Assembly: GCA_030641665.1 (NCBI GenBank)
Contig: DAOWHA010000038.1
Coordinates: forward strand, 23,857 to 87,856
DNA: 64,000 nucleotides
Direction of reading: 5' to 3'
DNA from: a bacterium
GTDB lineage: Bacteria > Patescibacteriota > Patescibacteriia > JAACEG01
Both the position numbers and the translations under genes were made by a program. The number at the start of each line of letters is the position of its first letter. Positions within the stretch are counted from its first letter, which is position 1. Positions 1 through 64,000 of this stretch are shown piece by piece. The notes under the pieces are model-generated. The model did no database searches. It was not told the origin of the DNA and saw nothing but the letters and a program-made list of their open reading frames with translations.

Positions 1-168
1 TGAATGGACTAATTTTAATTAATGTTTATTATATAATCATAGGAACGAGTTATTTTTATTTTATGGAAGCTTTGACTAAGCCAAGAATAATAAGGCATTT
101 GTCAATAAGTTTAATAATTATTATTTTAACATTAGCCACGGCTAAATGGGCGTAATTAGAAAATTAGC

Positions 169-1272
169 ATGATAAACAGCAAACATCAAAATTTAATCGT
201 TATATTTTTTGTATCAATTATCGGATTTCTTGCCGGATCTTTAGGCACGCTGGTTGTTGAAAATTATCGCTTTGATCATTTAAGCCAAGATTTGCCGAAA
301 CAGATTTCTATTTTCAAGCAGAGCGATAAGATTATTAAAAATGCTTCTATGGATTTGCTGCGCAAGAATATAGTCGGGATTATTATGAAAAAAGAGAAGC
401 CGTTAAATATTTTAGCGGCTTATTATTCTCCTGAAGATATTATCGCATACGGTTTCGTTCTTACCGGCGACGGATGGATTGTGAGCGTTGATAATAGGAA
501 TTTTCATAATAAAGAAAATATTCAAAAATTAGCGATAATCACGAATAACGGAGACATTTTAGAAATAGAAAAACAAGAAATTGACAATGTGTCAAGAACT
601 GTTTTTTTAAAAGTTAATAATCCAAAAAAAGAATTTTTAGCTATGAAATTAGGAGATAGCGATAAATTAAATTTAATAGATGAATTAGCAAGCATAGATT
701 TATATGGCAGCGCTATAAAGCACAGCGTGGTAAATTTAAAAAAAATAGACGCGGTAATTCAGTCGTCTGAAAAAATAAGCGGCAGAATGATTATGAGCCA
801 AGGTTCAACTGTAGGTTTGCCGCTGATAAATTTTAATAATGAAATTATGGGAATTACAGATTATACAGACGGCAATTTTATAAAAGTTATCCCTGTAAAT
901 TATTTTAAAAATCAGATAGGACAGATTTTAAAAACAGGAAAGTTAAGCAGAGTTTTTTTAGGCGTTAGTTATATAAATTTAAGCAAATTTTCTAAAAATG
1001 AATTAAGCAAGAATTTTATCAGCGGCGACAGCGGGGCTTTAATATATTCATTAGATAAAAATATGGCAGTGGCAAAAGACAGCCCGGCGGATATAGCGGG
1101 ACTAAAATATGAAGATATTATTATTTCAATTGAAGGAGAGGAGATAAGCGCGAACAAAGATTTAAGCGAAATAATCCAAGAATACAAGCAGAATGTCAGC
1201 GTTAATATGGAAATTTTAAGAAGAGGCGAGAAAAAAGAGATAGAAGTAGATTTAGTAGAATTTGAATTTTAA
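169..1272 (+). CDS. Membrane-anchored trypsin-like serine protease (HtrA/S1C-like) with C-terminal PDZ-like region
   Basis: N-terminal TM segment; GDSGALI resembles the catalytic GDSGGP motif; the C-terminal part has a PDZ-like pattern (AGLKYEDIIISIEGEEI). The family call is weak. Confidence 0.45.
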   Translation: MINSKHQNLIVIFFVSIIGFLAGSLGTLVVENYRFDHLSQDLPKQISIFKQSDKIIKNASMDLLRKNIVGIIMKKEKPLNILAAYYSPEDIIAYGFVLTGDGWIVSVDNRNFHNKENIQKLAIITNNGDILEIEKQEIDNVSRTVFLKVNNPKKEFLAMKLGDSDKLNLIDELASIDLYGSAIKHSVVNLKKIDAVIQSSEKISGRMIMSQGSTVGLPLINFNNEIMGITDYTDGNFIKVIPVNYFKNQIGQILKTGKLSRVFLGVSYINLSKFSKNELSKNFISGDSGALIYSLDKNMAVAKDSPADIAGLKYEDIIISIEGEEISANKDLSEIIQEYKQNVSVNMEILRRGEKKEIEVDLVEFEF

Positions 1273-1463
1273 AAAGGCTTTATGTTTTTTTAATTTTGTT
1301 GTATAATAAAATAGTCAAAAGTTTATAAAGTTGAAAGTCCATAAAGTCATTAGAACTTGTGGTTTTGAAGTTGTAATTTTTTTGGAAATAAACAGGTTTA
1401 GTTTTAAAATGATTTAATTAAGTATTATTAGAATATTTTATAAAATGATTTTAGTTTAATATT

Positions 1464-2711
1464 ATGAAACATAATCAACTTATCGCCGGGCTTGATATAG
1501 GATCAAGCAAAACCCGTTTAGCTGTGGCTCAGATTGAAAAAACAGACAGCGGAGCTCAAAAAATAAATATTATCGGTTTAAGCGAAACAGCCACCGAAGG
1601 ATTTGCGAAAGGAGATGTGATAAATGTGGAAGATTTAGTTTCGTCCATATCTATTGTTTTAGAAAAAGCCGAAAGAATGATAGGATTGCCGATAGACAGT
1701 GTTTTTGCGTCAGTCGCGGGAAATCATATTATTTCAAAATTAAATAAAGGAGTTGTGGCTATTTCTAAAATTAACGGCGAGATTGGCGACGATGACATTG
1801 ATCGCGCGATTGAAACAGTAAAAACAACTGCCATTCCTCCCAATTATGAAATTATTCATATTATTCCGGCGGTTTTTAATGTTGACACTCAAAAGGGAAT
1901 AAAGGATCCGGTTGGAATGACGGGCGTAAGATTGGAAGTGGAAGCGCAGGTAATAAGCGGACTATCAGCTAGGATAAATAATTTTACGCGCGCCATTCAC
2001 CGCACGGGAGCAGACTTAGAAGATCTTGTTTTTTCCATTTTAGCCGCATCTGAAACCATACTTAACAGAAAACAGAAAGAGCTGGGGGTTATGGCTTTAG
2101 ATATGGGATATGCCATTACCAAAGGCGCTATTTTTGAAGATGGCGAAGTGATTTATACTTTTAATATTCCTATTGGCTCGTCGCATATTACCGCTGATTT
2201 AGCCATAGGATTAAGATCGTCCATAGAGACGGCGGAAATAATAAAAAGAAAAGAAGGGACATTAGATTTAGGATCTATAAGAAAAACTGATAATATTGAT
2301 TTAGAAAAATACAGCAAATCAGACAATGGAGTTTTTTCAAAAAAATATATAAACGGGATTATTGAAGCGCGCGTGGAAGAAATTTTTGCGCATATATCCC
2401 GCGAGTTAAAGCGGGCGGACAGGTTTGGGAAGCTTCCGGCGGGAGTGGTATTGACGGGCGGAGGGGCAAAGTTGCCTCATTTAGTGGAATATGCTAAACT
2501 GAAATTGAAATTGCCGGTCTCTTTGGGCTATCCTTTCGGTTTTTCCACAAGCATTGATAAAATCAATGATTTAGATTACGCTTCTGTCTGCGGGCTAATA
2601 CTTTGGGGAACTCAGGAATTAGAATCAGGGCATAATAAAGGAATGAATATAAAAAAATTTTTAAATGTTTTTAAAGGGGCAAAAGGGTGGCTAAAAAAAT
2701 TAATGCCCTGA
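1464..2711 (+). CDS. ftsA: Cell division protein FtsA
   Basis: Actin-like ATPase N-terminus (LIAGLDIGSSKTRLAV), length 415 aa, lies directly upstream of ftsZ. Confidence 0.85.
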   Translation: MKHNQLIAGLDIGSSKTRLAVAQIEKTDSGAQKINIIGLSETATEGFAKGDVINVEDLVSSISIVLEKAERMIGLPIDSVFASVAGNHIISKLNKGVVAISKINGEIGDDDIDRAIETVKTTAIPPNYEIIHIIPAVFNVDTQKGIKDPVGMTGVRLEVEAQVISGLSARINNFTRAIHRTGADLEDLVFSILAASETILNRKQKELGVMALDMGYAITKGAIFEDGEVIYTFNIPIGSSHITADLAIGLRSSIETAEIIKRKEGTLDLGSIRKTDNIDLEKYSKSDNGVFSKKYINGIIEARVEEIFAHISRELKRADRFGKLPAGVVLTGGGAKLPHLVEYAKLKLKLPVSLGYPFGFSTSIDKINDLDYASVCGLILWGTQELESGHNKGMNIKKFLNVFKGAKGWLKKLMP

Positions 2712-2757
2712 TCGATGTTTTAATTTTTTAAATTTTAAATTTACATTATATTTTTAT

Positions 2758-3963
2758 ATGGCAGAGATAAAACCGGACATTGAAACTTTTGCGAAAATAA
2801 AAGTTATCGGAGTAGGCGGCGGAGGCAACTCAGTCGTTAACCGCATGATCGGCGCTAAAATTCATGGCGTTGAGTTTTTGGCTATCAATACGGATGTGCA
2901 AGCGCTTCATAGTTCTATGGCGCCAGTTAAATTGCATATCGGCAAGACGGTAACGCGCGGGCTTGGCGCTGGAATGAACCCTGAATTAGGCCGCCGCGCA
3001 GCGGAAGAAAGCCAAAATGAAATAAGGGATATTTTAAAAGGCGCTGATATGGTGTTTATCACTTGCGGATTAGGAGGCGGAACAGGGAGCGGGGCTTCTC
3101 CTATTGTGGCTGAAATAGCGCGAGACTTAGGAGCTTTAACCATAGCTGTTGTCACTAAGCCATTCTCCTTTGAGGGTGTTAAAAGAACTGAAATCGCCAA
3201 GCAGGCGCTTGAAGATCTTAGCAAGAAAGTTGACGCGATTATTACCATACCGAACGACAAGTTGTTAAAAGTGATTGATAAAAAAACATCGCTATTAGAC
3301 GCTTTTTCCGTGTCAGACAATGTTTTGCTGCACGGAGTTCGCGGCGTCGCGGAGCTGATTACTGTTCCAGGATTAATCAATGTTGATTTTGCGGATGTTA
3401 AAGCGATAATGTCAGAAACAGGATCTTCGCTAATGGGATTGGGAAAAGCCAGCGGAGAAAACAGAGCAGTTGAAGCCGCAAAACTGGCAATTGAAAATTC
3501 TTTATTGGATCTGTCTATCAACGGCGCGAAAGGAGTGCTTTTTACGATTTCTGGCAGCCCTGATTTAAGCATGCACGAAGTGAATGAAGCCGCGCAGATT
3601 ATCACTAAATCAGCCGATCCCAGTGCTAAAATTATTTTTGGCGCGATTATAGACGAGAGTTTAAAAGATACCGTAAAAATAACGGTTGTAGCAACTGGAT
3701 TCGGTGATTCGCCAGGTCCTATAAATAAAGATGAAGTTTTGGACGCGGATGAAAATTTTATGGCTGAAAATTTTTCAATAAATTCAGAAAACAGTTTACA
3801 AGGCAAGAAAAAATTTTCTAAAAAAGAAGAAGATGGTGTTTTTACAAAGACAGATGAGGGTGAAAATAATATTATAGATGAAAATGAAACAGATAATACT
3901 GATGATATTAATGGCGACGAACTGGATATCCCGGCGTTTATCCGCAAAAAAATGGTTTCATAA
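2758..3963 (+). CDS. ftsZ: Cell division GTPase FtsZ
   Basis: GVGGGGNSVVNRM and GLGGGTGSGA tubulin-signature motifs; long acidic C-terminal tail. Confidence 0.95.
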   Translation: MAEIKPDIETFAKIKVIGVGGGGNSVVNRMIGAKIHGVEFLAINTDVQALHSSMAPVKLHIGKTVTRGLGAGMNPELGRRAAEESQNEIRDILKGADMVFITCGLGGGTGSGASPIVAEIARDLGALTIAVVTKPFSFEGVKRTEIAKQALEDLSKKVDAIITIPNDKLLKVIDKKTSLLDAFSVSDNVLLHGVRGVAELITVPGLINVDFADVKAIMSETGSSLMGLGKASGENRAVEAAKLAIENSLLDLSINGAKGVLFTISGSPDLSMHEVNEAAQIITKSADPSAKIIFGAIIDESLKDTVKITVVATGFGDSPGPINKDEVLDADENFMAENFSINSENSLQGKKKFSKKEEDGVFTKTDEGENNIIDENETDNTDDINGDELDIPAFIRKKMVS

Positions 3964-3998
3964 AAATAATTTTAATATTGTGATATTAACTAAACTAT

Positions 3999-4241
3999 AT
4001 GCAAAAAAAAGAATTTTTTAATAATCAATCCGCAGATATGACATCGCTTGATACAGAGGAGACGATAAAAAAAATAAAAGAATTAAAAGAATTAAAAAAC
4101 AGTAAATTAACAGAGAAAGAGACCGAAAAACTATTTACATTAAAAGAGATTGTGAAAAATGGCGGATATTTAACAGAAGAGGAAATGGAAATTTATAAAA
4201 GATTAGAGGAAAAAATGTCATCAAAACAGCCTGTTCAATAA
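3999..4241 (+). CDS. Hypothetical small K/E-rich protein
   Basis: ORF with plausible start; no recognisable motif. Confidence 0.3.
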   Translation: MQKKEFFNNQSADMTSLDTEETIKKIKELKELKNSKLTEKETEKLFTLKEIVKNGGYLTEEEMEIYKRLEEKMSSKQPVQ

Positions 4242-4323
4242 TTATTTAGAGGATTTTTGCGATTTAAAAAGCATCTTTTCAATAAAGATGCTTGTTTATT
4301 TAAAATTTTAACAAGTATAACTT

Positions 4324-4674
4324 ATGCAAAAAATACAAGAAGTGTTTAATCGTATTCAGGTGTCTAAAAAAGAACAAAGAAAAATAAAAACTGTTTTTAA
4401 AGACGCTTTAGACAGTTCAGCAGAATATCAAAAGGCAGACGAAGATTGCAAGAACGCGAGAAACGCAAAAAAACAGATAAAAGATAAAATAGAATCTGAT
4501 TTTAAGAGCGAGTTTGACAAGTTGGATAAAATTAAAATGGATATAGAAACTGATAATATTTTGTTAAGCGATATGGCAATAAATTGCATAACAAAAGGCG
4601 AGCCGATAGAGATTTCAGACGATTATCAAAACAGATACGAACCGCTGATTAGCGTTAAATTTAAAAAGATATAA
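4324..4674 (+). CDS. Hypothetical protein
   Basis: ORF of 116 aa, no recognisable motif. Confidence 0.3.
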   Translation: MQKIQEVFNRIQVSKKEQRKIKTVFKDALDSSAEYQKADEDCKNARNAKKQIKDKIESDFKSEFDKLDKIKMDIETDNILLSDMAINCITKGEPIEISDDYQNRYEPLISVKFKKI

Positions 4675-4686
4675 ATTACCGCGAAC

Positions 4687-4775
4687 TGTCTTTGCGAGGA
4701 GGCGATAGCCGACGAAGCCACACCTAACTGGTAGTCACCCGACAGGATGACAATCCCATTACTGAGCGAAAAAAT
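4687..4775. mobile_element. MITE-like repeat family A, truncated copy A1 (left TIR plus internal hairpin module only)
   Basis: TGTCTTTGCGAGGAGGCGATAGCC...GGTCACCCGACAGGATGACAAT is shared with copies at 13446, 20318 and 38838; overlaps the 3' end of the malic enzyme gene. Confidence 0.6.
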
Positions 4776-5946
4776 CTTTATTACAAACTCTATCCCGCTG
4801 TTCCGCCGCGTTTTTTACAGCGCGCGCGACTGCGAGATGAACTTTTTTATTTAAGACAGCTGGGATAAAATTATTTCTTTTCGGCGTTTTAATAAAGCTG
4901 GCAATAGCAAAACTTGCGGCAAGCTTCATTTTTTTGGTAATTCGCAAAGCCCTTGCGTCTATCGCGCCTCTGAATATTCCGGGAAAGGCAAGCGCGTTAT
5001 TTATTTGATTTGGAAAATCAGATCTGCCAGTAGCAACTATAAACGCTCCGCCATTGAGAGCTTCGGTTGGAAAAATTTCAGGTGTAGGATTTGCCAAAGC
5101 GAATATTATCGGTTTTTTATTCATAGATTTAATCCACTCTTTCTTTAAAACATTCGGCGCTGATACGCCTATAAAAATATCCGCGTTTTTTAAAGCGTCA
5201 GGCAATCCGCCGTCTATATTTTTTTTATTCGTAATTCTAGCAATGTCTTGCTTATAGGCATTGTTTTTTATATCAGATCTGTTTGAATAGATAACTCCTT
5301 TTGTATCGCAAACTAAAAAATCTTTTACGCCTGCGGAATGCAGTAATTTCAAAATAGCATAACCAGCGGATCCCGCGCCATTAATCACAATTTTTATATT
5401 TGTAATATTTTTATTAGTTATTTTCAAGGCATTTATCAATGAAGCCAAGACAACCACTGCTGTTCCGTGCTGGTCGTCGTGCATAACTGGAATTCCGATA
5501 TTTTGCAGTTTTTTTTCTATTTCAAAGCATCGCGGCGCGGAAATATCTTCTAAATTTATTGCGGCAAAATTAGGCGATATATTTTTTACTAATTTAATTA
5601 TCTCTTCGCTATTTTGCGTTTTTATGCAGATTGGAAAAGCGTCAATGTTAGCGAATTTTTTAAAAAGCGCTGCTTTTCCTTCCATTACGGGAATGGCTGC
5701 CAAAGCGCCGATATTGCCCAAGCCCAAAACAGCAGATCCGTCGCTCACGACCGCTAAAGAATTAGCTTTCATTGTCATTTCATACGCTTTTTTTTCGTCT
5801 TTGTAAATTTGCCTACTTATCTCCGCAACTCCAGGAGTATAAACAGTTGATAAAGTTTGCTTATTACTAATTGGAACTTTTAATTTAATCTCAATTTTGC
5901 CTCTATGCTTTTTATACAAGGCAATCGCTTTTTTATTATAATCCAT
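4759..5946 (-). CDS. NAD(P)-dependent malic enzyme (malate dehydrogenase, oxaloacetate-decarboxylating)
   Basis: N-terminal LSTVYTPGVAEISRQI and VVSDGSAVLGLGNIG motifs typical of malic enzymes; Rossmann GAGSAG. Confidence 0.8.
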   Translation of the reverse strand: MDYNKKAIALYKKHRGKIEIKLKVPISNKQTLSTVYTPGVAEISRQIYKDEKKAYEMTMKANSLAVVSDGSAVLGLGNIGALAAIPVMEGKAALFKKFANIDAFPICIKTQNSEEIIKLVKNISPNFAAINLEDISAPRCFEIEKKLQNIGIPVMHDDQHGTAVVVLASLINALKITNKNITNIKIVINGAGSAGYAILKLLHSAGVKDFLVCDTKGVIYSNRSDIKNNAYKQDIARITNKKNIDGGLPDALKNADIFIGVSAPNVLKKEWIKSMNKKPIIFALANPTPEIFPTEALNGGAFIVATGRSDFPNQINNALAFPGIFRGAIDARALRITKKMKLAASFAIASFIKTPKRNNFIPAVLNKKVHLAVARAVKNAAEQRDRVCNKDFFAQ

Positions 5947-6031
5947 AGTTTTTAAAATTTGTCTTGTTTATTTTTTTAATTTATTATATCATAATTTTAA
6001 AAGAGGGGAATATTAAGATATTTTTTTGTCT

Positions 6032-6209
6032 TGTCTTTGCGAGGAGCTGAACGAGTGAAACGAGTGAGGTGCGACGAAGCAATCTCGTTAATAACCGCAC
6101 AAACTATACAAAAATATAAACAAAATTGTAATCATAGACTTGTTCGCCCAGTAATGAGATTGCTTCGTCGCTCTCTCTCACTGTGTTCGTTTGGCTCCTC
6201 GCAAAGACA
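6032..6209. mobile_element. MITE-like repeat family A, full copy A2
   Basis: Terminal inverted repeats TGTCTTTGCGAGGAGC / GCTCCTCGCAAAGACA; nested inverted repeat GACGAAGCAATCTC / GAGATTGCTTCGTC. Confidence 0.7.
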
Positions 6210-6274
6210 GTGTAGAAAAATTCGCAAAGACAGATGGGAAAGAAGGGTTTAAGTTTAATATCAAATTTAAAATT

Positions 6275-7477
6275 ATGTCAGAAATAAAAATAATATTAGA
6301 AAATAATCTTGGTAAAGAGATTATTTTTGAAGATCCTGTTAAAGACAAAAAAGACGATCCGGAATATTTTGATAATTTAAGAAAATCAGGAGCAAATCCG
6401 ATGCCGCTTTCCGCCCCGCTTGGAAAGAAAATTAAATTATCAATATTCGGAGATTCTCACGGAAAAAAAATCGGGTTTTTTCTTGACGGAATTCCAAAAA
6501 ATATTAAAATCAGCAAGAAAGAGATACAGGGCGAAGTTGACAAAAGAAGAAGCGTGAGTGGATTGTCAACCGCGCGGCAGGAAGCCGACGAAATACGAAT
6601 TATCAGCGGAATTGAAAACGGGCAGACAACTGGCGAAAAAATCAGGATAGAAATTTTTAACACGAGCATTCATTCAAAATCGTATGAAAATATAAGATTA
6701 ACTCCGCGTCCGGGACATGCGGATTTTACCGCAAGGGCGAAATACGCCAGCGTTTTCGATTATCGCGGCGGCGGTTTCGCTTCTGGGCGAATGACTGCCT
6801 GTATGGTGGCTGCGGGCGCGATTGCAAAGAAAATTTTAAAAAATAGAGGCGTTGAGATCTGCGCTTTTACAAAACAGATTGGAAATATCGCGCTAAATAA
6901 AGAGTTAAGTTTTGCTGAAATCAAGAAAAACGCTTATTCTAATTTAGTAAGATGCCCAGATAAAGCGATTGCGGAAAAAATGGTTCAGGAGATAGAAAAG
7001 GCAAAAAGCAAAAAGGATTCTATCGGCGGAATTGTTGAATGCGTAATTGATGGCTTGCCTGTCGGTTTAGGCGAACCGCTGTTTAATTCCGTAGAAAGCG
7101 TTTTATCTCACGCTATGTTTTCAATTCCAGCAGTAAAAGGCATGGAGTTCGGGGCTGGTTTTCATGCAGCCGCGATGCGCGGAAGCGAACATAACGACCC
7201 TTTTTATATTGATAAAAATGGAAATATTAAGACAAAAACAAACAGCTCAGGCGGAATTTTAGGAGGAATTACAAATTCAATGCCTGTTGTTTTTCGGCTG
7301 GCGATAAAACCGACTGCGTCAATCGGAATTAAGCAGGACACAGTAAATATTAAAACTCTAAAAAACGAAAAAATAACAATCAGCGGACGGCACGATCCGT
7401 GCATCGTAATAAGAGTTCCCCCGGTAGCAGAAGCGCTGTCCGCGCTGGTTATGCTGGATTTATGGGAGAGAAAATAG
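6275..7477 (+). CDS. aroC: Chorismate synthase
   Basis: FGDSHG and RPGHADF chorismate synthase motifs. The ORF-track start at 6191 lies inside the MITE, so I take ATG 6275 (or a later Met) as the likelier start. Confidence 0.85.
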   Translation: MSEIKIILENNLGKEIIFEDPVKDKKDDPEYFDNLRKSGANPMPLSAPLGKKIKLSIFGDSHGKKIGFFLDGIPKNIKISKKEIQGEVDKRRSVSGLSTARQEADEIRIISGIENGQTTGEKIRIEIFNTSIHSKSYENIRLTPRPGHADFTARAKYASVFDYRGGGFASGRMTACMVAAGAIAKKILKNRGVEICAFTKQIGNIALNKELSFAEIKKNAYSNLVRCPDKAIAEKMVQEIEKAKSKKDSIGGIVECVIDGLPVGLGEPLFNSVESVLSHAMFSIPAVKGMEFGAGFHAAAMRGSEHNDPFYIDKNGNIKTKTNSSGGILGGITNSMPVVFRLAIKPTASIGIKQDTVNIKTLKNEKITISGRHDPCIVIRVPPVAEALSALVMLDLWERK

Positions 7478-7601
7478 TTTCATCGGATAAAATAATTATT
7501 TTAAAGGAAAGAATGTAAAGGGTGATATTGAGTTGCTTGAAAAAGCAATGATTTTAAAAAATAATAAACAATAAAATGATTAAAAAGAAAAATATAAAAA
7601 A

Positions 7602-8771
7602 ATGAATTTTGAAACAGAAAAATTTAATAATAATCAGGAGTCGCCTGAAAATACCGCGAGATCAATCGCGCAGGGCGGTAATTTTAATGAAATAGAAAAA
7701 GAGCTTAAAAAAAAGGGGCTGTTTGATAATGAAAAAACGCGCGTAAAAGAATTTTTCAAAGAGCGTATTGATTTCTCCGATTTTCCAACAAAATACGAAG
7801 CGCTTTGCGAATTATTAACAATTCAAGAATTGCATGATCCTAATACGGCTGAACATGGCGTTAAAACATATCAAATAGCCAAAGAAAAAGTTGAAAAAGC
7901 GCTTTCTGGAAATATTGTGCTTTCGCGAATAATTGAAGAAGAAGGCGTTGAGATTGAGCGTTTTAAGTTTGCCTGCCTAACTCATGATATCGGCAAGATT
8001 GAAATTCCTCATTTTATTATCAAAAATACCATTAAAAAAAATGAGTGGGATAAAATATTTATTGATATAATTAAACAAGAGCAAATAACTAAAGAGATGC
8101 TCGCTAAATTTGATTTTGAGCCGAAAAGCAACCCGAATAAAGATGAACTATTAGCGCGCATGAAAGAGAAAAATCTTCGCGCGAACCAAATCGTTCCAAT
8201 AAATATGGCGATAAGCAAGGAGGAGGCAAAAGAGTTAGAAGAAAAATGGAATATTTCAACTGATATTTCTTTAATGGATATTATTGACAAGCATGCTGAA
8301 TTTTCCGAGCGCATTCTTCGTGAAAAAGGTTTCCCTGTAGTAGCTGAAATTGCAGGACAGCATCATCATAAAAAAGACGAGGAATCTTATCCTGTTGCCA
8401 TCAGTTCTTTACAGATTAGCGCGGATATGGCTGACATTCTTCACCTTGCCGATGTTAAACAAGCGCTTGAAGGCCATAGGCAATATCAACAAGAGGAATA
8501 TTCAGAGATTAAAGTCGTAAAAATACTTATTGAGCATGCGTATGAAAAAAAGATTGGCAAAGAAATTGCGTATTTATGGATTAAAGATGAATATGAAAAA
8601 TTAAAAAAGCAAGACGCCCTTAATAATCTTGATTTTAAAGAAAAAAAGATGCAACAAATTATTAATGATTTTATTGCTAAGTTTGAAACAGGTGACGGTG
8701 AATATAAACAGGATTTAGATGATTGGTATAAAAAGCATAATAGATTTTCTGATAATAGGCTTGCCGCGTAA
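7602..8771 (+). CDS. HDIG-domain metal-dependent phosphohydrolase
   Basis: HD-domain motifs AEHGVKTY and FACLTHDIGK; embedded between aroC and aroA. Confidence 0.55.
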   Translation: MNFETEKFNNNQESPENTARSIAQGGNFNEIEKELKKKGLFDNEKTRVKEFFKERIDFSDFPTKYEALCELLTIQELHDPNTAEHGVKTYQIAKEKVEKALSGNIVLSRIIEEEGVEIERFKFACLTHDIGKIEIPHFIIKNTIKKNEWDKIFIDIIKQEQITKEMLAKFDFEPKSNPNKDELLARMKEKNLRANQIVPINMAISKEEAKELEEKWNISTDISLMDIIDKHAEFSERILREKGFPVVAEIAGQHHHKKDEESYPVAISSLQISADMADILHLADVKQALEGHRQYQQEEYSEIKVVKILIEHAYEKKIGKEIAYLWIKDEYEKLKKQDALNNLDFKEKKMQQIINDFIAKFETGDGEYKQDLDDWYKKHNRFSDNRLAA

Positions 8772-8788
8772 ATATGAAATAAATAAAA

Positions 8789-10090
8789 ATGAATCAGAAG
8801 AAAGTTTTAAAAATTGAGAATAAAATAAACGCGGAAATTTTTTTGCCCGGGAGCAAGTCTATTACTTTGCGGGATTTCGTTTTGGCAAGCTTGGCAAATG
8901 GCGAAAGCGAAATTTTGCGCCCGGCAGAATGCGATGACGCGGATAGAATGATAGAAGCGCTAAAAGAATTAGGAATTAAAATTGAAAAAATTAGCGGAGG
9001 GCTGAAAATTTTCGGGCAGGTAGGCAAGTTTGCCAGCGGAGAGAAAAAGCTGTATTTAGGCGGAAGCGGTGTTTCAACCCGCCTTCTTTTGGCTGTAGCG
9101 GCGCTGCGAAAACAGAAAACCGTAATAGACGGGAATGAATCTTTGCGCGCGCGTCCGAATAAATATTTGATAGATTCTTTAAAAGAACTTGGCGCTGAAA
9201 TAAAATCGCGAAATGGATTTTTACCGCTTGAAATTATCGGCAGAGAAAATTTAAAGTCAAAAATAAAAATGAAAGGCGATTTGTCCAGCCAGTATTTTAC
9301 AGCGCTTCTGCAGATTGCGCCTGTTTTGTCGAAAGGATTAAAAATTGAAGTTGAGGGGAATTTAACAAGCAAGCCGTATATTGATATAACTGTCAATGAG
9401 ATGAAAAAGTTCGGCGCGGTTGTTGAAAACAGCAATTACAGAAGTTTTTTTGTCCAGTCGCAAAAATATAAGCCAGCAAAAATTATTGTTGAAGGAGACG
9501 CGTCTGCCGCCTCATATTTTATGGCATTAGCGGCAATTCACGGAGGAAAAATAATTTTAAAAAATTTAGGCAAAAATAGCGTCCAAGGAGATTTTAAATT
9601 TTATAAAGTTTGTGAAAAGTTGGGCGCGAAAGTTGAATTAAGCGATAGCGAGATAAAAATTACAGGTTCGCGAAACGGAAAATTAGACAGTTTAAAAGAG
9701 ATAAATATGGAGGATATTCCCGACACAGCGACAACCTTAATGGCGATAGCCCCGTTTATTCCCGGCAAAACTTTAATTACTGGAATTGCCAATTTAAAAC
9801 TAAAAGAATGCGATCGCATTTCAGCGCCGGTAGCTGAATTAAAAAAATTAGGCGTAAAAGTCAGGGAGGGAAAAGATTTTATTGAGATAGATGAAAAAAA
9901 GGATTTTAGCGATGTTGATTTATCTAAAATAAGCATTGATACTTATGATGACCATAGAATGGCAATGAGTTTCGCTATTTTGGGAACAAAAATAGGAAAT
10001 CTAAAAATCAACGATCCGTCATGCGTCAATAAAACTTTCCCGAGTTTTTGGGAAATATTGGAGCAAAAAACAACCGTTGACAAGAAATAA
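8789..10090 (+). CDS. aroA: 3-phosphoshikimate 1-carboxyvinyltransferase (EPSP synthase)
   Basis: LPGSKSITLR motif; EPSP synthase length and domain pattern. Confidence 0.9.
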   Translation: MNQKKVLKIENKINAEIFLPGSKSITLRDFVLASLANGESEILRPAECDDADRMIEALKELGIKIEKISGGLKIFGQVGKFASGEKKLYLGGSGVSTRLLLAVAALRKQKTVIDGNESLRARPNKYLIDSLKELGAEIKSRNGFLPLEIIGRENLKSKIKMKGDLSSQYFTALLQIAPVLSKGLKIEVEGNLTSKPYIDITVNEMKKFGAVVENSNYRSFFVQSQKYKPAKIIVEGDASAASYFMALAAIHGGKIILKNLGKNSVQGDFKFYKVCEKLGAKVELSDSEIKITGSRNGKLDSLKEINMEDIPDTATTLMAIAPFIPGKTLITGIANLKLKECDRISAPVAELKKLGVKVREGKDFIEIDEKKDFSDVDLSKISIDTYDDHRMAMSFAILGTKIGNLKINDPSCVNKTFPSFWEILEQKTTVDKK

Positions 10091-10415
10091 ATTTCATTTA
10101 AGATAAATAAAAAAATTGTTCTTTCATTATTTCCGAAATAGGGAATAATCATAGATAAAAGGCAGGGAAACAAAAATAGAAATAAAAATAGAAAAAAACA
10201 CCTAAAAACATACAAAAATAGACAAAACTCTCTAAAAAATAGGCAGAAGAGCGGGGTTTTTGTTGTCTAAAAATAGGAAAAACAAAATAGCGATTTTTGG
10301 ATTATAAGTTGGATTATAAAATCGTTTTCTGTTTTATTTAACTTTAAACTTTAAAATTAATTTTTAAAAAAATAATTTTATAATTCAAATTTAATTTTTA
10401 ATTTTATAACATTAT

Positions 10416-13400
10416 ATGAAAAATAGACTGATAAAGGGGGGAAAGAAAGTTTTGCAATGTTTTTTAATTTTGTTAGTAATTTTTCCGCTTAATTTAATGA
10501 TAACGCCATCGGCATCGGCAAGCGAGTTGCCGCCGCAGCCGCAAGCAGGCGAGGTTATTATAAATGAAATTATGCCCGACCCTTCTGTTGTTTCCGATAG
10601 TAACGGAGAATGGTTTGAGGTATATAATAACACCGATCATCAAGTTAATTTAATTAATTGTATTATTAAAGACGATGGCTCTGATTTACATACTATTAAT
10701 TTAGATTTAATTATTGATTCTAATGATTATGCGGTTTTAACAAAAAATAGCACTTCTACTGAAAATGGTGGCATTATATCTAATTATACATATACAGGAA
10801 TAACTTTAGCTAACGAAGAAGATGAGTTAATTTTAATTTGCAACGATACAGAAATAGATAGAGTAGAATATAATAAAGATAGCGGGTGGGTTATTAAAGT
10901 AGGAGAATCAATGATTTTGAGTGATTTTAATTTTGATAATAATATTACGGCTAATTGGTGTTTATCAACTTCGTCTTATGGAGATGGCGATTTAGGAACA
11001 CCTGGAATTACTAATGACCAATGTGAATATAATCCTGTTTGCGGGGATGAAATTTTAGAGGAAAACGAAAAATGCGATGATGGGAATAATCAAAACGGCG
11101 ACGGGTGCAGTTCAGATTGCCAGATTGAATCAATTTATGGTTATAAATTTAATGATTTAAATAAAGACGGGATAATGGGCGAGGGCGAGCCGATGCTTGG
11201 CGGTTGGGTGATTGAATTATATGATAATGCCAGTTCAACAATTCCGACAACAACAATCACAACAAGCATTGCAAACTCAACTTTAGGTTTTTACTCTTTC
11301 CAGAATTTAGAAGCAGGGGGTTATGTTATTAAAGAAGTTCAGCAGGATGGCTGGCTACAGACAACCCCGACAACTTCAACAACTACAATAAAGTTAGAAA
11401 GTCCAACGGCGACTACTACTGTAAATTTCGGCAATTGGGAATATAAAACTATTTCAGGGTATAAATATTATGATTCTGACAGAGATGGCGTAATGGGCGG
11501 AGGCGAAATCGGAATTAGCGGTTGGACAATCACGCTTACAAATTCCAGCACAACAGCCACAACAACCACTGACACAGAGGGTTATTATGAATTTAATAAT
11601 TTAGATATAGGAGATTATACAATTACAGAAATAATGCTGGATAATTGGCATAGAACAGATTTATTCGCCAGCAGCACTCCGACAACAACGCCGATTGAAT
11701 ATCATATTGAATATTCAGCAACAACTACTTCAACCTCAACTATCAATTTCGGAAACTGGCAGACTGAAATTTACGGCTATAAATTTAATGATTTAGATAA
11801 AAACGGCGAATTTGATGACGGAGAGGAAAAAATGGCTGGCTGGGAGATTGAATTATATAATGCCGCTAACGCAACTTCAAGTATAGATAAAACTACCACT
11901 GACGCAGAAGGAAATTATATTTTCAAAGGACATCCTTTTGGCGATTATTGGGTAAAAGAATTTCAGCAAGACGGCTGGATGCAGACTAATTTAGCGTCAA
12001 CAACAGCAACCACGACAATATCAACAGCAACTATAACAGCGGAAGTTAATTTTGGCAACTGGGAGTATAAAATAATTTCAGGATATAAATATAATGATTT
12101 GGATAGAGATGGAGAATGGGATATTAGTGAATCAGGCATTGGCGATTGGATGATTAAATTATATGATAACGCAAGCTCAACTAATCCAATTTTAATAAAT
12201 TCGACAGCAACCGACACGGCGACAACTTCAACAACAACATTAGGCTGCTATGAATTTAATGAATTAGAGCCTGGAGTTTATATGATTACTGAAGTTATGC
12301 GGGAGAATTGGATGACTGGCGTTGAAAGCGCTCCGACAACAACCCCGATTGAACATAATATTATAATTACAGCGACAAGCACAACGCCGACAAGCACTGC
12401 GGATATAAATTTTTATAATTGGCAATATGATTGCGTAGATAATGATGACGACGGTTATTATAGCAATGAAAGCGATATTGAATGCGGAGAGAAAGATTGT
12501 GATGACAATAATGCCGATATAAATCCATTGGCGAAAGAGATTTGCGGGAATAGCATTGATGAAAATTGCGACGGCAAAATTGAAAGCTGCGGAGGAGGCG
12601 GAGGTCACTCTAATTTTTTAACAATTCATTCTGAAAAATTAGTTGAAACAAAATCTAAAATAGAAGATGAAACAGAATTTGCGACAGAGACAATTACTTG
12701 GCACACGAATAAACCTGCCACCAGCAGAGTAGTTTACGGAACGCTGTCTGTTGCAGATATTGGCGAATGGCCTAATTTAGGCTATCAATATTCTACAACA
12801 GAAGACCTAAATAAAATAACATTCCACGAAGTTGTTATTAGCGGTCTTTTGCCAAACACTACATATTATTTCAGGACAATTTCCGCCGCGTCTCCAGCAA
12901 TATATGGCAAAGAACTTTTTTTCACCACTCCTCAATTATCAGAGCCGCAGGAAATAGAAGACGAGCAAGAAGATGAACCAGAAGATGACAAAGGCGAAAT
13001 TGAAGAAGAAGGCGAAAAAGGCGAAGACGAAGCAGGAGATTCAGTTGAAGGCGCGGACGAAAGCTCGCAAGAAAAAACAGACGGCGGCGGAATTATCGGA
13101 GAAGGAGCGCAAGCCGCGGCAGTAGTTGTCTTAGGCGAAAAATTAGCGTTAGTTGATGATTTGCCAGATGACATATTAGATGAGGATAGCGAAAAGGACG
13201 AAGCAGAAGAAGATGAAAAAGAGCAGGGAATAGTAGGCGGCGAAAAGATTATCGCGACCACAAGCGCGGATTCCGAAGATGGCGGCTATGATTGCTGGAG
13301 TGAATGGTGGTGGCTGATAATTTTGCTTCTGCTTATAATCGCTTATTTCGCTTATGAAAATTATCGGATTAAAGAAGAGAGCAGAGAATCGGAAGATATT

Positions 13401-13439
13401 AAAACAAGCCCGGACAGCGGCAAAAAAGATAATGAATAA
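10416..13439 (+). CDS. Large secreted multidomain surface protein (lamin-tail domain, Cys-rich repeat, SdrD-B-like repeats, Fn3-like module, acidic tail, C-terminal TM)
   Basis: Signal peptide (ASASE). LTD-like NEIMPDPS...GEWFEVYN. Cys-rich repeat CGDEILEENEKCDDGNNQNGDGCSSDC. About five repeats of YGYKFNDL(D/N)KDG...GW.IELYD...GYY.F. Fn3-like TNKPATSRVVYG...TYYFRTIS. E/D-rich tail then a hydrophobic anchor. Confidence 0.7.
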   Translation: MKNRLIKGGKKVLQCFLILLVIFPLNLMITPSASASELPPQPQAGEVIINEIMPDPSVVSDSNGEWFEVYNNTDHQVNLINCIIKDDGSDLHTINLDLIIDSNDYAVLTKNSTSTENGGIISNYTYTGITLANEEDELILICNDTEIDRVEYNKDSGWVIKVGESMILSDFNFDNNITANWCLSTSSYGDGDLGTPGITNDQCEYNPVCGDEILEENEKCDDGNNQNGDGCSSDCQIESIYGYKFNDLNKDGIMGEGEPMLGGWVIELYDNASSTIPTTTITTSIANSTLGFYSFQNLEAGGYVIKEVQQDGWLQTTPTTSTTTIKLESPTATTTVNFGNWEYKTISGYKYYDSDRDGVMGGGEIGISGWTITLTNSSTTATTTTDTEGYYEFNNLDIGDYTITEIMLDNWHRTDLFASSTPTTTPIEYHIEYSATTTSTSTINFGNWQTEIYGYKFNDLDKNGEFDDGEEKMAGWEIELYNAANATSSIDKTTTDAEGNYIFKGHPFGDYWVKEFQQDGWMQTNLASTTATTTISTATITAEVNFGNWEYKIISGYKYNDLDRDGEWDISESGIGDWMIKLYDNASSTNPILINSTATDTATTSTTTLGCYEFNELEPGVYMITEVMRENWMTGVESAPTTTPIEHNIIITATSTTPTSTADINFYNWQYDCVDNDDDGYYSNESDIECGEKDCDDNNADINPLAKEICGNSIDENCDGKIESCGGGGGHSNFLTIHSEKLVETKSKIEDETEFATETITWHTNKPATSRVVYGTLSVADIGEWPNLGYQYSTTEDLNKITFHEVVISGLLPNTTYYFRTISAASPAIYGKELFFTTPQLSEPQEIEDEQEDEPEDDKGEIEEEGEKGEDEAGDSVEGADESSQEKTDGGGIIGEGAQAAAVVVLGEKLALVDDLPDDILDEDSEKDEAEEDEKEQGIVGGEKIIATTSADSEDGGYDCWSEWWWLIILLLLIIAYFAYENYRIKEESRESEDIKTSPDSGKKDNE

Positions 13440-13445
13440 TAATAC

Positions 13446-13520
13446 TGTCTTTGCGAGGAGGCGATAGCCTACGAAGCCACACCTAACGGGTGGTCACCCG
13501 TTAGGGTGACAATCTTGTTA
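13446..13520. mobile_element. MITE-like repeat family A, truncated copy A3
   Basis: Left TIR plus hairpin module (CGGGTGGTCACCCG), the same arrangement as copy A1. Confidence 0.6.
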
Positions 13521-13644
13521 ACAGGCAGAAGAGTCGTATTGTTAAAATAGAGCAATCTAACCTGTGGATAATTTTAAATATTTTATTAAAAAACAGATAT
13601 TTAATGTTTTTAAAATAGTGATAAAGACCAATAGGCACAGGGGC

Positions 13645-13672
13645 TTGACATATTTTTTTAATATGTTATAGT
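13645..13672 (+). promoter_or_regulatory. Sigma70-like promoter (TTGACA-16-TATAGT) upstream of the tandem hairpin repeat locus
   Basis: cTTGACAtatttttttaatatgtTATAGTg read directly. Confidence 0.4.
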
Positions 13673-13723
13673 GATATTAAGATTGAGAGAGGAATAGTTG
13701 GATATTTAAAAGAGAATAAAAAA

Positions 13724-13995
13724 GTGAGAGTGGGAAATATAGTTTTAAAAAAGATTTGAAATTATGTTTCCCAATCTCACACAAAATTCTCAACAAAACA
13801 AAAAAACAAAATCTCCAACACAATAAACAATTCCTCTCTCAACCAAACTCTTTATATGAAGTGAGAGTGGGAAATATAGTTTTAAAAAAGATTTGAAATT
13901 ATGTTTCCCATTCCCACACAAAAAATTCTAACTCAAAAAAATCCACAACAAACAAACAAACAAACAAACTATCAATCCCCAACCTTTTATATCTA
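13724..13995 (+). ncRNA. Candidate structured small RNA: two tandem ~137-bp units, each with a 14-bp-stem hairpin
   Basis: GTGAGAGTGGGAAA-N31-TTTCCCAATCTCAC at 13724-13780, repeated at 13861-13918. Lies between a promoter and an intrinsic terminator. No ORF covers it. Confidence 0.35.
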
Positions 13996-14011
13996 TTTAT
14001 AAATTTTTCAA

Positions 14012-14035
14012 GCAGGATCTCATCCTGTTTTTTTA
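14012..14035 (+). terminator. Rho-independent terminator
   Basis: CAGGATCTCATCCTG hairpin followed by TTTTTTT. Confidence 0.55.
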
Positions 14036-14167
14036 ATTTTAATTTTAATTTCAAAATAAAATTATTAACAAAATATACGATCGTGAAAAAACGCTATAAT
14101 TAAATTTTTTAGTAAAATGCGCGCTTGTCCGCCTCGGGAGGAATCGCACAATTAGTTAAGAATTTTT

Positions 14168-14196
14168 TTGAATCGGTTTTATAGTTGTGGTATAAT
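14168..14196 (+). promoter_or_regulatory. Sigma70-like promoter TTGAAT-17-TATAAT
   Basis: ttgaatcggttttatagttgtggtataat, about 55 nt upstream of the 14250 ORF. Confidence 0.45.
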
Positions 14197-14249
14197 TTAT
14201 TTAGTTGATTTAGGGACTGTGGCGAATAAATATTTTTTAAATAAATTTT

Positions 14250-15509
14250 ATGAAACAGATAGCGGATTTGCATATCCATTCAAAATATTCCCGCGCTTGC
14301 TCAAAGCAGTTGGAACTGGAAAATATTGAAAGCGCCTGCAGAATAAAGGGCGTTGATATCGTCGCTACCGGAGATTTTACGCACCCGGCTTGGTTTGGAG
14401 ATATAAGCAGCAAATTAGAAGAGATAGAAAATTCAGGCTTATATAGATTAAAATCCGCGCCAGACAGTAAAATTAAATTTGTCCTTTCTACGGAAGTAGC
14501 GCTGATCTATAAAGCGTTAGACAAAGTGAGGCGGCTGCATATTATGGTTATGGCGCCGAATCTGAAATTAGCAAAAGAGTTTAATGATCATTTAAGCAAG
14601 AGCGGTTATAACATAAAATCGGACGGACGACCGATTTTAGGAATGAGCGCGCAAAAATTGTGCGAGATCTGTTTTAATATCAGTTCAGATTTTGTAATAT
14701 TTCCGGCCCATATCTGGACGCCATGGTTTGCGGTTTTCGGATCTAAATCAGGTTTTGATTCTTTGGAAGAATGTTTTGGAAAGTGGACGGACAAAATTCA
14801 CGCCATTGAAACCGGGCTGTCAAGCGATCCTGAAATGAATTGGGCGCTTTCAGGCTTGGACGATATTGTCCTGCTGTCTAATTCTGACGCGCACTCTTTA
14901 ATAAATATCGCGCGCGAAGCCAATATTTTTGACCTGCAAGATGTTTCTTATGGCGGAATTCGCGAAGCGATGAACAAAAAAAATCGCGGTAAAAATCTGC
15001 TTTTATCAACTATTGAATTTTATCCGGAAGAGGGGATGTATCATTTTGACGGGCATCGCGCTTGTAATGTCAGTTTTACGCCAGAAGAGACAAAAAAATA
15101 TAGCGGTATCTGCCCTGTCTGTAAAAGACCGCTTACAATTGGCGTGATGAGCAGAGTTAAAGAATTAGCGGACCGTGAATTCGGTTTTAAGCCGAAAAAC
15201 GCCGCGCCATTTGTTAAATTAGTGGAGCTGGATAAAATAATCGCTGAAACGCTGAATATAAAAAGCCGCTCCTCTAAAGCTGTGCTGGCTGAATACAATA
15301 ATTTAATCAAACTTGGCGGCAATGAGTTGAATATTCTGCTTAATCTGAATTATGATGAACTAAAAAAAATCGCTTCTGAGAAAATTACAGAAGCGATAAA
15401 AAGAGTGAGGGAGGGCAATCTGATTATTGAGCCAGGCTTTGACGGAGAATACGGCAAAGTTAAAATTTTCAGCGAAAAAGAAAAAACAAGGCAGAAAAAA
15501 CTGTTTTAA
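14250..15509 (+). CDS. PHP-domain protein, endonuclease Q (EndoQ)-like
   Basis: N-terminal DLHIHSKYSRACS...VATGDFTHPAW PHP pattern plus a C-terminal CPVC zinc ribbon, about 420 aa. This matches my memory of the EndoQ/TIGR00375 architecture. Confidence 0.55.
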   Translation: MKQIADLHIHSKYSRACSKQLELENIESACRIKGVDIVATGDFTHPAWFGDISSKLEEIENSGLYRLKSAPDSKIKFVLSTEVALIYKALDKVRRLHIMVMAPNLKLAKEFNDHLSKSGYNIKSDGRPILGMSAQKLCEICFNISSDFVIFPAHIWTPWFAVFGSKSGFDSLEECFGKWTDKIHAIETGLSSDPEMNWALSGLDDIVLLSNSDAHSLINIAREANIFDLQDVSYGGIREAMNKKNRGKNLLLSTIEFYPEEGMYHFDGHRACNVSFTPEETKKYSGICPVCKRPLTIGVMSRVKELADREFGFKPKNAAPFVKLVELDKIIAETLNIKSRSSKAVLAEYNNLIKLGGNELNILLNLNYDELKKIASEKITEAIKRVREGNLIIEPGFDGEYGKVKIFSEKEKTRQKKLF

Positions 15510-15636
15510 TAGAATGTGGTTAAAAAAATTTTTAGCATTTTGTACGATCGTACATTTTGCTAAAAATTTTTAAAATAACAAAAAGTTGACGAAACTGTGC
15601 GACCGCACAGTTTCGTCAACTTTTTAGATTATAGGA

Positions 15637-16242
15637 TTATAGATTTTTTCTGCCTTCTATGGCGTTAGCGATGGTAATCTCGTCTGTATATTCTAAATCA
15701 GCGCCCATTGGGAGTCCTCTCGCAAGGCAGGTAATTTTTATCCCTATCTCAGAAAACGGCTTAAGGATTTTTTTTAGATAGATATTGGTTGATTCTCCTT
15801 GTATATCAGGATTAAAAGCGAGAATTAACTCTTTAATATTCTCTTTTTTCAGCCGTCCTATTAGCTGTTTTATATTTAGCTTGTCTGGCGTAATGCCGTT
15901 AAGCTGGTCTATGGTTCCTCCTAAAATATGGTAAATTCCGTTAAATTTATTACTCGCTTCAATCGCTCGCATATTTTGCGGCGCTGCGACAACACATAGG
16001 ATCTCGCGATTTCTATTTGCGTCAGAGCAGATTTCGCAGGGGGATTTTTCAGTAAAATTGCGGCATTGTTCGCAGACAACAATTTTATTTCTTAATTCAA
16101 CCGCTGTTTTTATGAATTCCACAAATTCATTGCGCGGTTTTTTTAATAGATAAAAAACAAATTTTTCAGCTGTTTTAGCGCCAATCCCTGGAAATCTGCT
16201 GAATTGCCAGATTAAATTTTGAATAGGATGCGGAAATTTCAT
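15637..16242 (-). CDS. recR: Recombination protein RecR
   Basis: HhH N-terminus, C4 zinc finger CEQCRNFTEKSPCEICSD, Toprim region; adjacent to ybaB as in many bacteria. Confidence 0.9.
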   Translation of the reverse strand: MKFPHPIQNLIWQFSRFPGIGAKTAEKFVFYLLKKPRNEFVEFIKTAVELRNKIVVCEQCRNFTEKSPCEICSDANRNREILCVVAAPQNMRAIEASNKFNGIYHILGGTIDQLNGITPDKLNIKQLIGRLKKENIKELILAFNPDIQGESTNIYLKKILKPFSEIGIKITCLARGLPMGADLEYTDEITIANAIEGRKNL

Positions 16243-16247
16243 AAATT

Positions 16248-16523
16248 TTACATTCCGGGCAGGTTAAGACCGCCGCCCATCATTTTTTGCGCCATCAACT
16301 TTTGCGCTTTTTTTATCGCGTTGTTTACGGCTCTTTTTAAATTGCCCTCCACTATCTCTTTGTTTTCAATATCGGCGATTTTAACGCTCTGAATTTCCAT
16401 ATTGCCGTTAATAATAATTTCAACGCCGCCATCTTCAACTGTAATAATTTCATCGGCTAATTTTTTTTGCATTTCGCTAGCCTGCGAGCGAAGCTTGTTA
16501 AGGTCTTTTAGTTTGTTAAACAT
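16248..16523 (-). CDS. ybaB: Nucleoid-associated protein YbaB/EbfC
   Basis: 91 aa; N-terminal LRSQASEMQKKLADEII...GGGLNLPGM pattern is typical of YbaB; sits next to recR. Confidence 0.8.
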   Translation of the reverse strand: MFNKLKDLNKLRSQASEMQKKLADEIITVEDGGVEIIINGNMEIQSVKIADIENKEIVEGNLKRAVNNAIKKAQKLMAQKMMGGGLNLPGM

Positions 16524-16585
16524 AAAATTATAGTTATAAATAAATTATTAAAAAATAAATATTTGTTTTTATGAAGAATATTTTG

Positions 16586-16852
16586 TTAAAATTGAAAAAT
16601 TCCGACAATAATCAATATAATAGATAATACTAACAAATAAAAAAGAAATCGTGACGGCTGTTTATTAAAAGAAATAATAATACTTAACATCCCCACAGAA
16701 CTAAGCATTCCAGCAATACCAATACCATACCACCATAAATTAAATCCATTCCAAATTTCATCCATGCCAGTTATAAGAAAAAGCACGGTAAAACCGCAAA
16801 GCAAAAATCCAATAATAAATAAAATGTAATTTATTGTTTTTTTATTAATCAT
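16586..16852 (-). CDS. Hypothetical small membrane protein (2-3 TM)
   Basis: Hydrophobic 88-aa ORF. Confidence 0.3.
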   Translation of the reverse strand: MINKKTINYILFIIGFLLCGFTVLFLITGMDEIWNGFNLWWYGIGIAGMLSSVGMLSIIISFNKQPSRFLFYLLVLSIILIIVGIFQF

Positions 16853-16925
16853 TATATTTATTCATTCAAGGGCTTTTTATTTTCAATAAATTAAAAACAA
16901 ATCTGTCGCCCTGAATTCCACTATT

Positions 16926-17070
16926 GTCACCCTGAATTTATTTCAGGGTCTGTGCTTGTTATTTACTATATTATGTTTAAGAAAAATAAAGTAAAAAGTC
17001 AGGATTTTATTTATCTAATCATAATTTAGCGATAAGTAATAACAGATCCTGAAATAAATTCAGGATGACA
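16926..17070. mobile_element. MITE-like repeat family B, copy B1
   Basis: TIRs TGTCACCCTGAATTTATTTCAGGGTCTG / CAGATCCTGAAATAAATTCAGGATGACA; internal AATCATAATTTAGCGA is shared with the copy at 49605. Confidence 0.6.
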
Positions 17071-17124
17071 TAGTTTTTATTTTTTGAAAATTTATAATTG
17101 ATTGAAAATTGCAAATTGAAAATT

Positions 17125-18507
17125 CTAAAACGCTTCTTCTGTTTCTTCTTGCCCGCCAGCCTCCTCAATGTTGTTTTCATAATTGGTAAAACTCGCTCTA
17201 GCCATATTAAAATACAGTTCAAGCCGCCCGGTCGGTCCGTTGCGGTGCTTGGCGATAAAAATATCCGCGACATTCGGCTTAGAACTCTTTTCTTTGTAAT
17301 AATCATCGCGATAGATAAACATCACAACATCAGCGTCTTGCTCGATTGACCCAGAATCTCTTAAGTCTGCCAGTATAGGAATTTTATTAGGCCGCGATTC
17401 TACTGAACGGGAAAGTTGGGACAGCGCCAAGACAGGAATATTGAGTTCTTTTGCCAGCGATTTCAGTGAACGGGAAATTTCCGATATTTCTTGAACTCGA
17501 TTTTCAGTGCGGCTACCTTCCATTAATTGCAGATAATCAATAACAAGCAGCCCGAGATTATGTTCGGCTTTCAAACGCCGCGCTTTTGTGCGAAGCTCCA
17601 TAATATTCGCCACGGCGGAATCGTCTATGTAAATCTCCGCTTCAGACAGTACCCCCATAGCGTGATTGATGCTGGCGAAATCATCATCTCCGTCTTTTGT
17701 GGAAAGTTTTCCTGTTCGCATTTTCCATAAATCAACTTCTGCTTCCGCGCAAAGCAAACGATCAACCAATTGCTCCTTGCTCATTTCCAAAGAGAATATC
17801 CCGACGGGAATTTTTTGCTTGGCGACTTGCCGCGCGATATCCAGAGCCAATGAAGTTTTTCCCATTGACGGGCGAGCCGCTAAAATTATCAGATCCGATT
17901 TTTGCAATCCGGCGAGTTTTTTGTCAATATCTACAAAGTTAGTCGGAACTCCGCGCATCTTTCCCCGCTCTTTATGCAGAGTGTCTATGCGGTCAAACGC
18001 GTCGTCTAAAACATCTTTAATCGGTATGAAATTTTGCTTTAAATAGTTCTGCGAAACCGCGAACAGCTTCTGCTCCGCGCTGTCGAGCATCTGTTCCACC
18101 TCGTTAGTTTCATTATAACTCATTAAAGTGATTTCCGACGAAGCTTTAATCAGGCGGCGCAAGGTGGCTTTTCGCGCCACAATCTGGGCGTAAGAGACGA
18201 TATGGCTGGACGATGGAACTGAGTTTGTAAGGCTCACTAAATAGCTTCTTCCGCCGACATCCGACAGTTTTTTCTTTTCTTTCAGCCGATTAGACAGGTT
18301 TAAAATATCAATCGGCTGGCGTTTTTCATAAAGTTCGCTGATCGCTTCAAATATCGCGCTGTGGCGATCGTCATAAAAATCTTTGCGGTTCACAATATCG
18401 GCTATTTTGATTATAGCGTCTTTGTCAATCAGAAGAGAACCGAGCAGCGACTGCTCAGCTTCAAGATTTTGCGGCGGCATTTTTTCAATTAAATTTTCTT
18501 TAGCCAT
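17125..18507 (-). CDS. dnaB: Replicative DNA helicase DnaB
   Basis: N-terminal PPQNLEAEQSLLGSLL, Walker A GARPSMGKTSLAL, RecA-like C-terminus. Confidence 0.9.
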   Translation of the reverse strand: MAKENLIEKMPPQNLEAEQSLLGSLLIDKDAIIKIADIVNRKDFYDDRHSAIFEAISELYEKRQPIDILNLSNRLKEKKKLSDVGGRSYLVSLTNSVPSSSHIVSYAQIVARKATLRRLIKASSEITLMSYNETNEVEQMLDSAEQKLFAVSQNYLKQNFIPIKDVLDDAFDRIDTLHKERGKMRGVPTNFVDIDKKLAGLQKSDLIILAARPSMGKTSLALDIARQVAKQKIPVGIFSLEMSKEQLVDRLLCAEAEVDLWKMRTGKLSTKDGDDDFASINHAMGVLSEAEIYIDDSAVANIMELRTKARRLKAEHNLGLLVIDYLQLMEGSRTENRVQEISEISRSLKSLAKELNIPVLALSQLSRSVESRPNKIPILADLRDSGSIEQDADVVMFIYRDDYYKEKSSKPNVADIFIAKHRNGPTGRLELYFNMARASFTNYENNIEEAGGQEETEEAF

Positions 18508-18615
18508 ATTATTATAATAACCTTATTTAAAATAATATCAAATTTTGCCGCTTTATTCAAGTTCTTGACAATATTTTTTTATGTAATAAAATGGTAGTAG
18601 AAAAAATAAAAATTT

Positions 18616-19545
18616 ATGATTAAAATAAAAAATTTAACAAAAAAGTTTGATGGCAAAACCGTTTTAGATAAAATTTCATTTGATGTTAAGCAAGGTGAGA
18701 TTTTAGGTTTTTTAGGACCGAACGGCGCGGGCAAGACAACTACGATGAAAATTATCACCGGCTATATCCCGCTGAATAAAGGATCGGTAAAAGTGGATAA
18801 TATTGATGTTGAAATAGATTCTATTAAAACGCGCGCGAAAATCGGCTATTTGGCGGAAAACAATCCTTTGTATGACGAGATGAAAGTTTTTGAATTTTTA
18901 AGTTTTATCGCTGAATTAAGAGGCGTGGACAAAAATGAGATAGATGAAAAAATCAGCGAAATCAGCAAGGTCTGCGGCTTGGAAAAAGTTATCAATAAAT
19001 TAATCAGCGAACTGTCAAAAGGCTTCCGCCAGCGGGTCGGATTGGCGCAGGCGATGATCAGCGATCCAGAGATTTTAATTTTAGACGAGCCGACAAGCGG
19101 ACTTGACCCTAACCAAATCATAGAGATTCGAGAATTGATTAAAAAAATCGGTAAAGAGAAAACCGTAATTTTTTCAACGCATATTTTAAGCGAGGCTCAA
19201 GCCGTGAGCGACAGGATTATCATCATCAATAACGGCAGAATTGCCGCGTCTGGAACGCCTGATGAATTGATTAAACAGGCAAAAACAAGAGATGTAATTT
19301 ATATAAAAATTAAAGGAGATAAAAATGAAGTTTTGCGCAAATTAAAAAATTTGGAAAATATTGATGAAGCAAGAATTAAAGATAAAGAGAGCGACGGCGT
19401 CTACGGATATAAAATAAAGCCGAAACAAGGAGTTGACTTGCGCGAATATTTGTCAATCACGATTATGAAGAATAACTGGGCGATTTTAGAAATGCGACAG
19501 GAAAGAAAAAGCTTGGAAGGAGTGTTTAGGGAACTAACGAAATAA
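18616..19545 (+). CDS. ABC transporter ATP-binding protein (ABC-2 / GldA-like)
   Basis: Walker A GPNGAGKTTT, signature LSKGFRQRV, Walker B ILILDEPT. Confidence 0.85.
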   Translation: MIKIKNLTKKFDGKTVLDKISFDVKQGEILGFLGPNGAGKTTTMKIITGYIPLNKGSVKVDNIDVEIDSIKTRAKIGYLAENNPLYDEMKVFEFLSFIAELRGVDKNEIDEKISEISKVCGLEKVINKLISELSKGFRQRVGLAQAMISDPEILILDEPTSGLDPNQIIEIRELIKKIGKEKTVIFSTHILSEAQAVSDRIIIINNGRIAASGTPDELIKQAKTRDVIYIKIKGDKNEVLRKLKNLENIDEARIKDKESDGVYGYKIKPKQGVDLREYLSITIMKNNWAILEMRQERKSLEGVFRELTK

Positions 19546-19560
19546 ATTAAAATAAATAAA

Positions 19561-20277
19561 ATGAAAAATATTTATACAATTTTTAAAAAAGAATTGGCAG
19601 GCTATTTTAACAGCCCGATTGCTTATATTTTTATCGCTGTTTTTTTAGTTTCGTCCTCGTGGCTGTTTTTCCAGAATTTCTTTTTATATAATCAAGCGGT
19701 AATGCGCGGGTATTTTTCTTTTTTGCCTTGGATATTTTTGTTTTTAGCCCCGGCGATCGCTATGCGAAGCTTTGCTGAAGAGAAAAGAAGCGGAACAATG
19801 GAACTGATTTTGACCTTGCCGATAAAAGACTGGGAAGTTGTGGTCGGGAAATTTTTGTCAAGTTTGGGATTTATGGCAATAACGATTTTGCTTTCAATTT
19901 CAATTCCTATCTCTATTAGCAATGTCGGGCAACTTGACATCGGACCTGTCATCGGCGGATACATTGGAACAATTTTGCTGGCGGGCGCTTATCTCTGTAT
20001 TGGGATTTTTATCTCTTCTTTGACTAAAAATCAGATTATCTCATTTGTGATCGCGATTGCCGCGTCTTTCGGGCTGTTTATCATCGGAACGAATTTTGTC
20101 CTGGAAGCGGTGCCGAATTTTTTAGCTCCGCTGTTCAGTTTTATCGGGCTGGGAACGCATTTTCAAAATATTGCTAAAGGCGTGATTGACACGCGCGATT
20201 TAATATATTACGGCTCTTTTATATTTTTATTCTTATGGCTCACTGTTAAGAATTTGGAAAGCAGGAATTGGAGGTAG
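19561..20277 (+). CDS. ABC-2 type transporter permease (GldF-like)
   Basis: Six predicted TM segments directly downstream of the ABC ATPase. Confidence 0.65.
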   Translation: MKNIYTIFKKELAGYFNSPIAYIFIAVFLVSSSWLFFQNFFLYNQAVMRGYFSFLPWIFLFLAPAIAMRSFAEEKRSGTMELILTLPIKDWEVVVGKFLSSLGFMAITILLSISIPISISNVGQLDIGPVIGGYIGTILLAGAYLCIGIFISSLTKNQIISFVIAIAASFGLFIIGTNFVLEAVPNFLAPLFSFIGLGTHFQNIAKGVIDTRDLIYYGSFIFLFLWLTVKNLESRNWR

Positions 20278-20317
20278 GTTAAGAATTATTTTGAATTATA
20301 AAACGCATAAATTCTCC

Positions 20318-20508
20318 TGTCTTTGCGAGGAATGAAGTGGAGCGGCAGCGGAACGAAATGACGAAGCAATCTCATTACTGAGCGAATAAACCTATAATTA
20401 TAATCCCTTTGCCTATTAACGGGATTGTCACCCTGTCGGGTGACCACTCGTTAGGCGTGGCTTCGTCGCATTTTGCTCATTTTATTCGCTCGGCTCCTCG
20501 CAAAGACA
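20318..20508. mobile_element. MITE-like repeat family A, full copy A4 (internal module inverted relative to A5)
   Basis: TIRs TGTCTTTGCGAGGA / GCTCCTCGCAAAGACA; the internal GGTGACCACTCG/CACCCTGTCGGGTGAC hairpin module sits in reverse orientation. Confidence 0.7.
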
Positions 20509-20904
20509 GAAATGGAAAATTTCTTGCAAAGACAATTTGACAAAGAATGTATTTTAAAAAAAATAAGACTCGCCGATTGTTTGTGGCGAGCCCGCAGGGA
20601 TCGTAGAGGCAAGATTATTTTGTTATCGCCTCTGTTATTTTTTTTAAACCATCTTCGCCAACTGTTATGCTGGCGAAAACATCTTTTTCTTCATCAGTAA
20701 TTATAAAGGTTATTAACGAAGAACTAGTTTTTGTTAGAAACATCGTTTTTAATGAATTTTTTTCATCACTATCTATCCTGCAAATTTCTTTATCCATTTT
20801 ATTGTCCCCCTTTTTTCAGTGTTTGTGTTTTTTATAAAAATTATCAATATTTAAAATAAAAGTCAAGAGTAAAATTAAAAAAATAAAATAAATAAAATAA
20901 AAAA

Positions 20905-22476
20905 ATGTCAATAGTTAAAAAATTTAAGAACAGAGCGAGTTTTAGCGTATCCGTTTTAATAATCATCGGAATTTTAATAGTGATAAATATTATCAGCTAT
21001 CAAATTTTTCATCGTTTTGACCTTACCGAAAGCAATGATTATAGCATTTCTAAAACAACAAAAGATATGCTGAAAAATTTGGACGATACCGTTGAGATTA
21101 AGGTTTGCTTTTCGCGCGAACTTCCGCCGAATTTTATAAATATTAGGCAAGAAGTGAACGATATTTTAGATGAATATAAAAACTATTCAGCGGGAAAAGT
21201 TAAAATAGAGGATATTTTTGCGGAAGACGATCTTGAAATAGAGCAAAAAATGCAGGAGCTTGGAATACCAAAGCTTCAATTTAATATAAAGGAGAAGGAT
21301 AAATTTCAGGCAATCGGCGGTTATGCCGGTTTAGTTGTTTATTTCGGGGACAAAAAAGAGGTAATTTCAGTTATCCAGACAAGCAAGAATTTGGAATACG
21401 AGATTACCGCGATTATTAAAAAACTTACATTGGAAAAAATTCCAACTATTGCTTTTGCGACAGGACATAACGAAAAAAGTCCGATTGACGGGCTCGCTAA
21501 CATCAGCGAAGTTTTAAGAAAGCAGTATAGCGTTATTTCCGCTGATTTGTCGCAAGGCGATTTAGTCAGCGATGAAGTCGACACTTTGATTATTTTAGGC
21601 GCGAGCAGCCCTTTTGACGATCGCTCTAAATATATAATTGATCAATTTTTAATGCGTGGCGGAAGTTTAATGATCGCGCAGGACGGAGTTCTCGTGAGCC
21701 AAGGAATGGCGGGCGCGAATTTAACAGGTTTAGAGGAAATCCTTTCGTCTTACGGCGTGAAAATAAACGCGGATTTAGTTTTAGATGTTTCAAATGAGGT
21801 TGTGAATATTCCAACCGGTTTTTTTCCGATAATGATGAATTATCCTTTTTGGCCTAAAATTTTAGCAGAGAATTTTGATCAAGATAATCCCGCGACCGCG
21901 AATTTAGAAACAGCGTTTTTTCCATGGGCAAGTTCGCTTGAAATTTTGTCGGACAGGATAGGCGATAAGCAGGTTTTTGAATTAGCAAAGACAACTGAAA
22001 AAAGTTGGGCGATAAAAGAAAATTTCAATCTTGATCCGCAGCAGCAATTTATTCCGCAAGGGCAGAAGCAGAATATTTTGGCGGTTAGCGTTTTTGGAAA
22101 ATTCAGCAGTTTTTATCAGGACAAGGACAGGCCGCAAAAAGAGGTTGCGGACGGCGAAGTCGCGCTTGCGGAAGAATTTATTTTCGAGACTGAAAACGGG
22201 CGGCTTGTCGTGATCGGCGATTCTGAATTCGCGCAAGACAGTTTTTTAAGCAGCAGCAATCTGATTTTATTCCAGAATATTGTTGACAGTTTGGCGCTGG
22301 ATCAGGATTTGATAAATATCCGCTCCAAAGGAATTACAAGCCGGCCGCTGCAAGAGATGTCAGACGCGGAAAGAAATTCAATGAAATATTTTAATATTTT
22401 TGGCGTTACGATTTTGGTTATTATCTTTGGAATTGCCAGATATAATTTAAGAAAAAAGAAAAGGTTTGAGGGCTGA
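20905..22476 (+). CDS. GldG-like ABC transporter auxiliary protein (gliding-motility-type ABC system accessory)
   Basis: N-terminal TM then RFDLTESNDYSIS, the characteristic GldG start; a C-terminal TM; follows the ABC ATPase and permease. Confidence 0.55.
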   Translation: MSIVKKFKNRASFSVSVLIIIGILIVINIISYQIFHRFDLTESNDYSISKTTKDMLKNLDDTVEIKVCFSRELPPNFINIRQEVNDILDEYKNYSAGKVKIEDIFAEDDLEIEQKMQELGIPKLQFNIKEKDKFQAIGGYAGLVVYFGDKKEVISVIQTSKNLEYEITAIIKKLTLEKIPTIAFATGHNEKSPIDGLANISEVLRKQYSVISADLSQGDLVSDEVDTLIILGASSPFDDRSKYIIDQFLMRGGSLMIAQDGVLVSQGMAGANLTGLEEILSSYGVKINADLVLDVSNEVVNIPTGFFPIMMNYPFWPKILAENFDQDNPATANLETAFFPWASSLEILSDRIGDKQVFELAKTTEKSWAIKENFNLDPQQQFIPQGQKQNILAVSVFGKFSSFYQDKDRPQKEVADGEVALAEEFIFETENGRLVVIGDSEFAQDSFLSSSNLILFQNIVDSLALDQDLINIRSKGITSRPLQEMSDAERNSMKYFNIFGVTILVIIFGIARYNLRKKKRFEG

Positions 22477-22869
22477 ATTTTAAGGATTAAGTTATCCACA
22501 GGTTTTCTCTTGACTTATTTTTATTTATAATTATTATAATTATTATAGTATAGTGTTCATTTGTTAAGATTCATTATTATTAAAAATTATGAATATGAAG
22601 ATAAATGGAAACGCCACAATTAAAATTATTATAAATAAAGTTAGAAAAAAATCTGCGCTATAATTTTTAGTGTAGATTTTTTTGTTCTTTTAAAAAAGCA
22701 AAGGAAGGCTACCGTTCCTCTTACTGTTTTTTAAAAAATGGAATTTATCCTTTAGGATTTTATTCACAGCCGTTGGTTCCATAGTCCCGCAGGGCTGTGG
22801 AACCTAAATGCAAGATAAAATTTTAAAGGGTGAATTTCAAATTCAAAAAAAATAAAAAGGAGGGGAAAA

Positions 22870-23046
22870 GTGGCAGAAAAAAAAGAAAAAAATAGAGACA
22901 AAAAATTACCGCCGAAACATATGGGCGATTTAGAAAAAAGCAAGCCTCAAATTCCCCTAGAGGGAATATGGACTGATGAGCAAGAGGAGAAGTTGTTTCG
23001 GCAGACCAATAGTGATTTGCCAAAATCAGCGTCTCTAAGTTATTAA
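22870..23046 (+). CDS. Minigene cassette 1 (58 aa, GTG start) of the tandem small-protein array
   Basis: Preceded by AAAAGGAGGGGAAAAGTG; followed by the GAGGCAAATC...GATTTGCCTC hairpin. Confidence 0.3.
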   Translation: MAEKKEKNRDKKLPPKHMGDLEKSKPQIPLEGIWTDEQEEKLFRQTNSDLPKSASLSY

Positions 23047-23055
23047 ACTTCAGTT

Positions 23056-23084
23056 GAGGCAAATCACAGAAAGCGATTTGCCTC
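23056..23084 (+). terminator. Recurring palindromic hairpin (terminator-like) of the minigene array
   Basis: GAGGCAAATCACAGAAAGCGATTTGCCTC; near-identical hairpins at 23428, 23937 and 25684. Confidence 0.5.
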
Positions 23085-23207
23085 AGCCAGCCCTTTTAAA
23101 ATTATTCAGTTTGAATTTTCTTTATCACTTTCTGGTTTTAAAAAATCAGGGAATGAAAATAGAGGATTTAAAAAAATAAAATTTAAACCCTAAAAAAGGA
23201 GGAAAAA

Positions 23208-23417
23208 ATGAAAAGAACAAAAAAATGCCCTAATTGCGGGGCAGAGATGACTGAAGTGGAAGAAACGGGATTTTTATGGGACACATGCGTGAAAAACTGC
23301 CAAGGGGATTTTAAAGTCCTTGTGTCCCCTAGGACAAATGAAAAAACAGCAATTTTTAATTTTACAGAGGCTGTAAAAGAAGCTATATCCAAACTTGAAG
23401 CGTTGGGATATACATAA
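23208..23417 (+). CDS. Minigene cassette 2: small zinc-ribbon protein (CPNCG...C..NC)
   Basis: SD AAAAAGGAGGAAAAAATG; CxxCG ... CxxNC; followed by the conserved hairpin. Confidence 0.5.
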   Translation: MKRTKKCPNCGAEMTEVEETGFLWDTCVKNCQGDFKVLVSPRTNEKTAIFNFTEAVKEAISKLEALGYT

Positions 23418-23581
23418 AAAAGCAACTGAGGCAAATCGCCTTTCCGCGATTTGCCTCAGCCAACCCTTTTAAAATTATTCAGTTTGAATTTTCTTTATCA
23501 CGCTCTGATTTTAAAAAATCAGGGAATGAAAATAGAGGATTTAAAAAAATAAAATTTAAACCCTAAAAAAGGAGGGAAAAA

Positions 23582-23701
23582 ATTGTCAAAAAAACAAAAA
23601 GGAAAGAAAGAAGAGGAAGAAGAAGAAAAGAAATTTAACGAAAAAATAAAATGGATAAACGAAAGATACTTAATGTGGGCAAAAAACGGAAATAATGTTT
23701 A
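23582..23701 (+). CDS. Minigene cassette 3 (39 aa, TTG start, K/E-rich)
   Basis: SD AAAAAGGAGGGAAAAAATTG. The whole 23418-23580 upstream spacer is a near-duplicate of 23050-23207. Confidence 0.3.
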
Positions 23702-23790
23702 ATTTAATTTGTTGGGGTGAAACGAAACAGTTTTGCCCCAACCCAACCTTTTAATTTATAATTATAAATTAAAAAAAAGTAGGGGGGAAA

Positions 23791-23919
23791 ATGTCAGAAG
23801 AAAAAAAAGAATATTGTCCGCAATGCGGAAGAGAGCTAAAAGAGATAAAGGGGTTTGCGAAAGAGTCTGTTGTAAAGCCGATCAAGGCTTGTCCCAGAGG
23901 TTGCGTATCACAGAGATAG
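23791..23919 (+). CDS. Minigene cassette 4: 42-aa zinc-ribbon protein (CPQCG...CPRGC)
   Basis: SD-like GTAGGGGGGAAAATG; CxxC pair; followed by the hairpin at 23937-23962. Confidence 0.4.
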   Translation: MSEEKKEYCPQCGRELKEIKGFAKESVVKPIKACPRGCVSQR

Positions 23920-24141
23920 ATATTCAAAATACGGTTGAGGTAAGGCAAAAATGTTTTGCCTCAGCCAACTAACCTTTAAAATTTATAATTATTATCTTAG
24001 TTTTCAATAGATTTTTTTATAAAGATCTATAATAAAGGTCGATGAAAACAAAAACTAAGTTTTAATAAATTTTATTTATTAAAAGATTTTTAAAAGATTA
24101 AATGATTAATTTTAATCTTTATAAAATCGCCACTTAATTTT

Positions 24142-25038
24142 ATGAAAAAGAGAATTTTATTAAGTTTGGCTCTTGTGGCTGCGGTGGCTGTAGGAGCAAT
24201 GGGCTTAGTAGCTTTTGAAGCTCATGTCATTAATGTAACGGCTAAAATTGAGAATGCTTTAGCTGTTGACACAGAACATATTGATTTTGGAACAGTTTTT
24301 CCGCAGGAGTTTATTAAAGAAAATTTGACTATCGCTTTAAGCAGTTCATTTTTAGCAGAAGACAGGGTTGATGATGTTAATTATGTTATTAAGCAGAAGC
24401 CAAAAGTAAGGCCAAGCGATCAAAATCCAGATGGAGATCCTTATGCAATGATCTATCCTGACCCACAAAATCCAAACGAAGGAATTGTTGCTCATGAATA
24501 TTGTTTAGAGGAGGGTCCTGTTGACGCAGACGATCCGAATGATCCTTATTATATCCATTGCTACCCAATTTTATGTCCTTATTTGTCAAAGCACAAGCAT
24601 ATTGACGACCATACTATGTTAACAGATAGGTGTGATTCTGCATATCCTTATGACTGCGAAGTAGACGCTTTTCATGAAACATCTGTAATAGCGACTGGTC
24701 ATTTAGTTCAATCAGTTAACGACATAACAGATAAATGGGTTATTGATTTAGCAGTTCCTTGTTTTGACGGACAATGCGACCAGACTTACGATGAATGGGT
24801 TTGGGGCATCAATCCTGATGTTGTGAATCCATGGGATTGGACATTGCCGGCAAGTTTAGAAAGCCAAACTTTTGGCTGTGATTTATGGATTGAAGTTACT
24901 GGAATTAGCGCGAATACTGGCACTTGTAGTGATGGTCTTGACAATGATCAAGATGGTTATATTGATTATCCAGAAGATCCTGATTGTATAGATCCTTATG
25001 ATAATGAGGATGTGCCTAATGATCCCCCTCTTACTTAG
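24142..25038 (+). CDS. Secreted Cys-rich protein with TasA/camelysin-like N-terminal module (putative SipW-cognate)
   Basis: Signal anchor then AFEAHVINVTAKIENALAVDTEHIDFGTVFPQEF. The module is shared with ORFs 25782, 26728 and 29091, and resembles the TasA N-terminus (AFND...NL.PGD..F.L.N.G). Confidence 0.5.
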   Translation: MKKRILLSLALVAAVAVGAMGLVAFEAHVINVTAKIENALAVDTEHIDFGTVFPQEFIKENLTIALSSSFLAEDRVDDVNYVIKQKPKVRPSDQNPDGDPYAMIYPDPQNPNEGIVAHEYCLEEGPVDADDPNDPYYIHCYPILCPYLSKHKHIDDHTMLTDRCDSAYPYDCEVDAFHETSVIATGHLVQSVNDITDKWVIDLAVPCFDGQCDQTYDEWVWGINPDVVNPWDWTLPASLESQTFGCDLWIEVTGISANTGTCSDGLDNDQDGYIDYPEDPDCIDPYDNEDVPNDPPLT

Positions 25039-25141
25039 TAATTTTAATCCCTTAATGCATCCTTTCCCCAGTTTTTTAAACTGGGGAGGGGGAGATTAGA
25101 GGAGTAAAAACCGAAAAACAAAAACAAAAAAGGAGGAAAAA

Positions 25142-25321
25142 ATGGCGGGAAAAGAAGTTTGTCCCATTTGCGGGGCGGAAAAAACGAAAAAGATGGATGC
25201 GCTCGGTCGCGAGTGGCTGAAATGCCCGAAATGTGATGGCGGAGTTTATGTCTTTCCCCGCGTCTTTCCAAAAAAAGACAGGGACGAGATTAAGGCAAAT
25301 CATCTTCATGGGCTCGCGTAG
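25142..25321 (+). CDS. Minigene cassette 5: 59-aa zinc-ribbon protein (CPICG...CPKCDG)
   Basis: SD AAAAAGGAGGAAAAAATG; two CxxC pairs; too short for the ORF track. Confidence 0.45.
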   Translation: MAGKEVCPICGAEKTKKMDALGREWLKCPKCDGGVYVFPRVFPKKDRDEIKANHLHGLA

Positions 25322-25349
25322 AGCGAATTTTAAAAAAAGGAGGAAAAAA

Positions 25350-25676
25350 GTGAGCAATTTTAAAAGAACAGTCAAAAAGGTAGCGAAAGAGCAAGGAAAA
25401 AAAGAAAAATGTCCCAATTGCGGGACAGAAATGAAAGAAGTTAGCCTTTTTGGCAACACATGGAACGCATGTCCAGATTGCGAAAAAGAAGTATTGTTTT
25501 TCTCAAATGGAGAAAACAAAGAAAAACAGCGCTGCAAGATTTGCGGGGAATTCACAAAAGAAAAAAGAGAAGACGATAGATTGCCAATAGTATGCCGGCA
25601 ATGCAAAAATGATATCGCGGCGCTACAGAAAAGATTAAAACCGCGGCAACCCCCTTTCTTAAGAATAATTGCTTAA
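25350..25676 (+). CDS. Minigene cassette 6: 108-aa double zinc-ribbon protein (GTG start)
   Basis: SD AAAAAAAGGAGGAAAAAAGTG; CPNCG/CPDC/CKICG/CRQC. The ORF-track start at 25233 is likely too far upstream. Followed by the hairpin at 25684-25717. Confidence 0.45.
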   Translation: MSNFKRTVKKVAKEQGKKEKCPNCGTEMKEVSLFGNTWNACPDCEKEVLFFSNGENKEKQRCKICGEFTKEKREDDRLPIVCRQCKNDIAALQKRLKPRQPPFLRIIA

Positions 25677-25781
25677 ACTTCGGTTGAGGCGAATCGCAAA
25701 AAAACGATTTGCCTCAACCAACAACTTATTTTATAAATTCAGCGATAGATATTGATATTTTTAACATTTTAATACAAATAT

Positions 25782-26285
25782 ATGGAGACACAAAACAGAG
25801 AAAACCGAGCAGAGCCATGGCGGCCGTCCAGCGTGGTTGAAAAAGCCGCCGCGGAGCAGAACAATAAGAAACCCAAAAGAACAACTTTAAAAAGAATAAT
25901 TTGGGCGATTATCGGCGTTTTAATTTTTATAATAATCGTTCAGGTTGCCATAGCGGATAAATACAGCGCGCAGGTTTTAGTCATAGAAGGCGAGAAAAAA
26001 GTCGGGGTCAATCCTACGGACGAGCGGCTGGATTTCGGAGATTTGTCAGCAGATACATCTGCTACTCGGTATGTCACCTTGAACGCCGGCGGGATTGACA
26101 CTTTTATATTTGTTTTAAAGTTCGGATCAATCGCGGAATTAGTCAAACTAAGCGAGAATAATTTTACAATGAAAAAAGGAGATGAAAAGAAATTGGAATT
26201 CAGTTTGTATATGCCTGTGTCAGCGCCGATCGGAGAAAAGTACACTGGCTTCGTCTGGATTTTTAAACTGCCGAAAGCATGGTAA
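25782..26285 (+). CDS. TasA/camelysin-like membrane-anchored protein directly upstream of sipW
   Basis: N-terminal TM, then LDFGDLSADTSATRYVTLNAGGIDTF, similar to TasA (NL.PGD...F.L.N.GSLD); overlaps sipW by 7 nt. Confidence 0.45.
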   Translation: METQNRENRAEPWRPSSVVEKAAAEQNNKKPKRTTLKRIIWAIIGVLIFIIIVQVAIADKYSAQVLVIEGEKKVGVNPTDERLDFGDLSADTSATRYVTLNAGGIDTFIFVLKFGSIAELVKLSENNFTMKKGDEKKLEFSLYMPVSAPIGEKYTGFVWIFKLPKAW

Positions 26286-26707
26286 AAAATAATAAAATAA
26301 TTAAAATAATTTTAGAATGGACAGCTTATATTTTAGTCTTTACTCTGATTGTCTGGGGAACTCCAGCAGCGCTGAAAAAAATATTAGACAGCGAATATCC
26401 GATCGCTTCCATAACATCAAGCTCAATGTGGCCGCAGCTGAAAAAAGGAGACCTGATTTTAATCAAAGGCGTTAGCGGCAAAAATGAGATTGCAGTAGGA
26501 GATATCGTAGTCTACGCGAACGAAAAAGGATTTACCATTCACCGAGTAATTGAATTGAAAGAAGATACTTTTATCACTAAAGGCGACGCTAATAATATAA
26601 AAGACAAGCCGATTAAATATGACAAATTGATCGGAAAAACGCTGAATTTTAGAAACAAGCCGATTAGAATTCCGTTTTTAGGAAAATTATCGCAAATAAA
26701 TATATGA
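26279..26707 (+). CDS. Signal peptidase I, archaeal/ER (SipW/Sec11) type
   Basis: N-terminal TM; catalytic Ser box ITSSSMWPQL (SxSMxP); KGDANN matches the GDNN box of Sec11/SipW-type peptidases; 142 aa. Confidence 0.7.
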   Translation: MVKNNKIIKIILEWTAYILVFTLIVWGTPAALKKILDSEYPIASITSSSMWPQLKKGDLILIKGVSGKNEIAVGDIVVYANEKGFTIHRVIELKEDTFITKGDANNIKDKPIKYDKLIGKTLNFRNKPIRIPFLGKLSQINI

Positions 26708-26727
26708 TTAATATAAATTTTATACCT

Positions 26728-29067
26728 ATGTATAAAATACAAAAGCGAAAAAACAGAATAATTTTTTTCAAAAAGAATCTAACGAGGATGGTTTGCGTCG
26801 TTCTTTTGGCAATGGTTTTTGTTGTTTCGCAAGCGCAGCTATTTAACGCTTTTGAAGCGCATATAATAAATGTTACGGCTAAAATCGTTAATGATGTTCC
26901 AAATATTGATCCGCCGAGCGGGGAGTTTTGCAACGACGGCAGCTTAGTTGTAACTTTAAGCGCCACTTTAACCGGAACAACTACGACTATTTATTATACT
27001 ACTGACGGCAGCGATCCGGATTGCCATGCTCCGAACGGCTCATTATATGCAGATCCGTTTCCTTTAACATACAGCGCGACTGTCAAAGCGAGAACCTGCC
27101 ATGAAAGAGACGGGGAATTGCTGCAAAGCGCGATTATGAGCGAAACTTACGATGTTTCAGCCGTGTATTGCGATTCATATTGCGGCGACGGCATAGTTGA
27201 CCCGGGCGAACAATGCGACGACGGAAATTTGATTGACGGCGATGGTTGCAATTCTGATTGTTCAATAGAAGAATGCGGGCCTTGCGACGGCAAGATAACA
27301 AGTTTAACTATGCAATATAACGGAACTTCAACTGCAGTAATTAAAGTTGTTCAGAAAAGCGACGGAGTTATAGTATTTAATGATGCAGTAAATTCTGGCG
27401 AACAATTCAGTTTTGTCGGGACATGGGGAGTTCATCCTACATTAGGAACAGAAATTACTATTTATATTGATGATGTAGAGAATGTTCAAATCCATACCAG
27501 CTGTTCCGCGCCTGTCGGGCCTGGCATGATTTTCGGTGATTTTTTGATTATTGCCGGCGAAAGCAGAAATGGCGGTCCTTTATGCCCAGGCGTAGTTCTT
27601 AATGAGTTTTTGCCTGATCCTATCGGCGATGACGCGGCTGCTATGCCTAACGGCGAATGGGTTGAATTGTATAATTTGTCCGCTATTTATTCAGTTAATT
27701 TAGCAGGTTATTATTTAACTGACGCCGGAGGCAACAGGATTGATGTTGAGGCCTGTCGCACCAATACAGGCGGTGTTATGATAAGGCCAAATGATTTCTT
27801 GGTAGTTTATCGTAAAGGAGGAGACAGCTGCACCTCGCATAATTTTTCTTTAAATAATGACAATGACACGATTAATTTCTTTGATTATAATGATAATTTA
27901 ACAGATAGCCACAGTTATAGCGGCAGCCATTATGATTCATTAACGCCAACGCCGGGCAATCCTAATTACGATGATTCAGTTGTCGGCAGCGGTAGTGGCG
28001 CGGTGCCAGAAAATAAATCTTACGCCCGCATCCCAGACGGTATAGGCGAATGGGTTGATCCAGTTCCTACTCCCGGCGCGCCAAATATATTAGAAGAATA
28101 CGAGGAAGAAGAACAAGATTTTTCAGCAGGATCAAGTTCGGCTTCAACAGGCGCTTCAGAATCAGGGACATCTCATAGATCGGCCGCGGCAGGATCGCCT
28201 GCGGAAGACTATAGCGAAACAGGAGAAAGCAATCCAGCGGATGACGCAGACGGTCAGACAGCTGATAATTCAGGACAAACCAACGGGGACGAAGCAGAAG
28301 AAGACGAAACCGATGAAGATCAAGGCGGCGGCGCTGATAAAGACGGCGAAGAAGATGGAAATGACAGCGATGGTGATACTGGCGATGATAGCGGTGACAC
28401 AGTTGAAGATGACGGGCAAACCGACGATGCTGGCGATTCGGACGAAACAGGCGATACCGACGATGAGCAAAATGAAGACGATCAAGACGATAATCAAGAT
28501 CAAGACGGCGGAACACAAGGCGAGACAGCAGATGACGGCGCGGATACTGCCAGCGGTCAAGACGGCGGAACAGAAGGCGGCGCAATAGATGACGACGGCG
28601 GAGAAAACTCTGGCGATGACGATGCTGACGGCGGCGATGACGATGCTGACGGTGGCGATGACGCAGTTGAAGATGATGGGCAAACCGATGATGCTGGCGA
28701 TTCGGACGAAACAGGCGATACCGACGGTGAGCAAGATGAAGACGATCAAGGCAGCGGAGCAGATGATGCTGGTGATTCTGGAGACTCGGCTATTGCCAGC
28801 GGGCAAGATAATGGCGCAGATACTGGCGCTGGCGGCGATCAAAATGATCAAGGCAGTGGAACAGATGACTCAGGAGATAGTAATTCAACTGATAGTGATG
28901 ACTCGGGCGATATGGGCGGAGACGCTGGCAGCGGCGCAGATAATCCAGACACAGCAGGCGATGCCGGCGGCGGGCAAGATACTGGCGGTGATAGTTCCGC
29001 GGCTGATGTTAGTAATCCGGCTGATACAGGCGGAGGCGATGATACTGGCGGTCAGCCAAACGATTAA
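26728..29067 (+). CDS. Large secreted protein: TasA-like N-terminal module, chitobiase-C/Fn3-like region, Cys-rich repeat, lamin-tail domain, 330-aa D/G/E/T-rich acidic tail
   Basis: KRK n-region plus hydrophobic core then NAFEAHIINVTAKIVN; CGDGIVDPGEQCDDGNLIDGDGCNSDC; LTD VLNEFLPDPIGDD...GEWVELYN; the tail has internal nucleotide repeats. Start could be 26704, 26728 or 26788. Confidence 0.65.
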   Translation: MYKIQKRKNRIIFFKKNLTRMVCVVLLAMVFVVSQAQLFNAFEAHIINVTAKIVNDVPNIDPPSGEFCNDGSLVVTLSATLTGTTTTIYYTTDGSDPDCHAPNGSLYADPFPLTYSATVKARTCHERDGELLQSAIMSETYDVSAVYCDSYCGDGIVDPGEQCDDGNLIDGDGCNSDCSIEECGPCDGKITSLTMQYNGTSTAVIKVVQKSDGVIVFNDAVNSGEQFSFVGTWGVHPTLGTEITIYIDDVENVQIHTSCSAPVGPGMIFGDFLIIAGESRNGGPLCPGVVLNEFLPDPIGDDAAAMPNGEWVELYNLSAIYSVNLAGYYLTDAGGNRIDVEACRTNTGGVMIRPNDFLVVYRKGGDSCTSHNFSLNNDNDTINFFDYNDNLTDSHSYSGSHYDSLTPTPGNPNYDDSVVGSGSGAVPENKSYARIPDGIGEWVDPVPTPGAPNILEEYEEEEQDFSAGSSSASTGASESGTSHRSAAAGSPAEDYSETGESNPADDADGQTADNSGQTNGDEAEEDETDEDQGGGADKDGEEDGNDSDGDTGDDSGDTVEDDGQTDDAGDSDETGDTDDEQNEDDQDDNQDQDGGTQGETADDGADTASGQDGGTEGGAIDDDGGENSGDDDADGGDDDADGGDDAVEDDGQTDDAGDSDETGDTDGEQDEDDQGSGADDAGDSGDSAIASGQDNGADTGAGGDQNDQGSGTDDSGDSNSTDSDDSGDMGGDAGSGADNPDTAGDAGGGQDTGGDSSAADVSNPADTGGGDDTGGQPND

Positions 29068-29090
29068 ACAATTATTGAATAAATATATTT

Positions 29091-31745
29091 ATGAATTTAC
29101 ATAAAAACAAAAATCAGATAAATTTTATAAAGCCGAAGAGGAAATTTTGTCGTGAGTGGACAAAATATGTTCGTATTTTTGTTTTTGCGTTTTTTATATT
29201 AGCAACCGTTATTTCATTGCAAGGCATTATGGTTAATGTTTTGGCAAATATTGAAAATTTGAGATTCACAATTAGCCATCTTGATTTTGGCTTGCGCTTT
29301 CCAGGCGAAGAAACTGATAAATATTTTACTGTTGAATTTGTAGATTCAGGAAATCCTGATAATTATTCTATCTCCACTCATCCAAAGCCGCTGCTTGAAG
29401 AAGATAAAGAACATTGCCGCAATAACCCGGCAGATTATGAAAAATGCTACCGCGATTTATGCGATCATCTTACGATTTCAAGCATGGATTCTGATACTCC
29501 ATTAGATATTTTAACAGACGCATGGGTAGGCGAAGACGACAGAATAGATACTTGGCAGGTGCATTTAAGAACGCCAGCTATAGCAGGCATGGTCGCGCAG
29601 GAGCATGGCTATGGCGTAGTTGATTCTTCCGGCGACTTTGGCTGCGATATTGCCATTGAGATTGAGGGTGATGATTATTCTTCAATTTCTGGCTGTAAAT
29701 ATAATGATGTTAATAATAACGGCATAATTGATCAAGACGAGGACACAATAAATGGCTGGGAGATACAGTTGATAGGATGCCCATACCTGCCTTCAGGAGA
29801 GCTTTTGCCAATTAGCTATTTAGACAGTTTAGGTTCAGGCGATCCAGGCGCTTGCTCATTAATAGCCACAACAACTACCAGCAACGGCTGCTATGAGTTT
29901 GCCGGTTTAGATTCAGGTAATTACGGAGTAGCTGAAGTTCAGCGGGAAAATTGGTTACAGACCTTGCCTGCTGGCCAAACTTTCTACTACTTTAACCTTC
30001 CAGCAGGAGAAGCGACCACTACTATTGATTTTGCCAACCATTATACAGAAGAAACAGGATCAATTTGCGGCATTAAATTTTATGATTATAATTTAGACGG
30101 CGAAATGAATGGCGAAGATTACGGGCTTTATAGCTGGACAATTAATCTGTTTGAAAAACAGGAGACAGAACAATTAGTTGACATAGTAACGGTTTATGCC
30201 ATAGATGGCGCTGCCACAACCTCTAATATTGTTTTAAATAACGGCGATAATTATCGCATTGAAGCAAGCGGCGCTTATTTTGCCGGAGGCGAGAACCCTG
30301 AGGATATTGAGGCTGACGCTAAATATTCGCAGGATGATTATCAAGCCAGCAGCAGTTTGCCTTGGACTGATTCAGTAAGAGGTTATGAAAGCGAAGGCAC
30401 GATTTTATTGAATTTATTAGTAGACGGGGCAGAAGTTGATTGGGGCGATTATTCAGCAGATCATATTTATTCTATCAATATGGCAGGTTCCAGCAGCACA
30501 GTTGAATTTTTAATTTATGACATATATTATCCAAATAATACAGGAAGTTTAACAGTTAAAATTTATAAGATAGTTGAGCAGACTGTTTTAGTTGATCATA
30601 GAATAACAGATTCAGATCCGGCAGGACATTATTGCTTTACAGATATAGAAGCGGGAAATTATATATTGGGAGAAGTTTTAGAAGATGATGAAGGCTGGAC
30701 GGCAACAGCGCCAATTAATCCGCCGTATTATGAATTTACTATAAATCAAGGAGATCAGCTTATCTATAATTTTGGCAATTATAAGCCGGGACAAGGCGGA
30801 CCTGATACTTATTGCGGCGACGGCATTAAACAAAGCCCGAATGACGCTTTGCTTGGCGGTCCTAATAATGACGGTTATGAAGCATGCGATGGCAGCGATG
30901 GCGTGCCAAGCGGAAAATCCTGCACTATTGATTGTAAATTAAGCGGCGGCGGAGGCGGTGGCGGTGGCGGAGGCGAGACTTATCTGACAGTGCATGACGA
31001 GCAAGTATCATGCATATCAGAAACTTCTGTTCTTGTTAGTTGGCGGACCAATAAATACGCGACAAGCCGCGTGGTTTATGACACAAAATCGCATCCATCA
31101 ACTGGCTTGCCGCCAAATTACGGTTACGCAAGCTCCACTGCCGAAAGCGCTGATAAAGTGACAATTCATTCAATGACTATTGAGAATTTAGGCGGAAATA
31201 TTCTTTATTACTTTAAACCGATTTCCAGCGCTTCTCCTGAAGTTCTTGGTAAGGAATTATCATTTAATATGGCAGACTGCTGCGGTCCGATTGTCTTGGG
31301 CGAAGAAGGCGCGCCCGAGTTGACAATTAGCAAGACAGTTAATAAGGATTTTGCGAATTCTGGCGACACCGTTATCTATAAAGTGAATATAGCAAATATC
31401 GGCAATATGGCGGCTTATAATACAGTGCTAACCGATACTTTGCCGGCAGAATTTGCCTTTATTGACGGAGGCGGAACTTTAAAGACATGGCAGCTTGGAG
31501 ATATTGAGCCGGGACAGGAAAAAATTACGGAATATGAAGTTTCTATCAGCGCGACTGCGGCAACTGGAATATACGCTAATATAGCGCAAGCCAGCGCAGA
31601 CAACCACGAACCTATCAGCGCTTCTGTTGATGTGAGTATTGAATTGGCGGCAACCGGTTTTAGTGTAAAAGAACTTATGATTTTGATTTTAGCGCTTGTA
31701 GCGCTGTCTGCCTCCGCGATAATATTAAGGAGAAAGTATTTGTGA
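29091..31745 (+). CDS. Large cell-wall-anchored surface protein (sortase substrate, LAATG sorting signal)
   Basis: N-terminal anchor then VNVLANIENLRF...HLDFGLRFPGEE; SdrD-B-like repeats; Gly10 linker; Fn3-like SWRTNKYATSRVVYD...YYFKPIS; DUF11-like repeat. C-terminus is LAATG, then a hydrophobic stretch, then RRKYL. Confidence 0.7.
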   Translation: MNLHKNKNQINFIKPKRKFCREWTKYVRIFVFAFFILATVISLQGIMVNVLANIENLRFTISHLDFGLRFPGEETDKYFTVEFVDSGNPDNYSISTHPKPLLEEDKEHCRNNPADYEKCYRDLCDHLTISSMDSDTPLDILTDAWVGEDDRIDTWQVHLRTPAIAGMVAQEHGYGVVDSSGDFGCDIAIEIEGDDYSSISGCKYNDVNNNGIIDQDEDTINGWEIQLIGCPYLPSGELLPISYLDSLGSGDPGACSLIATTTTSNGCYEFAGLDSGNYGVAEVQRENWLQTLPAGQTFYYFNLPAGEATTTIDFANHYTEETGSICGIKFYDYNLDGEMNGEDYGLYSWTINLFEKQETEQLVDIVTVYAIDGAATTSNIVLNNGDNYRIEASGAYFAGGENPEDIEADAKYSQDDYQASSSLPWTDSVRGYESEGTILLNLLVDGAEVDWGDYSADHIYSINMAGSSSTVEFLIYDIYYPNNTGSLTVKIYKIVEQTVLVDHRITDSDPAGHYCFTDIEAGNYILGEVLEDDEGWTATAPINPPYYEFTINQGDQLIYNFGNYKPGQGGPDTYCGDGIKQSPNDALLGGPNNDGYEACDGSDGVPSGKSCTIDCKLSGGGGGGGGGGETYLTVHDEQVSCISETSVLVSWRTNKYATSRVVYDTKSHPSTGLPPNYGYASSTAESADKVTIHSMTIENLGGNILYYFKPISSASPEVLGKELSFNMADCCGPIVLGEEGAPELTISKTVNKDFANSGDTVIYKVNIANIGNMAAYNTVLTDTLPAEFAFIDGGGTLKTWQLGDIEPGQEKITEYEVSISATAATGIYANIAQASADNHEPISASVDVSIELAATGFSVKELMILILALVALSASAIILRRKYL

Positions 31746-31751
31746 TAATCT

Positions 31752-32468
31752 ATGTTTCAAATAAATAAAAAAAGGTTAATAAAAACTCTAGTTTTTACGC
31801 TAGAGTTTTTAATTATCGGCATTATAGTTTATTTAATAGCTTTGCCGTTTTATCCAGCAGTAAAATATAGGTTATCGCAACAAGGCGAACCTTCGAGCAT
31901 TGACTGGCAGGATTTTGAAACCGTAAAGCAAAAAACAGGCGAAATTATAAAAAGCGAACCTTTTGTTTTAGAAAATGGACAAAATAATCAAGAAAAACAA
32001 GTTGAAAAAGAAGTTGATTTGCCGCAGGTCCAGCCAGCCGTCGCTTATCCTGCATCACAGGCAGAATATAATAACCGCGTAATTATCGCTAAAATCGGCG
32101 TAAATGCGCCGATTATTGATTCGTCTAATGAAGATTGGGCGCTGTCGCATGGCGCTTGGCGGATACCGGGAAGTTCCTCGCCTGACAAAGCAGGCAATAC
32201 CGTGATTACCGGGCACCGCTTTAAATATTTGCCTCCGAGCAATCTGACTTTTTATCTGTTTCATAAGCTTGAGATAGGGGATATTATCTTGGCGGTTTGG
32301 GAGCAAAAAAAATATTATTATAAGATAAATGAGATAAAAATAGTTAGTCCGCGCGACTTGTCAATTTTAGAGAAAACAGAAAAGCCGACCTTAACTCTGT
32401 TCACTTGCGATCCGATTTATTCGCAAAAAAATCGGCTAGTGATAATAGCGGAACTGATTGAGGATTGA
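31752..32468 (+). CDS. Sortase (transpeptidase)
   Basis: N-terminal TM, catalytic His region VITGHR, Cys motif PTLTLFTCD, conserved Arg downstream; immediately follows the LAATG substrate. Confidence 0.8.
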   Translation: MFQINKKRLIKTLVFTLEFLIIGIIVYLIALPFYPAVKYRLSQQGEPSSIDWQDFETVKQKTGEIIKSEPFVLENGQNNQEKQVEKEVDLPQVQPAVAYPASQAEYNNRVIIAKIGVNAPIIDSSNEDWALSHGAWRIPGSSSPDKAGNTVITGHRFKYLPPSNLTFYLFHKLEIGDIILAVWEQKKYYYKINEIKIVSPRDLSILEKTEKPTLTLFTCDPIYSQKNRLVIIAELIED

Positions 32469-32778
32469 TTTTAGCCTGCAAAAGACGAGATATATAGGCA
32501 ACGGTCCATAATTTGCTTAAAATTAAAAAATTAGGCAGAATAGAGCGTTAAATTTTAACTATGCATCAAAAGGAAAAATTGGAAACCAAGATAATAATTT
32601 CTAAAATTTTGATAAAATTTAGCGAAGTGTTACCTATGTACTTATTTTGTATATCCTATTGACAATTTAATCTAATAATATACACTAAAAAAATGGGGGG
32701 ATTAGATTGGTTCTTTGACAATTTCATTCCCAAAAGAAAGCTAATAAATAACGAAAAAGCGGAAAAGGAGAAATAATA

Positions 32779-33024
32779 ATGTTAAATAAAAAAATTATGC
32801 CTTTTGAACAACCAAAAATAGACACAGGCGGTCCTAAAACGCCTGAAAAATCTACGCCTGAAAAACCTAAAAAAACAGGAAAGGTACTCGAATTCTTTAA
32901 TAAATTAGGGAAAGGTTTTGATGAAGTAGGAGATAATATGGAAGTAATAAAGAAAGAAGAAGAAAAAGTTGCTAAAAAAGAATTGAAAAAGTATGAAAAG
33001 AGATTAAGAGAAATAAAAGGTTAA
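32779..33024 (+). CDS. Hypothetical small K/E-rich protein
   Basis: Strong SD AAAAGGAGAAATAATAATG. Confidence 0.35.
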   Translation: MLNKKIMPFEQPKIDTGGPKTPEKSTPEKPKKTGKVLEFFNKLGKGFDEVGDNMEVIKKEEEKVAKKELKKYEKRLREIKG

Positions 33025-33216
33025 AAGCGGCATGCCTCTTCAAAGAAATTTATTAAAACTTTGGTAATTCTTTTTTAAAGAAATGCCAAAGTTTATTTTT
33101 ATCTGTAAATTACAGCACTAAAGAAAGGAAAGGAGGTGATGAGAGATTAGTTTTCCTTGACAATCATTTTTTTCATTTTTCTTACATTAAAAAGAAAACC
33201 GAAAAGGAGAGATCTC

Positions 33217-36200
33217 ATGAGAAAGTTTATCGTTTGGCTTATAATTGTTTGTTTTTTTGGCGCAGGTCAAGGTATGCCTGCATTGGCAAATGTTGATTTT
33301 TCAGATGAATTTATCGATTTACGAAAGCCTTTGGCTTTCAGTATAGATAAAGGACCTAGCAATCCCTTTATAGTTCAAGAGGACTTTTTCAGGTTAAGGC
33401 AGGAAATCACAGAAGCCAGAGCAATGGAATTAATGCTAGCGCTAAGTGAAGAATACACGTATTCTGCTGGCAATGAGATCATTAATGAAGAGATTCGTAA
33501 TTTTTCCTTTATAACTCTAAAGTATGATCCTGTTGAAATTTTTGACTATGTTTACAAGATTGAGACAGAATTCTATTATGGACTACGTAATAGTTCAATT
33601 AAAACCCTTCATGCTAATAGAGCAAGTCCTTGGGAGAAATGCGTTCTTTTGCACGATCTTCTAATTGTAGCTGGCTATGATGTCTTTCTTGAAGAAGTCA
33701 TCATGACACTAACCGGCGAAGAGATGATGAGCTGGACAGGGGCTGAAAGTCCCTATGCAGCTGGTCTGATGTTGGGCAAGAGATACATTCCAATCATTCC
33801 TTTAAACGAGCATTTTAGTGACTTTATAGTTATGCAACCTAGGGTATCCGTACATAATATGTACGGAGATGGCCGAACCATCACCTTGGATCCGTCATAT
33901 AAAAGCCATGAACGGACAGAGGGGTACAGCGCGGAAATAGAGGTAGGCGAGAAGACAAGGTCTATTTTTAGCTCAGTAGATTCAAAAGAGTCTATTTTGC
34001 TTGATCCTGATTTAGTTAGAAATGCTTTAAAAGAACAAGAAAGTATTTTTAACAATACTGTGGGAAATTTGACTCCGAAAGAATTTTTCGGGTCAAGAGA
34101 AATTAATCAGTATTACCCCACAGAAAAAGAAAGAGGGGTAGATTTGGATCGATGGAAAGTTGTAAGACAATTTTCATCACTGCCGGAAGAACTAATGGCA
34201 AAGATAGAAATAACGATGTCAGGCGGTGAATTTTTCCAGTGCTCACTTTCTGAACTAACAGAAGAACTCTCAATAACCTATATTGAAAGTTCCGAAGAAG
34301 GATATCTGCCTGTTTTAAAACTCGGCGCGGAGATTGTGGCAACAGGGACTTCTGCTGGCTTAAACGAGACTCAAAACATTAGAGTCGGATTTTTTGAACC
34401 AGGTAAAAAAGGCTGGGAATATTCGGAGATAAAATTAATTGCTGGCGAGGATAAACATGTTTTTACTCCGGGTATTCAACAGAATGAGAAAGACCTGTGG
34501 CAAGAAGCTGAAAAATTAAAATCTTTAGTTGATGATCTTGACCCAGATCAGGAAATGCCTGATGAAGCAAAATTAAAAATTCTCAGCCTTACAGGGAAAA
34601 TGTATTGTTTTCTCTCGGGAAAATCTATTCAGAATTTGGCTAAAATGGCCAAGATAGACAATGTGGACGCTTTATCATTGGTCTTGACATCTTGGACAAA
34701 CGAAGGTGTTGAGATAAATGTAGTTAGAGATCCCTCAATGGCAGTTTCGCTACAAGAAACCCAGGACAATGACAAAGAGGCTGAAGTAAAGAGTTGGTTT
34801 GTAATAAAAGCTACTATCTGCAGCTTATATGAAAGCTTAACTCTTCAATCTTTGTTTAAAACAAAAGCTTTTTCCACTGCAAGCTGTTTTGCTGAAGCAA
34901 TGGAACAGGGAATTTCCGTGGTTATTTTGGAAAACACGGAAGACCTTGGAAAATTTTCCGCAAAGAATGAAATAAGAAACGCTATAAGGCGTTATCTAGA
35001 ACAAGGGTTTATAATTGCAATCCTTGAGCGCCCAATCACAACCGGACAGGCATGGATAGTGATGGATAAGGAGATGAAGTCCATTACCTTCCAAATTGAG
35101 AGTGATTATGGAATTATTAATGGAGGCAAAACAGGCGCAATAGAATATTCTCCTTCAAAAGCATGGTTTATCGGAGTAGCTGCGCTTGAGCTTGCAGATG
35201 CTATAATAGTATCTGTCAGCATGGTTTTGGCCGGAGGAGTTAAAGCCGGAGTAGGTTATCAAATCATGGTCGCCGGCCATGCAACAGAATTGGCATTCTT
35301 AACTCTGCCTTTTGGTATAGGCGGTGTCGTAGTTGGAACCGTCTTTATGTGCGCAGCAGTTGTTGTTGGGCACAAATTGTTGGGTAATGTTCATCACATA
35401 GTAGATGAGCATCTGCTCAACGAGATAAACGATGACTTTAACGACTTGAATATCACGGATGACGTTATAGATGACGAAGTAACCGAGGACTCGAATATCC
35501 CGGATGACGAATCAGACATTCCGAATATCTCGGATGATAATTATCATTCAGAGTACATGGAAATGGTTCACGCGAACAGTCCGGATAATTCGGAGTTCTT
35601 TAAGAATTTAGACGACTTAGAGAGTTCGGGCTTTTGGGATGAGTATTATCCTAACTGGAAGGACTTTGGCATCTGGGATGGAGTACAAGGAACATGGGAC
35701 GGTGCCGGCTTTAGTGTAGACAGGGAAATTGAACGGGGATTGGATGTCCGAGAAAGCAATCTGAACGGCGCTCTGAACGGCGTCCCGACAATCTTGATCG
35801 GCGGCTCGGACAGCATCTTTGACAGCGGCTCGGACAACTTAGATAGCTCTGACGTCGGCTTAGACACTAGCCCTAGCCCGACCGACAACTCGGACGGTAA
35901 CTCTAACATTCTGGATGACGATTTGGACAGTAGCTCGGACAACGATTTGATCGGTGGCTCGGGCAACGGCTCGGACAACAGTAGCCTTGACAGTGGCTTT
36001 GACAGCTGGTACGGCGAATGGAACAGTGATATGGACGGCTCGGGCAACGAGCCAGGCAGCTCGGACGGCGGCATAATCGAGACCTTGTACGGCAGCCAAG
36101 ACAAGATTGATTATGTATACATCACCGAACCCAAGGGCAATCCAGAGACCACTACCGGCGGCAACTGGATTTTGGATAGAGGTATGGGCGGTAGCATGGA

Positions 36201-36225
36201 CATTTGGGGCTTGTACGGTCGTTGA
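33217..36225 (+). CDS. Large transglutaminase-like (Cys-His-Asp) membrane protein with S/D/G-rich acidic C-terminal tail
   Basis: Signal peptide. ASPWEKCVLLHDLLIVAGYDVFL matches the TGase-core Cys region; HNMYGDGRTITLDPS matches the His...Asp region. Two TM helices near residues 650-720. Low-complexity DSGSDN tail. Start taken at ATG 33217 (SD AAGGAGA). Confidence 0.45.
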   Translation: MRKFIVWLIIVCFFGAGQGMPALANVDFSDEFIDLRKPLAFSIDKGPSNPFIVQEDFFRLRQEITEARAMELMLALSEEYTYSAGNEIINEEIRNFSFITLKYDPVEIFDYVYKIETEFYYGLRNSSIKTLHANRASPWEKCVLLHDLLIVAGYDVFLEEVIMTLTGEEMMSWTGAESPYAAGLMLGKRYIPIIPLNEHFSDFIVMQPRVSVHNMYGDGRTITLDPSYKSHERTEGYSAEIEVGEKTRSIFSSVDSKESILLDPDLVRNALKEQESIFNNTVGNLTPKEFFGSREINQYYPTEKERGVDLDRWKVVRQFSSLPEELMAKIEITMSGGEFFQCSLSELTEELSITYIESSEEGYLPVLKLGAEIVATGTSAGLNETQNIRVGFFEPGKKGWEYSEIKLIAGEDKHVFTPGIQQNEKDLWQEAEKLKSLVDDLDPDQEMPDEAKLKILSLTGKMYCFLSGKSIQNLAKMAKIDNVDALSLVLTSWTNEGVEINVVRDPSMAVSLQETQDNDKEAEVKSWFVIKATICSLYESLTLQSLFKTKAFSTASCFAEAMEQGISVVILENTEDLGKFSAKNEIRNAIRRYLEQGFIIAILERPITTGQAWIVMDKEMKSITFQIESDYGIINGGKTGAIEYSPSKAWFIGVAALELADAIIVSVSMVLAGGVKAGVGYQIMVAGHATELAFLTLPFGIGGVVVGTVFMCAAVVVGHKLLGNVHHIVDEHLLNEINDDFNDLNITDDVIDDEVTEDSNIPDDESDIPNISDDNYHSEYMEMVHANSPDNSEFFKNLDDLESSGFWDEYYPNWKDFGIWDGVQGTWDGAGFSVDREIERGLDVRESNLNGALNGVPTILIGGSDSIFDSGSDNLDSSDVGLDTSPSPTDNSDGNSNILDDDLDSSSDNDLIGGSGNGSDNSSLDSGFDSWYGEWNSDMDGSGNEPGSSDGGIIETLYGSQDKIDYVYITEPKGNPETTTGGNWILDRGMGGSMDIWGLYGR

Positions 36226-36705
36226 CAATACCGCTATGCGACATAAAAATAAAGCAAAAAATTAGGGCAGTTGGAATGCCCACAGGAGGAAAATTATACA
36301 CGGAAGATCTTTTAATATAATAGCCGACATATTACAAAGCAATGTAATATGTCGGCTATTTTTATTTTAATTTTTTTTAAACCCGCTAAAGATTAAAAAA
36401 TTAAAAGTCTATAAAGTTAAAATAAATTTATTTTCGACTTTATGGGTTTTTTATTTTTAACTTCTTTTGATTATTTTTTATGAATAAGTTCACTCACATA
36501 TTGGAATTTAATTATTTTTTTCATATTATTTTTTACGATTTTTTAAAACCCAATTCAATTTAGAAGTATAACTTTAAGCGATATGATTAAAAAGCAAAAA
36601 AATAAGAGCAATAGAAAAGTTGTAAAATTGATGCGGTCGCACATCTCTTATAACTTTTGATATTTTTATTTTTTTTGGCTGAATAAACTCGCTTATTGAA
36701 TAAAC

Positions 36706-36770
36706 TCACTTGCGATCCGATTTATTCGCAAAAAAATCGGCTAGTGGTAATAGCGGAGTTGATGGAATAG
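36706..36770 (+). pseudogene. Remnant 3' fragment of a second sortase gene
   Basis: About 90% identical to 32401-32468, the sortase 3' end encoding TCDPIYSQKNRLVIIAEL; no upstream ORF body. Confidence 0.5.
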
Positions 36771-37286
36771 GATATTTTAAATAAAATAAAATTTTAATTA
36801 TATTAAAAGGGCAGTAGAAAAACAATAAAAAAAAGTCAACGAGAAATATAGAATTTTCTAATAGATTTGTCGCGTAATTAATTTTTTTATATCCCGATTT
36901 TATGATTGAGAATTTTTTTATTTATAGATACCTTGCTTAAAGGAATTAATTTTGTTAAAATAAATAAAAAATTAAAGTTTTTTTTGGTTTCCGCAAAGCC
37001 AAAAAATATTCAGACTAATTCAAAGTAAAATAGGTATATTCGTATAAAAATATGCAAGATAAAAATATTCGCAAAGCAATAAAAAAATTTGCCTCTTCTC
37101 TATACAGAAAACTTATGCCCGCATACTTTGATTATTTAGGCAGCAAGGGGGTTAAAAGAAAAATAAAATAATAAAAAAAGAAAAGGTCTCCTTAGGCATT
37201 AAACCGTTTGGATCCCTTTTCGTCTTAATATTTAAATTATATAACAATAATTATAAAAAGTCAAGAATTGCTTAAATAAGCCAAGT

Positions 37287-38708
37287 ATGAAATTTTTTAA
37301 AAAAATAAAAAATGGTTTTAAAAAATATTTTTTAGTTTTGCGGGAATTTTTTGCTAAATTGCCTTTTTTTAAATTTGGCAAAAAAAACGGAAAAAAAATT
37401 TATGGCAATTTTAAAGATTTTTTAGATGAGGAAAAAGAGGAAATAGAAGAACTGGCAAGCGGAAAAGAGGGGCTTAAAAGATTTTGCTGCGATTCAGGGT
37501 CTATTTTTAAAGAATATTTCATACCGACCGAAGAAAACGGGCATAGGCCGAAAATTTTAAGAGCTAAATCCTTAGTGATTATCGCCGCGGTTTTAGTTAT
37601 TGTTAAAATGTCAGTGACCGGCTATCTGTTTTTCATTTATCCGAATCAGGCGAAAATGTCAGAACTGATTACCAAGAATATTTTAGAATTAATTAATGTT
37701 GACAGAAAAAGCAATGGAATAAGCGAACTGACAAATAATTCTGTTTTAAACGAAGCGGCTCTCAGTAAGGCGAAAGATATGGTTGAGAAAGGCTATTTTG
37801 CGCACAAAAGCCCTGATGGCCGCATGTCTTGGGATTTTATTAATAGATCGGAATACGCTTATCTGTTCGTTGGCGAGAATTTAGCAATGAATTTTACTTC
37901 AGCGCAATCGGCGCATAAAGCCCTGATGCTTTCAGAAACGCATAAAAAAAATATTTTAAGCGGCAAGTATTCAGATGTCGGACTGGCTATATTAACAGGA
38001 GTTATAGACGGAAGGAAGACTAATGTTTTAGTGCAGATTTTTGGCAGCGCGAATAACACAAAATTAGCAATGGTCTCAGCCGCTGATGATCAGACAGTTA
38101 AAAGCGAATCGCCGGCTGAAAGCGAAATAATTGAAAATCCGACAGTTGAAAAGATAGTTGCAGTTAAACAGGAAATATCAGCAGAAAATCCGCAAATTGA
38201 AGTCAAGGAGGCAAGCGCAGTTAAAGAAGAAATAAAAAAAACAGAGGAGGGGAAAAAGATAGAAGAAACTAAAGAAATAGGAGAAACAAAAAAGACAGAA
38301 GCGATAAAAGATATAGAAAAAACAGAAAAGCCAGCCGTTCAAACTCCTGCTGAAAAAATTATAGCAAAAGTAAGGGCTGCCTCTGCGTTAAGCGTTAAGC
38401 CTAAAGTAGATAATATTGATTTTAGCGGAATGAATGCCAGTTTGGCAGGCAAAGTTAAATCTTTTAATATAGAAGCTGAAAAAGAGATAACTATGGCAGA
38501 AAGCATTATAAAAATGTCGCGCTATACTTTCTTTATCGCTTTGGTAATAATCGCTGTCTCTTTACTGATTAATATATTTATTAAATTCAGAATTCAGCAC
38601 AAGCCGCTGATTATAGAAAGTATTTTGGCGATGATTTTTATAATCAGCTTAATCTATATAAAAACAAATTTTTTAGAGTATGTTTTAGAAAAAGTTTTTG
38701 TAGTTTAG
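37287..38708 (+). CDS. Membrane-anchored CAP/SCP/PR1-like domain protein
   Basis: GYFAHKSPDG...GENLAMNF...HKALMLSETHKKNIL is the CAP-domain signature; N- and C-terminal TM segments; K/E-rich linker. Confidence 0.6.
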   Translation: MKFFKKIKNGFKKYFLVLREFFAKLPFFKFGKKNGKKIYGNFKDFLDEEKEEIEELASGKEGLKRFCCDSGSIFKEYFIPTEENGHRPKILRAKSLVIIAAVLVIVKMSVTGYLFFIYPNQAKMSELITKNILELINVDRKSNGISELTNNSVLNEAALSKAKDMVEKGYFAHKSPDGRMSWDFINRSEYAYLFVGENLAMNFTSAQSAHKALMLSETHKKNILSGKYSDVGLAILTGVIDGRKTNVLVQIFGSANNTKLAMVSAADDQTVKSESPAESEIIENPTVEKIVAVKQEISAENPQIEVKEASAVKEEIKKTEEGKKIEETKEIGETKKTEAIKDIEKTEKPAVQTPAEKIIAKVRAASALSVKPKVDNIDFSGMNASLAGKVKSFNIEAEKEITMAESIIKMSRYTFFIALVIIAVSLLINIFIKFRIQHKPLIIESILAMIFIISLIYIKTNFLEYVLEKVFVV

Positions 38709-38837
38709 ATATTAATTGAAAGTTTATAAGGTCTATAAAGTCAAAGGTTTGTTTAATTTTAGCTGTTTTTGCTATTTTTTTAATTTTTTTGTATAATAAA
38801 AAAAGTTGGAGATTTATTTTGCATTTTTTTTATATTT

Positions 38838-39011
38838 TGTCTTTGCGAGGAGCCGAACGAGCGTAGCGAGAGAGAGCGACGAAGCCACGCCTAACGGGTG
38901 GTCACCCGACAGGGTGACAATCTCGTTAATTACGCAAAAAAGTTTATAATCATAGATTTGTCCGCTCAGTAATGGGATTGCCGCGTCGGCTATTGCCTCC
39001 TCGCAAAGACA
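38838..39011. mobile_element. MITE-like repeat family A, full copy A5
   Basis: TIRs TGTCTTTGCGAGGAGCC / GCCTCCTCGCAAAGACA; carries both the hairpin module and the TAATCATAGATTTGT module. Confidence 0.7.
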
Positions 39012-39050
39012 GAGGAATTTATACATTTCGTAATTTATAGAAATAAAAAA

Positions 39051-41240
39051 ATGAGGAGAAAAAGAAGGCAAAAAAACATAATAAGAGAAGAAACTGATTT
39101 TTCGCTTAAATCCGAAACAAAAAAAGGCGTGCTTATCGTTATAGTTTTTACTTTTGCGGTTCTATCCCTTTTGAGTTTTTTTCACTCAGCCGGGCGTTTT
39201 GGATTTTGGTTTGAAAAAATTTTAAAAAATTTTTTCGGACTGGGATATGCTGTTTTTCCGCTGATTTTATTAGCGTTTAGCTATCTGCTGATTGTTTCAA
39301 AAAAAATGGCGCTAAAAGCGATTCATTATTTTAGTTTCGCGTTTTTTGTATTAAGTTTTTACGCGCTTTTGCATTTAAGCCATCCGTTAAGCCAGAATTT
39401 TTTTCAAGATTTAAAAACGGCTTCGCATGGCGGCGGATATGTCGGAATTCTTTTAAGCTGGCCGCTTGAATATTTTTTAAGTTTTTGGGGCAGTTTGATA
39501 ATTTTATTGGCGATATTTATCAGTTCAATCTTGATAATTTTTAATATTTCTTTGGGCAGTATGTTTAACGGAGCGAGTATTTTTAAATTTGCGGCTATGA
39601 AATTTTTGCGAATTTTAAAATTATTAAAAATTAAGGCGGGTAATATTTATCAGCATAAAAAATTTAATGACAGCGGCGAGCAGCGCGAGGAAGAAGATTA
39701 TGAAAGCAGCGAAGACAGCAAAGACAGCAAGATTGATTTCAGGCAGTCTGAAATCAAAAAAAATTCTAACATCGAAAGTGAAAACGGCGGCGGGTTTCAG
39801 TTAAATCTTAATAATGTTTTTAATAAGCAGAAAATAGACCTTCCTGTGAGCTTATTGGAAAACAGTGGAGGCAAGCCGACAAGCGGCGACATAAACAGCA
39901 ATATAAATATTATTAAAAATACTTTGCAGAATTTCGGCATTGAGGTTGAAATGGGCGAAGTCAATATCGGACCGACCGTAACGCAATACACCTTAAAGCC
40001 GGCGGAAGGGGTTAAATTGTCGCAAATTATTACTTTGGGCAACGACTTGGCTTTAGCGCTGGCAGCGCATCCGATTCGCATAGAAGCGCCTATTCCGGGA
40101 AAATCTTTAGTAGGCGTTGAAGTTCCTAATAAAACCGCTGCCACTGTTCGCCTTAAAGATATTATAACCTCAAAAGAATTTAAGAATCGCGCTTCTAATC
40201 TGATGCTATCGCTTGGAAAAGATGTCTCTGGCAAGGCATGGATGCTGGATTTAGTGAAAAATCCGCATCTGCTGATTGCCGGATCTACCGGGTCTGGCAA
40301 AAGCATCTGCATAAATTCAATTATTTTAAGCCTGTTTTACCAAAACAGCCCGAATGAGTTAAAGTTCATTATGGTTGATCCGAAAAGAGTGGAGTTGCCT
40401 ATTTATAACAACACACCTTATTTAATCGCTCCTGTTATCACTAACACCAAGAAGACAGTAAGGGCATTAAAATGGGCGATTTCGGAAATGGAAAGGCGGT
40501 TTGAAGTTTTAGCGGAAGCAAGAAAACGGGATATTATTTCTTATAACGCAGCCAGCGAAGAAAAAATGTATAATTTGGTTATTATTATTGACGAACTTGC
40601 GGATTTAATGGCATCTGCAGGCGCTGAAATAGAAAATTTAATCATCCGCTTGGCGCAGATGTCGCGCGCGGTCGGGATCTATCTGATTTTAGCCACGCAA
40701 AGACCGTCCGTTAATGTAATTACCGGGCTTATTAAAGCGAATATAACTTCGCGCATCGCTTTTAGCGTCGCTTCGCTTGTTGATTCGCGGACAATTTTAG
40801 ATATGAGCGGAGCGGAAAAGTTATTAGGCAAAGGAGATATGCTTTTTATTTCCAATGAAATTTCCAAGCCGAAAAGGCTGCAAGGGGCTTATATTTCAGA
40901 AAAAGAGATTAAAAATATCACAGCTTACCTGCAAGCTCGCAACGACACGGAATATAATAATGAAATAACAGAAATTTCAGAATTAAGCAGCGAGGAAGAA
41001 AATCTTAATATTCCCGATGATGATTTAGAATTATTAAAACAAGCCAAAGAGATTGTGATTGCGGCAGGCAAAGCGTCGTCTTCTATGCTGCAAAGAAGGC
41101 TGCGTATCGGATATAATAGAGCGGCGCGGCTGATTGATATTTTAGAAGAGCAGGGAATGATTTCTCCATCAGACGGAACAAATCGTCCGCGCGAAGTGCT
41201 GGCTCTTGGGAAAGATATGCCGGATGATAAAAATGAATAA
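39051..41240 (+). CDS. ftsK: DNA translocase FtsK/SpoIIIE
   Basis: N-terminal polytopic membrane region, Walker A GSTGSGKS, C-terminal winged-helix gamma domain MLQRRLRIGYNRAARLID. Confidence 0.85.
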   Translation: MRRKRRQKNIIREETDFSLKSETKKGVLIVIVFTFAVLSLLSFFHSAGRFGFWFEKILKNFFGLGYAVFPLILLAFSYLLIVSKKMALKAIHYFSFAFFVLSFYALLHLSHPLSQNFFQDLKTASHGGGYVGILLSWPLEYFLSFWGSLIILLAIFISSILIIFNISLGSMFNGASIFKFAAMKFLRILKLLKIKAGNIYQHKKFNDSGEQREEEDYESSEDSKDSKIDFRQSEIKKNSNIESENGGGFQLNLNNVFNKQKIDLPVSLLENSGGKPTSGDINSNINIIKNTLQNFGIEVEMGEVNIGPTVTQYTLKPAEGVKLSQIITLGNDLALALAAHPIRIEAPIPGKSLVGVEVPNKTAATVRLKDIITSKEFKNRASNLMLSLGKDVSGKAWMLDLVKNPHLLIAGSTGSGKSICINSIILSLFYQNSPNELKFIMVDPKRVELPIYNNTPYLIAPVITNTKKTVRALKWAISEMERRFEVLAEARKRDIISYNAASEEKMYNLVIIIDELADLMASAGAEIENLIIRLAQMSRAVGIYLILATQRPSVNVITGLIKANITSRIAFSVASLVDSRTILDMSGAEKLLGKGDMLFISNEISKPKRLQGAYISEKEIKNITAYLQARNDTEYNNEITEISELSSEEENLNIPDDDLELLKQAKEIVIAAGKASSSMLQRRLRIGYNRAARLIDILEEQGMISPSDGTNRPREVLALGKDMPDDKNE

Positions 41241-41307
41241 ATGTGGTATAATGAACAAAAGTTAAAAGTTGAAAGTCTATAAAGTCGAAAGTAAAAAGTG
41301 AAATTTT

Positions 41308-41997
41308 ATGGTTTTTTGGAAAAAAAAACAGTTAATTTTAGAGAGCGCTTTAGGCGGAATATTAAAAAAGGAGCGGATTGCCCGCTGTATTTCTATTGAT
41401 GACATAGAGAAGCGAACAAATATTCAAAAAAGGTATATTGTGTTTTTAGAAAAATCGGATTATTCAAGTCTGCCGGGAAAAGTTTATGTTAAAAATTTTA
41501 TCAAAAATTACGCTGATTTTTTAAATCTTAATACAAGATATATATTAGAAATTTTTGAAAAAGAATACTTGTTTTTTGAAAAAACAAAAGATGATAAAAA
41601 CGGAATTTTTAAAAATGTAAAAATTTCAAATTTTCGTTTTATTGTCGCGCCTAAAATTTTTAGAAATATTACTATCGCAGCCGTCTTTTTTTTATGCTTT
41701 TGCTATTTAAGCGGAGAAGCGAAAAATATTTCCAAGCCGCCAGCGCTAAATATATATTCACCGCTAAACAATCTTGTAACCAGCGAACAATCAATAAAAA
41801 TAATCGGGGAGACTGATCGCGGATCGCAGATATTTATTAACGATAAACTGATAATAGCCGACAGCGAAGGAAAATTTTCTGAAAATATAAATCTGCAAAT
41901 AGGCGTTAATATTATAAAAATAGTGGTTAAGAAAAAATATACAAGAGAGAATGTTGTTTATAGAAAAGTTTTAGTTATTGATGAATCAGCAGATTAA
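41308..41997 (+). CDS. RodZ-like cytoskeletal protein (HTH plus TM)
   Basis: N-terminal HTH with [18 protein letters not shown], typical of RodZ; a single TM follows. Confidence 0.45.
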
Positions 41998-42032
41998 AAA
42001 ATTGTTTAATAATTTATTTAATTATAATTTTT

Positions 42033-43058
42033 ATGGCGAAAGATAAACAGACAGAAGACAAAATAGGCGGAAAATTAAAAGCAGCCGAAGAGGCGATTGC
42101 GCAAATTAAAGAGCGATTTGGCGACGGCGCTATTATGAAATTAGGCGAAGCGAAAAGAATGGAGGTTAAGTCCGTTCCTACCGGGTGCTTATCGCTTGAT
42201 ATCGCGCTCGGAGTAGGCGGAGTTCCGCGAGGGAGGATTGTAGAAATTTACGGACCTGAATCTTCAGGAAAAACGACATTGGCGCAGCATATAACAGCAG
42301 AAGTGCAAAAAATGGGCGGAATTGCGGCTTTTGTAGACGCTGAGCATGCGCTGGATCCTGATTACGCGAAAAAAATCGGCGTGAACATCAAAGACTTGCT
42401 GATTTCACAGCCTGACACAGGAGAGCAAGCGCTGGAAATAGTGGAAACCCTAGTCAGATCAAACGCTGTTGATGTTATTGTTGTTGATTCTGTCGCGGCA
42501 TTAGTGCCGAAATCTGAAATTGAAGGCGAGATGGGGGACCGCCAGATGGGAACTCAGGCGCGGCTGATGAGCCAAGCATTAAGAAAATTAGCCGGAATTA
42601 TCCATAAAACAAATACAGTTTTAATTTTTATAAATCAAATTAGATTAAAAATAGGCGTGTTTTTCGGCAATCCAGAAACAACTCCGGGCGGAATGGCGCT
42701 GAAATTTTATTCTTCCGTCAGAATTGAAGTCCGCCGCAGCGCCCAGATTAAAAAAGGCGAAAATATTGTCGGAAATCAGGTTAAAGCGAAAATCGTTAAA
42801 AATAAAGTCGCCGCGCCTTTCAAAACAACAGTTTTTGAAATTATGTATAACGAAGGAATTTCAATCGCTGGAGATTTATTAGATGTCGGAGTTGATAATA
42901 AAATTATAGTAAAATCCGGGAATTCTTACGCTTATGGAAATGAAAAATTAGGTGTTGGGCGCGAGAACGCAAAGCAGCATTTGCGTGAAAATCCAAAAAT
43001 GATAAAAGAATTAAAAGAAAAAATTACAAAAGCGGTTAAAGAAAAAGAAGAGGAGTAA
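42033..43058 (+). CDS. recA: Recombinase RecA
   Basis: [18 protein letters not shown]alker A and canonical RecA core. Confidence 0.95.
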
Positions 43059-43182
43059 AAATTATAAAATAAATTACAACAAAAAAACGCGCTTAGGCGC
43101 GTTTTTGTAGTGTTTTTATGAAACTTGACAAACGCAATATATGGTATTATAATTCAGTTAAATATACTAAATATTCTATTTT

Positions 43183-43650
43183 ATGCGGTGCCCAAATTGC
43201 AGAAACTTAGACACAAAAGTCATTGATTCCCGCCTTTCGCCAGACGAATCTTCTATCCGCCGCCGCAGGGAATGCTTAAAATGCGCTTTTCGCTTTTCAA
43301 CCTTGGAAGAGGCGAGAATTTTTGATTTAACAATTATTAAAAACGGCGGAAAGCGGCAAACATACAACCGTAAAAAAATTGAAAATGGACTAAAAAGAGC
43401 TTTAGAAAAAAGACGGTTCACGGAGGAAAAGTTTAAAAAATTGATCGGGAAAATAGAGATAGATATTCAAAAAACTAAAAAAAAGGAAGAGATAAAAAGC
43501 AGCCAGATCGGGGAAATTATAATGAAAAATTTAAAAAAAGTTGACAAGGTCGCCTATATCCGATTCGCCTCAGTCTATAAATCTTTTGAGGATGTGGAGA
43601 CTTTTGAACAGGAAATAAGCAAACTTTTCCGCAAAAAATCTAAAAAATAA
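43183..43650 (+). CDS. nrdR: Transcriptional repressor NrdR
   Basis: MRCPNCRNLDTKVIDSR...CLKC zinc ribbon plus ATP-cone. Confidence 0.9.
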   Translation: MRCPNCRNLDTKVIDSRLSPDESSIRRRRECLKCAFRFSTLEEARIFDLTIIKNGGKRQTYNRKKIENGLKRALEKRRFTEEKFKKLIGKIEIDIQKTKKKEEIKSSQIGEIIMKNLKKVDKVAYIRFASVYKSFEDVETFEQEISKLFRKKSKK

Positions 43651-43689
43651 TTTTTTATTTTTAGTTATAAAATTTTTTCAAAAAATACT

Positions 43690-45666
43690 ATGGATAATGC
43701 GCCACAAAAAATTTTTACAAATATTAGCGATAATACAGTGTTTAATGTTAAAAATACTGCTTCGTTTTTAAATATATCTTCGGCAACTGTTAGAAATTGG
43801 GTAAAATCAGGATATTTAAAAAGTTTTGATAATAATTCCAAAAATTTTTTTCATATAAACGAAATTAAAAATATAAAATCAGAAATAATAAACGGAAATT
43901 CTGTTAAATTAAGCAAGAGAGCGAATAAATCAAAGGCGAATAGAACCTTTATCCCAAAAGAATATTTGAAAAACAAAAATGAGCTTGATAATTTTAATAA
44001 TATTATCAATTTTATTCAAAAAAATAATATTGATTTGACTTCAGCGCTTTTACTTGTTGCTTTAAATTTACTAATAAAAGAAAACTTATTATCGCCGATT
44101 ACGATAGAAGATGTTAAAAAAAAGAAAGATTTGCGATATTTTAATAAGCAGATAGGAGAAGAAATAAAATCTTGGCTGGCAGAAATTGAAAAATTAAAAA
44201 TTAAAAAAGAATATTCTTATTTACTTAATTGCTTATTGCCAAAACAGCGCGATGTTTTGGGCTTTATTTACCAGTCTTTGCTGCTTGAGGGGAAAAAATC
44301 TCAAAGCGGGTCGTATTATACACCGTCAAATATTGTTGACGAAATTATAAGCGAATATATAAAAAAAGATTTAAAAGTTTTAGATCCTTGCTGCGGGACA
44401 GGACAGTTTTTATTGGCTTTTGCGGATATTATTAAAGACCCAAGCAAAATTTACGGAGTAGATATTGATGAAATAGCTGTTAGAATAGCAAGGATAAATT
44501 TATTGATTAAATATAAAAATAGAGACTTTGCTCCAAATATTGTTTGTAAAAATACTTTATTTGAAATCGGCAATTATGATTTATTTAGTTTGAACGATGA
44601 AAATATTAGAAATTTTGATGTTGTTGCCACAAATCCGCCGTGGGGAATGCATTTTTCAAAACAAGATACTGAAATATTGAAAAAAATATATCCTCAAATA
44701 TCATCTTTTGAATCCTTTTCTTATTTTTTGAAAAAAGGCATTGATTTATTAAAAGATGATGGAATTTTATCTTTTATTTTACCAGAGTCAATTTTGAATG
44801 TTAAAACGCATAAAGATATTAGAGAAATTATTTTAAATAACACGCATATTAAAAAAATAATTTATCTTAATCGCGTATTTAAAAATGTTTTTACGCCAGT
44901 GATAAGATTGGATTTAGAAAAAAGCGTAAAAAATGATAATGAAATAAAAATTTGCAAAAAAAATAAAAATTATAAGGTAAACCAGTTAAGATGGAAAAAT
45001 AATCAAGATTTTATTTTTAATATACATGCTAACGATTTTGATACTGGGATAATAGATAAAATTTATAATGTCAATCATACAACATTAAAAGGACAGTCCG
45101 ATTGGGCGTTAGGAATTGTGACAGGTGATAATTCTAAATATATTATCAATAGGCCAAAAGACGGATATGAAAAAATTTACAAAGGAAAAGATGTTAAAAA
45201 ATTTGTTTTAAAAAAATCAAATAACTATATTCAATTTACGCCTGAAAAATTCCAGCAAGCAGCGCCGCAAGAAAAATATCGGGTTAAAGAAAAGTTAATC
45301 TACAAATTTATATCAAAATATTTAATTTTTGCTTATGATAATAAACAAAAAATAACATTAAATAGCGCTAATATTGTAATACCAAAAATTTCAAATTATC
45401 CGATAAAAGTTATTGCCGCGCTGTTTAACTCTTCTTTATATCAGTTTATTTTTCAAAAAAAGTTTTCCAGCATTAAAGTTTTGCGAAGCCATATAGAACA
45501 GTTGCCATTGCCCCTCTGGGATAAAAAAACTTTTAATGAAATAATTGAATTAGTTGATAAAGTAATTAAAGAAAAAATAAATTTTAAAAAATTAGATGAT
45601 TGTATTATGAGTAGATATTCTTTAACCGAGAAAGAAAAAAGTTATATTAAAAAATTTAATAAATAA
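43690..45666 (+). CDS. Gamma-class N6-adenine DNA methyltransferase with N-terminal HTH and C-terminal target-recognition region
   Basis: Motif X GSYYTP, motif I VLDPCCGTGQFL, motif IV VVATNPPWG; HTH NISSATVRNWVKSGYL; 658 aa with no recognisable nuclease motif. Confidence 0.75.
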   Translation: MDNAPQKIFTNISDNTVFNVKNTASFLNISSATVRNWVKSGYLKSFDNNSKNFFHINEIKNIKSEIINGNSVKLSKRANKSKANRTFIPKEYLKNKNELDNFNNIINFIQKNNIDLTSALLLVALNLLIKENLLSPITIEDVKKKKDLRYFNKQIGEEIKSWLAEIEKLKIKKEYSYLLNCLLPKQRDVLGFIYQSLLLEGKKSQSGSYYTPSNIVDEIISEYIKKDLKVLDPCCGTGQFLLAFADIIKDPSKIYGVDIDEIAVRIARINLLIKYKNRDFAPNIVCKNTLFEIGNYDLFSLNDENIRNFDVVATNPPWGMHFSKQDTEILKKIYPQISSFESFSYFLKKGIDLLKDDGILSFILPESILNVKTHKDIREIILNNTHIKKIIYLNRVFKNVFTPVIRLDLEKSVKNDNEIKICKKNKNYKVNQLRWKNNQDFIFNIHANDFDTGIIDKIYNVNHTTLKGQSDWALGIVTGDNSKYIINRPKDGYEKIYKGKDVKKFVLKKSNNYIQFTPEKFQQAAPQEKYRVKEKLIYKFISKYLIFAYDNKQKITLNSANIVIPKISNYPIKVIAALFNSSLYQFIFQKKFSSIKVLRSHIEQLPLPLWDKKTFNEIIELVDKVIKEKINFKKLDDCIMSRYSLTEKEKSYIKKFNK

Positions 45667-45760
45667 TTTTATGGAAATTTTAAAAAATAATTTAAAAAAT
45701 ACGAAATAAAACCGAGAAATTTATTAAAAGAAATAATTAGGGCTTATAAAAAGTAAAAAT

Positions 45761-46465
45761 ATGCTACACGAATTTCAAAAATCAATTAAGGCGGTATTAT
45801 ATGACAAATTAACAAGTCCGCTGACTGGTACATTCTTTTTTTCATGGTTTGCTTGGAATTGGCGATTGGTTTATTATGTTATTTTAGGGGATAATACGCG
45901 AAATATTATTGAAAGAATGGAATATATTGAAGGTTATTTTTTAGATTTTCATTATATAGTTTCGCGTCCAGTAATATCTACGGCTGTTTTAATAATTATA
46001 TATCCATTTATAACTACTTTTGCATATTGGGTAACATTAAAATTCAGAAAATGGAAAAAAGAGATAAAAAATGAAATAGAAGATGAAACGCCTCTATCAG
46101 TAAAAGAATCAAGGAAAATCAAAGAATTGATTAGAGATGAAATTGAAAACCGAAAAGAGCAAGATGGAAAATTTCAAGTATTAATAGAAGATTTTAATAC
46201 TGAAATTGAAAAATTAAAAAAAGAAAACAGTAGGTTAAAACAAGTAATTGAAACAAAGGATGGTTTAGAAAAATTAAAAAATGACGAACAATTAAAATTA
46301 AAATTAGGTAATAAAATTTATAAGGATAAAAAAATAGGGACGGAAAAGATATCGTCGGTTGTTGACAAAGAATTAAACGGAAAAAATTATAAGGAAATAA
46401 AAACTTATAGCGGACAAACTTTTTTATTATCAAAAGAAGATTTAGAAAAACAGATTAAAGAATAA
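45761..46465 (+). CDS. Hypothetical membrane protein with coiled-coil C-terminal half
   Basis: Two N-terminal TM segments, then a heptad-rich E/K region. Confidence 0.35.
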   Translation: MLHEFQKSIKAVLYDKLTSPLTGTFFFSWFAWNWRLVYYVILGDNTRNIIERMEYIEGYFLDFHYIVSRPVISTAVLIIIYPFITTFAYWVTLKFRKWKKEIKNEIEDETPLSVKESRKIKELIRDEIENRKEQDGKFQVLIEDFNTEIEKLKKENSRLKQVIETKDGLEKLKNDEQLKLKLGNKIYKDKKIGTEKISSVVDKELNGKNYKEIKTYSGQTFLLSKEDLEKQIKE

Positions 46466-46485
46466 GTCATTTTTAAGAATAGAGT

Positions 46486-47307
46486 ATGAATAAAAATAAC
46501 AAATTAATAATTTTTGAGAGCAAACAAATTCGCAGGGCTTGGCATAATGGCGAATGGTTTTTTTCAGTGGTTGATATTGTTGGAATTTTAACGGAAAGTC
46601 TTTATCCAAGGCAATATTGGGAAAAAGTAAAGCAAAGAGAATTTATAGATATTCAGTTGTCCCCAATTTGGTTACAACTGAAATTAGAAAGTTCTGACGG
46701 AAAAAAATACAGCACTGATTGCGTAAATTTGAAAAATGCTTTTCGTTTAATTCAATCAATTCCAAACAAAAAAGCAGAGCCGTTTAAAATGTGGCTGGCA
46801 CAAGTTGGAAAAGAAAGAATTGACGAAATAGAAAATCCAGAATTGGCGCAAGAAAGGATGAAACAAATTTACGAACAAAAGGGTTATCCAAAAGATTGGA
46901 TTGATAAACGATTGCGAGGAATGGCGATTAGACAAAATTTAACCGACGAATGGAAAGAGCGAGGAATTAAAATCCAAAGCGATTTTGCGATATTGACTGC
47001 TGAAATTTCCAAAGCGACTTTTGGAATGACGCCATCGGAATACAAAAAAATAAAAAATATCACAACAAAATCAAAAGCGAATTTGCGTGACAATATGACT
47101 GACTTGGAATTGATTTTTACAATGCTTGGCGAAAAAGTAACAACGGAAATTTCTCAAAAAGAAAAGCCAGACAATTTTGTTAAAAATAAAAAAGTTGCAA
47201 AACGAGGTGGTGGGGTAGCTGGTAAAGCAAGAAAAGATGCGGAAAAAGAGATAGGCAAAAGTATAATTTCAAAAAATAATTATTTAAGTAATAAAAAAAT
47301 AAAATAA
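46486..47307 (+). CDS. DinD-like DNA-damage-inducible protein (Bro-N-like N-terminus)
   Basis: N-terminal IFESKQIRRAWHNGEWFFSVVDI (Bro-N/DinD-like). The C-terminal FAILTAEISKATFG...KVAKRGGGVAGKARKD resembles E. coli DinD as I recall it. Confidence 0.55.
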   Translation: MNKNNKLIIFESKQIRRAWHNGEWFFSVVDIVGILTESLYPRQYWEKVKQREFIDIQLSPIWLQLKLESSDGKKYSTDCVNLKNAFRLIQSIPNKKAEPFKMWLAQVGKERIDEIENPELAQERMKQIYEQKGYPKDWIDKRLRGMAIRQNLTDEWKERGIKIQSDFAILTAEISKATFGMTPSEYKKIKNITTKSKANLRDNMTDLELIFTMLGEKVTTEISQKEKPDNFVKNKKVAKRGGGVAGKARKDAEKEIGKSIISKNNYLSNKKIK

Positions 47308-47451
47308 AAAAATGACAAAAAAGGGGGAGTCTTACGGCACTACGCCATTAGGAACCCCTTTCGTCTTAATATTTTTATTATATTATAAAAATAAATAGTA
47401 TTAATAGTTTAAAAAATAATTTAAAAATATTTAATAAATAAACAAAACCTT

Positions 47452-49593
47452 ATGCCAAAAGCCAAAATCACACAGATCATTAAAAGAAGCGGGAAAATCG
47501 CTGATTTTAAACATGACAAAATCGCCAGCGCGATTTTAAAAGCTTTAAAAGTGACGGACGAAGTTAAAAATCCGTTAAAAAAAAGCGAGCAGCTTGCGAA
47601 AGAAGTCGTAAAAATTTTAGAGAAAAAATTTCATCACCGCTCAATCCCGGCTGTTGAAGAAATACAAGACATCGTTGAAGAAGTCTTAATTAAAAATCGT
47701 TTAATTCAAACAGCCAAATCCTATATTCTCTATAGAGACCAAAGAGCAAAAATGAGAGATATGAAAAAGTTGATAGATTCATCAGACTTAATAGATAAAT
47801 ATTTGAAAAAAGCGGATTGGCGGATAAAAGAAAACAGCAATATGGCTTTTTCGCTGCAAGGGCTGAATAATCATTTAGCGTCCGCGATCTCTTCAAATTA
47901 TTGGCTGAACAAAGTTTATCCGCGCGAAATACGGCGCGCACACATTGACGGCGATATGCACATTCACGATCTGCAGCTTTTGGCGGCTTATTGCGCTGGC
48001 TGGGATTTATATGATCTGTTAGTTAAAGGTTTTGGAGGCGTAAGCGGAAAAGTGGAAGCAAAGCCAGCAAAGCATTTTCGCACAATTTTAGGCCAAATAA
48101 TAAATTTTTTCTATACCTTGCAGGGCGAGGTTGCCGGGGCGGAAGCGTTTTCTAATTTTGACACATTTTTAGCGCCGTTTGTCAGATACGACAAATTAAA
48201 TTCCAGAGATGTCAAGCAGGCTCTGCAGGAATTTTTATTCAACATCAATGTGCCGACTCGAGTAGGTTTTCAGACTCCGTTTACAAATTTAACAATGGAT
48301 CTATCTGCTCCGAAAACTTTAAAAGATAAAAATGTTATTATCGGCGGAGAAGCGAAAAAAGAGACTTACGGCGATTTTCAAAAAGAGATGGATATGATAA
48401 ACACGACTTTTGCGGAACTTATGATGGAGGGAGACGCGAAAGGCAGAGTTTTTACTTTTCCAATTCCGACTTATAACATCACAAAAGATTTTGACTGGGA
48501 CAGCCCCGTGATGGAAAAAGTTTTTGAAATGACGGCAAAATACGGCATCCCTTATTTTTCAAATTTTATAAATTCCGATATGAGTCCTGACGACACGCGA
48601 AGCATGTGCTGCCGCTTGCGCTTGGATAACCGCGAATTAAGAAAAAGAGGCGGCGGTCTTTTTGCGGCAAATCCGCTCACGGGATCTGTCGGCGTTGTTA
48701 CGCTTAATCTGCCTCGGCTAGGATATTTAGCAAAAAAAGCGCATCCGAACAGTTTAGAAAAAGCCAAGAAAGAATTTTTTGAAAAATTGGAAAAATTAAT
48801 GGACACCGCGTTTCAAAGTTTGGAAATTAAAAGAGATATACTGGAAGATTTAAGCAAGAAAGGGCTGTATCCTTACGCTAAATTTTATCTAACAGGAATT
48901 TACAGCCGTTTCGGGCAATATTGGAAAAACCATTTTTCAACAATCGGAATTAACGGAATGAACGAAGCGCTGCTTAATTTAATGGATAAAAATATCGCTT
49001 CGCAAGACGGCGGAAAATTCGCTTTGAAAATTATGGACAAAATGCGCGATAAACTGGTTGATTACCAAAATAAAACTAATAATCTGTATAACTTAGAAGC
49101 AACTCCGGCTGAAGGCGTAACAAGGCGGCTTGCCAACACTGATAAAAAGAAATATCCTGATATTATCGTCGCCAACGAAGAAGAAGTTTTAAAAAAGAAA
49201 GCGTCTCCTTATTATACGAATTCAACAAATTTGCCTGTCGGCTACACAGACGATCTTTTTAAAGCGCTTGATTTGCAAGATGAAATTCAGACAAAATATA
49301 CAGGCGGCACTGTTTTGCATTGCTTTATCGGCGAACGGCTTCCTTCCGCAAAAGCGGCAAAAAATTTAGTTAAAAAAATCGCTGAAAAATACCGCCTCCC
49401 TTATTATTCAATCACTCCGTCGTTTAGTGTCTGCCCGACTCATGGCTATCTGTCAGGCGAGCATTTTAAATGCCCAGATTGCGGTATTGACTGCGAGGTT
49501 TATTCAAGAGTAGTCGGCTATCTTCGCCCTGTCCAGCAATGGAACGACTCTAAACAAGCGGAGTTTAAAGACAGAAAAGTTTATAAGGTGTAG
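47452..49593 (+). CDS. nrdD: Anaerobic ribonucleoside-triphosphate reductase (class III)
   Basis: N-terminal ATP-cone, C-terminal Zn site CPDCG and glycyl-radical motif RVVGYLRP. Confidence 0.9.
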   Translation: MPKAKITQIIKRSGKIADFKHDKIASAILKALKVTDEVKNPLKKSEQLAKEVVKILEKKFHHRSIPAVEEIQDIVEEVLIKNRLIQTAKSYILYRDQRAKMRDMKKLIDSSDLIDKYLKKADWRIKENSNMAFSLQGLNNHLASAISSNYWLNKVYPREIRRAHIDGDMHIHDLQLLAAYCAGWDLYDLLVKGFGGVSGKVEAKPAKHFRTILGQIINFFYTLQGEVAGAEAFSNFDTFLAPFVRYDKLNSRDVKQALQEFLFNINVPTRVGFQTPFTNLTMDLSAPKTLKDKNVIIGGEAKKETYGDFQKEMDMINTTFAELMMEGDAKGRVFTFPIPTYNITKDFDWDSPVMEKVFEMTAKYGIPYFSNFINSDMSPDDTRSMCCRLRLDNRELRKRGGGLFAANPLTGSVGVVTLNLPRLGYLAKKAHPNSLEKAKKEFFEKLEKLMDTAFQSLEIKRDILEDLSKKGLYPYAKFYLTGIYSRFGQYWKNHFSTIGINGMNEALLNLMDKNIASQDGGKFALKIMDKMRDKLVDYQNKTNNLYNLEATPAEGVTRRLANTDKKKYPDIIVANEEEVLKKKASPYYTNSTNLPVGYTDDLFKALDLQDEIQTKYTGGTVLHCFIGERLPSAKAAKNLVKKIAEKYRLPYYSITPSFSVCPTHGYLSGEHFKCPDCGIDCEVYSRVVGYLRPVQQWNDSKQAEFKDRKVYKV

Positions 49594-49604
49594 TAAAAAC
49601 ACAA

Positions 49605-49750
49605 TGTCATTCCGAATTTATTTCGGAATCTGTGTTTAATATTAACTAAATATTACTCGGCAAGATAAGTTATGATATTTAAAGTTTTATCAATCTTAAT
49701 CATAATTTAGCGAATAGTAGTGACAGATCCTGAAATAAATTCAGGATGAC
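49605..49750. mobile_element. MITE-like repeat family B, copy B2
   Basis: TIRs TGTCATTCCGAATTTATTTCGGAATCTG / CAGATCCTGAAATAAATTCAGGATGACA. Confidence 0.6.
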
Positions 49751-49770
49751 AATAATTTTGAATTATTCTT

Positions 49771-51405
49771 ATGTACGCATTGAAGTTTATCTACAAAAAT
49801 CTTGACCATTTTCGGAAAAAATTCATTTTAATTTTTTTTGTTGGGATTATAGACGGCGCGGCGCTTTTTTTTATTCCAGTTGTTTTGGCAAAATTCGCCG
49901 AAGGAGAATTAAATATAATAAATTTTAAGGAATTTTTTTCTTATGTTATCTGTTTTTACGCAATATCTCTTTTGACGCAATTTATTATAAGAAAATATGG
50001 AGAGTCGCTATGTGATCAGTTTGCCAATTATTTTAAATTAAAATGTTTTAAAAAATTAGCGCGGCTTCCAGTAAAAATTTTTATTGAATATCATTCAGGA
50101 TATATTCTTTCTTTAATAAATAAAGTGGCTGAAAGAATTATTTGGATTATTTTTGGTATTTTTTGGAATATTTCCCATAGTATCGCTTATTTTTCGCTAT
50201 TTTTCTTTTTTACCGCAAAAGAATCTTTGTCAATAGCTTTTTTAAACGCGATGATTTTGATTTTATTTTCAATAATCAGCGTTTTTTTATCTAAAAAAAT
50301 AATTGCGATATCTAAAATTTTAAATAAAAAAGACGCTTCATTGATGGAAAGTTATGTTGATTTTATGGTTAATATTTTAACTGTTAAAAAATTAGGAATT
50401 GCTGATTTTGCCGAGAATAAATTAAATATTAAAACTAAAGATAATTATGATCAAATTCAGAAGAGGCAGGATTTTCACGCTAATAGATGGCTTATTTTGC
50501 ATAGTTTATATGCATTAGCATTTTTATCAACAATCGGCTTTTTGCTGTTTCAAATTATAAAAGGGGATATTAGCATCGCAGTCTTAATTCTTTTTGTTTC
50601 TGCTTATGCTGTCATAAAACATAGCATTGAACGCTTATCTGAAAATTTTAAAATTTTAATGGAGATGAAAGAGTATGTTAAAACTTTAGAAGAAATTATT
50701 ACGCCTATCAAAGATATTAACCAAGACGGAGCGCAGATTAAAAAATGGCAGGAGATTAAATTTAAAAATATCTTTTTTAAATATCCTGAAAACGATAAAA
50801 TAATCAGCATTCCAAATTTTAAAATTAAAAAAGGTGAAAAAATTTGCGTGATGGGCGAATCGGGAGAAGGCAAGACTACTTTATTGAATTTAATCGCTGA
50901 TTTTTTAAAACCGCAAAAAAGCGAACGATTAGTAGATAATAATTCTTACGAAAAAATAGATAAAGATTTTTTTAAGAGTAAAATGGTTATGGTTTCTCAG
51001 GAGATAGAACTGTTTAACCTGTCTTTGAAGGAGAATATCAGTTTGGGAAAGAATATAAGTGAAGAGAAAATTATCGGAATTTTTAAGGAATTGAATCTTT
51101 CGCGCTGGCTAAAAACTTTGCCGAACGGATTGAATACCAAAATAGGAGAAAAAGGGATTAAGCTTTCCGCCGGGCAGAAACAGAGAATAAATTTAATCAG
51201 AGGAATTTTATTAAACAGAGAAATTTTTTTGCTTGACGAACCTACTTCGCATTTAGATTCAGAAACAAAAGAAAAAGTGATTCTATTTTTAAAAAAATAT
51301 TTAAAAGGAAAAACAGCGGTTATTGTTTCTCATCATCAGAATTTGCGTAGAATTTGCGACCGCTGCTATAATATGAAAAATGGGGTTTTAAAAGAGTTGA
51401 TTTAA
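49771..51405 (+). CDS. Fused ABC exporter (permease plus ATP-binding domain)
   Basis: Five or six N-terminal TM segments; Walker A GESGEGKTTLLNL, signature LSAGQKQRI, Walker B FLLDEPTSHLD. Confidence 0.7.
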   Translation: MYALKFIYKNLDHFRKKFILIFFVGIIDGAALFFIPVVLAKFAEGELNIINFKEFFSYVICFYAISLLTQFIIRKYGESLCDQFANYFKLKCFKKLARLPVKIFIEYHSGYILSLINKVAERIIWIIFGIFWNISHSIAYFSLFFFFTAKESLSIAFLNAMILILFSIISVFLSKKIIAISKILNKKDASLMESYVDFMVNILTVKKLGIADFAENKLNIKTKDNYDQIQKRQDFHANRWLILHSLYALAFLSTIGFLLFQIIKGDISIAVLILFVSAYAVIKHSIERLSENFKILMEMKEYVKTLEEIITPIKDINQDGAQIKKWQEIKFKNIFFKYPENDKIISIPNFKIKKGEKICVMGESGEGKTTLLNLIADFLKPQKSERLVDNNSYEKIDKDFFKSKMVMVSQEIELFNLSLKENISLGKNISEEKIIGIFKELNLSRWLKTLPNGLNTKIGEKGIKLSAGQKQRINLIRGILLNREIFLLDEPTSHLDSETKEKVILFLKKYLKGKTAVIVSHHQNLRRICDRCYNMKNGVLKELI

Positions 51406-51426
51406 ATTATGAAATATAAAATTTAC

Positions 51427-51566
51427 TGTCTTTGCGAGGAGGCGATAGCCGACGAAGCAATCCCATTACTGGGCGAGTAAATCTATAATTATAATTTTTT
51501 TATCTATTAACGAGATTGCTTCGTCGCATCTCATTCGCTGCGCTCATTCGGCTCCTCGCAAAGACA
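51427..51566. mobile_element. MITE-like repeat family A, full copy A6
   Basis: TIRs TGTCTTTGCGAGGAGG / GGCTCCTCGCAAAGACA; contains the GACGAAGCAATCCCATTACTG / TAACGAGATTGCTTCGTCG inverted pair. Confidence 0.7.
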
Positions 51567-51843
51567 TTTTGTAATTTAAAATAATTTATAATAATTATTG
51601 TAAAAATTGCAATAAAAAAAGCCATCTATTAGATCACTTGGGATTAAGTGATACGAGAAAGAACTTGTTTAAAGGGAAGGAGGGGTAAAAATGAAAACCC
51701 GTAAACCCTTTAAATCCTTCCTCGTATCACATTTAATCTAACGGTTAAATAAAAAAATGTCAATGGTGTTTATCGGTTTTTTGAAAATTTTTCAGCAAAA
51801 AAGCCATTGTTGGTTAATCCAATAATGGCTATATAATTTTGAT

Positions 51844-51923
51844 TGGTCGGTCGCAGCGGATTTGAACCGCCGATATCCACGATCGACGATCATGGCGCCT
51901 TAACCTGACTTGGCTAACGACCG
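51844..51923 (-). tRNA. tRNA (CCA encoded). The anticodon loop looks non-canonical and is centred on GTC, so possibly Asp
   Basis: Reverse complement gives acceptor CGGTCGT/GCGACCG, T-arm GGCGG-TTCAAAT-CCGCT, D-arm with GG, and anticodon region CCATGA-TCGTCGA-TCGTGG. Confidence 0.55.
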
Positions 51924-51945
51924 ACATAAATCAAAAAATTTTGTT

Positions 51946-52021
51946 TGGTTGGGGTGGGGGGATTTGAACCTCCGACTATTCGGTTATACCCAAATACTCT
52001 ACCATGCTGAGTTACACCCCG
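51946..52021 (-). tRNA. tRNA (76 nt, CCA encoded) with C1xA72 mismatch and an unusual 6-nt or 8-nt anticodon loop; identity unresolved
   Basis: Reverse complement: CGGGGTG...D-arm ACTC-AGCATGGTA-GAGT...TTTGG-GTATAA-CCGAA...GGAGG-TTCAAAT-CCCCC-CACCCCA-A-CCA. Confidence 0.5.
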
Positions 52022-52063
52022 ACAAAACTTATTTATAAAAAAATATTAACAGATAAAAAAAAT

Positions 52064-52762
52064 ATGTCAATAGCAATTCGCGGTTTTCAAAAATTTTCCT
52101 TGATTGATTATCCAGACAAGACAGCTGCGGCGATTTTTACAGGCGGCTGCAATTTTAACTGCGCTTATTGCCACAACAAAGAACTGATAAATTTCAATGA
52201 AAACGGAAAAATTTTTGAAAAAGAAATTTTGGATTTTTTACAGACAAGAATCGGGCTGTTGGATGCTGTCTGCATCAGCGGCGGCGAGCCGACACTGCAA
52301 AAAGACCTGCCGCGATTTATCAGAAAGATTAAAAAAATGGGGTTTTTAATTAAATTAGACACAAATGGAACAAACCCTAAAATGCTGAAAAATTTAATTG
52401 ATAAAAAATTGATTGATTATGTCGCGATGGATATTAAAGCGCCGCTTGATTGGCAAAATTATGAAAAAATAATCAGAGTAAAAAATATAAATTTAATTAA
52501 AGCGGTTAAAAAAAGCGTTGATATTTTACTAAAAGGAAAAACAGATTATGAATTCCGCACAACTGTAGCGAAAAATTTATTAAGTAAAAGCGATGTTGAA
52601 AAAATCGCGAAAGGGATTAAGGGGACTGAAAAATATTATTTGCAAAATTTTGTAAAAACGGAAAAAATAGGTTATAATAAATTAAATCCGCTGGATAAAA
52701 ATGAATTAGAAGAATTAAAATCAGCGGTAAAAAAATATGTTTTAAATTGTAAAATTAGATAA
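52064..52762 (+). CDS. nrdG: Anaerobic ribonucleotide reductase activating protein (radical SAM)
   Basis: CNFNCAYC CxxxCxxC radical-SAM cluster motif. Start moved to ATG 52064 because the ORF-track start at 52004 overlaps the tRNA. Confidence 0.85.
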   Translation: MSIAIRGFQKFSLIDYPDKTAAAIFTGGCNFNCAYCHNKELINFNENGKIFEKEILDFLQTRIGLLDAVCISGGEPTLQKDLPRFIRKIKKMGFLIKLDTNGTNPKMLKNLIDKKLIDYVAMDIKAPLDWQNYEKIIRVKNINLIKAVKKSVDILLKGKTDYEFRTTVAKNLLSKSDVEKIAKGIKGTEKYYLQNFVKTEKIGYNKLNPLDKNELEELKSAVKKYVLNCKIR

Positions 52763-52767
52763 AATTT

Positions 52768-53043
52768 ATGAGCGAACAAAATAAAAAATTAGATCTGAAA
52801 AAAAATTCAGATGAAAAAAGCAAAATAGTAGAATTATTAGAAGAAAATCTAAAAGTTTCGCGGCAAATTTTAAAATTAAGCCAAAAAACTCAGCGCTGGA
52901 TTGTTTTGCAAAAAATAAAAGCTGTTATTTATTTTATTTTAATCATAGCGCCGATTATCTTGGCAGCCATCTACCTCCCGCCGATTTTAAGCGGATTATT
53001 AGAGCAGTATCAGGAATTACTCGGCATTTTTCCGAATAAATAA
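52768..53043 (+). CDS. Hypothetical small membrane protein
   Basis: 91 aa with one TM. Confidence 0.3.
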   Translation: MSEQNKKLDLKKNSDEKSKIVELLEENLKVSRQILKLSQKTQRWIVLQKIKAVIYFILIIAPIILAAIYLPPILSGLLEQYQELLGIFPNK

Positions 53044-53057
53044 TTAAAATTTATTTT

Positions 53058-54323
53058 ATGCCAAATAAAAAACAGAATGATTTAAGCAAAGAGATTAAGC
53101 GTTTAATGGTCGGAGTTTTAATTGTTAGTTTATTTGCGGGAATTATCGCCGGCGGAATTTCAGGTATTATTTTTAGTCATTATGGTTCAGATTATATTCG
53201 CAAAATCGCATTTTCTAATAAAAATGAGAAAAAAATTGAAAAAAAATTAGCAAGAAATATTAAAGTTGAACAGTTGCAAGAAGAATCAGCAACTATAAGC
53301 GCTGTTAAAAAAGTGAGTCCAGCTGTCGTGAGCATTATAATTTCCAAAGATTTAAGCAAGTATTATAATTCTACCGGTCCTGACATATTTCCTTTTGACG
53401 ATTTTTTTGAGTTCGAATTTCCTCCGTTAATATCTCCTAAATTCGGCGAAAAACAGAAAGTCGGGAGCGGAACAGGTTTTATAGTTGACGCGGAAAAAGG
53501 ATTGATTTTAACAAATAAGCATGTGGTTTCAGATCCGGACGCGGAATATTCAGTAATCATTAACAGCGGTAATCGGTACGGCGCCGAAGTTTTAGCGCTG
53601 GATCCGATAAATGATTTAGCCGTTATTAAAATTCAGGCGGATGAAAAATTATCAGAAGCCGAGTTTGGCAATTCTGATAATTTGCAGATAGGGCAGTCAG
53701 CCATAGCCATCGGCTTTGCCTTAGGGGAATATCAGAATAGCGTTACTAAAGGAATTATTTCAGGCATTGGAAGAAGCGTTATAGCTGGAGATTCCAGCGG
53801 CAAAACTGAACCTCTGGAAGATATAATTCAGACCGACGCAGCTGTTAATCCGGGAAATTCAGGCGGACCCTTAATTGATTTGCGCGGCAAAGTTATCGGA
53901 GTTAATACCGCAATTGATCGCGAGGGGCAGTCCGTCAGTTTTGCCATTCCGTCCAATGAAGCAAAATTTGTTTTTGAGAGCGTCCGAGAGCATAATAAAA
54001 TTATAAGGGCGTTTTTGGGCGTTAGATATATTCTGCTTAATCAAGCTATTGCCGCGGCTAATAATTTAGATGTTGATTATGGCGCTTTAATTATAAGGGG
54101 AGAAAGCGCTGCGGATTTAGCTATTATTCCAGGAAGTCCCGCCGATAAAGCAGGTCTGGTTGAGAACGATATTATTTTAGAAATTGAAAACGAAAAAATC
54201 AGCCAAAAGCATAATTTAGCGAAAGCTATTGGCAGGCGAAATCCAGGCGAAGAAGTTGAATTAAAAATTTTACATAAAGGAGAGGAAAAAATTATTAAGG
54301 TTGTTTTGGAAGAAAGGGAATGA
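53058..54323 (+). CDS. HtrA/DegP-family serine protease with PDZ domain
   Basis: N-terminal TM; His region LTNKHVV; GNSGGPLIDLRGKVIGVNTAI catalytic Ser motif; C-terminal PDZ. Confidence 0.85.
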   Translation: MPNKKQNDLSKEIKRLMVGVLIVSLFAGIIAGGISGIIFSHYGSDYIRKIAFSNKNEKKIEKKLARNIKVEQLQEESATISAVKKVSPAVVSIIISKDLSKYYNSTGPDIFPFDDFFEFEFPPLISPKFGEKQKVGSGTGFIVDAEKGLILTNKHVVSDPDAEYSVIINSGNRYGAEVLALDPINDLAVIKIQADEKLSEAEFGNSDNLQIGQSAIAIGFALGEYQNSVTKGIISGIGRSVIAGDSSGKTEPLEDIIQTDAAVNPGNSGGPLIDLRGKVIGVNTAIDREGQSVSFAIPSNEAKFVFESVREHNKIIRAFLGVRYILLNQAIAAANNLDVDYGALIIRGESAADLAIIPGSPADKAGLVENDIILEIENEKISQKHNLAKAIGRRNPGEEVELKILHKGEEKIIKVVLEERE

Positions 54324-54330
54324 ATTATTT

Positions 54331-55305
54331 ATGAAAAAAAATATTAAAATCACAACTATTGGCGGCGGTACTGGAAGTTTTACCATTCTTTCAGGCTTAA
54401 AAAATTATCCTGCCGAGTTATCAGCAATTGTCAGTATGGCAGACGATGGCGGATCAACTGGCGTTTTGCGCGATGAATTAGGCGTATTGCCCCCAGGAGA
54501 TGTAAGGCAATGCTTAGTGGCTTTGTCGGAATCAAGCCAAGTATTGCGGGAATTGTTTAACTACCGTTATATCAAGGGGGGATTAAAAGGGCATAATTTC
54601 GGCAATATTTTTTTATCAACTTTAGAAAAAATAACAGGCGGTTTTGACAGAGCGGTTGAAAATGCCGGGCAAATTTTAAGGATTAAAGGAAAAGTCATCC
54701 CTGTTACTTTAAAAAATACAAAATTGATAGCGGTTTTGAAAAGCGGAAAAAAAATAATAGGGCAGCATAATATTGACGAAGCAGATATTAGCAATTTAAA
54801 AAAATTAAAACTTGAACCAAGAGCAGAAGCAAATCCAAAAGCCATTTTTGCCATTAAAAATGCTGATAAAATTGTTATAAATCCGGGAAATCTGTTTTGC
54901 AGCATTACGCCTAATTTTTTAGTAAAAGGGATTGCGGACGCTGTCAGAAAATCAACGGCAAAAAAAATATATATATGCAATTTAATGACAAAATTAGGGC
55001 ATACTCATAATCTTTCAGTTGTCGGGCATCTGAATGAATTGGAAAAACAGATTGGGGAAAATGCCATTGATTATTTAATTTTTAACAAAGAAAAACCAGA
55101 GGAAAATTTATTAAAAAAATATTCTAAAAAAGGAGAATATCTTGTAGATTATAAGGATTTAAACAGCAGTTCAACAAAGACAAAATTTATCGGCGGTAAT
55201 CTTTTAAGCGATAAAATTTTTAAACAGGCTAAAAATGACGCAATAAAAAGAGCATTGGTTCGGCACGACAGCGGCAAAATCGCTAAAATAATTTACGAAT
55301 TATAA
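54331..55305 (+). CDS. YvcK/UPF0052 family protein (gluconeogenesis factor, CofD-like)
   Basis: ITTIGGGTGSFTILSGL...SMADDGGSTGVLRDELGVLPPGDVRQC is the signature. Confidence 0.75.
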   Translation: MKKNIKITTIGGGTGSFTILSGLKNYPAELSAIVSMADDGGSTGVLRDELGVLPPGDVRQCLVALSESSQVLRELFNYRYIKGGLKGHNFGNIFLSTLEKITGGFDRAVENAGQILRIKGKVIPVTLKNTKLIAVLKSGKKIIGQHNIDEADISNLKKLKLEPRAEANPKAIFAIKNADKIVINPGNLFCSITPNFLVKGIADAVRKSTAKKIYICNLMTKLGHTHNLSVVGHLNELEKQIGENAIDYLIFNKEKPEENLLKKYSKKGEYLVDYKDLNSSSTKTKFIGGNLLSDKIFKQAKNDAIKRALVRHDSGKIAKIIYEL

Positions 55306-55393
55306 ATTTTTCATAATAAAATTTTTATGTTCGTATTGACAAAAATGCGCGATTAGAGTATGGTTATTTTATAACTTAAATTTAGAAAAAAAT

Positions 55394-55708
55394 ATGAATT
55401 TAGCAGTGATAAAAACTGGAGGAAAACAGTATATAGTTAAAAAAGGAGATGATTTAAAAATAGAAAAAATTGATGAAAAAATTGGAAGAAAAATTAATTT
55501 TGAAGAAGTTTTGCTCGTTTCAGACAAGGAAGAAAAGGAGATTAAAATCGGCAATCCTTTTATTGATGGCGTTAAGGTTCAGGGCGAAATAATTGAGCAG
55601 GGAAAAAATAAAAAAGTCGTTGTAGTGAAGTATAAATCAAAGACAAGATATAAAAGGACATTAGGGCATAGACAAAATTATACAAAAGTAAAAATAACAA
55701 AAGTATAA
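55394..55708 (+). CDS. rplU: 50S ribosomal protein L21
   Basis: MNLAVIKTGGKQYIVKKGD is the canonical bL21 start. Confidence 0.9.
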   Translation: MNLAVIKTGGKQYIVKKGDDLKIEKIDEKIGRKINFEEVLLVSDKEEKEIKIGNPFIDGVKVQGEIIEQGKNKKVVVVKYKSKTRYKRTLGHRQNYTKVKITKV

Positions 55709-55731
55709 ATAATTTTAATTATAAATTTTTT

Positions 55732-56076
55732 ATGTTTGATTCTTTGCCAGTTTTTGACAATTCATCAGAATTAGAGAATATAATCACTAATTGTCCAATT
55801 TGCGGAAACAAAAATGGAAGTTTAGAAGTGTCGATTTTAGAGGATGGCGGCAATAGCAATTTAATTTACATTAAATGCCATAAATGCTTTAACAATTTAT
55901 TAGGAGTAATAAATTATAGCCCTTTCGGCGTTAGCATAGCCACCTTTGCCACTGATTTAAAAAAGTCTGAAGTTCTCAAATTTCAAAATGGAGACTATGT
56001 CAACAGCGACGATGTTTTAGAACTTCATAGCATATTAGAAGATAAAAAAATAGACTTTAAGGAGATAATAAGATAA
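55732..56076 (+). CDS. Hypothetical zinc-finger protein (CPICG...CHKC)
   Basis: Two CxxC pairs; occupies the position where prp/rpmA usually follow rplU. Confidence 0.4.
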   Translation: MFDSLPVFDNSSELENIITNCPICGNKNGSLEVSILEDGGNSNLIYIKCHKCFNNLLGVINYSPFGVSIATFATDLKKSEVLKFQNGDYVNSDDVLELHSILEDKKIDFKEIIR

Positions 56077-56311
56077 AAAATTTAATTTTGATATTTTTTG
56101 TCTGATTTTTTGGTAAATTTTTATCTGAAACATAAATTCCAAATCTAAAATTACAAATAAATTACAATAATTAAAATTACAAATCCAAAACGATTTATAA
56201 TTCAAAATTGTTTTGAATTTTGGATTTATTCACTTATTTATATTGTTAGTTAAAGTCGAATTTTATTAAAAAAATCAAAAGCATCAAAGTATAATTATTA
56301 AGTAAAAAATT

Positions 56312-57001
56312 ATGGATTTATTTTTAAAAGCTGAAAAAAGAGAGGTGATCGGAAAAAAAGTCCAGCAATTAAGAAAAGACGGCAAGATTCCGGCTATTAT
56401 ATATGGGTCTGAAATAGAGCCGACTATTTTAACTGTTGATTATCAAGAATTTGAAAAGGTGTATAAAAAAGCGGGCGGAAGCGCTTTAGTTAATCTTAAA
56501 ATAGGAGAAGAAAAAGATGAACTGCCGATTTTAATCCATTCCGTGTCGTATAATCCCGTGAGCGACAAAGTTGACCATATTGATTTTTATAAAATTAAAT
56601 ACGGGCAAAAATTAACCGCAACGGTTGAATTAAAATTTATTAACGAGTCAAAAGCGGTAAAAGAACTGGGCGGCATATTATCCACTGTTTTAAAAAGCGT
56701 TGAGATTGAGTGTCTGCCTCGCCATCTTATTAGCAAAATAGAGGTGGATTTAAGCGTATTAAAAAGTTTTAGCGATATTATTCATATAAAGGATCTGTCT
56801 ATTCCTGAAAATATTAAAATAACAACAGACAATGAATTAGTAGTTGCTAATGTGTCGCAGCCGAAAATTGAAGAGGAAGTCAAGAAGGAAGAAACCGAAC
56901 AGCCAAAAGAAGAGAAAGAAGGAGAAGAAAAAGAGGGCGACAAGAAAGAAGGCGGAAAAGATCAAAAGGATGAAAAAGACGCAAAGAAAGAAAAGAAATA
57001 A
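56312..57001 (+). CDS. 50S ribosomal protein L25 / general stress protein Ctc with K/E-rich C-terminal tail
   Basis: LRKDGKIPAIIYG and bL25 beta-barrel pattern; long lysine/glutamate tail. Confidence 0.85.
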   Translation: MDLFLKAEKREVIGKKVQQLRKDGKIPAIIYGSEIEPTILTVDYQEFEKVYKKAGGSALVNLKIGEEKDELPILIHSVSYNPVSDKVDHIDFYKIKYGQKLTATVELKFINESKAVKELGGILSTVLKSVEIECLPRHLISKIEVDLSVLKSFSDIIHIKDLSIPENIKITTDNELVVANVSQPKIEEEVKKEETEQPKEEKEGEEKEGDKKEGGKDQKDEKDAKKEKK

Positions 57002-57167
57002 TTTAAAAATAGAATTACCCCGCCCAAGTTTAAAAAATTAGGGCGGGGTTTCTTGACTTTTATATATTATCGTGATAAAATAAATCATTCTTTCTAAATG
57101 GAAGAATCCCAGTCCTCTGGCAGAGGAAAAATTTAAATTTCGGGCTTTTGGCCTGAAAGGGGGGGAA

Positions 57168-58163
57168 ATGGATCATCACAAATTAACTTTGGAGCAAGTA
57201 GCAAGAGTAGAGAAAGGCATTGGTATTGATGCTTTTGTACGACTAAGTAATCAGTTGCCGGAAATCGGTGTTAAATACGGCGACAAGTTGCTTGGGCAAG
57301 TTGAGGCGATTCTCAATATGGTTGATCCCATGGATCAGGAAAAGTTGCTTGCCGGCGAAGCGTCAATCGAAATTATCGAGATTATTAAATCTTTGTTCGA
57401 TAACACTAGTCGCGTTATTCCGCCTCGCGGATTTAAGTTGCCGGTAACTGATGAAAATAGGAAGTTTTATCTTGATCAGCATGTTGTTGATCATCAAGAC
57501 ACACTGAAACGTTTAACAGATTATCTCCATGGATATAAATATCCGTCTTTATCCGAGTTTCAGGATAAATGCGAATCCGTCAAGGAGAAATCATTGCAGT
57601 ATCCGCGAATCGGAGAAAACGCGTTTAATCGCTGCTATCTTCCTCTTCCGATACCGCATATTCCGGAATTGTCTGACTTAACAAAACTGGGAAAAGTTAT
57701 AGAAGATTTGCTTGAAGGAGTGGGACGGGCTTATAAGAATGAGTTTCCCGATCGTACTTTCTATAATCACAGACAAGGAACTTTGGCAGGCGAGGTTTCA
57801 ATCGTTTCCGGCACAAGACATGGCAAATTACTTGAAGCTGCTTCCAAAGCGCCGCAATCAGGCATATTTCTCCCTGATTCTTTGCAGGGATATTCAATTC
57901 ACGCTGACAGGAAAATTATTTCATTGTTTCCCAACTTTGTTTCACTTAGCGGTATTGAATATATTTTTGCAATGATTGCTTATCCTGACATTCTGGCGCG
58001 TGACTACAACACGCCCGGACTGGATATGGCCGCTCTTTTCTGGCGGTCCGCCGACTATTCGCTTCTCTTCGAGGCTAGCGACGACGAGCTCAGCTTCGGC
58101 CGCACGGGCTACTTGGCCGTTGCCTACGACTTCTATTCTGGCGGTCTCTTGTTTCTCGGGTAG
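57168..58163 (+). CDS. DGR target protein; C-terminal variable region in a putative C-type-lectin/FGE-like fold
   Basis: Its last 126 nt form the VR. The C-terminal WRSADYS...GGLLFLG resembles the CRSANR...IGFRLV ends of CLec/FGE-type DGR targets. The 3' end is locally GC-rich. Confidence 0.65.
   Translation: MDHHKLTLEQVARVEKGIGIDAFVRLSNQLPEIGVKYGDKLLGQVEAILNMVDPMDQEKLLAGEASIEIIEIIKSLFDNTSRVIPPRGFKLPVTDENRKFYLDQHVVDHQDTLKRLTDYLHGYKYPSLSEFQDKCESVKEKSLQYPRIGENAFNRCYLPLPIPHIPELSDLTKLGKVIEDLLEGVGRAYKNEFPDRTFYNHRQGTLAGEVSIVSGTRHGKLLEAASKAPQSGIFLPDSLQGYSIHADRKIISLFPNFVSLSGIEYIFAMIAYPDILARDYNTPGLDMAALFWRSADYSLLFEASDDELSFGRTGYLAVAYDFYSGGLLFLG
58037..58162 (+). repeat. DGR variable repeat (VR)
   Basis: 126 bp paired with 58531-58656; 18 mismatches, all at positions that are A in the other copy. 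Confidence 0.85.
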
Positions 58164-58244
58164 TGCAGGGATTTGGTCTTTTTGTTCCTTGGTTTTTGGA
58201 TCAAAAATTTTGGTTCTTGGTTTTTGGTCGAATTTTTAAAATCA

Positions 58245-58280
58245 CGAGGCGTGACAATGTTGCGCCTCGTTTTTCTTTTT
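58245..58280 (+). terminator. Rho-independent terminator after the DGR target gene
   Basis: CGAGGCGTGACAATGTTGCGCCTCG hairpin followed by TTTTTCTTTTT. Confidence 0.55.
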
Positions 58281-58530
58281 AAAATATGATAAAATAAATT
58301 TGGGAGTAGGCTAATGCAACCGGTCTCAAGGGGTAGCGGTTCGCCGAAACCCTAAATTTCTACCAACGCATCAGAATTTTGCGGTTCACTTTGGATTGCA
58401 AAAGAGTATGTGAAAATTTAGGCACTACTTGTCTTTTTCTGGCGTTCAACTTTTAAGAGCCAAATAAAATACAGGGGGAATATTACTTTTCAAGCTATTT
58501 TCCCAGTGGTTAAAGATGGAAAAAGACGAA

Positions 58531-58656
58531 TTTTCTGGCAGTCCGCCGACTATTCGCTTAACTTCAAGGCTAACGACGACAAGCTCAACTTCGACAACAC
58601 GGACAACTTGGCCAATGCCAACGACAACTATTCTAGCGGTCTCTTGTTTCTCGGGT
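58531..58656 (+). repeat. DGR template repeat (TR)
   Basis: Intergenic copy rich in AAC codons (NFKANDDKLNFDNTDNLANANDNY in frame); it carries adenine at every VR/TR mismatch site. Confidence 0.85.
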
Positions 58657-58720
58657 TGTGTCTAAATGTAATAAAGGCCTCATTATAGAGGTCTTTATTC
58701 GTTATTATCTTTGAGGTAAT

Positions 58721-59071
58721 TTAGTTAAGCGAGCGTTGCCAGCCGCCTAACATTCTGCCAATTTCTTGAATCTGCTTTTGTAATTCGAGATATTTTTTAC
58801 TATCAATAATATTCAAGTCTTTTAGCAGTCTAATAAACAGTTTTAGGGTATCAAATTTAGCATTAGCTTTCTTAATTAAAGCCAACTTTTCATCTCTGTA
58901 AGCGCAACTGGTCTCCAACAATAGTTCAAGCGTAACAATAATATACATTTCGCACTTAGCCCCTAAAGTATGTTTATCTTTTTTAGGAAATAAAGCAGAG
59001 TATTTATAAAAAAGTTTATACAGTTCATATAATTTTTTAATTATTGGAATATCTGTATTTTTATGATCCAT
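58721..59071 (-). CDS. Avd-like accessory variability determinant (four-helix-bundle protein, TIGR02436-like)
   Basis: 116-aa helical protein (YELYKLFYKYSALFPKKDKHTLGAKCEMYIIVTLELLLETS...GGW) resembling four-helix-bundle/Avd proteins found beside DGR reverse transcriptases. Opposite strand, overlapping the RT start by 9 nt. Confidence 0.6.
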   Translation of the reverse strand: MDHKNTDIPIIKKLYELYKLFYKYSALFPKKDKHTLGAKCEMYIIVTLELLLETSCAYRDEKLALIKKANAKFDTLKLFIRLLKDLNIIDSKKYLELQKQIQEIGRMLGGWQRSLN

Positions 59072-60124
59072 AATATTTATGATAAATTAATTAGTTTGGA
59101 AAATATTTTAATTTGCTGGAATGAATTCAAAAAAGGCAAATCAAAAAAATATGACATGATGGAATTTGAGCGTTATTTGGAAGATAATATTTTTGAGCTT
59201 CATAACGAATTAGTTAATCAAACTTATCAGCACTGCCCTTATGTAAAATTCCATATCTATGATCCAAAGCATAGAATAATCCATAAAGCCGAAGTTAAAG
59301 ACAGAATAGTTCATCACATTGTTTTTAAGGAATTATATAGAATTTTTAATCCAACTTTTATATATCATTCGTATTCGTCCAGAAATAATAAGGGTACTCA
59401 TTTGGCTGTTAGGAATTTATCCCGTACATTACGGAAAGTTAGCAATAACTACACAAAGCAGGTTTATGTATTGAAATGCGATATTAAAAAATTTTTTCAT
59501 AGCGTATCTCACCAAAAACTTTTTGAAATAATAAAAAATAAGATTAACGACCATAAATTTTTGTGGCTAGTATGGCAAATTATATCAAGTTTTTTCATAA
59601 TTGCGGAAAACTTTCCGCAGAGAGAGTTAAAGAAAAATTTTTTAGAAAAAAGAGGTTTACCAATAGGTAATTTAACCTCACAAATTTTTGCTAATATATT
59701 TTTGGATAAATTCGACTGGTTCATTAAAAAGCAATTAAGAATAAAATATTATTTTAGATATGCTGACGATTTTGTGATTATTAATTCAAACCCGGAATAT
59801 CTTAATAATATTGTTAACTTAATAGAGGAATTTTTAAATACAAAACTTAATTTAAAATTACATCCTCAGAAAACAGAAATTAGAAAATTCGAACAGGGTG
59901 TTGATTTTCTCGGATATGTTATTTTACCTCATTATATAACACTTCGGACAAAAACCAAAAAGAGGGTGTTTAAAAAAATTAAAGATAATAAAGAAAAATT
60001 GGATCAAAATTTGATATCTAAAAATTCTTTTAATCAATCGCTTCAGTCGTATTACGGAATATTTATGCGCTGTAATAGCTATAAATTAAAACGAGAACTT
60101 GATAAGTTTATTAAAGATTTTTAG
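59063..60124 (+). CDS. DGR reverse transcriptase
   Basis: RT motifs: domain 4 PIGNLTSQ (DGR-type [ILV]GxxxSQ), domain 5 RYADDFVII (YxDD); 353 aa; no maturase or endonuclease domain; adjacent to TR/VR. Confidence 0.8.
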   Translation: MIHNIYDKLISLENILICWNEFKKGKSKKYDMMEFERYLEDNIFELHNELVNQTYQHCPYVKFHIYDPKHRIIHKAEVKDRIVHHIVFKELYRIFNPTFIYHSYSSRNNKGTHLAVRNLSRTLRKVSNNYTKQVYVLKCDIKKFFHSVSHQKLFEIIKNKINDHKFLWLVWQIISSFFIIAENFPQRELKKNFLEKRGLPIGNLTSQIFANIFLDKFDWFIKKQLRIKYYFRYADDFVIINSNPEYLNNIVNLIEEFLNTKLNLKLHPQKTEIRKFEQGVDFLGYVILPHYITLRTKTKKRVFKKIKDNKEKLDQNLISKNSFNQSLQSYYGIFMRCNSYKLKRELDKFIKDF

Positions 60125-60278
60125 TTTTGGCTTAAAATTTCAAGTCATTCTTTCGCGATATAGAATTATAATTCCTTTACAAATCGGTTTAGAATAGATA
60201 AGATACAATCAGTTAAAACATTTTATTTTTTTACAATTTAATATCAAAAATTTAAATTGGGCGAAAAGGAGGAAAAAA

Positions 60279-60527
60279 ATGAAAAATTTTTCGAAAAAAT
60301 ATTTTCAAAATTTAATAACACAAAGACCTAATTGGTGTCGTAGTACCACATTATTAATTCTGGCGATATTTTTAGTTTTATTATTTATCAAAGATGTTGC
60401 GTGGGTTACAGAGAATGTAAAAAAAATATCCGTGATAAGCATCAGTTTTATTGTTTCATTATTTATAATAGCCCGGGTTGTTGATTTTTTCAGTTTTTTT
60501 CAAAATCAAACTAAAAAGGGCAATTAA
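60279..60527 (+). CDS. Hypothetical small membrane protein
   Basis: SD AAAAGGAGGAAAAAAATG; two TM segments. Confidence 0.35.
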   Translation: MKNFSKKYFQNLITQRPNWCRSTTLLILAIFLVLLFIKDVAWVTENVKKISVISISFIVSLFIIARVVDFFSFFQNQTKKGN

Positions 60528-60596
60528 AGTTTCAAGAGCGAGAGAAAACCAAAGCCCAACTCTCGCTCCTCAATCCAAATTTTTGATGAAAATTAT

Positions 60597-60739
60597 TGTC
60601 TTTGCGAGGAGCCGAATGAGCGAAGCGAGAGAGGTGCGACGAAGCAATCTGATTAATTACGCAAAAAAATTTATAATCATAGATTTGTTCACTTAGTAAT
60701 GAGATTGCTTCGCTCCGTTGCACTACGCTCGCAAAGACA
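60597..60739. mobile_element. MITE-like repeat family A, copy A7 (degenerate right TIR)
   Basis: Left TIR TGTCTTTGCGAGGAGCC; GACGAAGCAATCTG...GAGATTGCTTCG inverted pair; right end CGCTCGCAAAGACA. Confidence 0.65.
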
Positions 60740-60806
60740 AGAATAGAAATAGAAAGCCCGCTCGCAAAGGCAAAAAAATCAAAGTATTATTATAATTTTA
60801 TATTTT

Positions 60807-63587
60807 ATGAAATTTTTTAACAAAATTTTCGGGGATCCGAATAAAAAAATAATAGATAAATTAAAGCCGATTGTTCAAGAAATAAACGATTTAGAATCTG
60901 AATTTGAAAAATTGACAGACAGCGGATTAAAAGAGAAGACAAGAGAGTGGCAAAAAATGATAAAACAGGCGAATAATAGAGAAGCAGAAGAAAAAGTAAT
61001 AGAAAAAATTCTGCCACAAGCATTCGCTTTAGTTAGAGAGGGCGCGAAAAGAACTTTAAATCAGCGGCATTTTGACTGCCAGTTAATGGGCGGCATAATT
61101 TTGCATCGCGGCGAAATTTCTGAAATGAGAACTGGCGAAGGAAAAACGCTCACGGCAACGCTGCCTATTTACCTTAACGCTTTAAGCGGAAGGGGGGTGC
61201 ATGTGATCACGGTTAATGATTATCTTTCAAGAAGAGACGCTATCTGGATGGGGCAGATATATGACCTGCTTGGACTTTCAATTTCTTGCATTGTTCATGA
61301 TGAAGCGTTTATTTATCAGAATCCAAAAAACGGATTAGATGAAAAAAGGGACATTGGCATAGAAATTATCGATGATTTTTTAGGCAAAACAACGAGGAAA
61401 GAAGCGTATCAAGCGGATATTATTTACGGAACCAACAACGAATTCGGTTTTGATTATTTGCGCGGCAATATGGTTCAAAACAGAGATCAGGCGGCGCAAG
61501 GCGAATTGAATTATGCTGTTATTGATGAGATTGACAGCATTTTAATAGATGAAGCAAGGACGCCGCTGATAATTTCAGCGCCAGCGCGCGAATCAACTGA
61601 TAAATATTATAAATTTACGGCTTTGGTTAAAAAATTAAGCGAGAACGAAGATTATAATATTGATGAAAAAATGCGCGCGGCTACTTTATCAGAGCAAGGA
61701 ATAGAAAAGATGGAAAAATGGCTTGGCGTGGAAAATATTTATACGGCTGGCGGAATTCGCGATGTTCATCATATAGAACAGGCGCTGCGGGCAAGAGCGC
61801 TGTTTAAAAGAGATCGCGATTATGTGGTTAAAGACGGCGAGGTTGTTATTGTCGATGAATTTACCGGTCGCATGCTTTTCGGACGCCGCTACTCAGAGGG
61901 GCTGCATCAAGCCATTGAAGCAAAAGAAGGATTGAAAATACAGCAGGAAAGCATTACTTTAGCAACAGTCACCTTTCAGAATTATTTTCGGATATACAAT
62001 AAATTGAGCGGAATGACAGGCACAGCAATTACAGAAGCGGAAGAATTTTCTAAAATTTACAGATTGGATGTGACGGTTATTCCGACCAACAAGCAGATGA
62101 TCAGGAAAGATATGCCTGACAGGATTTATAAAAACGAGAATGGCAAATTTAAAGCTATCGCGGAAGAGATTAAAGAACGGAACCGAAATGGGCAGCCTAT
62201 TTTAGTAGGCACGATATCAATTGAAAAAAATGAGCTGCTGGGCAGAATGCTTGACAGAGAAGGCGTTAAATATGAATTATTGAACGCTAAAAATCACGAA
62301 AGAGAAGCTAAAATTGTAGCAAACGCAGGAAAGGTTGGAGCGGTTACAGTTGCGACAAATATGGCTGGACGCGGAGTAGATATTGTTTTGGGCGGAGCAA
62401 AAGAAAATTTTAACAGCGACGAAGAATGGCAGAAAGAATATGAGAAGGTAATCTCCGCAGGCGGGCTGTATATTTTAGGCACAGAAAGGCATGAGTCAAG
62501 GCGGATTGACAACCAGCTTCGCGGAAGATCCGGACGGCAAGGCGACGCAGGCGAGAGCAGATTTTTTGTTTCTATGGAGGATGATTTGATGAGGATTTTC
62601 GGCGGTGAAAGAATGAAAGGGATAATGGAGCGGTTTAATTTTCCAGAAGATATGCCGATTGAAAACGCGCTTATTTCACGCTCTATTGAGCAGGCGCAAA
62701 AAAAAGTTGAAGGGAATAATTTTGACATCAGAAAGCATTTAGTTGAATATGATGATGTGATAAATAAGCACAGAGAGACAATATACGCAAAACGGAAAGA
62801 TATATTAAACAAAGTCAAAAGTCAAAAGTCAAAAGTCAAACGAGGTTTATCTGATGTTGTCTTAGAGATGGTCGGCAATGAAATTGAACAGGTTGCGATG
62901 TTTCATACGGCTGGCGATGATTTTAAAAAATGGGATTTAAAAGAGATATATGAAACTGTTAATACTATTTTTCCTCTTCCACAGGACAAAAGATTAAAAG
63001 CGGAAGATATTCCTATTCGCGAAAATAGCAGCAATCAAAAAGTTGAGTTGCGTTCTAAAATAATAGATTATTTAATTAAATTGGCTAAAAACGAATACGG
63101 CAAACTTGAACAAAAAATTAATTCAGCAGGAATAGATTTTATTCAGGTTGAAAAAGAGGTTATTTTGCGCTCAATTGATAATTTATGGATTGAGCATTTG
63201 GGCGCCATGGATCATTTGCGGACAGGAATAGGACTTCGCGGCTACGGGCAGCAAGACCCTTTGGTGGAATACAAAAAAGAAGCCTACCGCCTTTTTACTG
63301 AATTGATGAATTTAATCCAGAAACAGGTTGTCTATACAATTTATAAAATCGGATTAACCCAAAATTTTGCTCCAGCAATAATGGAAGCTGAAAATACTCA
63401 AATTTCTAATGTAAGCAGCACTGGCATAATCGCCAGCGAAGCGCAAAAGCAAGAAAATCAAAATAGTATTTCTAATAAAACAGTAAGTCAAAATGGCAAA
63501 AAAGTGGGGCGCAACGATCCTTGCCCGTGCGGAGCGAAAAAAGCGGACGGCTCTCCAAAAAAATACAAGCATTGCTGCGGCAGATAG
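60807..63587 (+). CDS. secA: Preprotein translocase ATPase SecA
   Basis: DEAD-like motor motifs (GEGKTL, DEIDSILIDEARTPLIIS), C-terminal Zn-binding CPCGAKK...HCCG. Confidence 0.95.
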   Translation: MKFFNKIFGDPNKKIIDKLKPIVQEINDLESEFEKLTDSGLKEKTREWQKMIKQANNREAEEKVIEKILPQAFALVREGAKRTLNQRHFDCQLMGGIILHRGEISEMRTGEGKTLTATLPIYLNALSGRGVHVITVNDYLSRRDAIWMGQIYDLLGLSISCIVHDEAFIYQNPKNGLDEKRDIGIEIIDDFLGKTTRKEAYQADIIYGTNNEFGFDYLRGNMVQNRDQAAQGELNYAVIDEIDSILIDEARTPLIISAPARESTDKYYKFTALVKKLSENEDYNIDEKMRAATLSEQGIEKMEKWLGVENIYTAGGIRDVHHIEQALRARALFKRDRDYVVKDGEVVIVDEFTGRMLFGRRYSEGLHQAIEAKEGLKIQQESITLATVTFQNYFRIYNKLSGMTGTAITEAEEFSKIYRLDVTVIPTNKQMIRKDMPDRIYKNENGKFKAIAEEIKERNRNGQPILVGTISIEKNELLGRMLDREGVKYELLNAKNHEREAKIVANAGKVGAVTVATNMAGRGVDIVLGGAKENFNSDEEWQKEYEKVISAGGLYILGTERHESRRIDNQLRGRSGRQGDAGESRFFVSMEDDLMRIFGGERMKGIMERFNFPEDMPIENALISRSIEQAQKKVEGNNFDIRKHLVEYDDVINKHRETIYAKRKDILNKVKSQKSKVKRGLSDVVLEMVGNEIEQVAMFHTAGDDFKKWDLKEIYETVNTIFPLPQDKRLKAEDIPIRENSSNQKVELRSKIIDYLIKLAKNEYGKLEQKINSAGIDFIQVEKEVILRSIDNLWIEHLGAMDHLRTGIGLRGYGQQDPLVEYKKEAYRLFTELMNLIQKQVVYTIYKIGLTQNFAPAIMEAENTQISNVSSTGIIASEAQKQENQNSISNKTVSQNGKKVGRNDPCPCGAKKADGSPKKYKHCCGR

Positions 63588-63905
63588 ATTAAAAAATAAA
63601 AAAAATGTAAAATTCCTTATTTCTTTAAAAATATAATTTTTAAAGTTATCCACAGTTAATTGCTTGACAACCGTATTATTTTTTATTATAAATAAATAAA
63701 AGCATATAAATTTTATATTTCGGTTAAATTTTAATATAAATCTGCTGTGCTGACTGCATTTAGAAAAAACAGCGGAGCGCTCAAAGCGCAATGATAAAAA
63801 TCACTTAAAAGAATATTGTTTGTTGAAAAATTCGACTCTTTGTGAGAGGCGAAGATTTTTTGTGTTTTAAAATAATTTTTTATAGTAGTATTAATATTAT
63901 TTTTT

Positions 63906-64000
63906 ATGAAACAACAATCTCAAAAAAGAATCTTTTTTTCTTACAATGACAAAGACGACTTGGCGGCGAAAAATGGACAAAAATATTCGACATTTTTTAA
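63906..64000 (+). CDS. Partial ORF (5' end only) of unknown function
   Basis: ATG at 63906 runs to the window end. Confidence 0.2.
   Translation, partial: MKQQSQKRIFFSYNDKDDLAAKNGQKYSTFF

What the first reader, a model, noticed from the sequence alone, without database searches (positions are those of the whole stretch)
57168..60124. Complete diversity-generating retroelement (DGR): target with VR, TR, Avd-like gene and DGR-type reverse transcriptase
Read directly from the sequence:
- The last 126 nt of ORF 57168-58163 (58037-58162) are repeated at 58531-58656.
- The 353-aa ORF at 59063-60124 has RT domain-4 motif PIGNLTSQ and domain-5 RYADDFVII.
- A 116-aa helical ORF lies at 58721-59071 on the minus strand.

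From what is known of DGRs, the [ILV]GxxxSQ variant of the RT motif, an Avd-like four-helix-bundle protein and an adenine-mutagenised TR/VR pair together define this class of retroelement. The retroelement diversifies the C-terminus of a ligand-binding protein. This cassette sits between the L25 gene and secA, and I see no phage genes nearby, so it looks chromosomal.
Basis: partly seen in the sequence, partly recalled or inferred. Interest (0 to 1): 0.85.

Follow-up and report, generated by a model that had tools for sequence, protein, structure and literature searches.

The report
Chromosomal CPR diversity-generating retroelement with upstream RNA
This is a complete, ordinary-for-its-lineage diversity-generating retroelement in a Candidatus Parcubacteria chromosome that rewrites the tip of one protein. 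Its template is preceded by a conserved folded RNA that looks like a rearranged version of the RNA the well-studied phage element needs to start copying.

Summary
VR (58036-58165) and TR (58531-58660) are a 130-nt ungapped repeat with 19 mismatches. Eighteen are at TR adenines, all at codon positions 1 or 2; the 19th makes the target's stop codon. The 116-aa ORF passes NCBI's curated Avd model, and the RT's closest solved relative is the Bordetella phage DGR RT. Flanking genes are housekeeping. The gene order TR-(avd)-RT is the catalogued 'B3' architecture, reported for 90% of CPR DGRs, so the cassette is a new member of a known kind. Close relatives (RT 80% identical) are active in nature: contigs with identical TR differ at 25 VR columns, 24 of them at TR adenines. 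Beyond the finding, the VR-TR 'spacer' holds a ~230-nt structured RNA leader with its own promoter, supported by covariation and present in 18 of 19 RT-bearing relatives. Its elements follow the same cyclic order as the solved Bordetella DGR RNA but lie upstream of the TR, which suggests a circular permutation. A single-stranded block in it pairs with the TR-specific flank and, better than with the TR, with the VR boundary. That fits the published primer-IMH pairing hypothesis. These RNA inferences are comparative only. The target's C-type-lectin fold is tentative.

The parts
57053..57081 (+). Promoter-like site of the target gene (TTGACT-17-TAAAAT, with TG before the -10)
   Evidence: Best consensus match in the region, 10 of 12. 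Consensus scan only; the total number of sites is no higher than in shuffles.
57168..58163 (+). Target (variable protein) gene, 331 aa, acidic (pI 5.3), no signal peptide or transmembrane segment
   Evidence: ORF. No Pfam, NCBIfam or PDB sequence match. 62 homologs, none with an informative name; every source label that names an organism is Patescibacteria. AF2 model has pLDDT above 90 for residues 85-331. Maximum Kyte-Doolittle(19) is 1.44.
58036..58165 (+). Variable repeat (VR). Adenine-derived substitutions span 58045-58140. It encodes the last 41 residues.
   Evidence: Family entropy is 2.41 bits at codons with a TR adenine at position 1 or 2, against 0.78 at others (P = 9e-7).
58141..58167 (+). 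Invariant 3' end of the VR, an IMH-like boundary. GTAGTG at 58160-58165 includes the TAG stop and is complementary to the leader block CACUAC.
   Evidence: No TR adenines between 58636 and 58654. The TR-T/VR-A difference is conserved across most loci. Block-VR complementarity is perfect 6/6 in 26 of 34 RNAs, permutation P = 0.004.
58176..58235 (+). T/G-rich tract downstream of the VR, conserved in related loci; function unknown
   Evidence: Direct repeats D2. Alignment of 17 loci.
58244..58270 (+). 12-bp GC-rich hairpin followed by a T-run: terminator of the target gene and/or the inverted repeat that DGR targets often carry after IMH
   Evidence: Terminator scan. MFE -18.6 kcal/mol. The stem is retained with different sequences on both arms in L001 and L006, read from the alignment by eye and not formally counted.
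58287..58295 (+). Extended -10 box (TGATAAAAT) of the leader-TR RNA
   Evidence: A TGnTAnAAT-like box sits 7-10 nt before the conserved leader start in divergent loci. Read from the sequence; the full-promoter scan did not call it.
58303..58530 (+). Structured leader RNA. Invariant 5' GUAGGCUAAUG (58306-58316); P1 hairpin (58316-58344); CGCCGAAA (58342-58349); optional P2 domain (58351-58422); primer-like block; P3; P4; A-rich strand; P5.
   Evidence: nhmmer places it at 58304-58539, E 1e-60, one copy in the window. RNAalifold: 32 of 47 pairs have compensatory changes. 91.1% of cells are paired against 41-55% when partners are slid; 242 double-change cells against 84 in shuffles, 0 of 500. No Rfam family at gathering score.
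58419..58428 (+). Single-stranded block UAGGCACUAC, the candidate primer strand. The 5' half pairs with the TR-specific flank; the 3' half pairs with the VR boundary.
   Evidence: The same asymmetry is seen for the known primer strand Sp45-56 of phage BPP-1 and was noted by Naorem et al. 2017 (PMC5703328).
58429..58440 (+). P3 5' strand (UUGUCUUUUUCU), candidate 'stop-duplex' strand directly after the block
   Evidence: Pairs with 58518-58529. 98.8% of cells paired; 9 of 12 pairs have double changes.
58444..58504 (+). P4 short stem-loop (58444-58460), conserved A-rich single strand CAAAUAAAAUACA (58461-58473) and P5 hairpin (58474-58504)
   Evidence: Covariation in P4 and P5. Coordinates.
58518..58529 (+). 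P3 3' strand (GGAAAAAGACGA), ending 1 nt before the TR
58531..58660 (+). Template repeat (TR), 31 adenines, not translated as part of a gene
58661..58664 (+). TR-specific 3' flank UCUA that pairs with the 5' half of the leader block
   Evidence: 4/4 paired in 27 of 34 RNAs, with alternative pair types. Permutation P < 5e-5; the VR flank gives P = 0.6.
58670..58699 (+). 12-bp hairpin just after the TR: end of the RNA and candidate Avd-binding stem-loop
   Evidence: Covariation in 6 of 7 pairs. Handa et al. (bioRxiv 10.1101/2023.10.23.563531) predict Avd-binding stem-loops just downstream of the TR in 207 of 278 DGRs.
58721..59071 (-). avd (accessory variability determinant), 116 aa, basic (pI 9.5), antisense between TR and RT
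   Evidence: NF033474 83.3 bits (cutoff 80); PF22296 66.1 bits (cutoff 40). pI.
59063..60124 (+). DGR reverse transcriptase, 353 aa. IGNLTSQ and YADD motifs. Its start codon overlaps the avd start by 9 nt, in divergent orientation.
   Evidence: RVT_1 98 bits. Best PDB relative is BPP-1 bRT, E 1.6e-41.

Best explanation
A complete chromosomal diversity-generating retroelement of the CPR type (architecture B3: target/VR, TR, antisense avd, RT) in a Candidatus Parcubacteria genome.

Shown:
- The four components are intact.
- The VR differs from the TR almost only at TR adenines.
- Close relatives carry different VR alleles at exactly those positions.

Inferred mechanism:
1. An independent non-coding RNA of about 400 nt (about 58303-58705) is transcribed from its own extended -10 promoter. 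It consists of a folded leader, the TR and a terminal hairpin.
2. RT and pentameric Avd bind this RNA.
3. The single-stranded leader block UAGGCACUAC pairs with the 3' boundary and flank of the TR and supplies the priming nucleotide. By analogy with Sp A56 of phage BPP-1, this is around C58428.
4. cDNA synthesis starts near G58654 and runs 3'-to-5' across the TR, misincorporating opposite adenines.
5. Synthesis stops at the P3 duplex, which abuts the TR 5' end.
6. The RNA-linked cDNA replaces the VR. The primer block pairs perfectly with the VR boundary (GTAGTG) but is mismatched on the TR, which gives the transfer its direction.

The result is variation at up to 21 codons in the last 41 residues of a cytoplasmic-looking 331-aa protein. 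Its C-terminal domain is probably a very divergent C-type-lectin-like binding fold.

The leader carries, upstream of the TR, the modules that the Bordetella element carries downstream in 'Sp'. The cyclic order is the same, so the RNA is a circular permutation.
For: Cassette:
- Adenine-specific TR/VR mismatches, 18 of 19, P = 7e-13.
- Avd above the curated equivalog cutoff.
- RT closest to BPP-1 bRT by 24 orders of magnitude over other RT classes.
- The same cassette in about 20 related loci with adenine-biased mismatches.

Activity:
- Six contigs with identical TR and 0 polymorphisms in a 389-nt spacer differ at 25 VR columns, 24 at TR adenines. A second pair gives 12 of 12.
- That group has RT 80%, Avd 84% and TR 118/125 identical to the window.

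Leader:
- Found in 18 of 19 RT-bearing loci that were retrieved through the target protein alone. 45 loci have both leader and RT; 1 has an RT without the leader.
- It is always between VR and TR.
- Helices were predicted independently and pass slide and shuffle controls.
- A conserved -10 box lies upstream and a terminator-like hairpin downstream.

Primer analogy:
- Block 5' half against the TR flank, P < 5e-5. Block 3' half against the VR boundary, P = 0.004.
- The same IMH > IMH* asymmetry holds for the experimentally defined BPP-1 primer strand (Naorem 2017, PMC5703328).

Element order:
- Block, then stop-duplex strand, short stem-loop, adenosines/single strand, then a long stem. This matches Sp47-56, Sp59-70, Sp71-78, A80/A81 with the thumb ring, and Sp95-139 of the solved RNP.
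- The partner strand of the stop duplex lies immediately 5' of the TR in both systems.
Against: - There are no reads or population data for this exact element, so current activity is inferred from relatives.
- All RNA-mechanism steps are comparative. There is no transcript, priming site or RNP evidence.
- The block:TR duplex tested as a simple 6-bp helix is only 73% paired, shows no covariation, and has a U.U mismatch in 22 of 34 sequences (24 of 34 are not a standard pair).
- Compensatory events for block-VR pairing are few: two positions, 3 and 4 sequences, probably 2-4 independent events. L074 and L026 are exceptions.
- There is no sequence homology between the leader and BPP-1 Sp. The Rfam RT-16 resemblance is sub-threshold (29.7 bits against 50) and does not recur in divergent leaders.
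- Part of the block (UAGG) can alternatively pair within P2.
- Foldseek finds no significant fold match for the target.
Confidence: 0.9

Rival explanations
1. The cassette is an intact-looking but no longer active DGR, a recent fossil. The VR-TR differences record past activity only.
For: No population data exist for this exact element. The lineage does decay. 29 target homologs have no RT, Avd or leader in the DNA held for them (about ten of them with a full 5 kb on both sides; others lie near contig ends). Three loci (L045, L050, L051) keep only leader fragments. In several relatives the best RT match covers only about the first 200 residues, and in L001 the RT is called as two genes, so some RT genes may be split.
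Against: All three ORFs are full length, with catalytic YADD and IGNLTSQ motifs. The TR keeps 31 adenines placed at codon positions 1 and 2. There are no non-adenine mismatches inside the variable zone. All RNA helices and the -10 box are intact. Relatives with 80% identical RT are demonstrably varying.
Confidence: 0.12
2. The cassette is a working DGR, but the upstream leader is not the primer/RT-binding module. On this view it is a 5' UTR-like stabilising or regulatory RNA (or a separate sRNA), and the functional Sp equivalent is the 3' hairpin plus downstream antisense-avd sequence, as in the canonical layout.
For: Handa et al. predict Avd-binding stem-loops and up/downstream 'stop' duplexes in CPR DGRs from 40 nt upstream plus 100 nt downstream of the TR. 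A conserved hairpin does follow the TR. The block:TR helix on its own lacks covariation. The permutation argument rests on analogy without sequence homology.
Against: Only 9 nt and one hairpin separate the TR from a terminator-like end and from the antisense avd gene, which leaves no room for a 140-nt Sp. The P3 3' strand abuts the TR exactly as the stop-duplex strand does in BPP-1. The block covaries with the TR-specific flank. It shows the same IMH > IMH* asymmetry as the true BPP-1 primer. The leader co-occurs with the RT in 45 of 46 RT-bearing loci, and with an unrelated target protein in L066.
Confidence: 0.25
3. The RT belongs to another class (group II intron, retron, Abi/DRT defence RT) and the repeat is coincidental.
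For: NCBIfam lists partial similarity to group II intron RT/maturase (150.8 bits), Drt3a (74.8) and retron St85 RT (70.0). Some phage DGR RTs are annotated 'retron-type' by depositors.
Against: All of those scores are far below the curated cutoffs (300, 200, 235). The best solved relative is the DGR RT bRT. There is no group II intron or retron RNA match in Rfam. An Avd equivalog is adjacent. The adenine-specific repeat has P = 7e-13.
Confidence: 0.01
4. The DGR is carried by a prophage or other mobile element rather than being a resident chromosomal cassette.
For: DGRs are common in phages. The target gene is more GC-rich (44%) than the window (36%). Related cassettes sit in different neighbourhoods; for example L001 lies next to a beta-CASP/metallo-beta-lactamase-fold gene.
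Against: Immediate neighbours on both sides are housekeeping genes. avd and RT are AT-rich like the host (26-30% GC). The leader pattern gives no hit in 2.9 million viral contigs. The nearest phage RTs are only about 35% identical. The high GC is confined to the VR/TR-type sequence (49-59%), as expected for adenine-poor scaffold codons.
Confidence: 0.04

Closest known systems
CPR/Patescibacteria DGRs of architecture B3, TR-(avd)-RT (Wu et al. 2018, PMC5758913); cellular DGR 'clade 2' of Roux et al. 2021 (PMC8144416)
   Same: Host group, gene order with antisense avd between TR and RT, chromosomal location, and a target with no recognisable domain, signal peptide or membrane anchor. The VR lies at the C-terminus.
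   Different: Nothing in the cassette itself. I could not check whether this VR type is one of Wu's 'UVR1-6' classes, because the supplementary alignments are not held. The upstream leader RNA is not mentioned in either paper; the text search of Wu et al. found no occurrence of 'RNA structure' or 'hairpin'.
Bordetella phage BPP-1 DGR (mtd-avd-TR-brt) and its solved bRT-Avd-RNA complex (PDB 8ub7 series; Handa et al., bioRxiv 10.1101/2023.10.23.563531)
   Same: - RT family, with IGxxxSQ and YxDD motifs.
- Avd.
- Adenine mutagenesis at codon positions 1 and 2.
- An invariant, adenine-free 3' end of the repeat.
- A TR/VR difference at the boundary (IMH versus IMH*).
- A hairpin after the VR.
- A primer-like strand more complementary to the VR boundary than to the TR boundary.
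- The same cyclic order of RNA modules.
   Different: - The RNA modules lie upstream of the TR, not downstream.
- avd is antisense and downstream of the TR, so it cannot supply the upstream stop-duplex strand as the avd 3' end does in BPP-1.
- There is no linker between the block and the stop-duplex strand (2 nt in BPP-1).
- The hairpin after the VR is about 80 nt away and terminator-like, not 5 nt away.
- RT identity is low; phage DGR RTs in general are about 35% identical.
- The host is cellular, not a phage, and the target is not a tail fibre.
Rfam RF03019 'RT-16 RNA' and RF 'RT-10' (Weinberg et al. 2017, PMC5737381)
   Same: RT-16 gives a full-length alignment to 58389-58535. It shares the single-stranded CUAC, AUAAAAUACAG, the following hairpin, GGUG, and a long-range helix closing at the 3' end. 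RT-10 is the BPP-1 Sp region, which sets the precedent that 'RT motifs' can be DGR RNAs.
   Different: The score is 29.7 bits against a gathering score of 50. There are no RT-16 hits at E <= 1 in ten more divergent leaders. The model does not cover the 5' P1/P2 half. Weinberg et al. assigned RT-16 no function.
Primer-IMH base-pairing model of DGR directionality (Naorem et al. 2017, PMC5703328)
   Same: The RNA segment next to the cDNA junction is more complementary to the VR boundary than to the TR boundary.
   Different: In BPP-1 this was a single-sequence observation. Here it is supported across 34 RNAs with compensatory changes (P = 0.004). A reciprocal, TR-specific pairing of the other half of the block is also seen (P < 5e-5).
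DGR variable proteins with C-type lectin fold (Mtd 1yu0, TvpA 2y3c, TaqVP 5vf4)

Membership tests
Diversity-generating retroelement (DGR) | TR/VR repeat pair whose differences are (almost) only at TR adenines | tested here: met
   18 of 19 mismatches at TR adenines, P = 7e-13.
Diversity-generating retroelement (DGR) | Reverse transcriptase of the DGR clade with the [I/L/V]GxxxSQ motif and YxDD | tested here: met
   IGNLTSQ and YADD are present. The best PDB relative is BPP-1 bRT, E 1.6e-41 against about 2e-17 for other RT classes. No formal phylogeny was built.
Diversity-generating retroelement (DGR) | VR inside a protein-coding target gene, with substitutions at codon positions 1 and 2 | tested here: met
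   The VR covers the last 41 codons plus the stop codon of ORF 57168-58163. All 18 substitutions are at positions 1 or 2.
Diversity-generating retroelement (DGR) | Accessory protein Avd (present in most, not all, DGRs) | tested here: met
   NF033474 83.3 bits against cutoff 80; PF22296 66.1 against 40.
Diversity-generating retroelement (DGR) | IMH/IMH*-type non-identical 3' boundary that distinguishes target from template | tested here: met
   There is an adenine-free invariant stretch at 58141-58159. The conserved TR-T/VR-A difference lies at 58657/58162, and the flanks diverge after 58165/58660.
Diversity-generating retroelement (DGR) | GC-rich inverted repeat downstream of IMH (found in about a third of DGRs) | tested here: inconclusive
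   A conserved 12-bp hairpin lies at 58244-58270. It is about 80 nt from the VR and is followed by a T-run, so it may simply be a terminator.
Diversity-generating retroelement (DGR) | Ongoing adenine-directed diversification of the VR | tested here: inconclusive
   Shown for relatives with 80% identical RT: 24 of 25 and 12 of 12 polymorphic VR columns are at TR adenines. It cannot be tested for this exact element without reads.
Diversity-generating retroelement (DGR) | Variable residues displayed on a C-type lectin (or Ig-like) fold | tested here: inconclusive
DGR cassette architecture B3 (Wu et al. 2018) | Core order TR, then avd on the reverse strand, then RT | tested here: met
   TR 58531-58660 (+), avd 58721-59071 (-), RT 59063-60124 (+). 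The definition is in PMC5758913.
Rfam RF03019 RT-16 RNA | Covariance-model score at or above the gathering score (50 bits) | tested here: not met
   29.7 bits, E 0.012-0.026. Not detected in ten divergent leaders, nor at gathering score in 15 loci.
BPP-1-type DGR template RNA (TR followed by Sp) | Primer strand, stop duplex and RT-binding elements located 3' of the TR | tested here: not met
   Only 9 nt and one hairpin follow the TR before a terminator-like end and the antisense avd gene. The conserved structured RNA is 5' of the TR.
BPP-1-type DGR template RNA (TR followed by Sp) | cis-priming from an internal RNA 2'-OH, with the RNA bound by RT-Avd | not testable with these tools
   Requires biochemistry or cDNA-junction sequencing.
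Group II intron RT/maturase | TIGR04416 score at or above the cutoff, and flanking intron RNA domains | tested here: not met
   150.8 bits against cutoff 300. No group II intron RNA hit in Rfam.
Retron RT | Retron RT model at or above the cutoff, and an msr/msd RNA | tested here: not met
   NF038233 70 bits against cutoff 235. No retron RNA family hit.

The most novel reading that the evidence does not exclude
In this lineage, and possibly in the whole B3 class that makes up about 90% of CPR DGRs, the DGR template RNA is a circular permutation of the Bordetella prototype. The primer strand, stop duplex, stem-loop with adenosines and RT-binding stem precede the TR as a self-contained leader. 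That would explain why avd can sit antisense between TR and RT. The primer block is bipartite. One half covaries with a TR-only flank and so defines the template. The other half covaries with the VR boundary and so defines the target. This would be the first phylogenetic (covariation) evidence for the Naorem primer-IMH pairing model of how DGR cDNA finds its target and why transfer is one-way.
Probability: 0.5. Interest if true: 0.7.

Novelty: new member of a known kind. Interest (0 to 1): 0.5.

Why it matters
The cassette itself adds one more CPR DGR to thousands. It is useful mainly as a clean, complete example in a housekeeping context, with a target family of about 60 uncharacterised, apparently cytoplasmic proteins.

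The wider value is the RNA. How DGR cDNA is integrated, and what IMH does, is still described as unknown in 2026 (PMC12875486). The only structural model of a DGR RNP comes from one phage. A second RNA architecture, naturally permuted and rich in covariation, gives three things:
- An independent test of which RNA modules are essential.
- Comparative support for base-pairing between the primer RNA and the target boundary.
- Concrete, compact constructs (a 400-nt RNA, a 116-aa Avd and a 353-aa RT) for reconstitution and for engineering targeted mutagenesis systems.

Tried and rejected
- **Simple block:TR helix.** I first proposed a 6-10-bp helix between the leader block and the TR 3' end. Formal counting rejected it as a simple helix: 73% paired, no compensatory changes, and U.U at the centre. 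It was replaced by the bipartite TR-flank/VR-boundary description.
- **Membership in Rfam RT-16.** Sub-threshold, and it does not recur in divergent leaders.
- **Pairing of the invariant 5' end with the TR.** RNAalifold predicted pairing between GUAGGCU (58306-58312) and GGCUAAC (58568-58574). There is essentially no covariation and both sides are conserved for other reasons. Left unresolved.
- **Novelty of primer-IMH complementarity.** I thought it might be new, but Naorem et al. 2017 already state it for BPP-1.
- **Novelty of the antisense avd.** It is the catalogued B3 architecture.
- **Sequence searches against the PDB** for Avd and for the target: no hits.
- **Fold searches.** Foldseek against the PDB was not significant.
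- **Extra VRs or remote targets** in the window: none.
- **Viral-contig scan** for the leader pattern: none.
- **Literature gaps.** Paul et al. 2017 and one 2026 preprint could not be read.

Full report
**1. Checking the observation**

The repeat is 130 nt, ungapped: 58036-58165 against 58531-58660. A base-by-base comparison gives 19 mismatches.
- Eighteen are at TR adenines (10 A>G, 6 A>T, 2 A>C). The TR has 31 adenines in 130 bases, so the hypergeometric P is 7e-13.
- All 18 are at codon position 1 or 2 of the target ORF.
- The 19th is TR T58657 against VR A58162. It converts TTG to the TAG stop of the target and lies 3' of the last adenine substitution (58140).
- No other copy of the TR, scored at non-adenine positions only, exists in the window on either strand.

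**2. The proteins**

*Avd.* The 116-aa minus-strand ORF scores 83.3 bits on NCBIfam NF033474 'DGR protein Avd' (equivalog, cutoff 80) and 66.1 bits on Pfam bAvd (cutoff 40). It is basic, with pI 9.5.

*RT.* The 353-aa ORF is an RVT_1 reverse transcriptase.
- Among all solved structures its best match is 8ub7 chain A (E 1.6e-41). Next come group II intron and retron-type RTs at about 2e-17.
- The 8ub7 sequence is 100% identical to brt of Bordetella phage BPP-1.
- Group II intron, Drt3a, retron and AbiA models all score far below their curated cutoffs.
- The nearest RTs in sequenced phages are about 35% identical.

*Target.* The 331-aa protein matches no Pfam or NCBIfam family and no PDB sequence. 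It is acidic and has no hydrophobic segment that could be a signal peptide or membrane helix.

**3. Host and context**

An identical target protein is on record as a hypothetical protein of a Candidatus Parcubacteria bacterium. The 62 homologs carry no informative names, and the source labels that name an organism are all Patescibacteria. The flanking genes are an HtrA-like protease, a CofD/YvcK-like protein, L21, L25 and SecA.

**4. The target family**

In an alignment of 34 family members the last 41 residues follow a fixed scaffold, FWxSAxxSLxFxAxDxxLxFxxTxxLAxAxxxYSGGLLFLG. Column entropy is 2.41 bits at codons that have an adenine at position 1 or 2 of this window's TR, and 0.78 bits at the others (Mann-Whitney P = 9e-7).

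An AlphaFold model is confident for residues 85-331.
- Foldseek against the PDB gives nothing significant.
- The AFDB library was unavailable.

I therefore call the fold 'probably a very divergent C-type-lectin-like domain', not established. Roux et al. 2021 predicted exactly this situation for CPR targets.

**5. Relatives and activity**

A scan of one genome per species found 52 loci encoding relatives of the target.
- About 20 carry the same cassette: a TR 360-580 nt downstream of the VR, then avd(-), then RT(+). Mismatches are adenine-biased, for example L014 18/20, L041 24/25 and L029 28/31.
- Many others have the target alone.

- Six contigs share an identical TR and an identical 389-nt spacer, with four differences in the 600 nt upstream of the VR. 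Their VRs differ at 25 columns, 24 of them at TR adenines.
- A second pair differs at 12 VR columns, all 12 at TR adenines.
- The first group has an RT 80% identical, an Avd 84% identical and a TR 118/125 identical to the window's.

The lineage is active in nature. This exact copy is intact, but its current activity is inferred.

**6. What is already known about this layout**

Wu et al. 2018 define architecture B3 as TR-(avd)-RT and state that it accounts for 90% of CPR DGRs and is nearly absent elsewhere. Roux et al. 2021 describe a cellular DGR clade restricted to Patescibacteria, whose targets lack recognisable domains or membrane anchors. As a cassette, this is a new member of a known kind.

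**7. The 'spacer' between VR and TR is a structured RNA**

Aligning the VR-TR interval of related loci showed conserved blocks and apparent covariation. To sample it without bias toward its 3' part, I scanned metagenomes with a pattern taken only from its 5' domain. That gave 35 loci, and none in viral contigs. In nearly every locus where enough DNA is held, the leader is followed 150-270 nt later by a TR, and a VR lies upstream with adenine-specific mismatches: L063 31/32, L087 22/22, L072 20/20.

A profile search shows how tightly the leader is tied to the RT.
- 45 loci have both leader and RT; one has an RT without the leader.
- Among loci retrieved through the target protein alone, 18 of 19 RT-bearing loci have the leader.
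- The window has exactly one copy (58304-58539).
- The leader also occurs with an unrelated target protein in L066.

On an alignment of 34 distinct RNAs (A3), RNAalifold independently predicts five helices:
- a 5' hairpin, P1;
- a 12-bp long-range helix, P3, whose 3' strand ends 1 nt before the TR;
- a short hairpin, P4;
- a hairpin, P5;
- a hairpin just after the TR.

32 of the 47 predicted pairs show compensatory changes. With controls, 91.1% of cells are paired against 41-55% when partners are slid by 1-3 columns. There are 242 double-change cells against 84±8 in shuffles (0 of 500). P3 is 98.8% paired, with 9 of 12 pairs showing double changes.

The transcription signals fit an independent RNA of about 400 nt.
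- A conserved extended -10 box (TGATAAAAT, 58287-58295) lies 7-10 nt before the invariant leader start.
- The target gene has its own promoter-like site and a strong terminator at 58244-58270.
- The RNA ends in a 12-bp hairpin at 58670-58699.

No Rfam family matches at gathering score. RF03019 'RT-16', an orphan RT-associated motif, aligns full length to 58389-58535 and shares several conserved features. It scores only 29.7 bits against 50, and it is not found in more divergent leaders. That is a lead, not membership.

**8. Comparison with the solved Bordetella RNP**

In phage BPP-1 the RNA needs 20 nt upstream of the TR and 140 nt ('Sp') downstream. The elements run in this order:
1. stop-duplex strand a, immediately 5' of the TR;
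2. the TR;
3. the Avd-binding stem-loop;
4. the primer strand, Sp47-56;
5. stop-duplex strand b, Sp59-70;
6. a short stem-loop;
7. adenosines that make A-minor contacts;
8. a single-stranded 'thumb ring';
9. a long RT-binding stem.

In this element the order is:
1. a single-stranded block (58419-58428);
2. the P3 5' strand (58429-58440);
3. the short stem-loop P4;
4. the conserved A-rich strand CAAAUAAAAUACA;
5. the hairpin P5;
6. the P3 3' strand (58518-58529);
7. the TR;
8. the 3' stem-loop.

The cyclic order is identical and only the break point differs. This is inference by analogy; there is no sequence homology. It would explain why nothing but one hairpin is needed after the TR, and hence why avd can lie antisense there.

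**9. The primer-like block**

My first model, a simple helix between the block and the TR 3' end, failed the test. It is 73% paired, shows no covariation, and has a U.U mismatch in 22 of 34 sequences, with 24 of 34 not forming a standard pair. Counting the same block against the VR in the same register gave a different picture.
- The 3' half, CACUAC, is perfectly complementary to the VR boundary GTAGTG in 26 of 34 RNAs, against 3 of 34 for the TR.
- Shifted registers give at most 2 perfect matches.
- Compensatory changes occur at two positions: A-T to G-C in 3 sequences and A-T to C-G in 4. L074 and L026 are exceptions.
- A permutation test over 17 distinct combinations gives P = 0.004 for the VR and 0.14 for the TR.
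- The 5' half, UAGG, pairs with the TR-specific flank UCUA in 27 of 34 RNAs, with several pair types. Permutation gives P < 5e-5. It does not pair with the VR flank (P = 0.6).

As a cross-check I extracted the BPP-1 cassette. Its experimentally defined primer strand Sp45-56 pairs with TR118-129 as ||x|||:|xxx| and with VR118-129 as |||||||||:x|. Naorem et al. 2017 had already noted this and proposed that the cDNA-linked RNA primer pairs with IMH DNA to set directionality. A 2026 paper still calls the integration step unknown.

The CPR data therefore do two things. They identify the leader block as the likely primer strand. They also give covariation support for that published hypothesis, and add a reciprocal template-specific pairing.

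**10. Mechanism and verdict**

*Shown:*
- an intact DGR cassette of the CPR B3 type;
- adenine-specific VR/TR differences;
- diversification in close relatives;
- a conserved structured RNA fused to the 5' side of the TR and tied to the RT.

*Inferred:*
- this RNA is the functional equivalent of Sp in permuted order;
- priming occurs from about C58428, with the first templated base near G58654;
- synthesis terminates at P3;
- direction is set by primer-boundary pairing.

*Tentative:* the target's C-type-lectin-like fold and its binding role.

The cassette is not novel as a kind. The RNA architecture is the part worth following up.

Noticed in passing
window 58176-58235: A T/G-rich tract with repeated TTGG/CTTTG units directly downstream of the VR is conserved at the DNA level in loci whose target proteins are only about 40% identical. 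It lies between the VR boundary and the terminator hairpin. Its function is unknown; it could be part of target-site recognition.
   Followed up: partly
window 59063-59071: The start codons of avd (minus strand) and the RT (plus strand) overlap by 9 nt in divergent orientation. Each promoter would then have to lie inside the other gene. The same 9-nt overlap is present in the closest relatives (L001, L006, L007, L010, L014, L029, L041). More distant relatives have gaps of 3-130 nt.
   Followed up: partly
window 60592-60776: Nested inverted repeats lie in the 280-nt gap before secA: 60592-60608 with 60728-60744 (94% complementary), and 60640-60668 with 60684-60712. This could be a long hairpin, a small mobile element or a structured RNA. 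There is no Rfam match at gathering score.
   Followed up: no
window 60279-60527: An 82-aa ORF with a hydrophobic core lies just downstream of the RT and has only faint, sub-threshold Pfam hits. I did not check whether it is conserved next to related DGRs.
   Followed up: no
L045:6032-6149, L050:5428-5489, L051:5915-5988: Target homologs without any RT or avd within 5 kb still have fragments of the leader RNA just downstream. These look like decayed DGR cassettes that left a fixed 'orphan' target behind.
   Followed up: partly
L019 (OY970295.1, 3.6-Mb Thermodesulfovibrionales chromosome), 5001-5858: A 39%-identical homolog of the target protein sits in a non-CPR genome with no RT, avd or leader within 5 kb. 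It could reflect horizontal transfer or a non-diversified branch of the family.
   Followed up: no
L082:9723-9945 and L049:118-1595: There are two exceptions to the leader-RT association. L082 has a full leader but no avd or RT downstream, and its best VR-like repeat has mismatches that are not adenine-specific. L049 has avd and RT directly after the target, with no detectable leader or TR.
   Followed up: no
L037 (about 5080 and 8217) and L048 (about 4461 and 5684): The VR has a second near copy 3.1 kb downstream (L037) or 1.2 kb upstream (L048). In both, the mismatches are not adenine-biased (4/18 and 8/19). These are probably second target paralogs, which would make them multi-target cassettes.
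   Followed up: no
window 58306-58312 with 58568-58574: The invariant 5' end of the leader (GUAGGCU) is complementary to GGCUAAC inside the TR (codons K-A-N), and RNAalifold predicts the pairing. Both sides are almost invariant, so covariation cannot test it.
   Followed up: partly
window 58414-58422 with 58351-58359: The UAGG of the primer-like block can pair either with the TR 3' flank or with CCUA in the P2 outer stem (88% paired in long-form leaders). Short-form leaders (L018, L026, L031, L064, L079) lack P2 altogether. This may be a conformational switch.
   Followed up: partly
window 55732-56076: A 114-aa ORF with two CxxC pairs (zinc-ribbon-like) lies between the L21 and L25 genes and matches no Pfam family.
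   Followed up: no

What the first reader, a model, noticed from the sequence alone, without database searches (positions are those of the whole stretch)
58037..58656. TR/VR pair: 18 of 18 mismatches fall on template adenines; TR is built from AAC codons
I aligned the two 126-bp copies by eye. They differ at 18 positions, and at every one the intergenic copy (58531-58656) has A while the gene copy has G, C or T. Both flanks are identical (TTTTCTGGC at the 5' end, GGCGGTCTCTTGTTTCTCGGGT at the 3' end). In frame, the TR reads NFKANDDKLNFDNTDNLANANDNY, with eight AAC (Asn) codons. The VR reads LFEASDDELSFGRTGYLAVAYDFY. The identical GC-rich 3' end fits an initiation-of-mutagenic-homing-like element. 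The repeats are markedly more GC-rich than the roughly 30% GC genome. Adenine-specific substitution with AAC enrichment is the mechanistic signature of mutagenic retrohoming.
Basis: seen in the sequence. Interest (0 to 1): 0.8.

Follow-up and report, generated by a model that had tools for sequence, protein, structure and literature searches.

The report
Diversity-generating retroelement with rearranged template RNA
This is a genuine, apparently working diversity-generating retroelement of the type already known from Candidate Phyla Radiation bacteria, and its template sits inside a conserved folded RNA whose priming elements seem to lie upstream rather than downstream of the template.

Summary
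All 18 are adenines in the TR (P≈7e-14), and none of the 95 non-A positions differs.

The cassette is complete: target gene (57168-58163), TR, an Avd gene on the minus strand (58721-59071) and a reverse transcriptase (59063-60124) whose closest solved relative is the Bordetella phage bRT. This TR-(avd)-RT order is the published "B3" architecture, typical of Candidate Phyla Radiation (CPR) DGRs, so the element is a new member of a known kind. The target has no Pfam or NCBIfam family. Its model gives weak but uniform C-type-lectin-fold matches.

Going further, I found a ~225-nt structured RNA directly 5' of the TR, present in 49 of 55 related loci with enough upstream sequence, with strong covariation. 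One strand of it pairs with both TR flanks. That strand is also complementary to the VR 3' flank, and it covaries with that flank.

In order and geometry these elements match the primer and "cPRT Stop" elements of the Bordetella phage spacer RNA, but they lie upstream of the TR. I found no description of this arrangement in the literature I could search. Priming from this strand is inferred, not shown.

The parts
57168..58163 (+). Target (variable-protein) gene, 331 aa. It has no Pfam or NCBIfam family and no signal peptide or TM segment visible. The C-terminal ~230 aa model as a divergent C-type-lectin-like fold.
58036..58161 (+). Variable repeat (VR), the last 42 codons of the target gene.
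   Evidence: 18 of 18 mismatches to the TR lie at TR adenines. The homologue alignment shows hypervariable columns at exactly these residues within a conserved scaffold ...W.SA..SL.F.A.D..L.F..T..LA.A...YSGGLLFLG.
58141..58161 (+). IMH-like block, 21 nt identical to TR 58636-58656 (GCGGTCTCTTGTTTCTCGGGT).
58160..58166 (+). VR 3' edge and flank, GTAGTGC. It is a perfect complement of RNA strand 58422-58428 (GCACUAC). The corresponding TR flank (58655-58661, GUUGUGU) has a U:U mismatch and a G:U wobble.
   Evidence: VR flank positions 1-8 are complementary in 70-91% of 33 loci. Position 2 is Watson-Crick in 12 of 12 RNA sequence classes for the VR against 7 of 12 for the TR. Permutation P < 1e-4.
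58163..58243 (+). Conserved T/G-rich stretch downstream of the VR, with six YTTGG pentamers. It is a candidate target-site element; its function is unknown.
   Evidence: this is the densest YTTGG cluster in the window; the sequence is conserved downstream of the VR, but not of the TR, in 9 related loci.
58244..58270 (+). Terminator-like hairpin of the target gene (12-bp stem followed by a T-run).
58285..58295 (+). Extended -10-like box (TATGATAAAAT), about 7 nt upstream of the first conserved RNA nucleotides. It is the inferred promoter of the TR-containing RNA.
   Evidence: Read from the sequence. A TATAAT-like box sits at the same place in related loci (sequences). The consensus scan, which requires a -35 element, did not call it. 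Inferred.
58302..58530 (+). Conserved structured RNA domain immediately 5' of the TR. Its 3' half is a sub-threshold match to Rfam RT-16.
   Evidence: nhmmer finds it in 31 loci. RNAalifold on 17 sequences gives 35 pairs, 28 with compensatory changes. 94.9% of cells are paired against 43-60% when partners are slid. Covariance model R1 hits 59 of 100 sources, always on the RT strand, including 49 of 55 RT loci with at least 800 nt upstream. Rfam RT-16 scores 29.7 bits against a gathering score of 50.
58416..58428 (+). 'Primer-like' strand AUUUAGGCACUAC. It pairs with the post-TR segment 58655-58667 and is complementary to the VR 3' flank.
   Evidence: RNAduplex places the site at a constant position in most of 45 loci. 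In alignment A6, 75.6% of cells are paired against 33-50% when slid, the covariation score is 0.461 against 0.19 or less, and 0 of 500 shuffles reach it.
58429..58440 (+). 5' strand (UUGUCUUUUUCU) of a 12-bp long-range helix. It is followed by a short stem-loop (58444-58460), a conserved A-rich single strand (58461-58473, CAAAUAAAAUACA) and a long irregular hairpin (about 58472-58506).
   Evidence: 11 of the 12 pairs in this helix show compensatory changes, and 97-99% of cells are paired.
58518..58529 (+). 3' strand (GGAAAAAGACGA) of the same helix. It ends one nucleotide before the TR/VR homology begins.
   Evidence: in the related loci the homology starts mostly 0-8 nt after this helix.
58531..58656 (+). 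Template repeat (TR). It is intergenic, with 31 adenines, all at codon positions 1 or 2 of the VR frame. There are 21 mutable codons, giving about 1.8e18 possible peptides.
58655..58667 (+). TR 3' edge and post-TR segment GUUGUGUCUAAAU. It pairs with 58416-58428 (10 contiguous pairs 58416-58425:58658-58667, plus A58427:U58656 and C58428:G58655).
58670..58699 (+). 12-bp stem-loop flanked by an A-run and a T-run, between the TR and the convergent avd gene. It may be a bidirectional terminator, an Avd-binding stem-loop, or both.
   Evidence: A hairpin of different sequence (arms complementary in each locus) sits at the same place in most related loci. Handa et al. (bioRxiv 10.1101/2023.10.23.563531) report 9-bp stem-loops just 3' of the TR in 207 of 278 Avd-containing DGRs.
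58721..59071 (-). avd (accessory variability determinant), 116 aa, on the opposite strand.
   Evidence: Pfam bAvd PF22296, E 4.8e-18. NCBIfam NF033474 'DGR protein Avd' scores 83.3 bits against a cut-off of 80.
59063..60124 (+). DGR reverse transcriptase, 353 aa. Its start codon overlaps the avd start divergently within ATGATCCAT (59063-59071).
   Evidence: RVT_1, E 7e-28. Best PDB hit is 8ub7_A, the Bordetella phage bRT, at E 1.6e-41, against 2e-17 for group II intron RTs. IGNLTSQ and YADD are conserved.

Best explanation
The locus is a complete, chromosomal diversity-generating retroelement (DGR) of the CPR-specific TR-(avd)-RT ('B3') type in a Candidatus Parcubacteria genome.

The TR is transcribed as part of a roughly 400-nt RNA (about 58302-58700). 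The RT, together with Avd, copies the TR into cDNA and misincorporates opposite adenines. The cDNA then replaces the VR, recoding 21 codons at the C-terminus of a 331-aa protein. That protein has a divergent C-type-lectin-like domain and an unknown ligand.

Inferred mechanism of priming and targeting: the RNA elements that lie 3' of the TR in the Bordetella phage DGR, within the 'spacer' (Sp), lie 5' of the TR here. They occur in the same order: primer strand, cPRT-Stop duplex strand, small stem-loop, A-rich single strand, long stem-loop.
- Strand 58416-58428 pairs with the TR's 3' flank, so cDNA synthesis would start at about G58654/G58655.
- The adjoining strand 58429-58440 pairs with 58518-58529. 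This forms a 12-bp helix that ends one nucleotide before the TR and would stop the RT.
- The primer-like strand is perfectly complementary to the VR's 3' flank but mismatched to the TR's. This would direct the RNA-linked cDNA to the VR and not back to the TR.

Sub-confidences: about 0.97 that this is a DGR of this class, about 0.9 that the RNA structure and pairings exist, and about 0.5-0.6 that they act as primer, stop and guide as described.
For: Shown here:
- A-specific TR/VR differences, 18 of 18, with 0 of 95 non-A positions differing.
- The RT is closest to bRT and has DGR motifs. Avd passes NCBIfam's equivalog cut-off.
- The same cassette occurs in 6 genome loci. In the 30+ related loci where a VR was found, TR/VR mismatches lie mostly at TR adenines, e.g. 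23/23, 21/21 and 25/26.
- Recent activity in a close relative: L026 and L062 have identical TRs and 99.8% identical upstream DNA, but their VRs differ at 19 sites, 18 of them TR-A sites.
- The architecture equals B3 of Wu et al. [quoted passage not shown]
- RNA domain: 28 of 35 pairs are compensatory and 94.9% of cells are paired, against 60% or less when slid. It is present in 49 of 55 loci.
- Post-TR pairing covaries.
- TR/VR homology boundaries coincide with the two helices.
- The VR flank covaries with the primer-like strand.

From the literature:
- In BPP-1 the Sp strand carries, in order, primer strand Sp47-56, a 2-nt linker, the 11-bp stop duplex strand Sp59-70, a stem-loop, A-minor adenosines, the single-stranded Thumb Ring, and the bRT-binding stem-loop (Handa et al., bioRxiv 10.1101/2023.10.23.563531).
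[quoted passage not shown] 2017, PMC5703328).
Against: - There is no direct evidence of activity in this genome: no reads or population data were available.
- The transcript ends, the promoter and the priming nucleotide are inferred. The consensus scan did not call the promoter.
- The correspondence with BPP-1 RNA elements is by order, length and geometry only. There is no sequence homology, and no RNP model was built.
- The position I would equate with the priming adenosine is not a conserved A (window A58427 varies among loci). The nearly invariant neighbours are A58424, C58425, U58426 and C58428.
- Handa et al. reported putative stop duplexes formed between sequences upstream and downstream of the TR in many DGRs, including CPR ones. 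A downstream (antisense-avd) partner cannot be excluded here.
Confidence: 0.85

Rival explanations
1. The cassette is a fossil. The DGR was active in the past but no longer diversifies the target in this organism.
For: No population or read data for this genome could be examined. The exact-sequence look-up of the RT found no other contig. One relative (L006) has its RT split into two frames.
Against: All three genes are intact and retain the catalytic and signature motifs. None of the 95 non-A positions of the repeat has drifted while 18 of 31 A positions differ, which argues for a recent copy event. Near-identical relatives with identical TRs carry different VRs at A sites.
Confidence: 0.08
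2. The conserved 5' RNA is not part of the reverse-transcription machinery. It would instead be a leader, an sRNA or a regulatory element (or a retron-like msr, as Weinberg et al. speculated for RT motifs) that merely lies next to the TR. The true primer and stop elements would lie 3' of the TR, as in BPP-1, within the antisense-avd transcript.
For: In every experimentally studied DGR the functional RNA is 3' of the TR. Handa et al. report downstream partners for stop duplexes in a survey that included CPR DGRs. If the hairpin 3' of the TR is not a terminator, transcription could continue through antisense avd into the RT gene. Conservation there cannot be separated from coding constraint.
Against: Both TR flanks pair with adjacent segments of one upstream strand, with covariation. 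The helices coincide with the limits of TR/VR homology. The same strand covaries with the VR flank, as described for the BPP-1 primer. The post-TR hairpin has the A-run/T-run form of a bidirectional terminator. In L006 avd ends only about 16 nt after the TR.
Confidence: 0.15
3. The repeat is an ordinary duplication of a gene fragment, and its A-bias is chance or compositional.
For: None beyond the fact that the window contains many short AT-rich chance repeats.
Against: P = 7e-14. RT and Avd are adjacent. The same pattern recurs in more than 30 independent loci.
Confidence: 0.01

Closest known systems
CPR DGRs of architecture B3, TR-(avd)-RT (Wu et al. 2018, NAR 46:11, PMC5758913), equal to DGR clade 2 of Roux et al. 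2021 (PMC8144416)
   Same: The gene order and orientation match, including avd on the opposite strand. The host is a CPR bacterium and the location is chromosomal. The target has no recognisable domain or membrane anchor, the VR is C-terminal, and the TR is AAC-rich.
   Different: Nothing essential differs: this is a further member. I could not check whether this VR family is one of their 'UVR' clusters, because the supplements are not held. In the text I could read, these papers do not mention the 5' structured RNA.
Bordetella phage BPP-1 DGR (mtd-avd-TR-brt) and its bRT-Avd-RNA particle (Handa et al., PDB 8ub7 series; Naorem et al. 2017)
   Same: The RT is its closest solved homologue (E 1.6e-41) and Avd is present. 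Both show A-to-N mutagenesis and an IMH-like identical 3' block. Both have a duplex ending just upstream of the TR and a second duplex at the TR 3' end, contiguous on one strand. That strand continues into a stem-loop, an A-rich single strand and a long stem-loop. In both, the primer strand matches the VR flank better than the TR flank.
   Different: That strand is 5' of the TR here and 3' of it (Sp) in BPP-1, i.e. a circular permutation of the RNA. avd is on the other strand. There is no GC-rich hairpin directly after the IMH; instead there is a YTTGG-rich conserved stretch, then a terminator 82 nt downstream. The priming nucleotide is not identified.
Rfam RT-16 RNA (RF03019; Weinberg et al. 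2017, PMC5737381)
   Same: The 3' half of the 5' domain aligns end to end with the model. It shares CUAC + outer helix, AUAAAAUACAG, an inner hairpin, GGUG and the closing helix. It lies near an RT gene.
   Different: The score is 29.7 bits here and 32.4 in L005, against a gathering score of 50, so by Rfam's criterion it is not a member. RT-16 models the segment before CUAC as a local hairpin, whereas here it pairs with the post-TR segment. In the papers I could search, no function or DGR link is given for RT-16.
Retron msr-msd RNA
   Same: From general knowledge: the priming nucleotide lies 5' of the template on the same RNA and is brought to the template's 3' end by pairing of flanking repeats. 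That is the topology inferred here.
   Different: The RT here is of the DGR clade, not the retron clade (best retron match E 7.5e-17, against 1.6e-41 for bRT). The product here is targeted to a VR, and Avd is present.
C-type-lectin-fold DGR variable proteins (Mtd 1yu0, TvpA 2y3c, TaqVP 5vf4)

Membership tests
Diversity-generating retroelement | A TR/VR repeat pair whose differences fall at TR adenines | tested here: met
   18 of 18 mismatches at A, 0 of 95 at non-A positions, P = 7e-14.
Diversity-generating retroelement | A reverse transcriptase of the DGR clade next to the TR | tested here: met
   Best PDB hit is bRT 8ub7_A at E 1.6e-41, against 2e-17 for group II RTs. IGNLTSQ and YADD are invariant in alignment A2. 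No NCBIfam RT model reaches its cut-off. No RT phylogeny was made.
Diversity-generating retroelement | The VR lies inside a protein-coding gene (usually at its 3' end) and the TR is non-coding | tested here: met
   The VR is codons 290-331 of a 331-aa ORF conserved in 62 homologues. The TR is intergenic. The mechanical 60-aa ORF 58506-58688 is just the TR read in frame.
Diversity-generating retroelement | IMH at the VR end and a non-identical IMH* at the TR end | tested here: met
   There is a 21-nt identical block, after which the VR reads AGTGCAGG and the TR reads TGTGTCTA. The same VR/TR difference recurs in relatives. The function was not tested.
Diversity-generating retroelement | Accessory protein Avd (present in most DGRs, not all) | tested here: met
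   NF033474 scores 83.3 bits, at or above the cut-off of 80. PF22296 gives E 4.8e-18.
Diversity-generating retroelement | A GC-rich inverted repeat directly downstream of the IMH (found in 34% of DGRs per Wu et al.; not defining) | tested here: not met
   No hairpin occurs within about 80 nt of the VR end. The first is the terminator-like hairpin 58244-58270.
Diversity-generating retroelement | Demonstrated mutagenic retrohoming | not testable with these tools
   Only indirect evidence exists: VRs differ at A sites between near-identical relatives.
CPR 'B3' DGR architecture (Wu et al. 2018) | The order TR, then avd on the reverse strand, then RT | tested here: met
   TR 58531-58656 (+), avd 58721-59071 (-), RT 59063-60124 (+). 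The definition comes from PMC5758913.
C-type-lectin-fold variable protein | The VR is carried on a CLec fold | tested here: inconclusive
Rfam RT-16 (RF03019) | A score at or above the family's gathering threshold | tested here: not met
   29.7 bits in the window and 32.4 bits in L005, against 50. No gathering-level RT-16 hit was found in 20 further related loci.
BPP-1-type DGR RNA (upstream segment, TR, then Sp) | Primer strand, stop-duplex strand and RT-binding elements located 3' of the TR | tested here: not met
   The covarying partners of both TR flanks lie 5' of the TR. Only a stem-loop lies 3' of it, before the convergent avd gene.

The most novel reading that the evidence does not exclude
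CPR-type (B3) DGRs use a circularly permuted DGR RNA. The primer strand, the stop-duplex strand, the A-rich strand and the RT-binding stem-loop sit 5' of the template, a retron-like topology. The orphan Rfam motif RT-16 would be a relative of this domain. Covariation of the primer-like strand with the VR 3' flank across a dozen sequence classes is comparative evidence that RNA-primer:IMH pairing sets the direction of DGR retrohoming. Until now that idea rested on the Bordetella phage alone.
Probability: 0.5. Interest if true: 0.65.

Novelty: new member of a known kind. Interest (0 to 1): 0.45.

Why it matters
Two things add value.

First, the target family is a Pfam-less cytoplasmic-looking protein found, where the source organism is named, in CPR/Patescibacteria genomes. 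Its only recognisable feature is a hypervariable lectin-like C-terminus, and it often has extra paralogues that have no TR within about 4 kb. It is a concrete case for the open question of what CPR DGRs diversify.

Second, the RNA anatomy gives a specific, testable model of how the most common CPR DGR architecture primes, stops and targets cDNA synthesis. All mechanistic work so far comes from one phage element with the opposite RNA layout. A compact RNA of about 400 nt whose boundaries, stop helix and guide-like strand are predictable from sequence would also help in re-engineering small DGRs.

Tried and rejected
The correct offset is 495.
- A search for further VRs in the window found none.
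- Rfam hits to SpF03, plastid UTR families and similar are just the terminator hairpins or noise.
- Foldseek of the target model against the PDB gave no hit with E below 1. The afdb50 library was not available.
- Avd has no sequence match in the PDB.
- The exact-sequence look-up of the RT found no contig, so population variation of this strain could not be examined.
- Paul et al. 2017 (PMC5436926) and a 2026 preprint that mentions DGRs are not held. The Wu et al. supplements are not held, so I could not check whether this VR class equals one of their UVR clusters.
I modelled its 3' 114 positions instead.
- RNAduplex picked an alternative site inside antisense avd in a few close relatives (L070, L002, L066, L028). 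I treated these as ties, because the window-type site is present in them too.
- A local hairpin for the segment before CUAC, as in the RT-16 model, fits the window poorly: 4 non-canonical pairs of 14.
- By-eye attempts to pair the extreme 5' end (GUAGGCUAAUGCA) with the post-TR tail were dropped in favour of the covarying 58416-58428 strand.
Full report
**Observation.** Over these 126 nt there are 18 mismatches. All 18 have A in the TR (the VR has G x10, T x6, C x2), and all 95 non-A positions are identical. Thirteen of the 31 TR adenines are unchanged. The hypergeometric probability of 18 of 18 falling on A is 7e-14. In the VR reading frame the TR has 7 AAC and 1 AAT codons, and no A sits at a third codon position. 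Twenty-one codons are mutable, giving about 1.8e18 peptides. The identical 3' block is 21 nt long (GCGGTCTCTTGTTTCTCGGGT). The next base differs, VR A58162 against TR T58657. No other VR copy occurs in the window.

**The cassette.**
- The VR is the last 42 codons of a 331-aa ORF (57168-58163).
- The TR is intergenic.
- A 116-aa gene on the minus strand (58721-59071) is Avd. It matches Pfam bAvd at 4.8e-18, and NCBIfam NF033474 'DGR protein Avd' at 83.3 bits against a cut-off of 80.
- ORF 59063-60124 is a reverse transcriptase. Its best solved relative is the Bordetella phage bRT (8ub7_A, E 1.6e-41), well ahead of group II intron and retron RTs at about 1e-17. It carries the IGNLTSQ and YADD motifs.
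- The avd and RT start codons overlap divergently within ATGATCCAT.
- The neighbouring genes are an HtrA-like protease, CofD, ribosomal proteins L21 and L25, and SecA, so this is a chromosomal housekeeping context.
- The target protein is 100% identical to a hypothetical protein of a Candidatus Parcubacteria MAG.

The order TR-(avd)-RT is architecture B3 of Wu et al. [quoted passage not shown] Roux et al. [quoted passage not shown] The element is therefore a further member of a described class.

**Relatives and activity.**
- A genome scan with the target family returned 25 loci. Six carry the same target-TR-(avd)-RT cassette.
- The other loci have a diversified-looking C-terminus but no TR or RT within about 4 kb. 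In some cases the same MAG also holds a locus with the cassette, so these look like remote targets of a DGR elsewhere in the genome.
- A metagenome scan with the RT found at least 584 relatives, of which 80 were kept.
- In the 30+ loci where a VR could be found, mismatches to the TR lie mostly at TR adenines, for example 23/23, 21/21 and 25/26.
- L026 and L062 have identical TRs and 99.8% identical DNA upstream of the VR, yet their VRs differ at 19 sites, 18 of them TR-A sites. This is evidence of recent retrohoming in a lineage whose RT is about 80% identical to the window's.
- For the window itself the only evidence of recent activity is the complete absence of non-A drift.

**A structured RNA 5' of the TR.**
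- Rfam gave a sub-threshold match to the orphan motif RT-16 ending exactly at the TR (29.7 bits against a gathering score of 50).
- The region between the target terminator and the TR is conserved in related loci. nhmmer finds it in 31 loci, always on the RT strand.
- RNAalifold on 17 diverse copies predicts 35 pairs, 28 of them with compensatory changes.
- 94.9% of cells are paired, against 43-60% when partners are slid by 1-3 columns. The covariation score is 0.67 against 0.22 or less, and 0 of 500 shuffles reach it.
- A covariance model of the 3' 114 positions hits 59 of 100 sources. These include 49 of the 55 RT loci with at least 800 nt upstream, and the RNA's 3' end lies 479-578 nt before the RT start. 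On that fitted alignment 21 of 22 pairs are compensatory.
- A -10-like box lies about 7 nt before the first conserved nucleotides in the window and in relatives. This is inferred; the consensus scan did not call it.

**The RNA brackets the TR.**
- The 12-bp helix 58429-58440 / 58518-59529 should read 58429-58440 / 58518-58529; it ends one nucleotide before TR/VR homology begins.
- Directly 5' of its first strand, 58416-58428 (AUUUAGGCACUAC) pairs with the TR's 3' edge and flank, 58655-58667.
- RNAduplex finds this site at a constant distance in most of 45 loci.
- I built an alignment in which the 5' strand is placed by model coordinates and the 3' part by MAFFT alone. In it, 75.6% of cells pair against 33-50% when slid, 117 cells have changes on both sides against 28-46, and 0 of 500 shuffles reach the covariation score.
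- In most of the loci with a VR, the TR/VR homology starts 0-8 nt after the first helix and ends within a few nucleotides of the second.
- A stem-loop with an A-run and a T-run (58670-58699) follows, just before the convergent avd stop codon.

**Comparison with the Bordetella phage particle.** In BPP-1 the spacer (Sp), which lies 3' of the TR, carries these elements in order:
- the primer strand Sp47-56, which pairs with TR117-129;
- two linker nucleotides;
- the strand Sp59-70 of an 11-bp duplex with the segment just upstream of the TR (the 'cPRT Stop');
- a small stem-loop;
- adenosines that make A-minor contacts;
- the 12-nt single-stranded 'Thumb Ring';
- a long bRT-binding stem-loop.

An Avd-binding stem-loop lies just 3' of the TR (Handa et al., bioRxiv 10.1101/2023.10.23.563531).

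The window RNA shows the same series on one strand: the primer-like strand, the 12-bp helix strand, a stem-loop (58444-58460), a conserved A-rich single strand (58461-58473), then a long irregular hairpin (about 58472-58506). A stem-loop again lies 3' of the TR. The difference is that the series is located 5' of the TR. This is a circular permutation with a retron-like topology. The correspondence rests on order and geometry, not on homology.

**The VR flank.** The VR's 3' edge and flank, GTAGTGC (58160-58166), is a perfect complement of 58422-58428. The TR flank GUUGUGU has a U:U mismatch and a wobble. The single non-A difference at the edge of the repeat (58162 / 58657) is exactly the position where the VR, and not the TR, matches the RNA.
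- Across 33 distinct loci, the first eight VR-flank positions are complementary in 70-91% of cases, after which complementarity drops to 30%.
- The TR flank is weaker at positions 2-3 (67% and 61%) but stays complementary for 12 nt.
- The match covaries: ..ACUAC with GTAGT, ..ACUCC with GGAGT, ..ACUUC with GAAGT, and ..ACUGC with GCAGT.
- With one representative for each of 12 RNA classes, the variable positions match 34 of 48 times against 14.6 expected from permutation (P < 1e-4). Position 2 is Watson-Crick in 12 of 12 classes for the VR and 7 of 12 for the TR.
- Naorem et al. [quoted passage not shown]

**Mechanism proposed.**
- Shown: the A-specific TR/VR pair, the gene set, the RNA structure, its pairings, and their covariation with both flanks.
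- Inferred: a roughly 400-nt RNA is made from about 58302 to about 58700. RT-Avd binds it. cDNA synthesis starts from the strand ending at C58428, on template G58654/G58655. It runs through the TR with misincorporation at A, and stops at the 12-bp helix. The RNA-linked cDNA then anneals to the VR, with its RNA part pairing to 58160-58166.
- Unknown: the priming nucleotide and its chemistry, the role of the 5' half of the domain (58302-58412), the role of the YTTGG-rich stretch after the VR, and how avd and the RT are transcribed from overlapping divergent starts.

**Novelty.** The DGR itself is ordinary for CPR bacteria. In the literature I could search, nothing links RT-16 or any 5' structured RNA to DGRs. 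Weinberg et al. only speculated that RT motifs other than RT-10 might act in DGRs. Handa et al. examined just 40 nt upstream of the TR. I therefore file the element as a new member of a known kind, and I put the permuted-RNA reading forward as the novel case.

Noticed in passing
window 58163-58243: Six YTTGG pentamers lie in 81 nt directly after the VR. This is the densest such cluster in the 64 kb. The stretch is conserved after the VR, but not after the TR, in 9 related loci. It sits where BPP-1 has its GC hairpin.
   Followed up: partly
window 59063-59071: The avd (minus strand) and RT (plus strand) start codons overlap divergently within the 9-nt sequence ATGATCCAT. The same overlap occurs in L002, L005 and L007, but not in the more distant L011 and L016. 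Each gene's promoter must therefore lie inside the other gene.
   Followed up: partly
L001, L004, L008, L022, L023, L024, L025 and others: Many homologues of the target have a diversified-looking C-terminus but no TR, avd or RT within about 4 kb. Two MAGs (WJLL01, CAZQLH01) carry two copies on different contigs. These may be remote or orphan DGR targets.
   Followed up: partly
L012 (OY970295.1, 855767-864624): A target homologue sits in a 3.5-Mb chromosome labelled Thermodesulfovibrionales, far outside the CPR. This could be horizontal transfer, mislabelling or a chimeric assembly. Several other CPR-like loci are labelled 'uncultured Gammaproteobacteria'.
   Followed up: no
L006 5669-6683: The RT of the Doudnabacteria locus aligns in two frames (residues 1-193 and 195-342). 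This is either a frameshift or a sequencing error. Its avd also ends only about 16 nt after the TR, with no intervening hairpin.
   Followed up: no
window 55732-56076: A 114-aa ORF with two CxxC pairs and no Pfam family lies between the L21 and L25 genes, roughly where L27 usually follows L21.
   Followed up: no
L035 2002-2114 (minus strand): A gathering-level match to the Rfam LOOT RNA (71.3 bits) lies about 560 nt downstream of a related DGR RT.
   Followed up: no
window 58302-58412: The 5' half of the RNA domain (GUAGGCUAAUGCA, a hairpin, the conserved UCGCCGAAA, and a second hairpin) is conserved and covaries, but it has no counterpart in my comparison with the BPP-1 RNA. In L011 and L016 it is about 75 nt shorter.
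   Followed up: partly
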